From contig NW_005434487.1 of NCBI RefSeq assembly GCF_000315625.1, forward strand, positions 23,720-87,719: 64,000 nucleotides of DNA. Reading direction: 5' to 3'. Both the position numbers and the translations under genes were made by a program. A model generated the notes under the pieces. The model ran no database searches and had not been told where the DNA came from. It worked only from the letters and a program-made list of their open reading frames with translations. Shown in pieces: positions 1 to 64,000 of the stretch. Positions within the stretch are counted from its first letter, which is position 1. Every line of letters starts with the position of its first letter. Source of the DNA: Guillardia theta CCMP2712 (lineage: Eukaryota > Protista > Cryptophyta).

Positions 1-1122
1 CAATGACAAGATGTCTTGCCAGATTTTGCCAAGAGAGTCAAACAAGCGTGGACGAGATATTGTTTGCGAGGTCAAGAGGAAACGATTGTTCGTTGAGTTC
101 ACGAGATGTGGCAGAAATCTTGAAGTTCTGGAAGATTCTAAAAGAGGTGGAGATGTATCAATCGACGATGAAACACAAGACGCTTGTCAACATGGTTTGC
201 CAATGGAATCTTGTTTCCAAGACTTTGGTGAGATGTTGTTCAGTGGTTGCTGTTGTTTGATTTCATTCTGTTGTGCTGTTGACTGTGTCGATGATCAGTA
301 AAATATCTGTTCGTGTTGTTGTGATCAGTACGTGTCTTGCTCTGTTCCTTTCTGTTGCTGATGCTGGTGACTTGTGGGATGAACTTGCAGTCGGCAATCA
401 AGCGTTTGAAGCACAAACTCTTCTCTCGGAGGCATATCAGGCTACCGCTGTTGTACTGGTCGTTAGAGGTGATGATGGAGAGAGAGGAGGAAGGGGTTAA
501 CAATGTTGCTGATGATCGAGAGAGAGAAGACAAGGAGGGCAATGTTGTTGTTGCAGCTGATGAGCTTTTCGGTTGCAGACGAAGAGGTTGCAAGAGATAC
601 GACACCTTCTCTCCTTCGTTCGTTACTCTCTCTTCTGTGCTCTTCCATTCTTAATTCGCTCACGTGCAGGCGAAGAAACGGAAATCCTTCGCGTTCATGA
701 AGGACGTTTTCGTGGAGTTGAGGGTTTGGACCCCAAGGCTGAGAAGAGGAGCCATGTAAGATGTCTTGCTCTTTACTTCCTGTGTGCTCAATGGTGTGCG
801 ATAGGATGCAGAGGAGGATGTTTAAGACGATGAAACGAGAGGTGGTCTGGTGTTGGAGAGCGGTGACGATCCGATTCAAACAACTGGTAGTCCGGTTTCA
901 GAGGTCTCAAGATGATGTGTCATGAGTTGTTTTCATGAGATACTGTTGACAGGTTGTACATGTCCGTCATTTTGACATGTTGGAGCTCTGAATGCCTTCG
1001 ACTCCGTCAAGCTCTGACGTCCTTGATCGACTTGAGAGCGCGACGCTCCGCAAGGTCAAAAGCACATCTCTTCCTCTCCTTTCCCCTCTTCCTCCCCCCT
1101 CTCTCCTTCTTGCCTCCCGGCC

Positions 1123-1339
1123 TTCTCCTCTCCTCTCCTCTCCTCTCCTCTCCTCTCCTCTCCTCTCCTCTCCTCTCCTCTCCTCTCCTCTCCTCTCCTC
1201 TCCTCTCCTCTCCTCTCCTCTCCTCTCCTCTCCTCTCCTCTCCTCTCCTCTCCTCTCCTCTCCTCTCCTCTCCTCTCCTCTCCTCTCCTCTCCTCTCCTC
1301 TCCTCTCCTCTCCTCTCCTCTCCTCTCCTCTCCTCTCCT
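1123..1339. repeat. (CTCCT)n pentanucleotide microsatellite
   Basis: Perfect run of tcctc/ctcct units. Similar tracts at ~9730-9758, 22765-23015 and 24050-24125. Confidence 0.95.
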
Positions 1340-2278
1340 TCGTGTGACATTACTTCACAGCCTTGCTTTCAACGCATTTGTTTGCCTCCACCACGAGAGG
1401 AAAAGGAGGAAGCATATCTTCAACGTCATCAATGGTTCCTTGACTCCTCCCAGACCTGACCCTCTTCGCGCACGAAAACACTCCTCCCTCCCTCCTCCCT
1501 CCTCCCTCCTCCCTCCTCCCTCCTCCCTCCTCCCTCCTCCCTTCCTCCTCCACCTTCCTTGNNNNNNNNNNNNNNNNNNNNNNNNNNNNNNNNNNNNNNN
1601 NNNNNNNNNNNNNNNNNNNNNNNNNNNNNNNNNNNNNNNNNNNNNNNNNNNNNNNNNNNNNTTCCTCTCTCCCCATCCTCCCCATCTCCTTCTGTCTCTC
1701 CAACCCCCTATCTCTCCTCCTCCCTAGTTCCTCTCCTCCTCCTCCTCACTCCTCTTCCTCCTCCTCTTCCTCCCTCACTCCTCTTCCTCTCCTCTTCCTC
1801 CTCCTTCACCTCCTTCCTCACTCCTCCTCCTCCTCCTCCTCCTCCTCCTCCTCCTCCTCCTCCACTCCTCCCTCCTCCTCATCCTCATCCTTCTCCCTCA
1901 CTCCTCCTCCTCCATCTTCACGTCCTTATCCTCATTTTCATCCTCATCCTCCTTCCAGTGCCGTCAACTACTGGCGCAACCTCTCTGTCCTTAAGAGCTT
2001 CCGATGCTGGCTCGAAGTCATGGAGACGAGGAGGAGGCTCCTTCATCTCCTCCAGCGCCTCCGGGCAGCGAGGAGGAGGAGGCAGCTGGCCGGCCCGATC
2101 AACCTCCTCCAGCAGCATGCCAGGGGGGCGCGAACAGTTCGGCTGCAGCTGGAGAAGGAGAGGTGAGAAAGCTAAGCCTCCTTGTGCCCAGCTGAGCAGG
2201 AGCAGGCGGCTGGTGTCTGCGTCCTTCACCGTCTTCCTCAAGCTCCGCATCTCGACCATGAGGAGGGAGTTTGCGCAA

Positions 2279-5200
2279 TGGAGGATCTTCATGTGGGAGA
2301 GGAGGAAGAGGTGAGGGGGAGATGGAGGATGTGCTGGGGAGCTGAGAAGAGGTGGAAGGCATGCCATCACCAAGGCCTTTCACCGGGCGATCTTCTTCAG
2401 TGTCTGCTTCCCCAGCTGGCAACGTGCAGGTCAGCTGAGAAATCCCTTGATGTTGTCGGGCCCTCTTGACCCCCGGCGGCGCTAGCGAGGTCGCGACGTC
2501 GAGCTGCCGACATGGCGAGGAGGAGGGAGCGAGAGCTCTCGCGCCTTGTTGTTCACAGCTGGAGGTGAGCAGGGAGAGGAGGGGAAGGGAGCAGCAGGTG
2601 GAGCAGCAGCGGGGGAGGAGCGATGGGGGAAGATTCTGATGTTGGAGCAGTTGGATGAAGAGGACGTGGATGGCAGTCAAGTCAAGTCGGGGCAGGAGGG
2701 ACAGCAGAAGGTCTTGACGGACTAGGCGGGGCGGGAGGGGAGGGTAATTCGTCTGCAGTGCCCAATCTTGTCTGGACAGTTTGAGATGTTACACGAATAT
2801 CAAGAGCTGCTGCAGAATGGTCGTTAAGAGGTACTGTTGTTGTTGATAATGATGACGACGACGACGACGACGACGACGATGGTTATGGAAATGATGACGA
2901 AGAAGATGATGAACATGATGATGATGAACATGATGATGATGGTGATGATAATCATGATCATGATCATGATGGAAATGATGATGATGATGATGATAATTCT
3001 CCTCTGATTTCTTGTCCTATCAGGGTGAACAACCTGAGGATTCAGCAAAGCTTTAAGGGGCTTGAGGTGTACATGCGAGCTGAGCGGAAGGTGAAGGAAA
3101 CAGCGCGAGCGAACGAGAGGAGGTGAATAAGTCTTGACAGGGGGAGGTGGTGACCTGATCAATCTCGCAGAGCTTGCAATGAGATAACGAGAACACTTCT
3201 TCAAGATTGGATATCTTTCACACAGCAGAGATCAGGTCCAACCTAGCTCGCCCTCTCTCTCTCTTCCTCCTCCTCCTTCATCCTTCTTCCTACCCCTTTC
3301 TCCTGCTCCCACTCTCGCTCTCCCTCCTCTCTCTCTCTCTCTCTCTCTCTCGTGCTCCCGTCGTCCTGACGTGCCTGGCAGGGCTGAAGCGGGTCATTCG
3401 CTACGTCAGGAGATGTCGAGAAAGATCGCAAGAACTGAAGGTACCGAACTCTTGCTCCCTCCTCCTCCTCTTCCTCCTACTCTTGCTCCCTCCTTCTCCT
3501 CCTCCTACTGCTCCTTCTACTACTACTACTACTACTACTACTGCTCCTTCTACTCCAGTTCACTTTCTCGCTTCCTCATTCGATCTCATCAGGTGTGGCG
3601 AACTTGGAGAGTTTTCATCTTCTCTTCCCGAAGGGACAAGCGAACAAAAAAAGTCTTGACGAGGTTGAGATGTCAAGATTCATTCATAATGTTCTTCCTG
3701 ACCTCTCCTCTCCTCTCCTCTCCTCTCCTCTTCTTCAGATCTTGGATCCGTAGGACATGTATCTCACTGGCCCATCAAGAGGCTTCGCTGATATTGGAGA
3801 CATTGATAGCTCAACACAAGAAGAGGTCGACATTGAGGAGATGATGATGATGATGACGACGATGACGATGATGATAGAAGGGTTGACGATAATGGTGATG
3901 ACGATGACAATTGTGTTATTCAGGACCACCTTCTCACATTTCATTGACAACCGTCAGCAAAAACGAAGTGAACAAGTGATCAGCAAGATGTTCAAGGTGA
4001 GGGGAGATGAGATGTTGGCAATATGATAACTCGTGTGTAGACGATCTATGCGGATATTGTCATGCAAAACGCATTGAATGAGTGGTTTCATAACAGCTTC
4101 AGGCTTTGCGAGGTGGTTTTCTTCATCCCCTCCCTCTCCCCTCCCCTCCCTCCCTCCTTCTTCGTCTCCTTTCCTCCTCCTCTCTCCTCTCTCCTCCTGC
4201 ATCTCCTTCCGCTCTTCTCTAACCTTTCAGACACCAGAAGCGCGAACTTTCAGTCCTCAAACTGCAGGCGACCAACAGGATGCGAACTCTAGCGAAATAT
4301 CTCGAGCGCATGTCAAACTTCATCACAAGGGTTGACCTCGGCCATGCCTTTCCTGCCTTACCTGCCTGCAGGAGAGACTCATCCTGCATCTGCTGTCCAG
4401 CTGCAGAGAGGTCAGGGAGAGGAGGGAGAGGAGAAGGTGCTGCGAGCGGCTCCTCTTCGACCTCTGAACTTTCTCCCGCAGAGCGATCGACAGGTGGAGG
4501 ACAAGCTCGTCCGTGTCCAAGCAGATGACGAGCATCCGTCAAGGCTTCGCGCGCGCGAGTCTCAGGCATCCTGCCATCCTCTGCCTCCTCCCCCTCACCT
4601 CCAACGCAGGAACCTCCTTCTCCTCTGGAAAGACGCCTCCTCCTCCCTCCGCATCCTTCGCGTGGGCGCCGAGTCGATCCAGATCGTGCATGAGGTGAGC
4701 TAGCCGTCAAGCACAGGGAGAGGATGAGGCGAGTGCCGCAGGTCCGGCTGGTTCAGACTGTCTTGGTCCGGTGGATGCAACAGGCCATATGCTCCAACTG
4801 GGAGGAACGAAGAGCGGGAGCGGGAGCGGGAGCAGGAGCGGGAAGCTCCGACGACTCCTCGGAAGGAAGTTTCCATGGGCCTGCCAGCATGCAGCCGCGA
4901 CCCTGGGTAAGAAGAGGAACCGATGCTGATGATGAAGTTATGGATGAAAACTTGTATTTTGACGACAAGGAGGAGGAAGAGGAGGAGAAGGAGGAGGATA
5001 GGAGGAGGAGGAGGAGGAGGAGGATGACGCCGCACGCAGGGAGCAGCGAAGGCGCTGATGGAGGAGCAGCTGGCTCGAAGTGATGCCTACCCTCACCTCC
5101 TCACCATGTGACCTGCTCGACCAGGCGGACCAGCACGGGCGCCTGCTCGAACCCAGCTGGACTCGACGAGCTCTAGAGATGCGAAGAAGCTCTTTATGAC

Positions 5201-5680
5201 TGTGTGCACAAACTTCCGCAGCTCGACGAGGAACGGCAGCAAGAGATCGAAGAGAGATGCCACCCTCTCCTCCTCCATGTCCCTCTCTGACTTCACCACG
5301 GCGGCGGCTGCTCACTGTCATGGCAGGACCAGATCGCAGGTTCCGCATCCTCCTACGACCCCTGGTAAGATCCTCCTCCTCCTCCTCCTCCCTATCCCCC
5401 TTTCTTCCACTCCTTTCAACACTCTCCTCCACTCTTCTCGTTCCTCCCACTCCTCTCTCACTCTCTCTTATTTCTCTTCTCCCTCCTCCCTCCCTCTCTT
5501 CACTTCCCGCACGCAGGAGGCTACCGCAGGCGCGTCCATGACTGGAAGTACAAAGGGACTCCAGGAGGAGTGAGCGCGACAACGCCGGAGAGAGCCAACA
5601 CAGTGAGGAGGTTCAACGCAGTTGTGCTTGAGTCCCCGATGATGCCTCTGCTCTCCTTGACGGAGCTGGAGACGTGAGTT
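2279..5680 (+). CDS. Hypothetical multi-exon protein (boundaries approximate)
   Basis: Short coding-like segments (GLKRVIRYVRRCRERSQELK, TTFSHFIDNRQQKRSEQVISKMFK, MQNALNEWFHNSFRLCE, VRLVQTVLVRWMQQAICSNW) bounded by CAG/GT sites and separated by low-complexity introns. No family recognised. Confidence 0.35.
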
Positions 5681-6032
5681 CCTCTCCTCCTCTGACTCGC
5701 TCTTCCCTCCTCTCCTCCCTTGTCTGTATCCTCATCCACCTCCCTCCCTGTGCTCCTTTCTAACGCTTAATTGTTCATGCGCGCTGGAAACCTGCGACAG
5801 TGAGTCGAGGATAGCTGATGCTTACCGCGTGCTTGATGACAGCGACTGAAGTCCAATGAAACCTGTCACAAGGACAAATCGATCGATCGGAGCCACGATG
5901 ACATTAATACTGTACGCATGTCTGTTTCAAAGTAATGATGTTTAATGTAAGTCTAGGCATATGATACAAAATGAAGTAATGTAACTAGTATTTCACTCAA
6001 CAACCAACACATCTACTTGACAAGTTAAACGT

Positions 6033-7088
6033 TTATCTACTTCTTCCCTCCATCTCTGGCCCTGGCGGAGTAGACTCACGGAAACATTGCCGTTTCATCC
6101 ACTCCTCAGGTCCACGAGGGTAAATTTCATCTTCAACCTCGAATTTTCGCTTCCTCTTTCGCTCATCAACTAGAGCCTGAAGACCCAAAGGAAACGAGTA
6201 CGAGCTACCTGACTGCAGATCTGCACTCAAGAAAGAATGATACACTCGAGCATCTGAGCTGCCCTCTTTCTCATTCTCGTTCTCACGTGTACATCCGCTG
6301 CGTTCCTCAAAACACCCTATTCTCTGCTCAACAGCCTCAAGCCGTCGACCTCGCGTGCAAGCACATTCAGAGAAGAAAGGGTGTTTCAAAGCTTGTGAGG
6401 GCAGGGGTCGCATACGCCAGTCACAAGACAACAGGTTGTTCAACAGATCCAAACCATGGTTGCACAGCGATCCGTCAACAAGCTCGTCGACACCGTTCTG
6501 TCCAGCAGCTCTGTCGCAAGCCGTGTCTTCAAAAGAGCTACGAATTTCAAGATCGTCACTCTTGAAGGAGTAACCAAGATAATCACAATGAAGACTTAGA
6601 AGATCAAACGTGGTTTCCGCCGACTCGAACAAAGGAGCGCCATTCACCAGTTCCGCAAGCATGCAGCCAACCGCCCACATATCCACAGCTTGCGCTGAAG
6701 GTGTGGCAGTCCTACAATGCAGCAAGTCAGCTACGCCCTGCACAAGCAATTCTGGAGGGCGATTCCAGAGCGATGCTTGGTCGCAGGTTCGCGGACTTCC
6801 ATCTACCTGCAAGTATTCAAAAGGATTTTCTCGGGTGAGTCTCTTCGACCACTGACCATCGCGATCTCGTGAGATAAGCGTTTCTCCGTTGCAATCCAGT
6901 ATCTCGTAAATTTCGCCATCACATTTTACGTGTTTCCAAGTGAGATTTCCATGAACTAATCCATCCGTATGCATAGCATCCAGTGCCTCAAGCAATCGCC
7001 TGAGGGAAGATCGTACATTGTCGAGCCGTTGGCACGTTGTATCATCGCCAATCTCATTGAGGCAAGCGGCATCTGAACGTGCTGCCAT
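6033..7088 (-). CDS. CMGC/CDK-like protein kinase C-lobe, probable pseudokinase
   Basis: Kinase subdomains VIb-XI recognisable: LDAMHTDGLVHGNL, SLWNRPPELL, AVDMWAVGCMLAELVNGAPLF, GLDLLNNLLSCDWRMRPLPSQALKHPFF. HRD is replaced by HGN, there is no DFG and no N-lobe is visible. ATG of MAARS is at 7088. Confidence 0.8.
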   Translation of the reverse strand: MAARSDAACLNEIGDDTTCQRLDNVRSSLRRLLEALDAMHTDGLVHGNLTWKHVKCDGEIYEILDCNGETLISRDRDGQWSKRLTRENPFEYLQVDGSPRTCDQASLWNRPPELLVQGVADLLHCRTATPSAQAVDMWAVGCMLAELVNGAPLFESAETTFDLLSLHCDYLGYSFKSDDLEIRSSFEDTACDRAAGQNGVDELVDGSLCNHGLDLLNNLLSCDWRMRPLPSQALKHPFFSECACTRGRRLEAVEQRIGCFEERSGCTRENENEKEGSSDARVYHSFLSADLQSGSSYSFPLGLQALVDERKRKRKFEVEDEIYPRGPEEWMKRQCFRESTPPGPEMEGRSR

Positions 7089-8753
7089 TTTACACAAAAA
7101 CAAGAACCCAAAGAATACCCGAATCCACAAGGGACCGCAGGGGCTGGAATCAAATCTGGGCTTGTGATAAACTTGCAGAACGCAAGTCAGAAGCTGTTCG
7201 AGCAGGAAAGGCGTTGAAGAAATCCGGTACCCAAGGCAGAAAGCGGTCGCCTCAACACAAAGTCGTCTAGACGAGCCGGCTATAACCTTGCAAGCTGTAA
7301 AGGAGCAAGCTTACAAAGAGAAATGAAACCCTAGTTTGCCAATCTAATGCTCCCGATACCTTGAGTTCCTAGCCTCTGTCTATCAGTGATGAGCGAACTC
7401 GACGAAGTTGCTGTCTGACGCCTCCGTAGCAAAGCTTCCAAGGACGAATCAGAAAGTTTCGAAACACTCAATCCCTCCTCCTTTCAAGACCAGGCACCAG
7501 CAGGGTGTGGGAATGCAAGTAGAAGAGGAACCCCAGAACCCAGGAGAAAGACCAACCAGGATGCACCAAAGCGCACACCACGCTAATCGGCAGAGCCGAG
7601 CGCAAAGATACCTTAAGCTGACCAAAAAGTGGTCAAAAACAACGCAGATAAACGCTACTACAGGCACTAAGACAGAAGCCGAAAGCTATGCTGCACTCTC
7701 ACAAGACCCAAAAGAGGAGAGACAAGACAACAGTGCAGAAAGGATCGACCTTGTAAGACTGTCTGAGAGAGAAATCAACTCAAGAGATCTCCTAAGTGCT
7801 CGAGTTACAGGAAAGCAACTAGCAGGAGAAACACAAGGCCCGCAGGAGAGTTGAGGTGAGGAAGCTAGTGGGACTCAGAGGAGGAGAAGGAAGTGAGAGG
7901 AGAGGAAGGATACTAGCGAGAAGAGGAGAGGAGAGAAGAAGGAGCAGGAGAGAAGAGCGGGAAGAGACCGAGCGCAAGGAGGGGAGGGAAGGGATGCGCG
8001 AGGAGCGGGATGGTCGAGGAAGTGCAGGGACACGCTGTGAACACAGTAGGTGGGGTGGTCGTCCGTTGGGGGGTCAAGGGATTGAAATCTATAGAGAATT
8101 TGAAGAAGTAAGTATCAAACTTTACTTTTAATTTTGAAAAATTATAAATAAAGTTTGAATATTTGATAATGTTTGAGAATGGACCAAAACAAGAAGGGGT
8201 GATGGTGAAGGTGGGTGGGTTTTTTTTCACACTTTTAAAAACATAAAAATATTCAAAAAAAAATATTTATAGTTGTAAAGTGTACGGGAAAATTGTACTT
8301 TTGAGAAAAATATTTCCTACTAAGTTGTTAGATTGATCTAAATTTAGATTATATTTTATGATATAAGTATTGATAGGTACAGCTGTTTCATTCTTTGCTA
8401 AGAAATTTAGTATGAAAATCTAAATATTGGTATTGTAAAGTGTGTTGGCCCTGACCGAATATGAAAACGGTTCTGAAACGGTCCTGATACAGACTTGCGG
8501 CTGAGTGATGGCACCACCCGGTGTTCCATCGGCCCCGGCGCGGACCGGGCCCTGAGTCAGCGATTCAACAAAAACATTGACTAGTGAAAACTCAATGAAG
8601 AGAAGACAGTCTGCGTTTCCGGATGTTGTAGAGAACCTGAGAGGGAGAGGGGAGCAATGATATGATCCGATCAGGTCGTACAGTTACATGATGATCAGGT
8701 TGCACATGGCATGTTCGCTGCCATGTCTCGTTCACCGCGTTCAGCCCTACAGG

Positions 8754-11700
8754 ATGTCAGTGATGATTCAAGTCATCGGGCTCTTCCTCCTCAGCATGTC
8801 CTTGAATGCGGCGCAGGACACGTGCGATGCAGGCGGGGGTTTGGTCTACTCCTTTACCTTCTGCCCCAACGCCTTCTGTCTCGCCGGCTCCTACAGCTGC
8901 GCGCTGGGAGAGGTCGGCAGTTTCTCCATGGCAGAGAACTTGACAGGATGTCTGAGCGACTGCGACAGAGAGGCAGGATGCAGCCTGGCGACTTGGTGCC
9001 CCCTGTGCTCGAGCCCTAGATGCTTCCTCTTCACGTCCTGCAACGTGTGGGAGAGGAATCCCGTCGTCCTCGACCCCCTCCTGGGCATCAACGACATCTG
9101 CGAGGTTGAGAGGGAGACGAGAGGAAAGGAAGGATGAAAGAAAATAGACACAGAGAGGAGAGGAGAGGAGAGGAGAGAAGGAGAGGAGGGGACAGACTCG
9201 GAGAAGGAGAGGAGGGGAGGGGAGGAGGGGAAGGGAGAGGAGGGGAGGGGAGGAGAGGGGAGGGGAGGAGAGGAGAGAATGAAATGTGAGAAGAAAAATG
9301 ACGAGAGGAGAGAGAGGAGAGGAGGAGTTAGTAGGGAAGGAAGAGGGAAAGCAGGGAGGGAAAGAGGATGCGGCAGTTCTCTGACATGATCAAACGGTCA
9401 GGTTCCTCGCGACGATCGTGAGATTTCAGCGTTTAAAAATCGCGGGTGTGAGAAGAGAAGTCAAAAAGCTATTACCTATGTAATCAGCCTCATTCTTCAC
9501 TGCTCACTTTCTCCTCTCCTCTCGTTTCGTCTCCTCCTCGCCTCCCACGAATCTTCTTTCCTCTACTCTTCTTCTCGTCTCTTCCCCTCGGTTCTTGTTT
9601 TTCACACTTCTTCGTTCTGTGTTTCTACTCCTCTTCATTTTTATCCTGTTTGATCAGATGAGACAAGGAAATGAATTGCTTCCTGCTGGTCAAAGAGACT
9701 GCCTTTGCGAGTGAGCTGAAATCCATCTCCTCTCCTCTCCTCTCCTCTCCTCTCCTCTNNNNNNNNNNNNNNNNNNNNNNNNNNNNNNNNNNNNNNNNNN
9801 NNNNNNNNNNNNNNNNNNNNNNNNNNNNNNNNNNNNNNNNNNNNNNNNNNNNNNNNNNNNNNNNNNNNNNNNNNNNNNNNNNNNNNNNNNNNNNNNNNNN
9901 NNNNNNNNNNNNNNNNNNNNNNNNNNNNNNNNNNNNNNNNNNNNNNNNNNNNNNNNNNNNNNNNNNNNNNNNNNNNNNNNNNNNNNNNNNNNNNNNNNNN
10001 NNNNNNNNNNNNNNNNNNNNNNNNNNNNNNNNNNNNNNNNNNNNNNNNNNNNNNNNNNNNNNNNNNNNNNNNNNNNNNNNNNNNNNNNNNNNNNNNNNNN
10101 NNNNNNNNNNNNNNNNNNNNNNNNNNNNNNNNNNNNNNNNNNNNNNNNNNNNNNNNNNNNNNNNNNNNNNNNNNNNNNNNNNNNNNNNNNNNNNNNNNNN
10201 NNNNNCCTCCTCCTCCTCCTCCTCCTCCTCCTCCTCCTCCTCCTCCTCCTCCTCCTCCTCCTCCTCCTCCTCCTCCTCCTCCTCCTCCTCCTCCCTCCTC
10301 CCTCCCTCCCTCCCTCCCTCCCTCCCTCCTCCCTCCTCCCTCCTCCTCCTCCTCCTCCTCCTCCTCCTCCTCCTCCTCCTCCTCCTCCTCCTCCCTCCTC
10401 CTCCTCCTCCTCCTCCTCTCCCTCCTCCTCTCCCTCCTCCTCTCCCTCCTCTCCTCTCCCACGTCCTTCCCTCCCCTCCTCCTCCCCTCCCTCCTCCCCT
10501 CCCCTCCTCATCTCTCATATGCATCATTGCTTCTTATGCATGCGATCTCTCATCTCGTGAAAATGATCGTGCAATCGACGTCTGATGACATCTCTACAGC
10601 CCGTACGTTCCCCCGGACAATGCCATTGTCACTCCTCAAAGCTCCGTTCACTTTGGGCAGGAGGTGCTGGTGGAGTGCGAGCAAGGGTTTTACGCGGAGA
10701 AGGAGAGCAGACCGCAATGTCTCGGTGATGTTGGGATAGTCCAGATAAATCACAGGTGAGGCGAATGCTTGTACCCTCCTACTCTACTCCTCCTCCACCA
10801 CCACCACCCTCCTCCTCCTCCCCTTCCTCCTCCTCTCCTCCTCCTCCTCCTCTACTCCTCCTCCTCCTCTACTCCTCCTCCTCCTCTACTCCTCCTCCTC
10901 TACTCCTCCTCCATTCTTCCCACTTCGCAGAGGTTCATAGCTGTTTGTATTCGAAAGTAGCTCTCTCGTCCTCTTCCTATCCCTTTGATCTCCTGCTCTT
11001 CTAGGTACACTCCTGGTCTCCAATCCTGCCTGGCTTGTCCGGCGGATTCTAGCTCCAGGAGAGGAAGCGTCAGACTTGCTTCTTGCTCGTGCAACGGAGG
11101 ATACTTCAACAATCCTTCCTTCTCCCCCTCCTCCTTCTCCTCTTCCTCCCTCAACTCTTCCAACGTCACCTCGAACTCTTCCTCCCCCCTCTTCGCCTCC
11201 TCCAACTCCACGAGCTTCTGTCTCCTCTGCCCTCCAGGCAAGTACCGCGAGCCCTTCACCGTCGAGGTATGCCTCCTCTGTCCTCCTGGCACCTTCCAGC
11301 CCCTCCCGGGGGCTCCCAACGTGACCTCGTGCCTTGCTTGTCCGCCTGGCTCGACGTCTGCAGCAGGAGCTTCTCTTCTTGGCAGCTGCACCTGCGCCCC
11401 CGGTTACGCGGGCCGCTCGCCGTTCAACTGCTCCTCCTGCGGCTTCGGAAATTTCTCGAGCAGCGAGGGGGCTGAACGCTGCGAGCTCTGCCCTGCTGGC
11501 TCCTTCTCTGACGAGCTCTCCGCCACGACCTGCCACGATTGTCCACCAGGAACTTTCAGCTCCTCCTCCTCCTCCTCCTCCTGTTCCTCCTGCCCCCCTG
11601 CCTCCTTCTCCTCCGCGGGTGCCTCCCACCCCTCGGACTGCTTCTGCCTCGCAGGGTTTGAGGTGGACGGGAGCGGCGCGTGCGTCCCCTGCCGCAACGG

Positions 11701-12755
11701 GACGTTCAAGGAGGTGGAAGGGAACAGCAACTGCTCTCAGTGCCCGGAGAACTCGACGACGACGAGGACGGGAAGCACGAGCATCGCTCAGTGCGTCTGC
11801 CGTGCCGGCAACGAGGGAAGGGATGGGAACCCCTGCTCTCCTTGCCCTGCTGGATCCTACAAGAGCAAGGTGGGCGACGCTCCCTGCCTTCCCTGCCCTC
11901 CCTCCTCCTTCTCAGCTGCAGGTAGCGCCGTGTGCTCTCCATGCCCGGTCAACTCTACTCCCGCCGTGGGGCAGGCAGCGTGTGTCTGTGTTGCCGGGTA
12001 CGAACCGTCACCCCCGCTCGTCTCCTGCTCGATGTGCCCTGAGGGGAAGTACAAGCCGACGGCAGGGAACTTGCCTTGCTTGTCCTGCCAGGCAAACTCC
12101 ACGTCGCCGGCGGGGAGCCGAGCTTCCTTCAACTGCAGCTGCTTCCCTGGCTTCACGCGGGAGCTGGTGGTGCCCTGGTCGACCTGCGGAGGAGGATGCG
12201 CCTGTTTCCCTTCCATCGGCCAGCAGGAGGGGACTATCAGCGACGGGCCGGGGGACTACCCGGTCAGGACCGAGTGCTGGTGGATGATAGGAGGACGCAA
12301 CATTCACTTGGTGCTCAAGGAGGTGGACGTGGAGCGCGGCTTCGACTTCCTCCGGATCTCCTCCTGTCTCGATCCCTCCTGCAACGCCTCCCTGCCCCTC
12401 GCCTCCTTCACTGGCAGCGACGGAGTCAACGAGACCTTCTTCCTTCCAGCTGGAGCCTTCAGAGTTTCTCTCCTCTCAGACTTCGGCATCTCGGGTACTT
12501 ATCTCCGCGCCTACTTGCCCCTTCCCCCCTTGCTCTGCCCTCTTCCTCCCCACTCCTCCTCCCGGCTTTCCTCCCTGCTCGTTCTCCTTCACCTCTATTT
12601 CTCTCTCCTCGCTCTCTCCTACCGTTGGCCTTTCTTTCCCATCCCCCATCTTTCCCATCTTTCGCTCCTCACAAGCTAACTGCTTCTCTCCAGCCGCAGG
12701 CTTTGTCGCAGCGTGGCGGACGGACCCGGAAGGGTACTACTGCAATCCTCCTTGA
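8754..12755 (+). CDS. Secreted Cys-rich protein: signal peptide, PAN-like region, Sushi/CCP, many ephrin-receptor-like (GCC2/GCC3) Cys repeats, C-terminal CUB domain; multi-exon, spans an N gap
   Basis: N-terminus MSVMIQVIGLFLLSMSLNA; exon ~10600-10755 NAIVTPQSSVHFGQEVLVECEQGF (Sushi-like); repeated CxxCPxGxY/F; CUB motifs GTISDGPGDYP..CWWMI..VDVERGFDFLRI..LLSDFGISG; last exon FVAAWRTDPEGYYCNPP* ends at 12755. Confidence 0.8.
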
Positions 12756-13399
12756 GCGGGAGAGGATATGAAGGAAGAAGAGGAGGGTATGAAGGGACCT
12801 CGAAATCTTTGCATACAACAGCAACTTGGACTCTCTTCCCACATACCTCGATGTATCTCTATCTCTATTTCTATCTCTATCTCTATCTCTATCTCTATCT
12901 CTGTCTCTACCTCTGTCTCTACCTCTGTCTCTGTCTCTCACTCTCCTGTCCATTCGGCTATCTGGTCCGCCAACTTGTCGGCTATCTGGTTGCCACAGAT
13001 GGGAAACTTGCGGAAGAGGGTGATGAAGGCCTGGAAGGAGTCAGACGAGCTCGTGGCTGGCTTGACGCGCGTCAACATACCGGCTCGTCGTCTCCGTCCT
13101 CTTCCTCCACTTCGATGTTTCTGATCAGCCTCGGTCAGCGGAGGAGCAACAAGACGCCTGTCTCGGGTACCTCCTCCCCTTGGGTACGATTTCTTCCTCC
13201 TCCTTCTTCGACACGGGTTGTATCCTCGTCACGGTCTTCTGCAGGACCTCGAGCGAGTTCTGCGACACCTGCGGCAAGAGGTGAGGGCGCGTGCTCTCGC
13301 TCTGCTCCTGCTCTACCTGCACGAGCTCGGCCTGCGACGGGTTCATCTCGAACTGCGGGAGAGCATACTACAAGCTCGACCATCAGCGGGCACGAGGAG

Positions 13400-16300
13400 G
13401 CGCTTAGAGCCTCACGAGATGCTTCTTGGGATCCGCGCAGAACTCGCAGAAGATTTTGCCGGAGTAGAGGCAGTAGATGGCCTTGGGGGGCTGAAACATT
13501 TGAGGATCAGAAGGGGGTTCGGAGAGCAGGAGGCAGGAGGGTCAGAGAGCAGGAGGGTCAGAGAGCAGGAGGGTCAGAGAGCAGGAGGGTCAGAGAGCAG
13601 GAGGGTCAGAGAGCAGGAGGGTCAGAGAGCAGGAGGGTCAGAGAGCAGGAGGGTCAGAGAGTAGGAGGGTCAGAGTAGCGCTATCACCTTGACGACATCG
13701 AAGCGAACGTCGCAGAAGTAGTCCTTGGGCGCGTCCTCGTCCTCGTCCGGCGTGATCCCATCCCGGTTGACTCTGTAGCAAAGAAGATCAGCGATCACTC
13801 CTTGCTCTCTCCTGCTACTTTCCTCCCGCCCTGTTCCTGCCTTCCTCTTCCTCTTCCTCCCTCCCTCCCTCCCTCCCTCTCTTTTCTCTCCGTCTTCTCT
13901 GTCTCCTTTTCAAGCACTTCCCCTCCTCACCTCCCGTTGCACTGCCGGCAGAGCTCCATGGGCTCTACGAATCGGTTTCCTCTAACTAGCGTGAGAGCGT
14001 TGCGACCGGGTAGGTCGGCTGGGTTCATGTCCTGCCGGAGGGTCAGAGGGGAGCTGGAGTCTTCCTAGGCTCCGACACCTTGTTACGCCCCAACCTCTTC
14101 TTGATCCACTCGTCAGCAGCATGGAGCACGGCGTCGCCTTTGATGTTGATCTGAGCCATCGCCTCCTGTGCCGTCATCGACCCTCTCAATCAGCTCGCCC
14201 TCGACCAAGCGACATCTCACACCTTCATTCCCTGGTATTTCTTGTCGTAAATCTCCCAGATTCCTTTCCACCCCTTCAACAAAAGTCAAAGAGACTCGGA
14301 GAATGTCAAGACATGTACAACTCACGCTTCGAAAGTTGTTTTTCTCTTGAGATTGCTTTCGGGCATTTCTTGGCACAAAGGCCTCGGAGCCATCAGGAAA
14401 CAGAGTGGTCAAGGCATTCTGGTCGGGGCATTGCCAATTGCTGGCAAGCAGGTGCGTCAGCTCGGTCGGCATTTAAACTCGCGTTACCCTCTCTTTTCTG
14501 GCGGCTCGTTGGCATAAATTTCTTTGCATGCTTGAAGGGCTTTTCGCTTCTCTGCACACTTTGAAAGTTTGAATGTCTGAGAGAGGTCGATTAGTTTCCG
14601 TTCAATACCTTTGAGCAAACAGGTTTGGAAAAATGCGAATCCTCGACTTCAAGTCTTAATGCCTAGAAGCACGGTAAATCATCAACGAGGTTACTATGAA
14701 ATCCCACCTTGATCTTGTCTTCGAATTTCTTCTGCAGCGCTTTTTCCTTTTCTTTCTTGCTCTTTTGCTCCAACGTCATGTTCCCTTCGTCGATTTCATC
14801 TTCATTCTGCTTTCCAAGTCACAAGTTCATTGCATGTACTTGCAGCTCAAAGGCACATGATCCTCTTCTTCGTCTTGCTCCTTCTTGAGTCTCATACGAG
14901 CGATGTTGTGCGTGATCGACTAGAAAACCCCTCAGAAGGCTTGCCCCCTTCACCTTCACCTTCGCCTTCGCACCTTCACTGCCTGGTCGATTCTATCGGG
15001 GATGTTGACAGCTCTCAAGACTCCATCCAGCCAGTGCTCATCTGAAAGCGGAATAAGTTTGACAAGACTAAGATGGTGGCTGTGAACCTTCGCGCATGAG
15101 GATATCTGTGATGTACTCTCTTCCAATTTCATACCTGACCATCACTCAACATGGAAAGGCAAAGGCACAACCGTTGAAGTCACTCACCCGAATTCCTCCA
15201 TCCTTGCTTGGTAATTTGTCACTTCTTTGGAGAATGCCTTTCCGCAGTGGTAGCAAATCACTTTTCCTCCTCCAGGAAGCCAATCTTCCGACATCATCAC
15301 GCAACAGACGAAGGGTTCTACTTTCAACCTGCTTTGAGCTCTTCACCCGTCTCATTGCACCTGTTCTGCTTGTAGCCAAAGGCTGACAGACAGGGATTAG
15401 GACTCTGCAGAGCGTAGGGAGCGCTGGTATTTTCCCTCACCTTCGATCTCGTGCAGCATGTGTTGGACTTGCCAACTTTCGTCGTCTGTTATCAGCAGGT
15501 CCAGAACAAAAGCAACAGCTCCGCCTTCCGCAAGCTCAGCTCAACACAAACCCCCTCCACCCCTACCAGCATCATATTTTCCGTAAAGGAAAAGTTTCTT
15601 GTTGCCGTTCTGGAAATCGTGTCAAGATGATCTTCGACAACACGTGACAAGGTTGGAATCAATCATCTCCATACCCTTCCTTCGACAATGTCTGAAACTT
15701 TGAAAGCATTTTGCTTTCCAAAGCACCTTGTGGACCAAGTTACAATCTCGGGGAGACAATCAGAAGGAAATCAGGTGGGATACTTTTTAGATGGCGTGAA
15801 AGTTGATACGCATGAGGAGCCAGGAGGAAACCAGACATTCTCGTACTTGGGATCATCTTGTTCCTGCTCTCTATATCAATTGGTTCCTTGACTATGAAAC
15901 ATTCACCTCTTCTGTAGGATTCACTTTCTTCAACCCGAATCTGAACCACACTTTGGACACAAACCCGAGCTCAACCTTGTTTTGAGGTTAGTGCAAGCAT
16001 GTTCAAACTGCTGTGTAAGTCTTATGGATACCTGTCTACGTGAAGAATGTAAGTAGATCGATATTGTCTCAGGTTCTTCCGTCCTGTAGCCACTTGGAAA
16101 CAAATCTAGATACCACTCTCCATCGCATGTGAACTCAGCGCTGCAACAACGTCAGCTTGGTCGTTCGCACAGGGCACTTCCATGACACCTCGAAAGTTTT
16201 TTGTTTGGACCAATTTTGGCGACCACGCGCTTCAGATCATGGATGACCCAATTCACTCTCTACAAGGTGGTCTGAACAAACAAGGCGAGAGAAGGATATA

Positions 16301-17660
16301 AGGCTGGTACCTGTCTCCCTGACAGAGTGAGCTCCGGTTCAAGTTGAGGCTCCTCCAGTCTGACAATCACTTCACCGATCGACCATGCGACAGTCGTACT
16401 CAAGTTCACCGCAAGCCCGAGGCAGCAAATATGATTATTTCCAACGTGATATGACCATCCTGAACTCTCTCTCGATTTTTCCCATACTCTAACATGTATC
16501 CCTGACGCCAAGCATTCATTTCATTTCTCCTTGATCATCATTGTAAGCTTTACCTCTCTCCAGTTGTAGAGTTTTCCTATGTCGAATAATTTTTCAAAAC
16601 CTGCACTTTCTGGTTCAGAGCTGCTCAAGTAGATCAAAAGAGTCACACCCCAGCTTGGCTCTCTGTTCGTGAACAGCTGGGACAGAGATCTTTCTATGCA
16701 AGGAGGAAGCACAACACCGTTGGCATCTGCTTGTCCTGTACGTTGTATAAGTGAATCTGACAAGGTCTTGAACATCACGCACCCATCTTGGAAGATGTCG
16801 CACTGTTCTTGGAAAAACTTCTTTTGCCTTCACTCCGTTGGCTCTGACAAATCAAATCAAATCAAATCAAGGCTGCTTGCACATGCGCCTACCAGTGCCC
16901 GTGAACTTACTCTAGACTTTGTACCACCCGGTTTTGTGGAGGCTTCGGTTGCAAGAGACGCAGCACTGGATGCAATACTCGCATCGTCATCTTCATCCTC
17001 CCCTTCTTCCGCATCTTTGACAACGACAAGTTAAATGCAATCGAAACTGATGGAGTCTTACCGGCTTGTCCTGCATTCTTCCCTTTTGCATCTTCATCAA
17101 ACTGAGGAATAGGTTGCATCTTCAACTTTGTTTGCGCTGGAGTCAGAGAAAGATTAAGGTTCAGATGAAGTTTTCACACCTCCACAGAGGCAAAACTTTG
17201 GCTGGTGATCCTGTCTGGATTTTCTGGATCGCCTTGATCTCTTTCGCACTGCATTCACTCACACCATCAGGTCAAACGTGCTGACTTCGGAAGATCACCT
17301 CGTCGTTCATGATGTACAGAGAAGCATAATCCGGGTCCTGCGAGCTCTTCAGCGACATCACTCTCAAATCGACAACAATCACCGTGAATCCTTTAGGAAA
17401 ATACACAACCTTCCAGGGGGTTCCACCAGCCATGATCGGCTTGCTGACAATGCTTCCACCAAAACTGATTGTCCCATTCAAAGACAAGACAGACAACGAA
17501 CGCTTTTGTACCTGATAGACTTCACCCTTCCGAATTTGATAGTGAAAGAAGTAAAATCTCCCTGAGCTTTGACATTCTCAATCTGAATACCCAGTGAGCG
17601 ACTCCTTCAATATCAATCATGCAGGCAGTTCACCGAATGCCAAGGTTTATTGGAGAAAAA
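13400..17660 (-). CDS. MATH/TRAF-domain protein, multi-exon (boundaries approximate, possibly more than one gene)
   Basis: Two MATH-like signatures on the minus strand: SKPIMAGGTPWKVVYFPKG...DPDYASLYIMN (~17300-17450) and EFTCDGEWYLDLFPSGYRTEEPETISIYLHSS (~16040-16135). Confidence 0.55.
13536..13672. repeat. 16-bp minisatellite (GTCAGAGAGCAGGAGG)n, about 8 copies
   Basis: Direct tandem repeats read from the sequence; probably intronic in the minus-strand gene. Confidence 0.9.
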
Positions 17661-18399
17661 CATGGCCCGGCGGAGAAATCTGGGATTCCTTTGAAAGTTG
17701 TCACTGTTGGAATATTGCCAGGACGGGGACTTGACAATCAGGAGCAGATAGACATTGAGATAAAGGAACACTCCTTCATCTGAGCTTGTCTTAGCTTTTC
17801 CAACGCAACTCCAGAGGAAAGAAAACCATTTCTATCTCTACGATTGACAGCAATCCTCTGCTAGTGTTATAACTCATCTCATCAAGAATGCTGGGTATCT
17901 TTCACGAGAAGATCGTTCGAAATCCACACGATTCTTGCACCTTGACACCTCCTGGCCTCATCTGTCATTTCTCCTCCTTCCTAACTTCCGACCTCTCTTC
18001 TGAAGCCGTCGTGTAACAGTGAAGTAGGAGCACAACCATGAGGCACTATCCTTTCTGGGATTCTACCTCTTTCACCGACACGTTTTCGTCCCTTCAATGA
18101 CTTGCTGATGGTGCTGTGACTTCCCTCTCTCTTGCTGATGGTGCTGTGACTTCCCTCTCTTCCCTCTTTTTACTTGACCTGTCCTCGTTTCCCTCGACTC
18201 GTCCCCGACATACTTTTCTCATCTCTCCCCTCCCCTTCCTCTGTCCTGCGTTGCTCATCTTTCCACCCTCCGAGCTTTCCATGCTCCCACTTGCTCTCTT
18301 CTCCTCATCCTCCTTGTCACTTCTGTTTCTCTTCCCTCGCTTCTCTCTCTTCACCCTTGCTACTTCTCCATCCTCGATTTCTGCATCGAATCATCGGAT

Positions 18400-19430
18400 G
18401 TGAAGGGTCGTCCACCCCCACCCCCTACCCTCGAAGTTCCCTCCACTCTATACCTCTGAAATGGATCAGACGCCAGTACCCCGTCAATGTCCCTCACCCA
18501 CCCACCATTTCACCCTCACCCACCCTACCGGCTAATCGCTACCGCATCTCGGAGAAGTACCCGGGTCAGTCAGGCCCATGATAGGGCCGGGGCCGGGCCC
18601 GACTCGAGAGTTACGGTAGTAGCCTTCCGCGACTCCGGCGAGGCCCTGACTCACGGTGAGGCCGGGCGGCCGGCGGCGGCCGGCCTGAGTCACCCCGGCG
18701 ACTCGGCGACTCACTCATTGAGTCATCATCGGCGCCTTGCCAGGCTCACTTACTGAGTCATCGCCCTGACTCACTCACTGAGCCATCATCGGGGTACAGT
18801 CGGCGCCCTCGTTCAAGTACTCACCGTGGCTGAGTCCGGGCCAACGAATTTGAGAAGAAATGGATTTGTTCGCGCGGCGATGTCGGCAGTGGCACGATGG
18901 ACGCCATGGCGTGACTGAGTGAGGTCGGAGCCACATCCGATCTCTGGTCACCCGGTGGTTCATCAACCCTAAGGTGCCACGGTCTGTCGGCCCTTTCCCT
19001 TGCCCTGGCACTGTGCCGGTGTGTGTCCGTACCGTACGGTATGGTACAACACATATCTGAGCACGCAGTACGGTGACGGGCGGCAGCGATCAGGATGTAC
19101 TGGGCAGGCTTGTCGGGCCGCGGCCGGAAGTTTTCGGGCGCTGCCCGCCGGGCCCGGGCTGCCCGGCCAGGGCCTTGTCCGATCCGATCGGGATCAGGAT
19201 GATCGGGATCCGCCCGGCAGGCTAGCAGTGCGGCCTGGATGCGTCAGTGAAATGGTATCGAACGTCACCATCCCCACTGGTCATGATGGACCCCTGGATT
19301 TCAAATATGCCTACCCCTACACCGGTGTTTTTAGTAGGAAAAGTTCTTGTCCAAATATAGGTAGGTATCCACCCCACCCTGTTCATATTCAATTTTCAAT
19401 GACCCCTACCCCCAGGACTCTCTAGTATCC
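18400..19430. repeat. GC-rich, palindrome-rich intergenic repeat-like module flanked by ACCC/GGGT-rich segments
   Basis: Recurrent TGAGTCA/TGACTCA, CCGG, CGGTAC and GATCGGGATC words; flanks ACCCCCACCCCCTACCC and ACCCCACCC/GACCCCTACCCCC. Similar modules at ~8040-8570, ~34700-34980 and ~43200-43520. Confidence 0.45.
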
Positions 19431-19901
19431 GCAAGCGAAATGCTGCGTGTAATATTATGAGTGGGGATTGCGACGAGGAGGTGGAGGGGAGTGAGATTGT
19501 AGCTGTGAGGTAGGAGAGACATGCTTGAAACTTGTGCAGATGATACAGGATACTGGAGACAGAGGTATAGATATCCAGAGATGGAGCGAAGTCAGGCTGA
19601 AAGTAGGATAGAGTGATCTAGACAGCGATGTGAAGGCGGCATCAGGATGGTTATGATTATGAGACGTGGATTAAGAGGGGGAAAGGATTCAAGGGATAAA
19701 GATACCATAGGATCGTGACAGATATGGAGAGGAAGGAAAAACAGGTTTAACTCCAGACAAGCATGGATAATACCCGAGATTCGGTTTTCGCATTGTTTCA
19801 TTTCATTCCCTTGACTCCCTGGTAACCGTCCATTGTTCGGCACAGGTCTGTGGAATCAAAGATTAGAGTCATAGGATCGCGAGGAAAGTTCCGATCCAGC
19901 G

Positions 19902-22900
19902 ATGAGGAAGTTTTCTGTTGGGTTGGACTTGGGGTCGCAGCAGATTGCCCTGGCTGTGTTCGATCATGAGAGGCAGTGCTCAGTACCTCTTGAGATCAGC
20001 GGGGACAAGACGATGCCCACCTGCATCTCGTTCGAGGGTGACAACACCATCGTGGGGAAGAGAGCCGAGAGCCGTTCTGCACGCAAGTGTGAAGGGGTTC
20101 TGTGTGCGTACAGGCAGATGCTGTATGGGATGCGGCAGGAGTGGAGGATGCATAGGGAGATGTGCCGACAGCGATGGCACTTTGGGGTCTCTATGGACGA
20201 GGCTGATGGATCTCAGGACAAGGCGTCTGAGAGCGAGCACAGTGACAGCTGCTACGTCGTTCAGGGGGAAGTTGTGAAGATTGAGGAGGTCATTCGGAAG
20301 GTGAGAGCTAGTGTGTCCTCAGGTTGTGCATGCTGTTGAAGCGCTGAGCTCTGTCTCAGATCATTGAAGTTGTTTGCACCACTCTCATCGATGCGATCCG
20401 GAGTGGAGGAGCGCTGGAAGTGAACGATGGGCAAATCCCAAGTTTCATCAACTTTGCTTGTTCTGTTCCTGAATGTCTGAGGTACGACAGACGGAAGATT
20501 GCGTGCCATCCTGCCTCCTTTTCCTTTTTCCTATTCCCTCCTCCTCCTCCCCTTCCTCCTCCTCCTCCTCCTCCTCCTCCTCCTCCTCCTCCTCCCTTGA
20601 CTGTGTCAAGAACTATGTTCATGCTCTTGATGCTATCCTGCAGTGAAGAACAAAGGGGCGTGATATCAGCTGGAATCAAGGAGGCACTGGAGGAGGGGCT
20701 CGGGCCAAACATTCCGCTCCTCCTAGTCAACGAGACCCTTGCCATCGCCATGCAGGTACTTGAGAAAGTTTGAGTTCGACTGTGAGTAAGACGTGTCGGG
20801 AAGTACTCCTCAATCCCTCCCATCATCCCCAAGACATTTATGTGCATCGACCTCGGAGCGTCCAAACTGACTGTCTCCATATTCGAGCTGAAGAAGAAGG
20901 ATGTCGACTCCTTCTGCTTGCAAGAGGTGCTAGGGAGGAGGGGGTGAAGGGAGCTCGGGGCTGGTTGGAGGTGATGTGGAACTGATGGAGAGGCAGGTGA
21001 TGTCGAGGACAAACGTGTTCGTGAGCGGCAGCGAGATCGAGTACAAGCTGATGCAGTGGTGCGAGAAGCATAAACCCTTCGCTGAAAGCGTGCTGGGCTC
21101 CTCCTCCTCCCGCTTCAAGCTGCGGCGAGACGTGCGGGGAGCCATGAAGACGCTTACGGTGGCGGAAGAGGCGATGATTGAGACAGACAACTTGGCTGGA
21201 GGAAACGATCTGCAAGTGATGCTGACGCTAGAGGACTTCGAGCATGAGTGCAAGGACATCTTCGACTCGGTCCTCCTCCTCCTGGAGTTCGTCGCCAAGG
21301 AGAGCAACGTTGGATACCCTCAGGAGGTGACACAGACGCTGCGAGTGCGACGGGGCTGATGAAGATGTGCAGGTCATCCTGACAGGAGGAGCGATGCGCA
21401 TCCCGTGCCTTCAGAGGAGAATCCAGCAGCTGCTGTCCCCGCACGGGTCGAGCATCAGGAAGACGGTGGACATGGACAGAGGAATCTCCCTTGGTGAGTT
21501 TGCAATCTTGAGGTGCAGAAGATGAGGATGAGGAGAGAGAGAGAGAGACGCGATGGAGGAACACGGAGATGGAAGTAGGAGGAGGGGAGACAGGAGATGG
21601 AGGATTGAATGCAGTGAAGGAGGACGAGAGGAGGAGGATGGAGGGGGAGGAGGAGAGGCAGGAGGAGCAGGACTGCTTGTTCGACTCTTTGACCACTCGA
21701 ATACAGGCGCTGCGATGATCGCGGCCATCAAGCACGACCCGTCAGTGGTGAGGAGGAAGAGATGAACCGCTGCTGGTGTGACTAGGAGGGTGAAGGTGAA
21801 GATGCCGCTCGACCCGACGTCGCCGTTCGAGGAGAACTCTTCGAGACAGATCCTGAGGTGATGCAGGGAGAGAGGATGAGACAAGGGGCGGGATGAGAGA
21901 GATAGGAGCAAGAAGGGTTGGGTGTGTGGGGGCGGTCAGAGTAGAGCAGAGGGATGCAAAGAAGACGAGCATCGCAGTATGAGAGTCGGAAGGGGCGGAG
22001 GAGGACGGTGTGGGAAAGTGGGAGGAAAAAGAGGGAGGAGAGGAGAAGGGGAGGGGAGACGGGGGATGTAGTCTCTCTATCGTCATCCTGATTTCAACGG
22101 CTCCTGCAGGGTCACCAAGGACGGACGTCTATCCCACGTCGCTCCCAGGGTGGAGAAAGGTGAAGGGAGAGCCTCGAGGAGCAGCCGAGCTGACTCAGAC
22201 CAGTAGGAAGAGACGTGGAGGAGTTCAACGCCAAGATCGAAGACATTCAAGTCAGCTTTGCTCCACCTCTCCCTCCCCTCTCCCCGCGTTCCTTTCCCTC
22301 AATTTCCCGAACGCTAATCGTTCCCGTCTCCGCTCCTCTTCATCTTTCACTTGCTCTTCTTGTTCCTCGTTCCCCCTTGTCTTTGACTGCCTACCTCACT
22401 CAAACACAGTCCAAATATGATGCTGCCATGCGTCGCCTGCAAGTTTCCTCGGACTCGGAAGAGAAGATGAAAGATCAGATCTTCGAGCAGCAGAAGCTGA
22501 TTGAAACTCTGAGATCCAAGGCACTTCCTTCTCACTCCTTCCACCCTCCTCCCCCCTCCTCCGCCCTCCTCCCCCCCCCTCCACCCTCCTCCGCCCTCCT
22601 CCCTCTCCTGTTGTTTCCTCCCGTCTCTCGCTAAGTTTGGTCTGCTTTATGCTCTATTTCCCTGATACTCCTACAGGTGAAGGAGCTGGAGGGTCAAGTC
22701 TCTGACAAGTCGGCTGGAGTTCCTTCCCCTGTCGCCCAGCCCACCAGCCCTGGTACCACCAGCCTTCTCCTCTCCTCTCCTCTCCTCTCCTCTCCTCTCC
22801 TCTCCTCTCCTCTCCTCTCCTCTCCTCTCGTCTCCTCTCCTCTCCTCTCCTCTCCTCTCCTCTCCTCTCCTCTCCTCTCGTCTCCTCTCCTCTCTTCTCC

Positions 22901-24210
22901 TCTCGTCTCGTCTCCTCTCCTCTCGTCTCGTCTCCTCTCGTCTCCTCTCCTCTCCTCTCCTCTCGTCTCCTCTCCTCTCCTCTCGGCTACCTCCTCTCCT
23001 CTCCTCTCCTCCTCTTAGCGCAAGCTCTCTAGTCTCCTCCACTGTTCTCTCCTCACCGATGTATTCCCGATCCCACTTTCTTCTCTATCTCTTTTGCTCT
23101 CCATCTTCCCGGCTCATCCTCCTCCAAGGCTCTGAGTTCGCCATCGCGCGAGCCAACGCGCTTGAAAGTGAATCTTCGCGTCTCCGGGAGCAAGTCGACG
23201 TCTTGCGCTCCCGCCTCTCCGCGGCTGAGGGGCAGTGCCGCATCCTCTCCCAGAAGCAACACGTCTCGCTCTCCTCCTCCTCCTCCTCCTCTGACTTGCT
23301 GCGTCAGAGCGCGGAACTCGCCGTCAAGGAGGCGCAAGCAACCAAGGTGGCAGCACCGGAGAGGAAGGGGAGAGCAACTGACGAAGAGGCAGGAGGAAGC
23401 GATGAAGAAGGTCTCGGACATGGAGGAGACGATGAGGAGGATGCGGGAGGAGGTGGAGGAGGCGAAGAAAGAGAAGATGCGGATTGAAGATCAGCTCTAC
23501 GATTCTCTCGGCGCTCACACAGAAGTAGACAAGCAGGTGCTTGCAGCGGCAAGGGAGAGGAGGAGGAAGAGAGCGAGAAGGGAAGATAAGACAGGGACAG
23601 AGCGAGAGAGAGGAGGGAGGAGGAATAGTGAGGGAGGGAATAGGCGCAGGGGAGAGAGGGCAGGGGGAAGGAGGAATAGGGAGGGGAGAAGGGATGGAGC
23701 AGAAGTGAGCAGGAGGAGGACTGAGGGATCACGAACTGACGATGAAGGACAGGTGAAGGTGTTGACTAGTCGGCTCAAGGAGGCTGAGAATGTGAGAGTC
23801 CCTCTCAACCCCGTTCAATCAATTCCCTGCTCCCCGCCCTCCTCGCCTGCATCTCATCCTCCTCCCTTCACTCCCTCCCTCCCTCCCTCTCCTCCTCTAT
23901 CCTCCCTCCCTCCTTTCTTTGTGGATTCTCACTGATTCTTCCTACTGCAGAATTTGTCAAAATCGCAAAAGTCCTTGAGCTCAGAATCTCAAAGGTTTCG
24001 TCTTCACCATCGAAACACCCTCTCCTCTTTCCACTCCACTCCACCCTAAACCTCTCCTCTCCTCTCTCCTCTCTCCTCTCCTCTCCTCTCCTCTCCTCTC
24101 CTCTCCTCTCCTCTCCTCTCCTCTTTCTGATCTCTTTACCTCAGGCATGCTGTTGTTGAAGAGAAATTGCAGTCTGATCTAGAAGTTGCTCAGAAGAGGA
24201 TCAAGGTGTG
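19902..24210 (+). CDS. Atypical Hsp70-family nucleotide-binding domain followed by coiled-coil exons; runs into an N gap
   Basis: [116 protein letters not shown]. Downstream exons are heptad-rich ([40 protein letters not shown]). Confidence 0.75.
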
Positions 24211-25768
24211 ATATCGCATGTTTCTCNNNNNNNNNNNNNNNNNNNNNNNNNNNNNNNNNNNNNNNNNNNNNNNNNNNNNNNNNNNNNNNNNNNNNNNNNN
24301 NNNNNNNNNNNNNNNNNNNNNNNNNNGCGGGCACGCGGCCGACTCAGTGAGAAGATTATTGTTGCATGCAAGTAAAGGTTTCTTAATAGCCCGACTAAGA
24401 GTGGTCAGTGAGGGGATGTGGATCAATGAGGGATGTGACTTTGGGATTGAGAGGGGATGTGGACCTTTACGCGTCCCTTCGCCGAAAGCCGCGGAAGACA
24501 AAATGGTGGGTGATAAAACAAAGAGGGAGGGCGAAGATGAGAGAAGGGAGGGGGAGGGAGGGGGGGGCGAAGAAGAGGAAGGCAGACACAGAGATAGCGA
24601 GAGACAGAGAGGAGAAGAGAGGAGAGGAAAAAAAATAATTAGGAGAACGGGAGATGAAGAGAGGAAACGGGAATGAATGAGTAGGGAATGATAGAGGGTT
24701 GTCCAACGGAGAGAATGCTGGGAGAATGTGGAGGAAACGTTCCAGGGTAGTGAGTTCAGAGAAAAAAATTGACGTAGAGATGGTTGACTGGAGGAGAGAT
24801 GGAGGCGGAATCCATTCAAACAAACCCTAACACTTTTCCTTCTCAGCTCTTTGCGATTGTGCCTGTTCAGAACCTTCAGCAGCAGGTCAGAAATCCTCCT
24901 CCTCCTCTATCGGGGTTGCTGAATATCCTTGCAGTCTCTCTTTGCCCCCGAGACCACGGGCTGGGGAACTTTCGATGGTTCTTCATATGCTCTGCCTTGA
25001 AAGCAACTAACAACGACCAGGATGCAGCGGCTGGTGGGTTCAGGACACCTACTCCTGCAGGTCGACCCGTGTTCCCTTCCTGCCGCTCCCTCTCCCTGAC
25101 TCTTCCTGCTGTAGCTCTCCCCCCTGCAATGGAGCTGAGACTGGATGGGGATATGCCCAGGACGCCAGCCCTGGCTGCCCCCTCAAGACCAAGGGGTGAG
25201 GAGAGGGGGAGGAGAAGGGGTATTACTGAATGGCATGCTCCAGCGCTGCTGTCTTCCTCTAAGCGAAGTTGGATAACATCGAGCGACGTGAAGCTCTAGA
25301 TGCAAATTTTTTTCATCAAAACTCAGCAAGTTTGTCAATTTTTCTATCCAAGACCCTTCTCTATCTTGTTCTTCTCGTCAATCTTATCCTTTCGAATTTT
25401 TCATGTCCCTCGTGCCATCTTCCCATGTGATCAGTTGAAAAAGCAACGGGACCAAACTAAAGAGAAGGAGATGACATCTTCTTGGTATCTTGACATGAGA
25501 GTGTTAGTCTGCAGACCAACTCAAGTCGTCATTCACCTTGTTCGAGTTTGTCGTAGATCATGAACAGCCTCTGCTGCAATCTCACCACTCTGACGACAAA
25601 GTAACTCACACAATCAGCATGTTTAGGTGAAAATAGCATGTACATGATGTAAATAAGCATGTGCAGCAACATGTATATCAAAACTTAGATCACAGGACGT
25701 ACATCACAGCAAGCACATCACTGCAAGCACAACACGGCAGCGCACGCAGACACGTATTTCAGTTTCGC

Positions 25769-28700
25769 TCACCTCTCCGTAAACTTGGACACCTCTCCTC
25801 GCCTCTCAGCGAGTTCACTTCGCATCTCCTTCTCGTCCGGTAGCTTCTGAGACGACTGCTGCTCGGCCTGCTGGCTCGCTGCCTTCCTCGCTGCGCGCCA
25901 GAACGAGCCGTTGGGGAAGAGGTCGATCTTGTCGTTGTGCAGGTGAGCTGCAGCAGCTTGGATGGGCAGGCTGAAGCCCATGTCATCCTCGTTCAGGAGC
26001 TTGCGGAACAGGTAGAGGTAGTTCCACACGTACTTGCCTCCCTCCCTCTTCTCCCACTCTCCGGGAAAGTCGTGGAACTTGAACTCCTCGGTCCCCGAGA
26101 TGAAGCAGCGGGACTTGAGGTAGCTCGCCGTCGAGTTCCTCGCCTTCCTGATCTTGCGGAAGGCGTCGATGATCTGGCCGGTGACGACGGGCTGGAGGAG
26201 GAAGGACCAGAAGATGATGGAGGAGGTGATGAAGAGAGTCCGGGCCGCGTCCCACAAGTTGCTGTAGAGGATGAGGGCAGGGAAGGACCAGGCGCTGCCT
26301 GACCCGATGACTGTTCTCAGATCTCCTCCGAAGGAGTCGATGACGAACTTTGACACGCACTGGAAGGGCGAGTGACAGCTCTCCCGCGCCTGAACCGCGA
26401 TATTGGACAGGTAGGTGTATCCCAGGAAGCCGTAGACGGCAAGGAAGATCAGCCCCACGGCGAAGGAGCGGAGCAGCGCCGGCCCTCCCACCACGATGGA
26501 CCTTGTGACCATCTTGCCTCCTGGCTGCTGGAAGTAGTCGAGCATGCAGAAGACCTGGAACAAGGGGGAGGAGATGACGCCGAGGAGCGACATGGTCGTC
26601 AGCAACGTCACGTACCACAGCTTGTAGCTGTGCTTCAGCATGCGCAGAGGTAGCCATGCTCCTGTCGACTCCTTCTTGACCCGCGGAAGGGCAGGCATGC
26701 TCATGAGGTACTTGCGGCCGTTGAAACGGCTGACCTGACTGGACGTTGACTCTTCCTGGTGCTCTTTCTTCTTCTTCCTCTGCTTCCTCTTCTCCTCCTC
26801 CAAGAACGACATCCACTCGACGGGGAACTCCAGCACGAGGTAGGACAGAGCTTGCACGAGAGTGAGAGCGAGGTGCAGGCAGCACAGCATCAACGTCACT
26901 TGCTTGCCCTCGGGCCACAGCTGCCACTCCTCCAAGCTGGTCCAGCGGCTGCTCAGGTGGAGGCGATACTTGAGGGAGAGGTCGGACTGCTTGATGACGT
27001 AGCTCATGGTTGTCGCCTGCCCCGGGTTGGAGGTCAGCTGGGCGTAGGGGTAGGGGGCGTCGCTGTAGCCAGCTGGAGGTTTGCTGGAGTAGAATCTGCC
27101 GCCTGCGAGGACAGCGTGCGAGTTGGGGTCAATGGGGATGCCGTAGATGACGAGGAGTAGGCAGCTGATAAGGATGGAGAGGAAGAGAGTTGACTTGTTG
27201 ACCCAGCGCTGGAGGTAGAGGAACTGATCCATGTTGTGCTTGCTGCCGAAGACCTCAAACCAGAGGATCTTGTTGTTCAAGGAGCGGAGGCCTGTCATGA
27301 GCAGAGAGAACTTGGTGTAGCGCTCGTTGGTGGGGATGGAGCCGATCATTTCGAGCATGTTGTCCTGGAGGTGCGAGTTGTGCGACATCTTCCTCAGCCG
27401 CGGGTCAAGGATGAACAAGATCCTCTCAAGGCGCACTTGACCGCTGCTGCCCTCCTTCCTCTCCAGCTCCACCTCAGACGTGTGCTTGCGGAGGTGCTTG
27501 AAGGTCTGCGGCGCCTCCTGCTCGAATCGGTTGAGGAGTTTGACGCTCTCCTGCGAGACGTCGAGGTCTTTGAAGTAGGTGAGGAAGTGGAACTGGCGGA
27601 ACAACTCCATGCGGAGGAGGAGGGAGAAGGAGGGGGAGAGCGTGAGCCCAGTCGTCTTCATCTTTCGCTTCTTGAGCTTGGAGAAGAAAGAGGAGGAAGT
27701 CTTGCTGTCGAACCTCAGCAGTGAACCGATCTCGATCAGGTTGTCGACTATCATTCCCCACTCGAAGCATTTGTACATCACTCGAGCTGCAGTGAGATCC
27801 CAGGACGTTTCGAGGATCGCGTTCAAGCTCTCGATGACTGCGATGCGAAGACACGAGTGAAGGTCTTGAAGGTTCACCCTCGTCTCCTCCTCCTCCTTCT
27901 CTGCCTTCTTCTTCTTGTACTTCACGGGCGGTTGGTAGTGATCGTACAGACACGCGTCGTAGGAAACCCCATCGTCAGTGATCAGCTTCAGCAGGAAGAT
28001 TCTGTTGCAAGTGATGAAGAAGTTGCTTCTGCACAAGAGTTTCAAGTTGACCGCGTTGGGTCCCTTCACCATCTCGGAGATCGTCTCCACCAGCTGGAGG
28101 CTCAGACTGTGCAGGTCCACTTCGAGATTCTCCAGCTTGACCTCGAGGAACGGCTGAGCTGCTTCCAGCAGGTCAACGCAGTCCTGCAGCAGGTCGACAG
28201 ACTGCTCGGCATGCGCTTGCTCGCACATGATGAGCTGCATCTGCACCATCGGGCCCACACAGAGCATGTGCAGCAGGCGAGCAAAGAGCGTTGCCTGCCG
28301 GCAGGTCCTGCTGAAGACTTTGACCTTGGACTGCTTCATGGCGCTGTCAAGCAGGGACTTGTAGCCCTCCACCAGCGAGATCGTCGACCTGAGCTGCACG
28401 TGCAGGCAGCCCAAGAGCTTGTTCTCGCGGTCCTGCAGCAGGAAGTGATGTACGCTCTCCTGGCACCTTCTGTTGTTGTGGAGGAGGAGGAGGAGAATCT
28501 TTACAGCTGATGTCTGCACGTCGAGCCCTCCCTTGGGGATGAGCAGCAGGCAGGAGGTGATAAGGCCGCAGGCGTCGAGCTTGTTCTGAATCCAAGAGAT
28601 GACAAGAGGATGCGAGGGGTAGCACCTGCCGGGAGGTCAGAGCAGCGATCGGACGGCAAGGGAATGAAACAACTTACTTGGACAAGAGCTCGTCCTTGTC

Positions 28701-31700
28701 GAAGATCTTGCATCGTTCTCGTAGGAAGGGGAGAGGGGGAGCCTCTTCGCTCTTCTCATTCACCAGGTACATGCTCATTCTGAGAGTGTCTAACATCTCT
28801 CGGAGTTTTTCTTCTTCCTCCTCTGTCTCCCCATCCCTCTCCTTCTTCTCTGCTCTTCGGCAGACGGAGATCAGGTAGTGCTCTAGAGGAAGTGAGGCGG
28901 ACGAGGTGCTGGAGTCAAACTTGTGGTAGGCGATGAGGGCGGAGAGGTTGAGGCTCTCGAGCTCCCTGTCCACCAGCTTGACAAACGTCATGCTGAAAGC
29001 TCTCCAGCTGGCGCGGAGGCTGAGCTGGGCGACGTTGTAATGATCTGAACAGGTTCTGCTCTCGTCTGCTTGGCAAGTCTCGACCGTCTCGACGGCCTGC
29101 GGCTCATCACGTCCAGCAGCTTCGAGGAAGAGTTTGACGCGCTTCTCGCACGCGTCAACGAGCTGTCGCCTCCTCTCAACGACTCGCTGCGAGCTGTGGA
29201 TGTCAATCCTGCCGTACCATCCCGCCCTCTTTATCTCCCTGATGGCTTGCAGCACAGCCTCCGCCCTCACCACCAGCCCCTCCACCAAGTCGGCGACCGA
29301 CACGACTGAGTAATGAGAGAAACACAAGGAGAGTAGAGGGACTAGCGTTTCGAACAGACAGTCAACCTGGTCCACAATCTCACCTTCTCCCATCATCCTC
29401 CAAGACTGAGTCAAGAACTTTGCTTGCAGCCTCTTCACTATCTTCATGATCGCATCGACAACTTCCAAGCTTTCTGTATCTTTGCAGGTCCAACTCTCCG
29501 TCATTGATGTCTCAGCATGGGAGATTGTGTCTCGAGTCTGAATTTCCTTCTTCATGTAAATTGCCTTCATCAACCGCGCAAGCAGCATATTCCTTGCATT
29601 CATCTCCTCCCTCCCCTTCCTCTCCTCCTTCTCCTCCTTCTTCCCGTTTGTACCTCCATTCATACCCCCGTTGGTACCCCCGTTCACCTCTACCTCCTCT
29701 ACCTCCTCTCTCCCCTTCTTGCCGTTCATACCACCATTATTCTTCAACTCCGTCATTTCCTCTTCCCCCTCGCTAACCCATTCCTCGCTCCTGTTCAGCT
29801 CCTCCTCTCTTCCCTCCTTCAGCCCGCGCATGATAAAACTCCACGGCAGGAGTTTCTTCATATCGAACATCCATTGCATCTGAACACAATCGCTGATGGT
29901 CGCAAACAGATCGCAGAGAGCTGTTGCTGCCTCCTCCTCCTCCTCCTCCTTTCCTTCTTTCTCCTTCTTCCCGTTCCTGCTGCCCCATACCGTCCTGGCT
30001 GTGAAGGAGGAGAGGATCACTCTGACAAGCTCGAACTTTCTCTGCAGGAGGTTGGCGATACGGAAAACGTTCTCGAGGAAGGGCTCGTCATTCAGTTTGC
30101 AAATCCTCTTGAGCAGCAGGCAGCAATGCGCCACGTTCTCATGGATAAACATCTGGTCCACTCGCTCCACCCACTCCCTGCTGCTCCTCTCCATGATCCC
30201 AAAGTTCCCCTCCGCCACCCGCGGAAGTAGCTGGGCGGCTGCTGGGCATCGCACGCCGAAGAAGCTCCAGAAGATGCTGATGTGGCAGAGGAGGAAACTC
30301 TGAAGCTGCTGGTTGGAGCGGCACATCATGCCCAGCAGGTCCATGACGGTGCTGATCAGGTCGGCCTCCTCCCTCCTCCCTCCTCGGAACGACGGCCACA
30401 GCAGCTTGAGCAGCATGACAAAGCTCCTCTCCACCCGTAGCTCACAGAGAATCCTCTGAGCCTCCTGGTACATGTTGGAATCCAGCTGGTGAGCGTCGCT
30501 GAGGGAGGTCAGGAGCTGGACGAGCTGGCGGGTGAGGGACGCGAGCTCGAGCATGGCGTCTTGCACCTCCTTCAGCTCCCAGTCCATCATGGCAGTCTCA
30601 AGGAAGAAAGTGAGTCGGCTGATGCTCCTGGCGATCTTGTGGAGCTCGAAGAAGGAGGACTTGAGATCGTCTCTAGCCACGAGGTTGAGGCGCTTGAGGG
30701 CGAGCATGAGGCTCGAGGGCTGGTGGTTGACTGCCAGGATGAGCGAGAGAGTCTTGTCGACAACCTCTAGGTTGGCGCAGGTGAGGAGAGAGAAGACGGT
30801 GGAGAGGAAAGGGCTCTCCTCGTGAGACGAGATCCAGTCGATCTTGGTCCATGAGAGCTCATGCAACAGCAGCGAGTTGGTCTTCATCTCTGACAGAAAG
30901 CCAGCCGTCTCCTCCTCCTCCTCCCATGGGTTCAACTGGGACCAGAGCTGGTGATCCGACAGGTAGTCCTCTATCGTCAAGCGATTATCTCCCTCTTCCT
31001 CCTCTCGCTTTGTTGACGTCATCTCCTCCTCTTCTTCTGTCTTGCTCTCAACCACTTCATGTATTTCTGCTGCATCCATCTTCCCCAGTTTCTCCCTCCT
31101 CTCAGCTGACGCCCTACTCTTCTCCACGAGCTCCTCCAACGTCGAGCACTGGAAGCGATCAAAAAGCGACTTGTGCCAGAAGTTGACCATGGCCTCAGTC
31201 TTGAACCTGAGGTCAATTCGGAGAGCATCTTGAAAGAAATCCACGATCTTGAGGATCAATTCGAACAATCTCGCTTGTGTCTTCATCTCCCTTTTCGTTT
31301 CAACCTTGCTCTCCTTGGCCTTCTCCTTCTCCTTCTCCTTCTCCTTCTCCTTCTCCCTTTTTGCCTTCTTTTCCTTGTCCTTAATTTTTGAATTGTCTGA
31401 CGTTCTTCCGGCGATATCGGACTTCTTGTCTTGGCTTGCTGCTCTGACCCCGTGCAGTTTCTCGTCACTGAGGAAGCGGAGGAGGTGAAATACAGCAGCA
31501 CAGAGCGCGGAGAGCTCGGGGAAGGAGGGGCTGCCCCGCCAGCTCTCCTGCTCTCGATCGCTGAACTCTCCCAGGTGGAGGAGGCGGCTGGCGGCATCCA
31601 TGATGGAGGAGAGGAACATCAAGTCTGCGTCTCCTTCGATGCTCTCCCTCGAGCTCGACGCCGCCTCCAGCTCCCGCAAACAGCATTTTCTCAGCTCGTA

Positions 31701-34193
31701 TAAGGGTCCACTGGCCCTTGCTGGCCTTCTGCTGGCCTCACATGGCGGGGGCCAAGTCTGGGTCATCCTCTGCGAGCGATCGAAGAGCTGCGGGTCAGGG
31801 TCGACGTGCAGGGCGAGCAGGAGGGAGCACGCGTGCGACCGCAGCGACTTTGGCAGCCTCTGGTTGTTCAGCAGCTCAACGAGCTGAGAGAAGGAGAAGC
31901 CCAGCTGATGGGGAAGAGCTCGGAGTTTGCGGATGGAGATAGAGTTGGAGCCGAAGCACACGTTGTCGAGAAGCTTCATCATCGCAAGCTGAAAGAGCAT
32001 CAGCCTGACGCCTGGCACCTCCCGCGCCTGCTTGCTGACTGAAGAAAGATCGACGATGTTATGCTGGCTGCACGTGAGGAGCACTGATACTGAGAGGTTG
32101 CCGACCCGGTCGAAGAGGATGAGGTCGGAGTCAGTGACGAACATATCGCAGAAAATTTTCTCATCCTGCAGCAGCAGATTCATCACGTTGTTCTGGTTCT
32201 GCACCACGGGAAGGTCGTCAGACTTGCACAAGCTTGAGAGGAACGTCAGGATCGAGTCGTCGCGCTTGAGGATGAGGTCGGGCAGGAGCTTATAGATCAT
32301 CTCCTGACCCAGCAGCTTGAGCGATTTGTTGGATCGGTTGCACACGTTGAGGAATAGGAGCAGCGATCCGACTCTCCCTGGAAAGTGATCCAGCATCATC
32401 GGCGCAAACTCCGCTACCCTCTCCTGGTTCGTGGCGTTCTTGTGGCACAACACGCCCAGCTGAAGGTACAAGTTCCGAGCGGCTGCGTGTAACGCAGGCG
32501 AGTTTGTGCGGAGTTGCTCCAAGGGAAAGTTCAAGTTCGACAGAATGGCATCAAGCAGCTGGCATATCAGCTGGAGGAGACCGAGATCGTCACAGATCCT
32601 CTGCTTCTGCAAGAGGTCGTTGCTGACGTGGTTTGACAGGTGGGCGTGTTGACCGAGATGAAGATCGAGAGCCTCCATGAGTCGCCGCAGATGCCGCAAG
32701 AAGGTCGGCGAGTCCCTGGCGCCACGGAAGACGCTCTCGTCCATGCCCCGCAGTCGCTGCAGATGCTTCACCGTGACCTCCAACTTGCGCTGGTAGGACA
32801 CCAAGGTATCCGCTACAAGGCACTGGTGATGCGGCACCACCTCAATGATGGCGAGGTCGTTGATGTCTGGAGCCTCGTGTCGTCGTAACAAGGCTTGATG
32901 GAGAGCAAACGTTGTCTTCCTTCTGAACACATCCAGTCGCTTCAAGGACAACCAGCTCACCTCTAGGTTGTCTTCCCTCTTGAGGAGAAGCCAGCTCAAG
33001 CCTCCATCTGCTACTCTACTTCCGCTCCTCCTCCTCCTCTGCTCCACTGCTCCCCTCAGCCTCCAGATAATCTCGAAGTCCTTGAGCTTCTTGGTCAGGA
33101 CGAGCTTGTCCCCATTCGCCCCTAGCAGCATATCGCTCTGAACATGGTGGAGCAGAAACCCCGTCGGCTCCTCCACGTCTTCAGCACATCCCATCAGGTT
33201 ATACGGGACGATGCGCCAGATCGCAGAGATGCAGACTTCACCGGAGGCGGAGGGAGCTCCTTCCTGCTGCTTCCTCCACCTCGCGCTCTTAGCTGACTCG
33301 TCGCCGATCAACAGCATCTTGTCTCTTCTCCGGTAAAAGTACACGCAGTCCAGCCCCCTCACATTCTTCACGTTCACCTCGAACATCAGCTCCTTCTCTG
33401 CGTCATGAGAAGCGCTTACGTTCATTCCTCTCACCACCTTGACCTGAAACACTGACAGAGTATTGGCACCGAACAGTTCGGGCCCTTCGGGGGCAGTGAA
33501 ACCGTCCTGATCCGAGCTCTCAACGGCGTCAAGAGAGACATTGAGGAACATGGAGTTGTACTCCACGTTCTCCAAGATGATCATGTCCTGATTGCATACC
33601 AGCTCCCCCTCTACTTTGGTCCCCATGGCGGGAAGAATCCTCCAACTCGATAGAACATTTCTGCGAGCGAGCTCTACCTTCATCGCGATGTGCTCCTTGC
33701 TTGCGAGGTCCGTCTTGAGCGAGAGGTAGAACTTGGTAGAAGCATGTCTGAGTTGGATCAGCGAGCCAAACCGTATCGCAGTTGCTGATCGAGAAACAGG
33801 ACGAGCACTCTGCCGCGTTCCCTGCTGCATTTTGTCCTCAAAGTGGTCAGGCTTGGCTGACTCAGCTACCGCAAGCTCATCGTCGTCATGTTGGACTATC
33901 TCGAATGCGCAAGAGAAGGTAGAGGAGGGATTGTAGTCGGGAAATTGAGCTGGACAACTCAAGACCTCAAGGCTTACAAGATCAGCTTTCACATATTCCC
34001 CTCGATCTGACGCCTCTAGGAAGATCAGATCGCCGGTCACGAGAAACCTTCTGGTTTCCTCCTCCTGCATCTGCAACAAGCAACGAAGGTTCAGAACAAG
34101 GTGCCTGATGCTATCTGGCTGCATCTTGTCAGAGAAATGACTCACAGTCTTGTCGCTAGATCCAGTTCGTCTGACAAGCATGCACTGTTCCAA
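25769..34193 (-). CDS. Inositol-1,4,5-trisphosphate/ryanodine receptor-like Ca2+ release channel, ~2790 aa (exons 34193-28678 and 28625-25769)
   Basis: N-terminal beta-trefoil/MIR motifs (FLVTGDLIFL, IRFGSLIQLRHASTKFYLS, WRILPA..EGELV), RIH-like helical region (LCHKNATNQERVAE, LSSLCKSDDLPVVQNQN), RIH-associated segment (ETISEMVKGPNAVN), TM region and TGQIIDAFRKIR..CFISG..WNYLYLF. A 52-nt GTAAGT..CAG intron (28677-28626) joins the two ORFs in frame through CYPSHPLVISWIQNKLDACGLIT. Confidence 0.9.
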
Positions 34194-35293
34194 TCATCCT
34201 ACTTTCTTCCCTGTGACTCATTCCTCTCAGGACCTGTCCTTGCTTTTATCACCCTTCCCCTCTTTAAATGATATACGTCAAGTCTTGTCCTCTATCAGCA
34301 ACACATGTCATTCCTCATTCTCACTCATTCCCTCCATCTTCTAACAGCGCTTTCCTCTTGCCCCCCGCCCCCCCCTTCCCAAAACAATTATCTCCTTATC
34401 CTCCTTCCCACATTCCCAGGCGCTCTTTGTAAATTATTTTCGTTCACTCTCACTCGAGGTAGATTCTCTGGCTCTATTTCGATTCTCTGACTCTATTTCG
34501 ACCTTCACTTCGCTTCTACTTTCCAATCCTTCTCACTTCCTTGTTCACTTTCTCCTCCCCTCCTCCCATTCTTGACTCAAGTCAAACATCTTTTGTCCTC
34601 CTCCTATCTTCCCCGAGCTTTTCATCTGTCTCTCCTTGCCTTCTCCTTCTCCTCTCGCTCCCGATCCCCTTCCTCTCCACTCGCTCTCTCCCTCCGTAAA
34701 AGCATTTTGCCCGAAAGGAACTCGTTCACCACCCACCCATTTCCTAATTCCCACACCCCCTCCCTCATATCCCATCGAGCACACACCCCTTCTTTTGACT
34801 CACAGATTCTAGTACCCGTGCAGGTCAAGACCACCCACCCCCTTGATTTCTATTCCCCACATTCTGGGGAGCAGGTCTCTATTACCGAATACTTCAAATT
34901 TGAGTAATAATTCACTCAATTTTGACTCACGGTACTTCAGGCCGAAATGTGGAATTCAGAGCTGCGATCACCGACGAACATCAGAGGAAGAGGAGAGGAG
35001 GAAGAGGAGAGGAGGAAGACGAGGAGGGGTAGGGTTATCTGAGTAGCAGCAGGAGGAGGGGCGGGGTTATCTGAGTGTTTGTGTGGTAGCAGGAGGAGGA
35101 TCTTAGTAGCAGGAGGAGGAGGGGCAGGGTTATCTGAGTGTTTGTGTGGTAGCAGGAGGAGGATCTTAGTAGCAGGAGGAGGAGGGGCAGGGATATCTTA
35201 GTAGCAGGAGGGCAAGGGAACAGAAGGGAGTTAAAGAGACAGAAAGCTCGCCTTGCGCAAGGCCACGTTCGTGTTTGATTTCTTATTGCTTAC

Positions 35294-36495
35294 ATGCCTT
35301 GCAGCCGCTTTGATGTTTTGAGACGTTGGAGCCCCATGAGCCTGCTGTCGATCGTGGATGGTCTAGAGAGAGCTTCCTCCAGCCTGTCAGCGTTGCGAGA
35401 TCATTGCAAGGATGGCAAGACCTCCTCGACGTCATTTTCTTGCTTTGCAGATGCTCTAGAAGTTTTGCTTCAATGTGTTGAGCTGGGTCTGAGCAAGACT
35501 GTGACAGACTCATGTGAACGAACACACACCAATCAAGTCATTGTCTCCTTGGAGAAGAGAATCTCTTGTTTGCAACAGGATTACAACCACCGCAAACAAA
35601 TGGTTTGTGTCTTGTTGGAGGACGCAAAACAGGCAAAGACAGACCTTTCTGAGCTCGTAGCAACCTTCAATGTCAAACGGCTCGAAGATCCTATTCAAAG
35701 AGCTTCCAACCTCGATGAATCTTTTGTATCTTCCCATCCAACGCAACGCAAAATAAACAGAGTTAGGTCGAGAGAAAGCATGACGGAAGAGGATGATAGC
35801 GACTGTAGCGATTACACCATCTCAAGTCATCTTGACGAACTGGCAGACTTGCTTGACCCGCAACTTGTTAAGAGGTGAACACAGTCCAGAGTAGGAGCAG
35901 ATGATTGTACTGATGGACTTGGCAGGATATCGTCTCCCTGGAGAACCCCTGATAGTCGAGAAGCTAAGGTTAATGTAGGCGATCCGTGAGTTGAACGCTG
36001 ATGAGAGACAGGCACGCCCCCCAGAAGTTCCTCAGCTCGTCATCCAAGAGCAGGGAGAGAGGATCCACCCCAAGCCCTTCATTCCCCTCCTCGGGTTTGC
36101 TTCATCCTCATGCTTAATCTTGGTCGCTCAACGCCCTCAGGCCTCTTCTCAACTTCGGACAGTGGGGCATCGTGATGCGATCAGACAAGGTCTTGCATCA
36201 CGCTTCACCACCATCTTCTCACCCTCATGCGCAGAGAAGGCATGCAGATCTGTCGAAAGACGGTCCAGCAAGAGGCGGCGGAGCATCAGGCAGTGCAGCA
36301 GGTGCGGGGGTCAAAGCTAGTGTGCTGGTTGTAAGACAGTCGCAAGGGGATCAGAGTCGGACGAAGCAGAGGGAGCGACTGAAGCCTCGAACAGCGGAAG
36401 AGGTCGCTGTGACTGACATGCTGCTGCTCGCTCACGAGGAGACGCAGGCGTGGAACTTGCACGTAGCGATGCGGAAGAGCTTGGAAGTGTCGTGA
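35294..36495 (+). CDS. Hypothetical protein (194-aa first ORF plus probable downstream exons)
   Basis: ORF 35294-35878 with a coiled-coil-like segment and GT/AG-bounded downstream segments; no family recognised. Confidence 0.35.
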
Positions 36496-36579
36496 TTCTC
36501 AGCCGCAATATTTAACTTATTCTTTTAGTCTCCCTGACAACCCTGTATCCTTTCTTCTTTGCATAGCAACATCCGAGAT

Positions 36580-36700
36580 AAAGCCATATACACATCTGTA
36601 TGAAAACACCGAATATTCACAAGCCATACACATCTGTATGAATACACCGAATATTCATAAGCCATATACACATCTGTATGAAAACACCGAATATTTACAT
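36580..36700. repeat. ~39-bp tandem repeat, 3 copies
   Basis: AAGCCATA(TA)CACATCTGTATGAA(A/T)ACACCGAATATT repeated three times. Confidence 0.85.
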
Positions 36701-39700
36701 CTTGAGTCCTCGCTGTCACTCAGCGTGCTCGACGTGCGGCGGGTGGGCACCGACTTCGACTTGATTCGCGCGCTTCTGCTGGATCCTCTTGATCTTCTCG
36801 ACGACGCGCTCAGAGTAGCCAACCTCCTGCATGTCGGTCAGCAGGCAGCAGGGCACAAGAAAGCCTAACCATGACATAACGCTTGACCTCCTCCGACGTC
36901 ATCGCAAACGTTGAATCCCGCGGGGTGTCGATGTCCTTGAGCGTCGGATACGTCGGGATCTGAATCTTGTTCCTCTTGCTCTGGACGTCGAACTTGGGGC
37001 CTGTGATGAAGTTGATCTGTTTTGACGTCAGACAGCAGCAGCAGGAGGACGACGACGAGGAGGAGGAGGAGGAGGAAGAGGAGGAGGACGAGGACGAGGA
37101 GGAGGAGGAAGAGGAGGAGTAGGAGTAGGAGTAGGAGTAGGAGTAGGAGTAGGAGTAGGAGTAGGAGTAGAAGGAGGAGGAGGAGGATGAGCAGGAGGAT
37201 CTGCGCCACCTCCTTGTCCATCTTCGACTCCACCCGCCCGATTGAGCGTCTTGGAGATCGTCGGAGGCCCTCGACGTTGATCTCTGCCGTCTCAGTCACG
37301 CTGATTCCTCCGATCAAGTCAAGTCACGAAAGAACCTTGTGAGCCTCGACGGCCCGTGGGATGGTGGGGGGACCGGAGCATGGCCTTGACTCCGGCCTTC
37401 CAGGCCCCCCGGAGCTTCTGCGAGCTCTTGTCGACCCGCGGGGATGGCGCGATGAGAGACTGCGGGATGAACTTCAACCTCTGAGCGATGGTGAGCAGCC
37501 GCAGCGATTGCATTTCAACCTGTACAGCTGTGAGAAAGGAGGGAAGGGGAGGAAGGAGGAGGAAGGAGGAGGAAGGAGAAGGGAGGAGAAGGGAGGAGGA
37601 AGAGGAGGAGGATGGGAGAAGAGGGAAGAGGAGGAGGATGGGAGAAGAGGGAAGAGGAGGAGGGGAGAGGGGCATCGTAACATTTTGGAGGTCATTGATG
37701 AGGTTGAGCCCTTGCTGAGCCTCGTCGAGGTCGAAGAGTTCTTCATAGATGGTCTTTCTTCTCGGGTCATACTTGGGAGTGTTCTGTAGGTATTTCAAAG
37801 CCCGTCTTCTCACACTCTCCGTCTGCCTACCGTTGAAGTCACTGTATGAATCCTCTCAGAGCCCGATTTCTCTTTCATCCTTGAGATTCTCCACAAGTTT
37901 GACCTCACCAGGTCCCATCTGCATCAGATGAAAGTGTTTGAATGTGACGTGCGCACTAGTCACGCTCACTCACCTCTTTCTTGCCTCTTTGAACCTTTCA
38001 AGAGGAGGACAACGTGACATCCGTGACTTGACCCGTAGAAGTATCATCGACAGTTTGCGGATGGTCTCTGCTTGTCCTTGGATTTTCTTCTCGTACTCAT
38101 CGGATCTAGTCTCTGTGCTGGAGATTTCTCTGCTTAGCGGATGAGACTTGTGACGTCGCAATTCTCCCTCCTCCTGCATTGTCTGAGCGTCGTGTATCAA
38201 CGTCGCTGTTTCTTCTCGGATGGTATCAGCATCGTTCTTCAAGGCTTCTAGATACTTCCTAGATGGAAGTCAGCTTGATGATCAAGGCAATGATTCAGAG
38301 ACCTGCTCCGAGATATCTGCTCCTCTTTGGCAAGAAACTTGCTGAGCAGTTCTTGGATATCCCAAACGCTCGAGCTGCAGCAGGGCATGTCAGCGGGGTC
38401 GCCTGGATTTCAAACTTCACCTATGCATCAGCTTGTCGAACGCTTCCACGAACTCTTGTTTCCTTTTCTGCATCATTTCCCGCACCTGACGTGAAACGCT
38501 GGATGATCAAAAAAGTTCGTCTCCTCCATCTCTTGCAAACCTCTTCGGCATCGTCGTTCATGTTGCTAGCCCGAGCCTGTGCCTCCAACAATTCTCTTTG
38601 ATATGTTTCTTGCCTCTCCTGATCGCATGTTGGTTCACAATTCAGCACAGCAACATTCAAACTTAAGACCGTGATCAGCTGATTGTAATACTCCATCCTG
38701 TTTGCAAGGTCCTGCATCTTTGCCCGATGTTCTTCAGCTTCGAGACCAGCTTCTGCGATCCTTTCGCTGGCTAAGAGCTGATAGTGACTTCTTTCTTTGT
38801 AAAACTTGTTTGCGATATTGATGAGTTTGACTGCTTCCTTGTTTCTGCCCTCAATCGTCTTTTGCCTATAATCGTTTAGATCCGTGAGACAATCATCGCA
38901 AGCAGGAATACCTTGAAGTAATTTTCAAGTCAAGATATTCTTTCTCGCGCTTTAGCTCCTCCATGTCCAGTTTAAGTTTCGAAACCTCGGAATTTTCCTC
39001 GTCTTGCAAACGTCAGTCGCCTCCAACACATTCTGATAAATGGTACAGCATACCACATTTCGTTAAAGTAAAGTGCAGATTCTCCTCTAATCGGTTGGAA
39101 ATCTTGACGAAACGAAGTCCTGACGTCGCTTCTTTTGACTTGAGAACAGAACATGTCAGAGACATTGAGAAGGAGCTGCACGCTTCACCTGTCCTTGCCT
39201 TGCCGCGACCTGATGCGTCAGAGAGCGAAACTGCTTCTTGATCGCGTTGAGAGTTTGCAGGTCCTTCTCGATCTCTTCTTCGACCGCAAACTTGAGGTTC
39301 ATCCAGTACTCGCGCGCGTCTGCCTCAGACTTGGTGTTGGTCTTGTCATCCTGCCACACATGAGACAAGAAGCGACCTGGCTACCAAGCACCTGATTCTT
39401 CAAGAGCTCCTGCTGTTGTGCCCTCAGCAAGGAGTTCTCGGATCGAAGCTTTGCTATCAGCTCTCGCTGTCGCTGGATCTCTCTCTGAGATTGCTGGAGC
39501 AGCTTCTTGTTTTCGCGGTTCTACAAACATCGTCAGCTTGTCGACATACGTGTCACTTTCTACTCTGATCGCTGAAATCCTCAGGTCCCGCTTGCCGTCG
39601 TTCTGCACCCAATTCCATGGCACCGCAATTTCAACCCCCGACCGAGCATCTTGAAACCTAGTCAGAAGACAGGAACGACAGCGAGACAAGCACCGTTCTT

Positions 39701-39985
39701 GTCCTCATCTGCATCCGACTGCGGCTTGACGCTTCGCTTCACTGCATGGATCGGCTGCAGTCTGGTGCTCACAGGGTCTTGAAAGAGCATAAGTCTGCAT
39801 GACTTCACATGGCATGTACCACCTGGAGTCTGCGAACCGATGGGAGACAGCTTACTTACTCTTCTCCGCATGGCTGGCAGAGCGCTCTCTAGGGAAAACC
39901 GGCTCTGAGCCTGAGCAGAGGTCTTGCCCTCCATCCGAACGCTTCGTCTTCAGCGGTTCTATCCTGCTAGGACTCATCGCCATAA
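36700..39985 (-). CDS. Hypothetical multi-exon coiled-coil protein (boundaries approximate)
   Basis: Successive minus-strand ORF pieces (VEIAVPWNWVQNDGKRDLRIS, EYWMNLKFAVEEEIEKDLQ, MQDLANRMEYYNQLI, RRALKYLQNTPKYDPRRKTIYEELFDL) separated by short introns. Confidence 0.45.
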
Positions 39986-40836
39986 TTTCGTGAGCCATCG
40001 CGCTCGGGTGTATGTCAGCAAGTCATGGCGTCCAAGAGAGCGCGTCGTCTCCTCTGTTTTCTCAGACATCACGGGATGACTTGCAACTCTTGCTTCGACC
40101 TGCTCCCCAAGATGAGCACCATCGGTCTGCCTCCAGGAAAGCTCCTCAGCTCTTACAGCCTTCTTTCATACTAGGTCCTATGCTCTCCTCTCTTACTGGC
40201 GACAGGCAATCTAGTCACCTCAATTCTCACTTTCGGTCATCGTACAGTCACTTGCTCTCAGCCTCACTATTTGTTTTCTGCTCATTCTCTCTCGCTCTTC
40301 ACCTCATCATCGGCCAGAGTCACAAGTATGCAACCATCTCCTCACAGTTTCCCTCAGTCTCGCGCATCTTCGACCTGTACTTGGCTATCAACGCCATCTA
40401 CATGCCAAACCGTCGTTACTGCCACATCCCCGCCAATGACCAAAAGGCTCGATGACCTCTTCCACCTGCTCTTCCCCCAAGTTGCCCGGCACTGTGACTG
40501 CCTTCGGTGATACTCGTGTGATGGAGGTAGTTTTGTGATGCTGTCTTTTTGGTCGTCTAATAAATATAGTGAGGCGGGCTCTCTTTTATGTTTTTTTTAA
40601 AAAGGGGAGAAGCGCCTACCGACCAGGCGATGCAGAGCTATAAACGAGTTTGGGGACCAAGATGGAGAGACAAGAGGACAGGATCGGACTGGAGGCAGGG
40701 ACAGGAGGAGAGGAGAGACAAGTTGACAAAGACGAAGATGGGAATGATGGGAGTTCGCAGATCAGACGGGAAAATTTAGGTTGAACCAGAGCATTCTGGA
40801 TTTACAATTTTCGACCAACAAACTCTTACAAGAACG

Positions 40837-43183
40837 ATGAAAGACGGCTGGAGGGGTAAAGGCGCTTGGAACAAGAAAGAAATTAGCAAGGAAAAGGAAA
40901 AGGAAGACGATGGATTAAGTGATGACTTTGAGTTGGTGCTGGCTCCTTCAGCTGATGTGGACGCCGACTCTTTGCCGCTCTCTGAGTTTGAGCAGTGCGT
41001 GGTAGGAAAAGCTTGCAGAGATTGGGTCAAAGACAGTACTAGCATAGTTGTGAACAAGTTTTTTGAGATGAAGATTGAAAACGAGGAAGAGGAGACAGAA
41101 TTTTTCTTGCGCTGGAAAACCTTGATGGGTCTCAATGTACTCGAGAACGAACCCGGCATAGTTCGCAAGAAATTGTCGGTAAGTTGTTGGATGTTTGTAG
41201 GAGCGCACTGATGGGTTGCTATGGAGATCTTGCTGTACAAGGGATGTCCAGATGCGTTCAGAAGAGACACTTGGTTGAGCATCTCAGGAAGCAAGAAGAA
41301 GTTTGTTAAGAATCAGTCGCGAGTGCTTGCCGAATGGTGCAGGTAAATAGCATTCGACTTTTCTTGTCTCATTCTTTTGTAGCCTTCAAGATCGAGCAAA
41401 TGAGGGCACAAGTCACCGACAGATTGCAAAACCGCCGCTGTTTGGCGGCAATCTTGATTTCTCTCATCATTGTCTCAATGAAAGTGGAAAGTCTTGCTGC
41501 CATTACCTATTGGCAGCGATCGACATGTCAAGACCAGATTTGCACCATTTTTCACCTCAAATACCTAATTTGGTCTCTCTTGCATTGCTCTACATGTCTT
41601 CTGAAGAAGTCTGTAAGCTATCATGCTGTCTATCGCCTTGCGCGGTTTGGATTGATTGCGTTCCTGCAGGTATTTTTGTTGATTGCTTAACGTCATGCAC
41701 GGATGTACCAAAAGGCCAGGGAAACGTTTTAGACAAAGTCCTGCTAGACAATTTGCAATCTATGTCTTTTGTGATGCGAGCTGTTGACCTCAAGCTCAAA
41801 GCTTGTACGACCGCTACGTAATCTTCAGATGAAGTAACGTCACGGTGACAGGTGACCCAGAAGTTTGGACGAAGCTGCAGGATCTCGGCTTGTCGAAACT
41901 CAAGGTTCAAATGAAGTGTAAGGGTGTTCTCGACTTAATGTGATCCTGTTATCCTCTTTGTCACAGTTTTGTGAAGAATGGATCAAAGATCTGTTTGTGA
42001 GCCATTGCCATCTCCATGTCGTTTTGCGAATTCTAGATATTCTCTTATCAGGTCATTGACAAATTGCCCTCTTGGCACAATGTCTGACCTTGGTAACGTA
42101 GAAGGAAACATGCGAAGTCTCATCCGAGTGTCTGTCGCATTCTTGCGAATATGTCGCAAATCTATCTTGTCCTCTGTCACTTGGGAGGAAGCCGAGCAGG
42201 CACATGCAGTTTGGCACCAGTACCTCACATTGACTTACAGTGATTGCAGGAGCTGAGGGAGAAGCTTTGTGAGTTTCGGGATGTCAATCTTTTGATGAAG
42301 TTGGTCCATGAGATGGTGCAAGCGGCACCTGTCAAAGTTCTTGATGTCCAGGTTCTTCCTGGTAGGGTTGCTCTCGAATGAATGTTCAATAGGCGGCAAT
42401 GGGCGACGAATTTGCCACGTCACTTGTTCACGGTGATACTCAAGACTCAGAAGCCGTTGATGAATGCATCACGTATTATCTGCCGAAGATTTCGAGCCAG
42501 CCAGCCATCCAATGCATCCTAAATGAAGAGCAGCTCCAAACCTTATGGAATTGGATGCCTGCACGGGAAAGGATTCGCGACGGTCACATTGTTTTCTGCA
42601 CATCAAGTGAGCCTTTCGACTCGACTGATTCTTTTTCACTCTGCCTTCCAACAGGAGATGGACGAAGTCTCTCAACATTGTATCGCAAGGTGGAGGAGGA
42701 ATGGAGCGGGAGAGACGAGAAGGGGCTAGCTGCTGCTCCCCAGTGCCTAGTGCTGATCAGCACACTCTCTGGAGAGCTCTTCGGCTCCTACCTCACGCAG
42801 TGGCTGCGGGTGACAAGCAGTGGAGTGTTGGGGACAGGAGAGAGTTTCATCTTCAGGTGCATGACGATGCCTCGACTTCTTATCATTCTTGACGATCCTT
42901 CAGCTTCACTCCATCCTGCCAGAAATTCCGATGGAATCCTGGGCAGGATACAAACTTCCTGACGAGCCGAATAGACTTCTTCTCCATCGGAGGCGAAGCG
43001 ATCTACATAGACAAGTACCTCGAAAGGGGCTCGTCAAGCTACAGCCCCACCTTTCGGAGTCCCTGCCTGCTACTGGATGTGAGCGGCAACTCAGCGGATG
43101 CGGCGCCGCCGTCTGACAATGACGAGCCGTGGCGACGACGAGAGTTCGAGATCAAGACATTGCAGATCGTTCGCCTTGTCTGA
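40837..43183 (+). CDS. TBC (Rab-GAP-like) plus TLDc domain protein, TBC1D24/Skywalker-like architecture, multi-exon
   Basis: TBC-like start GCPDAFRRDTWLSISG. TLDc motifs ILNEEQLQTLWNWMP, DGRSLSTLYRKV, LISTLSGELFGSYL, GTGESFIF, SIGGEAIYIDKYLERGSS..SPTFRSPCL, EFEIKTLQI. Confidence 0.75.
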
Positions 43184-43826
43184 GGTGATTTCAGATCAGT
43201 GAGGTGAGCCTGGGCCGCCGGACTTCCGACCGGGGCCCGGGGGGGCCTGCCGCCCGGTCGGGGGTCGGACGGTCGCCGAACAGTGACGGACTAGTCGGAG
43301 CCTCCGGAGTTTTTCAATTTTAAAATTTTAAAAAGATGCGTCTGATCAAATCCACCCCACCCACTATACCAAAATCACCTCTTCGCATGCTCTCACGTTT
43401 TACACCCCCTTATCTCATAGTAAATCACCCCCTTGGATATCAAGCCACAGACCCAGTTTCTGGGAATACCCCAGGTTTTATATTACCCCCACCCCCTGAC
43501 CCCCTGTACTGTACATCGTTTTAACTCCGCTCCCATTTCGCTCGCCTGTCACCATCCGTTCGTCTCCTCATTTCAAGCAACTCGTGACCCTCCCTCCCTC
43601 GCTTCCTCCTTCCCTCCCTCCCTCCCTCGCTTCCTCCTTCCCTCCCTCCCTCACTCCCTCCCTCGCTCCCTTCCCACCCACCCTTGTCGCTGTTTCGCTT
43701 TTCTCGGCAATAGCATATGAGATTTCCAATGCCAGAAAAGTCCGCTTCTCCAGGAATGGTTGTATCACATCTTCGAATCAAAGCCTGATAAGCTCCAGCT
43801 TCGTAACCATTCACTGAAGACAGAGC

Positions 43827-44681
43827 TCAAGATGTTCTCTAGGGTGCAATACAATTTCAGGGCTACATGCTCTCCACTTCTTTCTGGATTCTATCTCTAC
43901 GTTGTATTGGCTTCCCATTCTGCTTCGAGTTTTTCTTCGACACCTGGTTTTCCTCAAGGGAAGTTGTTCGCTTCAAGGCTCGTAGAGAGGAGATCCAAAC
44001 TATGTACTCCATACACGGATTCGAGGACGAAGATGGGTGTCATCATGCGGCAGCATGATGGGTCAGGCTCAACTTCGAATTGGGACCTTGCTTGGAAGGT
44101 CTATCTGCTGGAAAGGACCATGTCTTTGAGCGTAGAAGTGAGTGCGTTGCTCTGATCTATCCAAGTGTTTTTTTACTTGTTTACAGCTGAATCATCCCAA
44201 TGCGTCGCCTTATCTCTCGAGTGAAACTGAAAACAAGAGATCTCTGTCCCCGCAAATTTCAGATAGAGTCTACAACATCAAAATCCCACCAATTTATGCA
44301 AATCTTAACGAACTCAACAACTTATTGAGGGGTATGTTGTTGATTTTAATGTGACTCACTGACCTTAGAACAGGACGATGCCTGTACAGTAGGATGATAG
44401 CAAAGGAGAGGTTGTTCCTCGTCATCCAGGCCGACAGGGCGCGTCAGGAAAGGTCTCCTCTCCGTCCTGTTCCTCTGGCAGCCATAGCAAGTCGCTCCCT
44501 GCTCCGAGAATTGATCAGAACGTCTCATTTAGACCTGAAAGCATCTGAGATAGATACTGTGCAGAGGACCAAAAGCGGAAGAATTTTTTATTGGGGAAGC
44601 ATCATTTTGAGAAGAATCACTCCATTCATCTTGTTAATTTTGGGTGCAAACCTCTTTCCATTCAGATGGTGGACATTTTAG
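43827..44681 (+). CDS. Hypothetical small protein, possible signal peptide plus transit peptide
   Basis: Hydrophobic segment ending ..VVLASHSASSF followed by an S/T/R-rich stretch; short introns; hydrophobic C-terminus. Confidence 0.35.
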
Positions 44682-44789
44682 TCTCAATGAGAGTGACATT
44701 GTAAAATCGTTCAAATCTCGTTACATGTGCATTGTGAATGGAGAGTGTTCCAATGCATCATTTGAGGTGAAATTTTGTTTCATACCAGA

Positions 44790-46800
44790 ATACATTCCCT
44801 AGCTAGAAGCAGGTTCTGGTCGCTTGTGAATGAAGCCCATCTTTCGAAGCCCCTCGAGAATTCCACGCGCATGTCCTTCCCTGTTGATTTCTCAGGCAGC
44901 AAGAAGCCACAAGGGTTGGCTTACTTGGCCTTGTACAGTCGCTCACCAGCGTCTTGCTTCTCGAGCCAGTCGAGGAGGCCGTTCTGGGCGTTGCCAACAA
45001 TGATTCCCCGTTCTTCTCCGGAGAGCCTGGGGCGAGTGAGTCACTTCAGCTGTTTCTTCCAGGCATCTTGATGTCACTAGTACATCAGAATATCGTTGCC
45101 GCTGTCTCCACACGCCACCTGATATCATAATTACCATCGGATTCACGGCAGAATGCTCGACGTACTGTTTCCTCGGCTGAATATCCTAGCTTGTTTCGTA
45201 CGTAGACCGTGGCTTCTAGCTTACCAGCACCCTCACACACCTTGCAATTGTCAGGAAAGCGGAAAAAACCATCGCACGCACGACATACAACGTCCAAATA
45301 ATTCCAGTCACCATGTCCGCTTGCAATGAACTGAGCTTTCTTGCCCCCAGCCTCAACGGCTTTCTTGAGTTCTTGAGTGATAGAAGTCTCACTAAAATTT
45401 AGAGATCATAAATGTGCATACCTGCTATCACCTCTTCTATGTGTACCGTTTGGACACCAAAAACTACCTTGAACGCATTTTGTTCCTGGAAACCAGTGTT
45501 AGTCCAGAGCCTTTCTACTGGGCAGCATTCTACATCCTCTGGGCGAAAATGCATCCATTCCTTCTCTAAGAAGGGCTTTGCAGCGTCACAAACAATTTGC
45601 CGATCCCAAGTACCAGACGACAAGAGCTTCGACTCCCATCTGCACCAAATTTATCAGGATTGGAAACAAGGCATCTTCCGTATCAAAAATGTATCTCCAC
45701 ATCTGGAAAATATTTCCACATCATTGAGGCATCTCCATATCAGTATTCCGTATAAATAAAGCATTCCAACACCAATCATACCCAGTATCCGCTTTGTGAG
45801 TTCCATCAGAATCTAGCCTACGCATGGTGAGCACAATTTGTATATATGGACACTGCCAACTCACCACCACACCTCTGTTCCGACCGAAGTAATGATCGCG
45901 CTGGGATTCAGCATTTTCTGGTGAAGACTCTCTGAGCAACAAAAGCAACAGCAGGAGGAATGTCACAACGCACACCTCTTTTGCGATCAAAGCTTTTGTA
46001 GATTGCACGGATCTACCAGTATTGTACACAAGTGCCTGCGGAGATTAGGTTGATAAGCCAGGCAATCTTGACAAACAAACAAGCAGAGCTGATCGCTTGT
46101 TTACCGAGTTACGATGAACACATTGCCGTTCCCTGTATGATTTGTCAAGCATGTTGCAACGTCTGTAATGATTATTTGTAATGATTATTTTACCATTCAT
46201 CATTGAACTCTTGTAGCGCCTTCTCGTCACCAACAAGGGTTCCATCAAGGTCGCACACCAGCAACACACCTGGGAGATTATGATACACCTCCGTCAAGAT
46301 GCCATCTTTCAAGCAGAAGTGTCCCGGTCCGTCAACTTTGTAATATCTTCCTTTCTCTCGCTCAGGGCCTGAGTCCCATTCGCCTTCTCCATTGTGCAGC
46401 ACAAAACAGAAAGGAGTGACGACGTTTGACACGGTGAGATAGCGCCAGTTGTGGCCGACATGGCTGTTCAAAGTCATCTCATGATCCTCTTCTTCCTCGT
46501 CGCTTCGCCGCGGCAATGCAGCCTTTAGCGTCCATTTCTCTCCTCCGTCACGCGAGAAATGCATAAGCACCCGTTTCCACTCCGACTGATAATGCAAACG
46601 GAGACAGTGCGGATCCGTCGCAGCATGCTATGGAGATTGCAGAACATGAAGACAAGATCGAAAGATTAGTGGACTCGCATTCACAGAAGGCACAGGGTAA
46701 CTTACATCATGACATCCTCCTTGGATCCGTCCGCTCTGTCCTCCTCCTCGGAGTGTGATGGAGAGACCTATGCGAAAGAGGAGTCAATGAGGAAAACCTG
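44790..46800 (-). CDS. Sucrose-phosphate-phosphatase-like HAD-IIB hydrolase with N-terminal carbohydrate-binding-module-like domain, multi-exon
   Basis: HAD motif I LLVCDLDGTLVG, motif II YNTGRS, ITSVGTEV, NAFKV, motif III/IV KLEA..GDSGNDI, GIIVGNAQ. N-terminal HYQSEW..MHFS..W..FVLHNGEGEWD..YYKV resembles starch-binding modules. Confidence 0.8.
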
Positions 46801-47256
46801 CGACTTTCTGTGCCCATCTATTCCTTCAGCTCTTCTAGGAAGAGACTAGCTTTCTTCTGTCATGGATTTCAACAATGTTCGCCCCTTCTGTCTGTTACAC
46901 GAACGAGATCCCGTCCCATACAGCCCTTCCGTCCCATCGTCCCTGCATCTCTACTGTCCGTTGACACTCGACTTTCAGTGTCGCCATAGTCTCAATCCCA
47001 GCCTAATGTCTCCTCCTCCCTCCTCACCTCCCATCTTCGCTCCTCCTGCAGCCGCAGCCTCCACCGTCAACCCCATCGCCACCAGGCAAAGAAGCGCCTG
47101 CATCCCTGCGCCTCCCTCTCACTTTCACTACTCCCCAATGTATTTCAAATGTTTGTTAGAATATTGAAATATCAAAAACTCTTTGAGACTTGAGTCCGAA
47201 AATCGCAGTCAATCGCTTTCACACATCCAGGCTGCCAGTGAAAACTCCGAGGTATG

Positions 47257-48470
47257 TGATGGCGAGGGCGAAATCTTGGTGCAAGCTACCTGTGATGCTT
47301 AGGATCACGCCCACTCTCTTGATCCTCCTTCTTCCTTCATGTCTTGCATTTCCAGTCTACAGAGAGACCGAGAAAGACTCCCTAGTCGCGGTTTGTGTCA
47401 TCAGCGACGCCCGGGAGGTCGCGGGACTGAAAGTTGCTCTCTCAACCATCTTGTCCGCTAAAGTGTGGCAACTTTCTCTCTTGTGCGATGATCTCATAAT
47501 CCATGCAGATAAAAAATGTTCAAATCTTCACGTTGGAGTGGATAGAAAATGCCATCGCCGAGTCCATCGGCGCAATGATCACCTTGTTTGGCACAGAGAG
47601 CGTCAGGATCGTCAGGATGCCCAACGAATACTTGACGCATCATGGATACTCGATGCTCCTCAAGGACGAGAAATTTTGGTGGGCGTGTGATGGAGAGTGG
47701 GTGCTCATCTTCCAGGTGAGAGCTGCTGCTACTCGCTGGCGTCTGACTACCTCAGGCGGACTCGATCCTCTGCCTTGGGTCAGACGCGCGCTTAGATGAG
47801 TTCATGCTGTACGATTATATCGGCGCTCCGTTCCTTCCCGGAGAATGTCCGAGTGGACATGACAAGGACCGCTCGATGTGTCAGGACGACTTCGATAAGA
47901 TGGCTACGCATGCGGGCCTCAAGGTTGACTCGCTTGTTTCTCCCGCCTTGTCACACGTGATGGAAGATCCCGGAGGGCGTGGGTGGCAATGGAGGATTTT
48001 CGCTGAGGAGAAGATCGAAGATGATAGAGATGTGCCAGGTAAGCGCAAAGGAGCTCCTGCGGGAGGAAAGCTGATGACACAAAGAAGACGTGTGGGAGTT
48101 CACATCCTTTCTACTCCTGGAACGAAGACATCTTCTTCAGCTATCCATGCGACAACGTCACTCTCAGACTCCCTTCTGAACCCGTTGGTGAGTTGTTCGT
48201 CTTCTTCTCTCTCAAACCGTTGTGTTCTCCACTCTCCTCTCGTCTGCTATCCGTCTCCATCTTTCTCCATCTTTGTTTGACTTCCTTCTGTTAGCAAGGA
48301 GATTCAGCGTGGAAACGGGTGAGAGTGAACATCTTCTGTGAAGAGGTGAGGCATTGCACAGGGCTATTCCATCCAGCTCCTTATGGGATCCACAAAGTTT
48401 GGGTCTACCGCAATGAGACAGAGCTCGTGAAACTCGCAGCGGCTTGTCGGGAGCTTCTACTGTTGATTCC
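47257..48470 (+). CDS. DUF5672-family (glycosyltransferase-like) protein with signal peptide, multi-exon
   Basis: EWVLIFQ-ADSILC, LDEFMLYDYIGAPF, VGNGGFSLRRRSKMIE, WNEDIFF, FSVET. Confidence 0.7.
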
Positions 48471-48789
48471 AAACTGATATGACAGCAATGAAGTCTGTGC
48501 AAGAAGCGATTGTAAGATAAGTTTGCAAGGAATTGTAAGATAGGAATTGAGCATATGGCAATTCTGATCTAATTCGTTGCCCTTCGTGTCGTATGCACCC
48601 CTTTGGCTTGCCTCCCATTTCAATCTTCTTGGGCGAAGAGAGGATTCTTCATGAAAGTTCCGTCCTTGCGCCATCTTTTGCTCCCCTCTGTCTCGATCTG
48701 CGAGATAGTACAGTCACAATAGTGAAGTGAAAGGGGTTCTCCCTACATATTTCTTGTTAGGATCGTAAGGTTGCCATCCCTCCTCCGTT

Positions 48790-49890
48790 AACACTTCGAG
48801 GATTGTGCCCTGAATTTGACTTTATACGGGGGAGATGCAAGAAATAGACAGCAACCTTGACACGATCCTGCACGATGATTCCCTGCTCTGTCACCATGAA
48901 CGCAAGGTTCGCACAGTACCTGAGCATAATTATGACCTATTCCAACCATGCTCCACCTACGGGTCCCGATCCAACTTGCTCTGGATCGCTTCCTCGTAAG
49001 CACGACGAGGGATGTTTCCTTTCTCGGCAACCAGATCCTGACAGAGGCAAGTGATATGAGTGGAGAGATTGCGTCGCATCCTTCTCACCTTGAGATACTT
49101 CAGGTCATCTTCGCTTGTCCGCCCTTTTGTGCTGAGTGTTCCAGACCCGCGCATGTAGCTCAGAGGAGGCTCCTCACCCCAGCCCTTTGCCGTCATTTGC
49201 AGCCCCTCTCTGAATGAAGGCAATGCATGTATCAAGTTGAGGACCAACGAAGAAGTGCGGAAGGAGGTAGCGCAAAGGAGGGAGAGAAAACGGACCTGCA
49301 GTTCGTTCTCTTTGTCGAAGGCTTCTGAATGTCCCATCGGTAGGATCCAGCAGGGACGATGCCATAGTCTCCTTCCTGATACTCCACTGCTTCACCTGTC
49401 GGTACTCCTGCACAGTATGGATGAGTCTGTGATGTAAGGGCCTGGGATCACCATTGATGGTGACGGGGATGATTGCAACCCTTCCCTTCATGAGCTGGAA
49501 CGTTTCTGGCGAGTCCAAGTACATTGTTGTCTGTTGCCTGCATATCTCCTCAGAGAAGAAGCATCCAAGGCAACTTACGGCACACTGCTCCACATGCCGC
49601 AGTTCTCCAACGCTTTCTCTAGTTTCTCACTGTCTTGACTGTCAGCCCGAAACAGCTGAAATGGTTGGATTAGAAGCTATGCACACCACAGGGTGGACAT
49701 GCCTGGGGAGGCTCAGCTTTCATCATGCAGGTGGAAAGACGAGGAGGCTTGCTCGAATGAAGATTGAGTTTCTGACCGATCAAAGAATGGGGGGAAGTAG
49801 AGGTAAAACCTCTTTGAAGAAGAAATCCGTCTACGGGGAAACAGAGAAGCAGTATCGTGCAGACTGCAAGGTGACGGTGACCAACCATGA
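48790..49890 (-). CDS. Hypothetical multi-exon protein
   Basis: Minus-strand segments with a signal-peptide-like start (ILLLCFPVDGF) and GT/AG-bounded exons; no family recognised. Confidence 0.3.
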
Positions 49891-51149
49891 TCTGATATGA
49901 AGAAGAAGAGATCAGTTTAACCGCGAAAACAAAAAAACTCCACTGCCAGTTTTCTACGCCTCCCCCCTCCCCCCCCTTCTTCCATTCATCTCATCTGTAT
50001 CATCCTCCATTCCTACATGTCTCTTCATCTTGTTCTTCTGTGTTGCTCTCACCCTCCGAACCCCCGCTGAATTCACATCTGTTTTCTCGTAACACGTCCC
50101 AATTTATTGACACCCCTACATGCAATACCAATTAATTTATTACGGACAGGTGTATCCCTCAAGATACACTGGGGTATCTATGAGAGGGAATGGCTAGCGT
50201 CTTTACAGACTGCAGACTTGCCCGCTCAGCAACTATCTGCAGAGGTTCATCTTCAAGCTCATCTACTTGCCGACCGGCGTGGAGAGTAAGTTTGCCACCC
50301 TCTCGATTGTCAGCTACATCGTCTAGAATGGCTTCTTCACCATCAAGTCGTTCATGGCGTCGTGCGAGGGCAAGGTGGATATCATGGTCCCATGCATGTG
50401 CTGCCCGATCAGGAACCTCCCGACCTCCAACGCCAACGAGAAGGACTTTGACATGACCTTGGTGCATGACAACAAGAACTTCTCTATCTTGAAGAGGTTC
50501 GTGCCCTGCAAGACCATGTTCCCTTGACGACCGCATGCTCCTGGTGAGGCTGAACTCCATGGCGGAGGCCGAGTTTGAGGAGGAGTACAACATCTTCAAT
50601 CAGATATGCTTCATCGTCTACATGTCTCACAAACATCAGATTACTTATGTGGACTACCTCTACGAGCCCATCAGGTTCCTTCTTGTGAGGTCGAGCAGGT
50701 ATTGGACTATGCAGAAGTGCAAGAAGGTCAACGCCCAGTCCATCAAGATGCTCGAGCAGATCGTGGCGGCTTCCGACAAGGCGAGCGAGATCACAGACCA
50801 GCACAAGAAGCTTGCTAGGGACATCATCAAGTATGGCCTGTCCCACATTAAGAAGATCCATGCATCCTTGAACCTTCTGAACAGCAAGGCACTAAACAAT
50901 GATCCCCTGACCAACGCCAACCAATGGTGCTGCCTTTGCCTCCCTACCCAGAGTTGCTGCCTCTGCAGGCACTTTGCCCATGTGGGCAGGGCCATGAATA
51001 CGCTTAAGGCCAGCATGGGTAAGTTGGGTGGGATGTAGGGCACTGTCGTCGCGTCTATGATGAGGTGCTGTGCTTGAAGCATCTGTGAAGCTTGTTCTTG
51101 CATTCCTGCTGTCGATCCGAACATGAACAGCCCCTGCCGGCTCTCTCCA

Positions 51150-51370
51150 TGATGATCCTGGGCCACTGGTCCCTCGGATCCCTGGGCATCTGCCTGCGCC
51201 ACATCCTGGGATACCTCATTGAGACATACCAGCCAAGCGTCGTAATGTTACAGGAGGTCCTGGTAGGGGGCAAGAGAAAGGAGACAGCTCTCCGAACGAT
51301 GATCAAGAAGGAATGGGGATGCTACCGAGTGTTTATGACGAAAGGCACAGGGGACGCGAGAAAGGGTAAG
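51150..51370 (+). pseudogene. Fragment resembling the N-terminus of an AP-endonuclease (EEP) domain as in non-LTR retrotransposon ORF2
   Basis: LGYLIETYQPSVVMLQEV matches the EEP 'PDivxLQE' motif; the rest of the domain and any RT are absent. Confidence 0.45.
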
Positions 51371-51761
51371 AGTGACCTACGCCTTGTGAGGCTGGCGCAT
51401 GCTGACCTTCTACCTCGCTCCCTCTCCTCGTCGAGCCACACCGCGGAAACAATCGATAGTTCCAAACATCTGATACATCATTCGGCATCAAACTTAGAGG
51501 TTTTTGCCACAATCAATGGCTAGCATTTCTTGATGTTTAGACTACTTCAAGATAGCAGTCTTGTCACTTTAAGGGAGTCTTTATTGAACTGAGTGTGCAA
51601 TAAGTCCCTGCATGAGAAATTGGACCCTTGAGCAGGCGAAATTACCTTGTTTCCCTCGAAATGACATCTTGAAGATCAAAATTATTGTCACCGACTTAAT
51701 TAAACCCGTTTTGCTTGTTGAGAATGCACATCATTCTGAGGGGAATACTAAATTTTGAAAG

Positions 51762-53454
51762 TCATATGCACCCAGCCCAAAATTCGAGAAACTCTTCTAC
51801 GATGACGGTTCCATCACTATGAGCGTGCAGGAAAATGTAGAGGGAGACAGCGACGTGGAAGAATAGGACGATGAAGGCACAAAAATTCCTAGCAAAACTT
51901 TCACTGCTGTAAAGTTGGTCTCTACATGCGGCTAGCAGCAAGCCTCTCCCTTTTCCAGCTAGATAGCTTGTCACCCACACCAGACGATCCGCAAGCGTTA
52001 AGAATATAAAAAAGAATTCGGATGCTCAGCTCGGATCCCTCGCGCTCCCAGCTGCTTTCCACCTGTTGATATCAATGGCTCACATCTCAAGAATACAGAC
52101 AAAGCAGATCGCGGGCACCAGTAGGAGGCCAGTTGCTCGAGGTCGATGCCTCTCCAGGAAGTGCCGGGGTGCCAAGTGACTTCATCTGCAGCATGTTCAG
52201 TTCAGGAGGCCCAGGCATCAGACCACTCACATCCTTGTGCATCGATGAGTCCAGCTGAATCCGAGCTCCTGACACCTCATCATTCAAGCGACACAACTGA
52301 AACAAAGTTTGACGTACAGGCCAGGAGCGAAAAGAGCATACAGCACTAGGTTCGCGGCGAGACTGCTTCTTCTGAGTGCGAGCACTAGAGATCGGAGGAT
52401 TTGATGAACGATCTCTGACCCATCTGACGATCGAGTCATCTGAACGTCCATCGACTCTAACTGCGCAAGAAGCATAGTCCCCGCAAACCCTAGGTCAACA
52501 GCTTTTGCGATGAACGGCCTATCCCTAACCGAGAAGTCAAGATATCGGTCATGTCAGGCACAGTCTTACCTAAATGAAGGGTCTTGTTTTGTTTGCTTGA
52601 TGTACTCTCTGATGAAAACCATCTCGCCTAGGGCGTCATCCGGTTGATCTCCCATGACGCGTGGGATCCAGTCATCTAGCAGCTGGTGCATGCTCGCTTG
52701 CACGCCCGTCCTTCCCCTCAACGACGAGAGCCACTGCATTGGATTCGACAACACAACCAGTCTCGTCGCCTTGTGAATCGTCAGGGCTCACAAATGTGTC
52801 AGGGCGATGCTATTCACCTCTCCACTGGAATGCAGAAGGGCTGGCTTGAGCGAGTCCATGAGATGGTAGAGTCGAAGAAAACCATTGGGAACATCAGTCG
52901 ATGATTCGCTGTTCTCTACACCAAAGTTGATCATGAACATTAATGGTGAGCAAGGGTAAGAACCTCTGGCTTTACAAGCGGAAACTCTGTTGCCCACAAC
53001 AATGTAGTCTATCCTTCCGTATTTGGAACTTTCATCTTATAATCAGATGGGATGACCTCAAGATTTGATGTTTGACCTGAGTTGAGATCCAAATGATCTG
53101 ATGGATCGTAAAGAGCAGAAATCTAGGGGCATGTTGTCCACCGTCCACGCCCATCTGTAAAAGCAACAAAGAGGTTGGATGTAGTTTTGCATCGAGACTT
53201 CCATTGACCTGCTGGAAGACGAAGAGCTTGCTAGTTCGTGCAGAGTGGGCAAGCAAGAATCTTCGTCTTGACATCCAAGAATGATAGAAGCGCCTAAATC
53301 CTTTCCAAGAGCATAAGAATGTCAATTCCATGCAACGCGTTGGACTCACCCGGAGTTGTCTGGTAACTTCCAATTCTATCCCCCCGTATCCATTCACAAC
53401 AACAGCAACTCGGCCTCGTAACGTTTGGGTTGCTTGGTCTATTGGTTCTGACAT
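51762..53454 (-). CDS. Divergent short-chain dehydrogenase/reductase-like protein, multi-exon
   Basis: LRGRVAVVVNGYGGIELEVTRQL resembles the SDR Rossmann motif (xxTGxxxGIG) in degenerate form; hydrophobic C-terminal exon. Confidence 0.4.
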
Positions 53455-53877
53455 CAGTGTCTAAATAGTCATGGCGAAACGTTTGATCACCTGCTGGTCT
53501 CCATAGCAATTCATAATCAAGAAGAACAATCTGGTGAATCGTCAAGCTGTTTAGCAACCAGAAGGAAATTCACATACCGAAAAAAACACAAAAAGACACA
53601 TGGAGATCTCCAAGAGAATAAATCCTCCACAAGTTCGAGAGCCTCGCTTTCTCTTCCATAACATTACGAGACTAAAAGGTAAAACTTGTGCGTACCAAGA
53701 CTTTCTGAAGCAAGTAAACCAAAGAAAACAACAAAACCTAGACCAAAAATCATGGGCAAGCAAAATCAGCCAGGGGAACAAAGGTAATGCGGAGTTTTGA
53801 ATGAAATGGGCCCGGGCGCACGTCGTACCGTCGGACTGGTCCATTGCAACATCATGTAGGTCAATTGCTTCAGAGTC

Positions 53878-54819
53878 TCAGGAAGAAGGGCCAGAAAGTT
53901 GGGAAGACGTATGAAGATGAAGCACATGAAAATCTTCAAGCAAGTCAGCCTGTGAAATCAAGACAAGGACAAAGAAGTTCACCAAGAGTGAGAGACGTTC
54001 AAATGGATACAAGAAAAGCATGACAACGGAAGGGGGTCGCTCTTCTTCATTCGTTATCTGTACAGATGCCACTTCATCAACAATCAAGTAATCCTCTCGG
54101 TACCTTCTCTTCTATGCCAAAGCTCGCAGGATCCATCCTTTCCAATGTCACGGTGTATTCTTCTTTCCTTTCATAGTTGTATAATCGAAGAAAGCACTTC
54201 GAACCCATTCTCCCGGAAATAGCTTTCGCAATCGAGTCCAGGTGGTTCCCTTCAGCTAATTTCCGAACCTGTATACGAGCATTCAGTAATTTACACATTA
54301 TTGCTTGTTCTTCACCGGAATAGGGTTACTTTGGCCGATTTCTGTGATTTCATCTCCGATTTTGATCTTACTTTCCTTGTCTGCTGGAGATCCTTTGGCG
54401 ACATGTTTCACCCACACTCGATTCCCCTTTGCATCTTCACAGACGCTGGACATGTCTCGGAGAACAAGGATCAACCCGATGGAGCCGTTACCAGTTCCCG
54501 AAGAGTCATCCGCTTTAGAGCGAGAGTGCATCCCGCTTCCTTTGCCTTGCTCCTGCATGTTCTTACCAGGCATGACAGTCGTGTACTCAAAGAGGCTCCA
54601 TATGTCCTGTACACAAATAAGAAAGCTTCATGACAATACAAGAGCCTGATTGAATCTACCCAGCCCGCACATCAATCTACCCATTTCATAATTTACAAGT
54701 GAAAAAAAATTCTTCTCAATTTGTGTATTCCTTAACCTCTCCATTTTTTTGTAGTTGCTTGGGACACCTTTCAAGTTATATATATGTCGTTTCACACCTG
54801 TTTTCACTTCATGGCGCAT
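53878..54819 (-). CDS. PDZ-domain protein, multi-exon; last unique gene before the telomeric region
   Basis: GSIGLILV..RVWVKHVAKGSPADKESKIKIGDEITEIG..V, then HLDSIAKAISGRMGSKCFLRL. Confidence 0.75.
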
Positions 54820-54930
54820 CTTGTCCTACATTCAGCTTGCCCCTTCTCTGCCCTCATCTTTCATCACAGAGCACTGCCTTGTTGACTCATCAAGAAACCA
54901 ACCTCACCTCAGAGGGATTCTTTACTCAAA

Positions 54931-54999
54931 GTTTAGGTTTTGGGTTTAGGGTTTTGGGTTTTGGGTTTTGGGTTTAGGGTTTGGGGTTTAGGGTTTAGG
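54931..54999 (+). repeat. Degenerate telomeric tract 1 (TTTAGGG with TTTTGGG/TTTGGGG variants)
   Basis: Read directly; abuts unique DNA. Confidence 0.95.
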
Positions 55000-55570
55000 A
55001 GGCGCCGTTATTTTCGGCAGCATGGCTCCCTGCCAGGTGTAGGGGAAGCCGCCAGGGCGCCAAGGAAGCTGCAAGCGAGAGGTTTGTATAGTTCCAATAG
55101 CTTTCTAAGTATGGTTCTTCAGTTTGATGAAAGTGTTCGCAACATGCTGTATCGGAGATCATGCCAATACACGCAGGGCGAGCTTGTGGATGCCGCGGTC
55201 CTCGAAGCTGATCTTGTCGAGAAAGTGAAGAGCTTCGCGAAACGTTTTCCTAACAGTAGGACAGCCCAGGCTTGCAAGGCTGTGGAGGGATGCACCCCCG
55301 ACCGTACGCTGTCGCAGAAGCCATCCGCCGCGGATGGCCCGCGCTCGACATGTCAGCAGGCACGACGTGAGCTTCTACAAAAAGCAATGACTGGATGGAG
55401 TGACGCATCCAGAGAGTGGTTTATGCAGCAGATGGAGGAAGCCAAGAAGGAGAAGGTCGAGACATACACCGCCTCAGCAGGCAACGAGGTGACTTCCTTC
55501 ATCTCCATGACTCTCCTGGGCATCTCCTCGGTGTATGTCAACCATGAAGAGAAGCTGAAGAAGAAATTCG
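55000..55570 (+). mobile_element. Telomere-associated element copy 1 (subfamily A, diverged, distally truncated)
   Basis: One degenerate start unit (AGGCGCCGTTATTTTCGGC), then sequence homologous to the ORF N-terminus of copies 3 and 4; stops at KLKKKFE and runs into AGGGTTT. Confidence 0.85.
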
Positions 55571-55650
55571 AGGGTTTAGGGTTTAGGGTTTAGGGTTTAG
55601 GGTGTAGGGTTTAGGGTGTAGGGTTTAGGGTGTAGGGTTTAGGGTTTAGG
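55571..55650 (+). repeat. Telomeric tract 2 (TTTAGGG with TGTAGGG variants)
   Basis: Read directly. Confidence 0.95.
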
Positions 55651-56030
55651 AGCCGGCCCTTAGTAAGAGCAGCCGGCCCTTAGTAAGAGCAGCCGGCCCT
55701 TAGTAAGAGCAGCCGGCCCTTAGTAAGAGCAGCCGGCCCTTAGTAAGAGCAGCCGGCCCTTAGTAAGAGCAGCCGGCCCTTAGTAAGAGCAGCCGGCCCT
55801 TAGTAAGAGCAGCCGGCCCTTAGTAAGAGCAGCCGGCCCTTAGTAAGAGCAGCCGGCCCTTAGTAAGAGCAGCCGGCCCTTAGTAAGAGCAGCCGGCCCT
55901 TAGTAAGAGCAGCCGGCCCTTAGTAAGAGCAGCCGGCCCTTAGTAAGAGCAGCCGGCCCTTAGTAAGAGCAGCCGGCCCTTAGTAAGAGCAGCCGGCCCT
56001 TAGTAAGAGCAGCCGGCCCTTAGTAAGAGC
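55651..56030 (+). repeat. 19 perfect copies of AGCCGGCCCTTAGTAAGAGC
   Basis: 380 nt at 20 nt per unit, no spacers. Confidence 0.97.
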
Positions 56031-56119
56031 ATGCGGCCCTGCGGCGCGTAGGGAGAGCGCAAGGGGACCGGTGGAAGCTGCGAGCAAGAGGTTCATATAG
56101 TTCAAACAGCTTTCCAAGC

Positions 56120-57264
56120 ATGGTACTACAGTATGATGAGAGCGTTCGCAACCTGCTGTATCGGAGATCATGCCAATACACGCAGGGTGAGCGCTCTGGA
56201 GGCCACGTCGAGGAGGCCGCCGACCTCGTCGAGAAGGTGAAGAACTTCACCAAGCGTTATCCGAATAGTCGGACAGCTTATGCTTGCAGAGCTGAGGGGG
56301 GATGCACTCCCGACGCTATCGCTGAAGCCATCCGCTCGACATGTCGGCAGGCGAGACGCGACCTGTTTGAAGACTCTCTGAGCGAATGGAGCTCAGAGTC
56401 GAAAGCATGGTTTATTCAACAGATGGAGGAGGCCAAGAAGCAGAATGTCGAGACATACATCGGCACCAAAGGCACCGAGGGGACCTCCTTCATCTCCATG
56501 ACTCTCCTAGGGATTTCCTCGATGTTTGTTCGACAAGAAGAAAAGTTGAAAACGAAGCTTATGGAGCTAGGTCTCATGGTAGACTCAGTCGATGGAGTCG
56601 ACAAGGCCATCATGTGGAAAGCACCTTACAGACCTGAGATAGCACGAGCAGACGACATCTCAGTCACCGTCTCCTTCCTTCGGAATGAAGCAGCCATAGA
56701 GCTATGGGAAGGCAGGAGAGAATACACTATCGAAGGGAGAGTCTTTCGAGCCACAGAGGTGAGCATAGCACACGACCGGTCCTTCAAGCTTCGAGCCAAG
56801 CGAGGACCTTGGGGCAAGGGAGGGAGCCTTGCCGAGCTATCACAGCTCCTAGCTCTCGGAGGAATGTCGACGGCCGAGATCGCTCAGATTTATCGATTTC
56901 AGCTGCTCTCGCAATCCGAGGCTTGCAGCCGCAGAGGTACAACCGCTTGCAGGCATGCTCGTGCAGGGTGCTGGGCAGAGAGGTCGCAAGGGGCCGAGCC
57001 CGAAGACGTATGTCGCTGTTGGGGCAAGTACGGGAACTCTCCAGCAAAAAGAGCTGGAGTGGGTGCTCAGCTCGCCTTCGACGGCAAGTTGCGAGCAGAC
57101 CTTGGCCTCGTTCAGAGAGAGCGAGGCGATGGAGGGGGTGCATCTCACTCTCATCAGCGACGACGCCAAGCTCACGGGGAGACGTTTGCAGTCGAGCTCA
57201 CAGCCGACACCTTCGTTCCTAGGGGAAAGATCGCTAAGCAGAGGAGGGCACTTCGCGAGAGAGA
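56120..57264 (+). pseudogene. Subfamily B ORF, truncated, with two compensating frameshifts
   Basis: Homology to the subfamily A protein moves to another frame near 56920 (QPLAGMLVQG..ELEWVLSS..FRESEAMEGVHLTL) and returns near 57180 (AVELTADTFV). Confidence 0.8.
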
Positions 57265-57297
57265 TTTAGGGTTTAGAGGGTCTTGTTGGCAGCCTTG

Positions 57298-57356
57298 AGG
57301 GTTTAGGGTTTAGGGTTTAGGGTTTAGGGTTTAGGGTTTAGGGTTTAGGGTTTAGG
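57298..57356 (+). repeat. Telomeric tract 3, perfect (TTTAGGG)n
   Basis: Read directly; preceded by a 12-nt tract at 57265-57276 and a 21-nt insert. Confidence 0.97.
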
Positions 57357-57840
57357 AGCGCCGGTTATTTCAGGCAGCGCCGGTTATTTCAGGCAGCGCC
57401 GGTTATTTCAGGCAGCGCCGGTTATTTCAGGCAGCGCCGGTTATTTCAGGCAGCGCCGGTTATTTCAGGCAGCGCCGGTTATGGAAGACCACTGAAGTAT
57501 ATCAGAGGAGGGAGCAGAGCAGAAGCACGGCTGCCATAAGGGCCAGCCAAGTCGGGCCGCCGGTTATTTCAGGCAGCGCCGGTTATTTCAGGCAGCGCCG
57601 GTTATTTCAGGCAGCGCCGGTTATTTCAGGCAGCGCCGGTTATTTCAGGCAGCGCCGGTTATTTCAGGCAGCGCCGGTTATTTCAGGCAGCGCCGGTTAT
57701 TTCAGGCAGCGCCGGTTATTTCAGGCAGCGCCGGTTATTTCAGGCAGCGCCGGTTATTTCAGGCAGCGCCGGTTATTTCAGGCAGCGCCGGTTATTTCAG
57801 GCAGCGCCGGTTATTTCAGGCAGCGCCGGTTATTTCAGGC
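57357..57840 (+). repeat. Array of AGCGCCGGTTATTTCAGGC (about 21 copies) interrupted by a 75-nt unique insert at 57483-57557
   Basis: Read directly. Confidence 0.95.
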
Positions 57841-57932
57841 ACCATGGCTGCACGCGTGGTGTAGGGGAAGCTGCCAGGGCGCCAAGGAAGCTGCAAGCGA
57901 GAGGTTTGTATACTTCAAATAGCTTTCTAAGT

Positions 57933-60417
57933 ATGGTTCTTCAGTATGATGAAAATGTTCGCAACCTGCTGTATCGGAGATCATGCCAATACACGCAGAG
58001 CGGACTTGTGGATGCCTCTGTCCTCGAAGCTGATCTCGTCGAGAGGGTGAAGAGCTTCGCGAAGCGTTATCCGAACAGCAGGACAGCCCAGGCTTGCAAG
58101 GCTGTGGAGGGATGCACCCCCGACGCTATCGCAGAAGCCATCCGCTCGACATGTCAGCAGGCACGACGTGAGCTTCTACAAGAAGCGATGACTGGATGGA
58201 GTGACGCATCCAGAGAGTGGTTTATGCAGCAGATTGAAGAAGCCAAGAAGGAGAAGGTCGAGACATACACCGCCTCAGCAGGCAACGAGGTGACTTCCTT
58301 CATCTCCATGACTCTCCTGGGCATCTCCTCGGTGTATGTCAACGATGAAGAAAAGCTGAAGAAGAAATTTGAAGAGATCGGACTGATCGTAGACTCAGTG
58401 CAAGAGAGTAAAGCAATCATGTGGAAGGCTCCGTATAGACCCGAGATAGCGAGTGCTGAGGAGATCCCGGTGACTGTTTCCTTCCTCCGCAATGCACAAG
58501 CGGAGAAGCTCTGGCAGGGAAGAGAGGACTTCGCGATCGATGGTCGCAAGTTCACAGCTGTACATGTGAGCATCGTGCACGATCGATCTTTCAAGATTCG
58601 AGCCAAGAGAGGACCCTGGGGCAAAGGGGGCAGCTTGGCAGAGCTGACTCACCTGCTAACCTTGGGCGGCATGACAACGGCTGAGATAGCTGCCGTCTAT
58701 CGCTATCAGCTGCTGCGCCAGTCCCTTGCAGCGGTCCAACTCCAGCCGCTGGCAGGCATGCTGGTCGCTGGGGCGCCAGGCCAGCAAGTCCACAAAGGCT
58801 TAGGTCAGAAAGGCTTCGTCGCTGTAGGGGCCAACGTCATCTGGAGACAGAGGGAGGTGGAGTGGATCGTCTCCTCGAGCTGCCCAGAGGCGAATGATAC
58901 AGCATTTCGAGCTTTCCGAGAGAGCGAAGCGATGGAGGGAGTACACCTGACTCTGTTCAGCGAGGACCCGAAGATCAGAGAGGCGCTCGCAGTCGAGTTG
59001 ACAGCCGATCGCTTTGTGTCCAGAAATAAGTTGAAGAAGGCATCAAGGATGCAGAAGAAGGCAGGCGGCAAGGACGGCAAGGAGATCAAGATCATCATCA
59101 AGTCGACGGCGGCATCTGGTCGCTTCACGAGGAAGGAGATGGAGGGGCTGTGCAACGGCGGCAACACGTCTATCGCAAGAGTCAAGAGAGTCTTGTTGGA
59201 GATCGCTAACAGGCTCGAGATCAACGTTGAAGGCATCGACATGGAGGAGGATTTGAACACCAAGTCCTGGAACGGGTCCAAGCTATGCATCCTCCTCGGC
59301 TCCACGGAGGATGCTCGACGCATGATGAAGGAGCTGCCCTTCTATCTCGAAGGCGCAGCAACCAAGCTCGAAGCAGTCGGCTTCGACAAGGAGCCTGACT
59401 CTGAGGCGGCTGGTCAGCGGGGCACCAGCGACGCAGCGCAGCGACAGGAGGAGAGCGAGGGAGAGTGGCTGGAGTTTACAGACCTGGAGAGGATCACAAT
59501 GGAGGCAGCATCTCCGTCAAGCCAAGAGGACATGCAGCTCGTCAGCGAGCTGTCAGCAGTCATCGAAGATGCAGCTTCTTTGAACGAGGCAGGGACGAGC
59601 GAGCCGATCAAGCTGGTCCTGGACAAGGCCGTTGGCAACCTCCACGACACCTTCTACTCTCCGGGGAGCCTGGAGTTCATGGCGCTGGGAGAGTGGGCGA
59701 AGATGCCAGAGGAGCAGGGAGTTGGGCGCAACGCGCTCAAGGAGAAGCTGGGGAAGTGGCTGCAGAGCAAGCGCTGGACTCGCGTGCAAGGAGAGAGCAA
59801 GAAGGCAAGGAGGGGCAGCGCGTTCTCGCCACGGGCAACGGCAGCTGCTGAGCTTGAGCAGGAGGCGGAGAGCGACGACATAGAGCGTCGATCTCTTAGC
59901 CTCCTGTTCATAGCAGGGTTTAGGGGCAGGGACGAGCGAGCCGATCAAGCTGGTCCTGGACAAGGCCGTTGGCAACCTCCACGACACGTTCTACTCTCCG
60001 GGGAGCCTGGAGTTCATGGCGCTGGGAGAGTGGGCGAAGATGCCAGAGGAGCAGGGAGTGGGACGCAACGCGCTCAAGGAGAAGCTGGGGAAGTGGCTGC
60101 AGAGCAAGCGCTGGACTCGCGTGCAAGGAGAGAGCAAGAAGGCAAGGAGGGGCAGCGCGTTCTCGCCACGGGCAACGGCAGCTGCTGAGCTTGAGCAGGA
60201 GGCGGAGAGCGACGACATAGAGCGTCGATCTCTTAGCCTCCTGTTCATAGCACTGAGTAAATTCGCAGAGATGCATGTGCTGGCCTGCTCGCTGAAGGTG
60301 GACAAGAAGGACCGACTGCGAGTGGAGATGAGGGAAGATGACGAAGAAGAGGAAGACATGGAGGAAGAGCAAGGCGAGGGCGAGGAAGAAGACGGGGCGA
60401 GCCCGTACCGAGCTTGA
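57933..60417 (+). pseudogene. Subfamily A ORF disrupted by the internal duplication (frameshift after LSLLFIA)
   Basis: Near-identical to the copy 4 protein up to 59915; the native C-terminus is present in another frame (ORF 60016-60417). Confidence 0.8.
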
Positions 60418-60830
60418 GCTGAGCCCAAGGTAAGGAGAGAAGGTAGGAGGCGACCGAAGGCCAAGGTGGCGACCGAAGGCCAAGGTGAGGAGAGGCAACT
60501 CTTCTGAATGGAGACGAGTAGGTGGCGACCGAAGGCCAAGGTGAGGAGAGGCAACTCTTCTGACTGAGGCTGAGGAAGCCAAGAGAAGACAGCAGAAGTA
60601 GAGAGTAGAAAGACGCCTCAGAAGCAGGGTTCGCATTGTAGGCCGTGTACTCCCAGTGCTCGAGCGCCTCTTTAGACTAGGATCCAATTGCACAAGCCCA
60701 CAACGAGGCCTTGTAGGCCGTGTACTCCCAGTGCTCGAGCGCCTCTTTAGACTAGGATCAAATTGCAAAAGCCCACAACGAGGCCGAGCAACATTCTAGC
60801 ATTCTAATAAACTCACATAATAATAATAAT

Positions 60831-60902
60831 AGGGTTTAGGGTTTAGGGTTTAGGGTTTAGGGTTTAGGGTTTAGGGTTTAGGGTTTAGGGTTTAGGGTTT
60901 AG
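60831..60902 (+). repeat. Telomeric tract 4, perfect (TTTAGGG)n
   Basis: Read directly. Confidence 0.97.
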
Positions 60903-61325
60903 AGCGCCGGTTATTTCAGGCAGCGCCGGTTATTTCAGGCAAAAAGCGCCGGTTATTTCAGGCAAAAGCGCCAGCGCCGGTTATTTCAGGCAGCGCCGGT
61001 TATTTCAGGCAGCGCCGGTTATTTCAGGCAGCGCCGGTTATTTCAGGCAGCGCCGGTTATTTCAGGCAAGCGCCGGTTATTTCAGGCAAGCGCCGGTTAT
61101 TTCAGGCAAGCGCCGGTTATTTCAGGCAAGCGCCGGTTATTTCAGGCAAGCGCCGGTTATTTCAGGCAAGCGCCGGTTATTTCAGGCAAGCGCCGGTTAT
61201 TTCAGGCAAGCGCCGGTTATTTCAGGCAAGCGCCGGTTATTTCAGGCAAGCGCCGGTTATTTCAGGCAAGCGCCGGTTATTTCAGGCAGCGCCGGTTATT
61301 TCAGGCAGCGCCGGTTATTTCAGGC
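60903..61325 (+). repeat. Array of AGCGCCGGTTATTTCAGGC with variable extra A residues at unit junctions
   Basis: Junctions GGC-A-GCG, GGC-AA-GCG (11 in a row), GGC-AAAA-GCG and GGC-AAAAA-GCG, plus one abortive AGCGCC unit. Confidence 0.95.
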
Positions 61326-61417
61326 ACCATGGCTGCACGCGTGGTGTAGGGGAAGCTGCCAGGGCGCCAAGGAAGCTGCAAGCGACAGGTTTGTATACTT
61401 CAAATAGCTTTCTAAGT

Positions 61418-63565
61418 ATGGTTCTTCAGTATGATGAAAATGTTCGCAACCTGCTGTATCGGAGATCATGCCAATACACGCAGAGCGGACTTGTGGATGC
61501 CTCTGTCCTCGAAGCTGATCTCGTCGAGAGGGTGAAGAGCTTCGCGAAGCGTTATCCGAACAGCAGGACAGCCCAGGCTTGCAAGGCTGTGGAGGGATGC
61601 ACCCCCGACGCTATCGCAGAAGCCATCCGCTCGACATGTCAGCAGGCACGACGTGAGCTTCTGCAAGAAGCGATGACTGGATGGAGTGACGCATCCAGAG
61701 AGTGGTTTATGCAGCAGATTGAAGAAGCCAAGAAGGAGAAGGTCGAGACATACACCGCCTCAGCAGGCAACGAGGTGACTTCCTTCATCTCCATGACTCT
61801 CCTGGGCATCTCCTCGGTGTATGTCAACCATGAAGAAAAGCTGAAGAAGAAATTTGAAGAGATCGGACTGATCGTAGACTCAGTGCAAGAGAGTAAAGCG
61901 ATCATGTGGAAGGCTCCGTATAGACCCGAGATAGCGAGTGCTGAGGAGATCCCGGTGACTGTTTCCTTCCTCCGCAATGCACAAGCGGAGAAGCTCTGGC
62001 AGGGAAGAGAGGACTTCGCGATCGATGGTCGCAAGTTCACAGCTGTACATGTGAGCATCGTGCACGATCGATCTTTCAAGATTCGAGCCAAGAGAGGACC
62101 CTGGGGCAAAGGGGGCAGCTTGGCAGAGCTGACTCACCTGCTAACCTTGGGCGGCATGACAACGGCTGAGATAGCTGCCGTCTATCGCTATCAGCTGCTG
62201 CGCCAGTCCCTTGCAGCGGTCCAACTCCAGCCGCTGGCAGGCATGCTGGTCGCTGGGGCGCCAGGACAGCAAGTCCACAAAGGCTTAGGTCAGAAAGGCT
62301 TCATCGCTGTAGGGGCCAACGTCATCTGGAGACAGAGGGAGGTGGAGTGGATCGTCTCCTCGAGCTGCCCAGAGGCGAATGATACAGCATTTCGAGCTTT
62401 CCGAGAGAGCGAAGCGATGGAGGGAGTACACCTGACTCTGTTCAGCGAGGACCCGAAGATCAGAGAGGCGCTCGCAGTCGAGTTGACAGCTGATCGCTTT
62501 GTGTCCAGAAATAAGTTGAAGAAGGCATCAAGGATGCAGAAGAAGGCAGGCGGCAAGGACGGCAAGGAGATCAAGATCATCATCAAGTCGACGGCGGCAT
62601 CTGGTCGCTTCACGAGGAAGGAGATGGAGGGGCTGTGCAACGGCGGCAACACGTCTATCGCAAGAGTCAAGAGAGTCTTGTTGGAGATCGCTAACAGGCT
62701 CGAGATCAACGTTGAAGGCATCGACATGGAGGAGGATTTGAACACCAAGTCCTGGAACGGGTCCAAGCTATGCATCCTCCTCGGCTCCACGGAGGATGCT
62801 CGACGCATGATGAAGGAGCTGCCCTTCTATCTCGAAGGCGCAGCAACCAAGCTCGAAGCAGTCGGCTTCGACAAGGAGCCTGACTCTGAGGCGGCTGGTC
62901 AGCGGGGCACCAGCGACGCAGCGCAGCGACAGGAGGAGAGCGAGGGAGAGTGGCTGGAGTTTACAGACCTGGAGAGGATCACAATGGAGGCAGCATCTCC
63001 GTCAAGCCAAGAGGACATGCAGCTCGTCAGCGAGCTGTCAGCAGTCATCGAAGATGCAGCTTCTTTGAACGAGGCAGGGACGAGCGAGCCGATCAAGCTG
63101 GTCCTGGACAAGGCCGTTGGCAACCTCCACGACACCTTCTACTCTCCGGGGAGCCTGGAGTTCATGGCGCTGGGAGAGTGGGCGAAGATGCCAGAGGAGC
63201 AGGGAGTGGGACGCAACGCGCTCAAGGAGAGGCTGGGGAAGTGGCTGCAGAGCAAGCGCTGGACTCGCGTGCAAGGAGAGAGCAAGAAGGCAAGGAGGGG
63301 CAGCGCGTTCTCGCCACGGGCAACGGCAGCTGCTGAGCTTGAGCAGGAGGCGGAGAGCGACGACATAGAGCGTCGATCTCTTAGCCTCCTGTTCATAGCA
63401 CTGAGTAAATTCGCAGAGATGCATGTGCTGGCCTGCTCGCTGAAGGTGGACAAGAAGGACCGACTGCGAGTGGAGATGAGGGAAGATGACGAAGAAGAGG
63501 AAGACATGGAGGAAGAGCAAGGCGAGGGCGAGGAAGAAGACGGGGCGAGCCCGTACCGAGCTTGA
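61418..63565 (+). CDS. Element-encoded ~715-aa protein, probable ORF1/Gag-like nucleic-acid-binding protein with RRM-like repeats and an acidic tail
   Basis: Intronless ORF (unusual here), conserved between subfamilies. RRM-like patterns MTLLGIS..EEKLKKKFEEIG.IVDSV..VTVSF..AQAEKLW..IDGRKFTAV and IKIIIKS..IDMEEDLNTKSWNGSKLCILLGSTEDARRMM..LEGAATKLEAV. No YxDD RT motif. Confidence 0.75.
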   Translation: MVLQYDENVRNLLYRRSCQYTQSGLVDASVLEADLVERVKSFAKRYPNSRTAQACKAVEGCTPDAIAEAIRSTCQQARRELLQEAMTGWSDASREWFMQQIEEAKKEKVETYTASAGNEVTSFISMTLLGISSVYVNHEEKLKKKFEEIGLIVDSVQESKAIMWKAPYRPEIASAEEIPVTVSFLRNAQAEKLWQGREDFAIDGRKFTAVHVSIVHDRSFKIRAKRGPWGKGGSLAELTHLLTLGGMTTAEIAAVYRYQLLRQSLAAVQLQPLAGMLVAGAPGQQVHKGLGQKGFIAVGANVIWRQREVEWIVSSSCPEANDTAFRAFRESEAMEGVHLTLFSEDPKIREALAVELTADRFVSRNKLKKASRMQKKAGGKDGKEIKIIIKSTAASGRFTRKEMEGLCNGGNTSIARVKRVLLEIANRLEINVEGIDMEEDLNTKSWNGSKLCILLGSTEDARRMMKELPFYLEGAATKLEAVGFDKEPDSEAAGQRGTSDAAQRQEESEGEWLEFTDLERITMEAASPSSQEDMQLVSELSAVIEDAASLNEAGTSEPIKLVLDKAVGNLHDTFYSPGSLEFMALGEWAKMPEEQGVGRNALKERLGKWLQSKRWTRVQGESKKARRGSAFSPRATAAAELEQEAESDDIERRSLSLLFIALSKFAEMHVLACSLKVDKKDRLRVEMREDDEEEEDMEEEQGEGEEEDGASPYRA

Positions 63566-63992
63566 GCTGAGCCCAAGGTAAGGAGAGAAGGTAGGAGGCG
63601 ACCGAAGGCCAAGGTGAGGAGAGGCAACTCTCCTGACTGAAGCTGAGGAAGCTGAATGGAGGAGGAGTAGGTGGCGACCGAAGGCCAAGGTGAGGAGAGG
63701 CAACTCTCCTGACTGAGGCTGAGGAAGCTGAATGGAGGTAGAGTAGGTGGTGACCGAAGGCCAAGGTGAGGAGAGGCAACTCTCCTGACTGAGGCTGAGG
63801 AAGCCAAGAGAAGACAGCAGAAGTAGAGAGTAGAAAGACGCCTCAGAAGCAGGGTTCGCATTGTAGGCCGTGTACTCCCAGTGCTCGAGCGCCTCTTTAG
63901 ACTAGGATCAAATTGCACAAGCCCACAACGAGGCCGAGCAACATTCTAGCATTCTAATAAACTCACATAATAATAATAATAATAATAATAAT

Positions 63993-64000
63993 AGGGTTTA
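63993..64000 (+). repeat. Start of telomeric tract 5 (cut by the window edge)
   Basis: AGGGTTTA directly after (TAA)n, the same junction as at 60830/60831. Confidence 0.8.

Follow-up and report, generated by a model that had tools for sequence, protein, structure and literature searches.

Telomere-repeat-specific LINE elements of Guillardia theta and the possible writing of their 5'-terminal repeat arrays at insertion

In the genome of Guillardia theta CCMP2712, arrays of 19/20-nt repeats are probably the 5' termini of telomere-repeat-specific LINE retrotransposons; we hold this explanation as a whole, including the writing of the repeats at insertion, with somewhat better than even confidence. 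The repeated part is the first ~20 bases of the element, and the family is previously undescribed. Telomere-specific LINEs are on record from insects, Giardia, Chlorella, fungi, a lizard and rotifers (PMC10088271), and a literature search found no description of them from cryptophytes, which the family adds as a new lineage. The genome contains roughly 190 A/C-type and 66 B-type element 5' ends, most G. theta contig ends are occupied by the family, and a genome search placed at least 45 ORF2 matches at contig ends in one shared orientation. With up to one mismatch allowed, the genome contained 808 matches to the A unit and 335 to the B unit, as compared with 0 in each of the reversed-pattern controls. 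The arrays are not a product of chance.

The window, that is, the whole 64,000-nt stretch analysed, holds five element copies; its copies of ~3.1 kb carry ORF1 only (Table 1). The unit of subfamily C is AGGCGCCGTTATTTTCGGC; at other loci it is repeated up to 36 times in an array. An earlier note on this DNA had counted 19 units in the subfamily B array and about 21 in each of the two subfamily A arrays, and these counts were confirmed, the B units as exact 20-nt copies and the split unit of copy 3 making up its total. It had also described a degenerate A unit in copy 1, which proved instead to be an intact unit of subfamily C. The heterogeneity that it had located at the joins of copy 4 agrees with our count: a single A at seven joins, two A at 11 consecutive joins (20-nt period), five A at one, and four A followed by an abortive GCGCC start at one. 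The insert in the array of copy 3 is 99–100% identical to a stretch of the subfamily B 3' UTR (e.g., L031:9525–9601). The body of the same copy carries an internal scar (59916–59926): after 1.5 telomere repeats, the sequence resumes from a point 337 nt farther upstream.

Table 1. Features of the element copies and telomere repeat tracts in the window.
Feature	Position	Strand	Method
Degenerate telomere-type tract at the border of unique DNA and the terminal element array	54931–54999	+	
Copy 1, subfamily C: one 19-nt unit (55000–55018), leader, ORF1 cut after ~170 codons, telomere-repeat cap	55000–55577	+	
Telomere repeat tract with a few variant repeats	55571–55650	+	
Copy 2, 5' array: 19 exact 20-nt B units, AGCCGGCCCTTAGTAAGAGC, single A at each join	55651–~56030/56040	+	Tandem Repeats Finder and own parse
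Copy 2, body, subfamily B: leader and ORF1, truncated distal end, telomere-repeat cap	56031–57262	+	
Telomere repeat tract, 8.4 repeats	57298–57356	+	
Copy 3, 5' array: 20 exact A units, AGCGCCGGTTATTTCAGGC, six before and 14 after one split unit	57357–57841	+	Tandem Repeats Finder and own parse
Copy 3, 77-nt insert splitting one unit of the array	57483–57559	+	
Copy 3, body, ending in an (ATA)n tail	57842–60831	+	
Telomere repeat tract	60832–60902	+	
Copy 4, 5' array: 21 A units with heterogeneous joins	60903–61326	+	Tandem Repeats Finder and own parse
Copy 4, leader from array to ORF1, common to subfamilies A and C	61327–61417	+	
Copy 4, ORF1-type protein, 715 aa	61418–63565	+	
Copy 4, 3' UTR: 76-nt repeats (63582–63804), conserved terminal module ending CTAGCATTCTAATAAACTCA, (ATA)9 tail (63967–63993)	63566–63993	+	

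The window ORFs gave no Pfam domain in a Pfam search, no RT or APE-type endonuclease was found by ORF and Pfam search in any of the window's copies, and a search of assemblies for proteins identical to the window ORF product returned no match. Partner elements of ~10 kb, located at other contig ends, encode ORF1 and an ORF2 of ~2500 aa with APE endonuclease and reverse transcriptase. Both ORFs, with the Exo_endo_phos and RVT_1 domains, are carried by the G. theta contig C64 and by the metagenome relative L094 (Exo_endo_phos in C64 ORF2, E 3.2e-8, 34 bits against a Pfam cut-off of 24.5; RVT_1, E 1.9e-35 in C64 and 1.9e-28 in L094). The partner endonuclease weakly matched the L1 endonuclease in PDB, and ORF2 also includes a Ulp1/C48-like region. 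The window ORF matched the partner ORF1s over its full length (32% over 702 aa, E 1e-81; 29% over 664 aa, E 9e-79). Homology also covers the final ~150 nt of A, B and both partner families, including the identical CTAGCATTCTAATAAA, and the partner families open with 5' arrays of their own 18–26-nt units. Judged by ORF homology and the 3' end in common, the window copies are ORF1-only, RT-less LINE members, non-autonomous in the manner of HeT-A. Relatives of the RT above ~28% identity came from cryptophytes only; elsewhere, the pairwise matches were generic APE-LINE ones of 22–29% identity. Three further candidates were set aside: a 1595-aa 'ORF' in L031, considered as a larger element, is an N-gap artefact, L032 is a scrambled internal relic, and Logan contig L093, considered as transcript evidence, is probably DNA of a relative, with telomere repeats and three units before the ORF.

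All elements sit in TTTAGGG tracts in a single orientation: their sense strand coincides with the telomeric G strand, and their 5' ends face the centromere. They lie on the minus strand at contig starts and on the plus strand at contig ends. At the 3' junction, the (ATA)n or (CTA)n tail, ending in TA, is followed by GGG in 27 of the 32 full-length 3' ends. The modal 5' junction joins TTTAG(G) to unit base 1. The earlier note had given TTTAG(G) followed by AG as the start of every copy. This holds for all five window copies, but genome-wide the phase at the telomere junction is not fixed: only 34 of the 83 scorable 5' ends (~41%) start on unit base 1, and the others begin within the leader or in one of 10 further phases. 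The 34 are preceded by TTTAGG (26) or TTTAG (8). The phase specificity of both junctions implies a target duplication of 2–4 bp, and insertion is telomere-repeat-specific, of the SART/TRAS kind, with fixed repeat phase and one orientation. Copies truncated at the 5' end also occur with telomere repeats in front of them, although most loci were fetched via a 5' leader motif, which biases any truncation statistics. At three loci (L011, L018 and L081) an element is joined directly to a truncated upstream element, with no telomere repeat between them; these joins, which need target-site deletions under the best explanation, count against it.

The arrays occupy the 5' terminus of the ORF-sense strand. 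Together with the APE and RT of the partners, the defined 3' tail and the phase-specific junctions, this position indicates that reverse transcription should start at the far, 3' end of the element, from a nick within the telomere tract, and not at the chromosome tip with the array as the first part of the RNA to be copied. The earlier proposal is divided by the data. Repeated copying of the terminal ~19–28 nt is favored by indels at the join phase and by regrown repeats, but its priming at the chromosome tip before the body, without endonuclease, is unlikely.

The evidence for repeated copying comes from a genome-wide survey of 103 5' ends, with few B-type arrays among those read, in which the number of units varied from 0 to 39 per end; the assembly is of Sanger-era type with N gaps, and array lengths may be collapsed. 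Each family, the RT-encoding ones included, begins at its extreme 5' end with a unit of its own. The earlier note had inferred a pseudo-telomeric repeat for each subfamily; the units are indeed specific, but the arrays are LINE 5' termini and not a stand-alone pseudo-telomere. Indel variation is almost confined to one phase, the unit join, which is the element's first base. Variants are far more frequent at joins (49 independent non-canonical runs in 548 joins) than inside units (25 independent runs of interior substitutions in 635 cores of 17–18 nt), as had been anticipated, though the 25 interior runs in themselves count against the best explanation. Units end variably on the right (GGC, GGCA, GGCAC, GGCACC, GGCACCATGG or GGCACCATGGCT), the clearly untemplated letters at joins are A or G (e.g., AAAA or AAA), and abortive units consist of the unit's first 6 or 11 nt. 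In all four truncated 5' ends with regrown repeats (L032, L058, L064 and L071), the repeats start exactly at the telomere junction. The foreign 3' UTR piece in the array of copy 3 and an A/C chimeric unit at L018 point to template switching. Taken together, these sequence patterns support an origin of the arrays by reiterative copying of the terminal ~20 nt, which would occur during retrotransposition. Alignment of 5' RNA structure across families gave no consensus; single folds of A, B, C and D1 show unit bases 1–7 paired with leader bases, with z-scores of only -0.4 to -0.8.

We suggest the following course of insertion. The ORF2 endonuclease would nick the C strand, reverse transcription would begin at the 3' tail, and the joining of the element's 5' end to the telomeric G strand would come last. 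It is at this last step that the terminal 18–28 nt of the element would be copied over and over, either by the RT as it arrives at the RNA 5' end or, as we favor, by the G-strand 3' end priming plus-strand synthesis on the cDNA 3' end. Each round would add a single unit, whose right edge would vary and which would now and then gain an untemplated A or G. Later, the arrays would be partly inherited, shortened by 5' truncation, and reshaped by slippage and by recombination between chromosome ends. The strand under synthesis while the repeats form can be named by inference only. What may survive of the earlier picture is a telomeric G-strand 3' end that is repeatedly re-aligned on the cDNA 3' end at the start of plus-strand synthesis. 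A fuller form of it, a telomerase-like step inside target-primed reverse transcription, is put forward tentatively and with considerable doubt: the G-strand 3' end would be re-aligned on the last ~19–28 nt of the cDNA, possibly the part first freed of RNA, and each family would write its own short repeat beside the telomere before the body is copied.

A possible but rather unlikely alternative is that the arrays are ordinary minisatellites. An ancestral 5' repeat of ~20 nt, perhaps a promoter or protein-binding module, would be inherited via DNA or full-length RNA. Its later changes would be limited to those from replication slippage, unequal exchange and break-induced replication among chromosome ends, the telomere-like unit end (CAGG vs. 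TAGG) seeding slippage at the junction. Units of all families can be aligned (AG start, T-rich middle, AGGC/AGAGC before the ATG), so the repeat could be ancestral; slippage and break-induced replication are known from similar fungal telomeric elements (PMC7367193); and the de novo repeats of L058, L064 and L071 share AGG/GG microhomology with the telomere end. Homogeneous blocks, such as the two-A joins of copy 4 and the 29 units of L014 with one T>C change in common, also favor this explanation, as does the recurrence of one and the same 15-unit array at the three loci L017, L019 and L023. Such blocks and identical arrays fit DNA-level copying and slippage equally well and, to that extent, count against the best explanation. 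However, slippage has no preferred phase and would not confine indels to the element's first base, the A-runs and purine extras at joins look untemplated, and a 77-nt piece of another subfamily's 3' UTR is no slippage product. Moreover, new repeats of non-unit sequence start exactly at the junction in 4/4 cases; neither the unprivileged phase nor the unanchored duplications that would mark a minisatellite were found. RNA-like assemblies also seem poor in array words, with 14% of these as against 80–88% of body words, where 14 array words were sampled and the RNA label is a guess.

Priming at the chromosome tip, as advanced in the earlier note, appears improbable. A telomeric or eroded 3' end would prime on the template 3' end without endonuclease, copy ~20 nt repeatedly, and then copy the body outward. 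This would account for proximal starts that are nearly always at an array and for distal ends that are often truncated and healed by telomere repeats, as well as for the three elements joined directly to eroded upstream ones. It would also fit the L005/L007 junction, where a T11 run separates the telomere from a partial unit, as expected if priming took place on the poly(A) tail of an antisense RNA. Nevertheless, it needs a template antisense to ORF1/ORF2 with the (ATA)n/(CTA)n tail as its 5' end, and the family encodes an APE endonuclease. Both junctions are phase-specific with a small implied target duplication, and the 3'-terminal module common to RT-less and RT-encoding families fits recognition of a sense-RNA 3' end. 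In addition, 5'-truncated copies exist behind telomere repeats, and the truncated distal ends are accounted for by terminal copies that erode and are healed. Finally, a yeast Y'-like subtelomeric repeat, spread by recombination only, without current retrotransposition and with passive arrays, would agree with the 97–100% identity of copies over more than 40 contig ends and with the multi-element blocks in common, but is very improbable given the many distinct telomere/element junctions with differing phases and unit numbers, the intact ~2500-aa ORF2 frames of several copies, the ORF1 and ORF2 relatives in the transcriptome-derived protein set of Hanusia phi, and the same architecture in diverged environmental relatives.

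Formation of the 5' junction is the least understood step of target-primed reverse transcription, and a 5' terminus that repeats itself is a natural record of how a LINE makes this junction. If our reading of repeat writing at insertion holds, LINEs would have a route to rebuild a truncated 5' end, and the re-alignment step would also regenerate any promoter carried there. The family offers a concrete system for asking how near retrotransposon RTs come to telomerase-type repeat synthesis.

Among known systems, SART1Bm and TRAS1 of Bombyx mori are likewise APE-type LINEs with ORF1 and an ORF2 bearing endonuclease and RT, and they share the fixed telomere-repeat phase and the head-to-tail arrays with short telomere tracts between elements. 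According to the part of the SART1 account consulted (PMC7265360), the SART1 sense strand lies on the G strand and its tail is joined to the G-rich part of the repeat, an orientation equal to that of the G. theta elements. In contrast to SART1 and TRAS1, the G. theta tails are (ATA)n or (CTA)n and not poly(A), and ORF2 has ~2500 aa with a Ulp1/C48-like region; the 18–28-nt 5'-terminal arrays of G. theta have no counterpart in that part of the SART1 account. HeT-A with TART/TAHRE of Drosophila likewise combines an abundant Gag/ORF1-only element, reliant on RT-encoding relatives, with the building of chromosome ends in one orientation. However, the Drosophila elements are joined to the tip in the opposite orientation, their 3' ends facing the centromere, and have no telomerase repeats between them. 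MoTeR1/MoTeR2 of Magnaporthe and FoTeR of Fusarium also form autonomous and non-autonomous pairs in telomere repeats, leave interstitial telomere tracts, carry 5' short variant repeats or VNTRs in variable number, and undergo frequent truncation, healing and break-induced replication (PMC7367193, PMC12857005). They differ in having a restriction-like endonuclease instead of an APE, in 5' ends that face the chromosome tip, and in 5' repeats that are telomere-like hexamers, whereas those of G. theta are the element's own first 19–28 nt. Telomerase likewise recopies a short template onto the G-strand 3' end by realignment, with the register fixed at the template start and with abortive starts. 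No TERT-type enzyme is implied for the G. theta arrays, for which the element itself would supply the template, as the end of its RNA or cDNA; their unit, in contrast to that of telomerase, has 18–28 nt with a loose right edge, and synthesis would continue into a body of 3–10 kb.

The window is the final 64 kb of contig C187 in an 87.1-Mb assembly that protein matches assign to Guillardia theta CCMP2712, and from position 54931 to the contig end it is occupied by five head-to-tail copies of one element, with telomere-type tracts in between. Tandem Repeats Finder and our own parsing of units bore out the arrays at three sites that the earlier note had described, as well as the confinement of heterogeneity in copy 4 to the joins between units, where 1, 2, 4 or 5 A residues and one abortive start were found. 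The unit of copy 1, previously read as a degenerate unit of subfamily A, is intact and belongs to a third subfamily, C; it is the only one in that copy. The array of copy 3 additionally carries a 77-nt insert with 99–100% identity to a portion of the subfamily B 3' UTR.

Arrays of 5' units in the window, as delimited by Tandem Repeats Finder and by parsing of the units
Array	Window position	Content
B array, copy 2	55651-56030	19 exact units of 20 nt
A array, copy 3	57357-57841	20 exact A units and one split unit
A array, copy 4	60903-61326	21 A units

A full copy of the element (about 3.1 kb) comprises the array, a leader of about 90 nt, one ORF of 715 aa, a 3' UTR, a conserved terminal module and an (ATA)n tail. 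The 715-aa ORF of the window matched no Pfam domain, and its family was found only in G. theta and in one protein of Hanusia phi (37% identity, from a transcriptome-derived set). A 76-nt sequence within the 3' UTR (window 63582-63804 and 60440-60560) is repeated 2.9 times in copy 4 and less often in copy 3. More than 40 copies with 97–100% identity are located at contig ends in G. theta, the assembly being at scaffold level, so that collapse may affect both array lengths and some of the copies; N gaps fall inside elements at locus L031 (2537-5890 and 9180-9279). The elements are on the minus strand at contig starts and on the plus strand at contig ends; thus, sense strand and G strand coincide in every case. 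An element block on contig C72 (436979-442633, locus L009, and 432865) lies about 17–25 kb from the contig end in the orientation opposite to that of the terminal block, which may reflect misjoined scaffolds, an inversion or an ancient fusion of ends. Microsatellites of the polypurine/polypyrimidine type, for example (TCTCC)n, (CCT)n and (AGG)n, abound in the unique part of the window (1-44000).

On an environmental contig with an ORF 92% identical to that of the window, the next element in line carries a 21–23-nt array of its own, together with an ORF1 of 712 aa and a very long ORF2 containing a Ulp1-like region, Exo_endo_phos and RVT_1. Similarly, contig C64 of G. theta encodes a 716-aa ORF1 followed by a 2502-aa ORF2, in which Exo_endo_phos exceeds the Pfam cut-off and RVT_1 is matched at 1.9e-35. 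At least 45 ORF2 matches are present at G. theta contig ends, oriented as the ORF1-only copies are. The two partner ORF1s can be aligned with the window ORF from end to end (29–32% identity), and the final ~150 nt are homologous among subfamily A, subfamily B and both partner families. Judged from these alignments, the window copies are non-autonomous, ORF1-only members of an APE-type LINE family. The partners carry arrays as well (26 nt × 5, 20 nt × 4, 20 nt × at least 16, and 18 nt × 2). Their ORF2 is about 2500 aa long (environmental contig L094, 5733-12860; C64 locus L103, 2-2539, minus strand), and it is unusual for a LINE in that a region similar to Ulp1/Peptidase_C48 (E 6.5e-6 in L094; weakly matched in C64) precedes the APE endonuclease on the N-terminal side. 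Diverged relatives, namely the environmental contigs L094, L117 and L118, from lake/freshwater metagenomes, and the H. phi proteins P0036 and P0060, from the transcriptome-derived protein set of this second cryptophyte, share the layout of a telomere tract, short 5' unit(s), ORF1, ORF2 and an (ATA)n tail.

The junctions with telomere repeats are specific at both ends of the element. At the 3' junction, a tail ending in TA is followed by GGG in 27 of 32 distinct full-length 3' ends, and copies starting on unit base 1 are without exception preceded by TTTAGG (26) or TTTAG (8). These junction letters imply that insertion would proceed by staggered cuts with a target duplication of 2–4 bp; the predicted cut sites are opposite TTTA^GGG on the C strand and after TTTAGG on the G strand. 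The phase at the telomere junction, which the earlier note had described as the same in every copy, is only modal: unit base 1 is the first base in 34 of 83 cases, where chance would give 5%, and the others are in 10 further phases or within the leader. At many distal ends the element breaks off internally and telomere repeats follow, joined to it at short G-rich matches; erosion and subsequent healing of terminal copies would be expected to give this picture. In copy 3 (window 59916-59926), the sequence stops at ...TTCATAGCA, continues with 1.5 telomere repeats and restarts 337 nt upstream, which is consistent with a 3'-truncated copy having been healed by a very short tract, into which a 5'-truncated copy then inserted. 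An element fragment of ~21 nt is flanked by two telomere tracts at window 57265-57300. At the second 5' end of loci L005 (contig C184) and L007 (contig C289), a run of 11 T separates the telomere tract from a partial C unit, the sole junction of its kind in about 100.

Among 103 distinct A/C-type 5' ends in G. theta, 16 had no full unit, 31 had one, 26 had 2–5, 20 had 6–20, and 10 had more than 20 (maximum 39). Variation is concentrated at one phase, as 49 independent non-canonical runs were counted in 548 joins versus 25 independent substitution runs in 635 unit cores. The right edge of the unit differs between arrays (GGC, GGCA, GGCAC, GGCACC, GGCACCATGG or GGCACCATGGCT), with an equivalent range in subfamily C, and untemplated letters, where clear, are A or G. 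Joins are heterogeneous in the same way in the B arrays, where an abortive start of 11 nt also occurs. Moreover, 5'-truncated copies at four loci (L032, with five repeats, L058, L064 and L071) have re-grown 19–21-nt repeats, which copy whatever sequence is terminal and start precisely at the telomere junction. The 77-nt insert of copy 3 and an A/C chimeric unit at locus L018 point to template switching. By word sharing, 80–88% of the body's words are present in transcriptome-size assemblies; for the arrays (14 sampled words only), 14% are present in a transcriptome-size assembly as opposed to 64% in a genome-size one, a weak hint that RNAs carry few units.

Since the repeats begin at the element's first base, whatever base that is, and indels occur almost only at that phase, the arrays suggest copying linked to the element end rather than the random birth of a minisatellite. 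Inheritance, slippage and recombination also act on them, as shown by identical arrays at several loci and by long uniform blocks. Given an endonuclease, a 3' tail and phase-specific junctions on both sides, reverse transcription would begin at the element 3' end, and synthesis of the array would then accompany formation of the 5' junction. Either the reverse transcriptase would reach the RNA 5' end and jump back, or the telomeric G-strand 3' end would be re-aligned on the cDNA 3' end at the start of plus-strand synthesis. We lean towards re-alignment of the G-strand end, because the extra letters are purines on the plus strand, abortive units are the opening letters of the unit, and unit ends (CAGG, ATGG, CAG) look like the telomere end (TAGG). 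The telomerase-like copying of the template end by the chromosome 3' end, proposed earlier, comes near to this, except that the template would be the cDNA end and the primer a 3' end made by the endonuclease. In subfamilies A, C, B and D1 (window 61307-61376, 55000-55069 and 56011-56080; locus L104, 957-1026), the unit's first 6–9 bases are able to base-pair with a stretch of the leader 40–55 nt downstream, the sequences being family-specific; fold z-scores for this pairing were not significant, and it was absent in other families.

A 2023 survey lists telomeric retrotransposons in insects, Giardia, Chlorella, a fungus, a lizard and rotifers (PMC10088271), and in the literature searchable here none was reported for cryptophytes. 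The relation of the window copies to their RT-encoding partners is the same as that of HeT-A to TART. In orientation and logic the element resembles SART1Bm, whose tail joins the G-rich part of the telomere repeat (PMC7265360). The fungal MoTeR and FoTeR have variable 5' repeats, as the G. theta elements do, but use a restriction-like endonuclease and the opposite direction. Given these differences and the lack of a cryptophyte report, we place the element with telomere-specific LINEs as a new member, and regard the self-repetition of its 5' terminus as a novel variant feature.

What the first reader, a model, noticed from the sequence alone, without database searches (positions are those of the whole stretch)
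59589..60252. Element stops, gains ~1.5 telomere repeats, then restarts upstream on a slightly different template
Seen: copy 3 breaks at ..TTCATAGCA, continues GGGTTTAGGG (AGGGTTTAGGG at 59915-59925), then resumes at GCAGGGACGAGC, duplicating 327 nt. The two duplicates differ (GACACCTTC vs GACACGTTC; GGAGTTGGGCGC vs GGAGTGGGACGC, the latter matching copy 4). Inference: this is not local slippage. The growing 3' end was handed from element copying to telomerase and back to another element molecule, a footprint of alternating synthesis by RT template switching or break-induced replication.
Basis: partly seen in the sequence, partly recalled or inferred. Interest (0 to 1): 0.85.

Follow-up and report, generated by a model that had tools for sequence, protein, structure and literature searches.

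The report
Telomere-repeat scar between two element copies
At one chromosome end of the alga Guillardia theta, a telomere-targeted retroelement copy was cut short, capped with about one and a half telomere repeats, and then followed by a second copy that lacks its front and came from a different source; this looks like ordinary end erosion, telomerase healing and re-addition, not a new kind of DNA synthesis.

Summary
Element sequence runs to 59915, GGGTTTAGGG follows (59916-59925), and the element resumes at 59926, 327 nt upstream.

The two 327-nt duplicates differ at 3 sites. All 3 are sites where copies of this family differ from each other. The second duplicate is 495/495 identical to a copy on another scaffold. 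So two source copies were used, and this is not slippage.

The window is the end of Guillardia theta CCMP2712 scaffold JH993151.1. It carries a head-to-tail array of RT-less single-ORF elements separated by TTTAGGG tracts. A reverse-transcriptase LINE sits in the same kind of array, in the same orientation, and shares the invariant 3' box, a trinucleotide tail and the telomere junction. Across 12 scaffold ends, both 3'-cut copies capped by telomere repeats and 5'-truncated copies joined to telomere repeats are common.

Best reading (about 0.5): erosion or breakage, then telomerase healing, then addition of a new 5'-truncated copy. The 327-nt overlap would be incidental.

Rival (about 0.25): a homology-anchored recombinational restart. 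Three other scars hint at this (Fisher p about 0.005-0.015).

No independent run shows the junction, but the contig data lose variants, so authenticity rests on the reference assembly alone. The closest known system is the MoTeR arrays of Magnaporthe.

The parts
57298..57356 (+). Telomere tract (TTTAGGG)n before copy 3. It ends in the family's usual phase, TTTAGG.
57357..59915 (+). Copy 3A, subfamily S1. It has the 19-nt 5' array (with a 75-nt foreign piece at 57483-57557), the 5' UTR, and the ORF from 57933. It is cut at element position 2503 and lacks its 3' end.
   Evidence: 99.5% identical to copy 4 over 2078 nt.
59589..59915 (+). Duplicate A, the last 327 nt of copy 3A.
   Evidence: Its haplotype carries T135/G138, shared with copies in L004 and L007.
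59916..59925 (+). Telomere-repeat scar GGGTTTAGGG, in G-strand orientation.
59926..60252 (+). Duplicate B, the first 327 nt of the second, 5'-truncated copy.
   Evidence: Its haplotype is identical to L003 19997-20323.
59926..60830 (+). Copy 3B, a 5'-truncated S1 copy running from element position about 2175-2177 to the 3' box and (ATA)n tail. Its 3' UTR has its own repeat structure, including a 75-nt tandem duplication.
60831..60902 (+). Telomere tract between copy 3B and copy 4.
60903..63992 (+). Copy 4, a full-length S1 element (5' array of 19/20-nt units, 724-aa ORF at 61391-63565, 3' UTR, (AAT)n). It was used as the coordinate reference. Telomere repeats follow to the window end.

Best explanation
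Two separate events at a chromosome tip.

(1) Copy 3 was the terminal element, with its 3' end facing the tip. The end eroded or broke back to element position 2503. Telomerase then added TTTAGGG repeats directly onto ...TTCATAGCA, with a 1-nt overlap. This is telomere healing.

(2) A new copy of the same family, made from a different source copy, was later joined to that tract. The most likely route is target-primed reverse transcription by the partner LINE, starting at the element's 3' box and tail and stopping early at about position 2175. This gives the 5' truncation typical of LINEs. Only 9-10 nt of telomere repeat remain between the two copies, joined in the family's usual phase (TTTAGG|GGCAGGG).

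On this reading the 327-nt duplication is only the overlap between where the old copy was cut and where the new copy stopped.

Shown: the anatomy, the two sources, and that both kinds of truncation are common in the family. Inferred: the order of events, the action of telomerase, and the RNA intermediate.
For: - Two sources.
- The family behaves as a non-autonomous partner of a LINE. An ORF with RVT_1 (E 3e-29) lies in the same orientation in the arrays (L003). A relative with an N-terminal Exo_endo_phos match is 77% identical to the start of that ORF. The terminal box TCTAATAAACTCA, an (NTA)n tail and the telomere junction are shared by the LINE and by subfamilies S1 and S2.
- 5'-truncated copies sit directly on telomere tracts where no cut copy of the same family lies upstream: L005 13925, L011 9469, L012 16799.
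- 3'-cut copies capped by telomere repeats in variable phase: window 55571 and 57265, L002 10044, L003 20841, L008 11098.
- 41 of 52 telomere tracts end in TTTAG, TTTAGG or TTTAGGG before whatever follows, and this junction fits.
- Tracts of 10-18 nt between copies are usual, so 10 nt is not special.
- Copies within one array are not consistently more alike than copies in different arrays, and no near-identical multi-element blocks are shared between ends. Both fit addition in trans.
Against: - Three other cut-telomere-restart scars exist in the family, and two restart very near the cut coordinate: L008, stop 1620 to restart 1667; L002, stop 563 to restart 557. With this junction and L010, the closeness is unlikely under independent cuts (Fisher p 0.005; 0.015 with a fifth, non-local case). 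That points to a homology-guided process for at least some scars.
- The endonuclease assignment rests on a Pfam match below the curated cut-off.
- No RNA intermediate is shown.
- The junction is seen only in the reference assembly.
Confidence: 0.5

Rival explanations
1. Homology-anchored recombinational restart. The healed but very short telomere became uncapped. The resected 3' strand paired, through its element part, with an element copy at another end or on the sister chromatid. The unpaired telomeric tip then primed by 1-2 nt of microhomology a few hundred bases away, and synthesis ran on (break-induced replication or synthesis-dependent annealing with template switching). This would keep the telomere seed as a scar and duplicate 327 nt.
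For: - Restarts tend to lie near the cut coordinate across scars: offsets -328, +47, -6 and +761.
- The sequence on each side of the scar comes from a different source copy or subfamily in the window, L008 and L002.
- A 10-nt tract is too short to be a working telomere (inference).
- Breakage, healing, break-induced replication and D-loop events are documented in telomeric retrotransposon arrays of Magnaporthe (PMC7367193).
Against: - For this junction alone, an offset of 328 has p about 0.23.
- No donor end or shared multi-element block was found among 12 ends.
- The right-hand junction has the family's ordinary attachment phase.
- 5'-truncated copies also follow complete copies, where there is nothing to anchor on.
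- Retaining a 3' flap during strand invasion is unusual (own knowledge).
Confidence: 0.25
2. One retrotransposition event with template jumps. The reverse transcriptase copied RNA B from its 3' end to about position 2175. It then jumped to the 3' end of a transcript from a cut, telomere-healed copy (ending ...TTCATAGCA plus telomere repeats) and copied that to its 5' array.
For: Template-switch footprints are frequent in the family. Array or leader sequence is fused to internal body positions in L002 10150, L010 9434 and L012 about 15960. A 75-nt piece of the S2 3' UTR lies inside the S1 array at 57483-57557.
Against: - It needs a source locus with the same cut at position 2503. All contigs of four runs that reach 59915 continue with the normal element.
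- It explains neither the offset nor the short tract better than two separate events do.
Confidence: 0.08
3. Assembly or cloning artefact. The reference joined a telomere-capped cut copy from one end to a 5'-truncated copy from another end.
For: - No public run holds the three sampled junction words.
- No contig in four runs from four studies crosses 59916-59924. Every path continues canonically on both sides.
- The arrays in this assembly contain many gaps.
Against: - Only 10 nt of telomere repeat lie between the parts, too little for an overlap join. At least one cloned molecule must have carried the whole junction (inference).
- Analogous scars occur on other scaffolds, and a telomere-to-internal-element junction occurs in an independent run (X15 at 59839).
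- The contig sets lose variants. The G at 60019 is carried by 7 of 18 sampled reference copies but is absent from three of the four sets.
Confidence: 0.1
4. Local tandem duplication or slippage within one copy, with a short telomere insertion during double-strand-break repair, followed by later mutation of the duplicates.
For: Short telomere insertions at repaired breaks are known in other organisms (own knowledge). L008 (49 nt lost, 45 nt of telomere gained) fits that pattern.
Against: The three A/B differences all hit pre-existing family polymorphisms, and B equals another genomic copy exactly.
Confidence: 0.03

Closest known systems
MoTeR1/MoTeR2 telomeric retrotransposon arrays of Magnaporthe oryzae (PMC7367193)
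   Same: - Head-to-tail arrays of an RT element and a shorter RT-less partner inside telomeres, separated by interstitial telomere tracts.
- Cut copies capped by telomerase.
- Documented break, healing, break-induced replication and D-loop rearrangements.
- High turnover in culture.
   Different: - A different organism group and a different telomere repeat.
- By my reading of the junction motifs in that paper, MoTeR sense strands run from the tip inward. Here the sense strand is the G strand, with the 3' end facing the tip.
- The 5' arrays here are 19-20-nt subfamily-specific units, not variant telomere repeats.
SART1/TRAS1 telomere-repeat-specific LINEs of Bombyx mori (PMC7265360)
   Same: - LINEs that insert into double-stranded telomere repeats after endonuclease nicking.
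- Fixed junction phase.
- Either orientation is possible.
- Mobilisation in trans through the 3' UTR.
   Different: - Those are autonomous elements with poly(A) tails. Here there are several RT-less single-ORF families with (NTA)n tails.
- Endonuclease specificity was not tested here.
- Telomerase is evidently active here.
HeT-A/TART/TAHRE of Drosophila (own knowledge; PMC5537684 seen in listing only)
   Same: An RT-less Gag-only element (HeT-A) that depends on partners, forming head-to-tail terminal arrays and healing broken ends.
   Different: Drosophila has no telomerase and no telomere repeats between copies. The elements attach by their 3' ends, so the 5' end faces the tip. That is the opposite polarity.
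Y' acquisition by short telomeres through break-induced replication in yeast (own knowledge)
   Same: Subtelomeric elements in tandem, separated by short internal telomere tracts. Short telomeres trigger recombinational copying from another end.
   Different: Y' is not a retroelement. Copying starts in telomere-tract homology and gives whole units, not internal restarts with retained seeds.

Membership tests
Non-autonomous partner of a telomere-targeted LINE (non-LTR retrotransposon) | A reverse-transcriptase element is present in the same genome and niche. | tested here: met
   RVT_1 at E 3e-29 in L003:672-2231, in the same orientation, in an array that ends on telomere repeats.
Non-autonomous partner of a telomere-targeted LINE (non-LTR retrotransposon) | The 3' end is shared with the autonomous element. 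| tested here: met
   Invariant box TCTAATAAACTCA, an (NTA)n tail and the telomere junction are present in the LINE, S1 and S2. The sequences are unrelated upstream of the box.
Non-autonomous partner of a telomere-targeted LINE (non-LTR retrotransposon) | 5' truncated copies occur. | tested here: met
   At least six cases sit directly on telomere tracts.
Non-autonomous partner of a telomere-targeted LINE (non-LTR retrotransposon) | The partner carries an endonuclease that nicks the target. | tested here: inconclusive
   P0043 has an Exo_endo_phos match at 18.2 bits, below the 24.5 cut-off, and is linked to the RT ORF by 77% identity over 101 aa. The N-terminus of the L003 and L008 copies lies outside the loci.
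Non-autonomous partner of a telomere-targeted LINE (non-LTR retrotransposon) | Movement goes through an RNA intermediate. | not testable with these tools
   The runs are contigs of uncertain RNA or DNA origin.
De novo telomere addition (healing) at a broken or eroded end | G-strand repeats are joined directly to non-telomeric sequence with 0-3 nt of overlap, in a phase set by the end. | tested here: met
   At 59915/59916 there is a 1-nt overlap. Start phases vary among cut copies but are fixed (TAGGG) after complete copies.
De novo telomere addition (healing) at a broken or eroded end | The site was the physical chromosome end when repeats were added. | not testable with these tools
   Inferred from the orientation and from the position in a terminal array.
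Break-induced replication or template switching from another end | A donor locus shares everything distal to the switch. | tested here: not met
   None was found among 12 ends. The best multi-element alignments are 97-98% identical. Sampling is incomplete.
Break-induced replication or template switching from another end | The restart is guided by homology, so cut and restart coordinates lie close together. | tested here: inconclusive
   Family-wide p is 0.005-0.015, but 0.23 for this junction alone.
Replication slippage or simple tandem duplication | The duplicates derive from one template. | tested here: not met

The most novel reading that the evidence does not exclude
Telomerase and an element-copying polymerase work in relay on the same G-strand 3' end. 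After a stall or cut, telomerase adds a short seed, and the end is then guided back to a nearly homologous coordinate of a different element copy. Chromosome ends in this alga would then be maintained by a coupled relay between telomerase and template switching, and the scars in the window, L002 and L008 would be its footprints.
Probability: 0.2. Interest if true: 0.7.

Novelty: new member of a known kind. Interest (0 to 1): 0.4.

Why it matters
The junction is a dated footprint of three processes acting on one chromosome tip of a cryptophyte alga: erosion, telomerase healing and retroelement addition. I found no paper on telomeric elements in this group.

G. theta keeps active telomerase alongside a telomere-targeted LINE and several RT-less partners whose 3' ends face the tip. 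That makes it a useful contrast to Drosophila, Bombyx and Magnaporthe for asking how telomerase and retroelements share or compete for chromosome ends.

The junction by itself is explained by known processes.

Tried and rejected
- **Slippage or tandem duplication:** rejected on haplotypes.
- **Insertion with a target-site duplication:** rejected, because the flanks come from different source copies here and from different subfamilies in L002.
- **The second scar (57265-57297) as a restart at the same coordinate:** rejected. In a full-length S2 copy the cut point is followed by unrelated sequence. The 21-nt fragment has only a 12/13 match at S1 position 1775-1787 and occurs nowhere else in the loci.
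- **Within-array homogeneity as a sign of local recombinational amplification:** the two regions tested disagree (p 0.018 and 0.95).
- **Search for break-induced-replication donor blocks:** none found.
- **Independent support for the junction:**
  - No run was listed for the junction words.
  - No spanning contig in four runs.
  - No hit in JGI metagenome contigs.
- **Pfam on the element ORF:** nothing significant.
- **Endonuclease domains in the accessible parts of the LINE:** none found.

Full report
**Where this is**

The element ORF (61418-63565) is 95-100% identical to about a dozen hypothetical proteins of Guillardia theta CCMP2712. About 40 paralogues were found, plus one 37% relative in Hanusia phi. 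The locus fetched for the gene model that covers copy 3 is the last 16 kb of scaffold JH993151.1 and equals the window end, base for base (one search gives identical maps for L001 and the window). The window is therefore the terminal 64 kb of a scaffold of the reference assembly of this cryptophyte alga.

From 54931 to the window end, the + strand carries TTTAGGG tracts alternating with four element copies, all in one orientation:
- Copy 1 is cut at element position about 957 and capped by telomere repeats.
- Copy 2 belongs to a second subfamily (S2). It is also cut and capped.
- Copy 3 holds the finding.
- Copy 4 is full length.

**The observation**

One search confirms it exactly. Duplicate A is 59589-59915, the insert GGGTTTAGGG is 59916-59925, and duplicate B is 59926-60252.

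A and B differ at element positions 63, 135 and 138. Copy 4 agrees with A at 63 and with B at 135 and 138, and differs from both at 158.

Overlaps at the two joints are 1 nt (left) and 1-2 nt (right). The frame is broken. The reference annotation hides this by calling a 43-nt intron at 59889-59931, which gives an 813-aa protein with an internal repeat.

**Two sources, not slippage**

Among 18 copies of this 327-nt stretch from 8 scaffold ends, 14 sites vary, and the three A/B differences are three of those sites. The chance of that for random later mutations is about 6e-5.

B's haplotype equals that of L003 19997-20323, and B plus the next 168 nt is 495/495 identical to that copy on scaffold JH993147.1. 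The part before the scar is closest (99.5%) to copy 4 and to a copy in L005. The 3' UTR after B has its own repeat structure, unlike copy 4.

**What the elements are**

The 724-aa ORF has no significant Pfam match.

In L003, an ORF with a reverse-transcriptase domain (RVT_1, E 3e-29) lies in the same orientation in an array and ends on telomere repeats. The same element's tail is seen in L008 and L010. A relative, P0043, carries an N-terminal Exo_endo_phos match that is below the Pfam cut-off. Its C-terminus is 77% identical to the start of the L003 RT ORF.

The LINE and the RT-less subfamilies S1 and S2 share an invariant terminal box (TCTAATAAACTCA), followed by a trinucleotide tail and then telomere repeats. 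They are unrelated upstream of the box. This is the usual signature of non-autonomous partners mobilised by a LINE. For such elements, copying starts at the 3' end.

Because the sense strand is the G strand, the primer would be a nicked C strand. This is the geometry known for one of the two Bombyx telomeric LINE families (PMC7265360).

**Family-wide junction anatomy across 12 scaffold ends** (maps)
- Complete copies end (NTA)n|TAGGG in a fixed phase.
- Cut copies are capped in variable phase with 0-3 nt of overlap, as expected for telomerase acting on eroded ends.
- 41 of 52 tracts end in TTTAG, TTTAGG or TTTAGGG before whatever follows. The junction at 59925 fits this, read as TTTAGG|GGCAGGG.
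- Tracts between copies are often only 10-18 nt long.
- 5'-truncated copies directly on telomere tracts are common, including after complete copies or after unique sequence (L012 16799, L005 13925, L011 9469).
- Array or leader sequence is fused to internal body positions in L002, L010 and L012, and to position about 1729 in L003.
- A 75-nt piece of the S2 3' UTR lies inside the S1 array of copy 3. Template switching is therefore frequent in this family.

**Best reading**

The tip eroded or broke into copy 3, telomerase healed it, and a new 5'-truncated copy from another source was added in the usual way. Every component of this is independently common in the family, and a 10-nt tract is ordinary. 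Array copies are not consistently more alike within ends than between ends, and no multi-element blocks are shared between ends. Both results fit addition in trans.

**What speaks for something more**

Three other scars have a cut copy, then telomere repeats, then a front-truncated copy:
- L008: stop at 1620, 45 nt of telomere, restart at 1667. The two sides belong to different haplotype groups.
- L002: an S1 copy stops at 563, followed by 43 nt of telomere and 3.5 array units, then an S2-like copy restarts at 557.
- L010: stop at 1820, restart at 2581.

Combined with this junction, the closeness of cut and restart coordinates is unlikely for independent events. Fisher p is 0.005, or 0.015 with a fifth, non-local case. 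For this junction alone p is about 0.23.

A homology-anchored recombinational restart therefore stays as a serious rival. Breakage, healing, break-induced replication and D-loop events are documented in Magnaporthe MoTeR arrays (PMC7367193).

**Is the junction real?**
- Twenty public runs hold the element at 0.62-0.69 of the sampled words.
- None holds the three sampled junction words.
- In four runs from four studies, every contig that reaches 59915 continues with the normal element. Every contig that starts at 59925 comes from the normal upstream sequence.
- A scan of metagenome contigs for the 28-mer found nothing.

This is weak evidence. All four runs are contig sets that lose variants. 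The G at 60019 is present in 7 of the 18 reference copies sampled but is missing from three of the four sets.

In favour of a real molecule, 10 nt of telomere repeat is too short for an overlap join. Similar scars also exist on other scaffolds, and one run (X15) has a contig with telomere repeats running straight into element position about 2427. I put an artefact at about 0.1.

**Novelty**

I found no paper on telomeric elements of G. theta or other cryptophytes. The kind of system is known from Magnaporthe, Bombyx and Drosophila, and so is the kind of scar, so this is a new member of a known kind.

The scan's first-stage notes on this same window and on other pieces of this genome had already flagged the array, its polarity and an RT master element. 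I checked the RT element and the shared 3' end myself.

Noticed in passing
window 57483-57557: The 75-nt foreign piece inside the S1 19-nt array of copy 3 is a segment of the 3' UTR of subfamily S2. It matches L009 at about 12545-12620. This is a template-switch footprint between subfamilies.
   Followed up: partly
L002 10001-10180: An S1 copy stops at position 563. It is followed by 43 nt of telomere repeats and 3.5 units of a different 20-nt array. An S2-like copy then resumes at position 557, so 6 nt (TGTATC) are present on both sides.
   Followed up: partly
L008 11098-11142: 45 nt of telomere repeats replace 46-49 nt inside an otherwise continuous S1 copy. The left and right flanks belong to different haplotype groups, and the right joint is not in the usual phase.
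   Followed up: partly
window 59889-59931: The reference gene model GUITHDRAFT_120621 (813 aa) calls a 43-nt intron that removes the telomere scar and restores the frame. This is an annotation artefact that yields a protein with an internal repeat.
   Followed up: yes
L003 1-5784; L008 1-3325; L010 before 9148: A reverse-transcriptase LINE lies in the same arrays and orientation. It shares only the terminal box, the trinucleotide tail and the telomere junction with the RT-less families.
   Followed up: partly
L002 about 10150; L012 15947-15965; L010 about 9434; L003 5831-5873: The array or leader sequence (for example CACCGGGCCC..TG) is fused directly to internal body positions (557, 2268, 909, about 1729). 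These are 5'-truncated bodies that still carry a 5' array.
   Followed up: no
L005 12531-13902: An S2 copy lies inverted inside an otherwise head-to-tail array. It is flanked by telomere tracts and followed by a 149-nt 3'-end fragment of S1.
   Followed up: no
L009 about 9630-9650; L008 about 7256 and about 9640: New 5' arrays are joined directly to a cut 3' UTR or to other sequence, with no telomere repeats between them.
   Followed up: no
L003 16015-18966: A 2.95-kb insertion with terminal inverted repeats (CCATTCCATGGCATT...) interrupts an S1 copy.
   Followed up: no
L011 11876-12387: A 512-nt telomere tract is followed by another element start. Long tracts can therefore be interstitial.
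   Followed up: no
run X15, laid at window 59839 and 59809: Two independent contigs were seen. In one, telomere repeats run straight into element position about 2427. The other is a variant lacking about 143 nt (positions 2398-2540).
   Followed up: no
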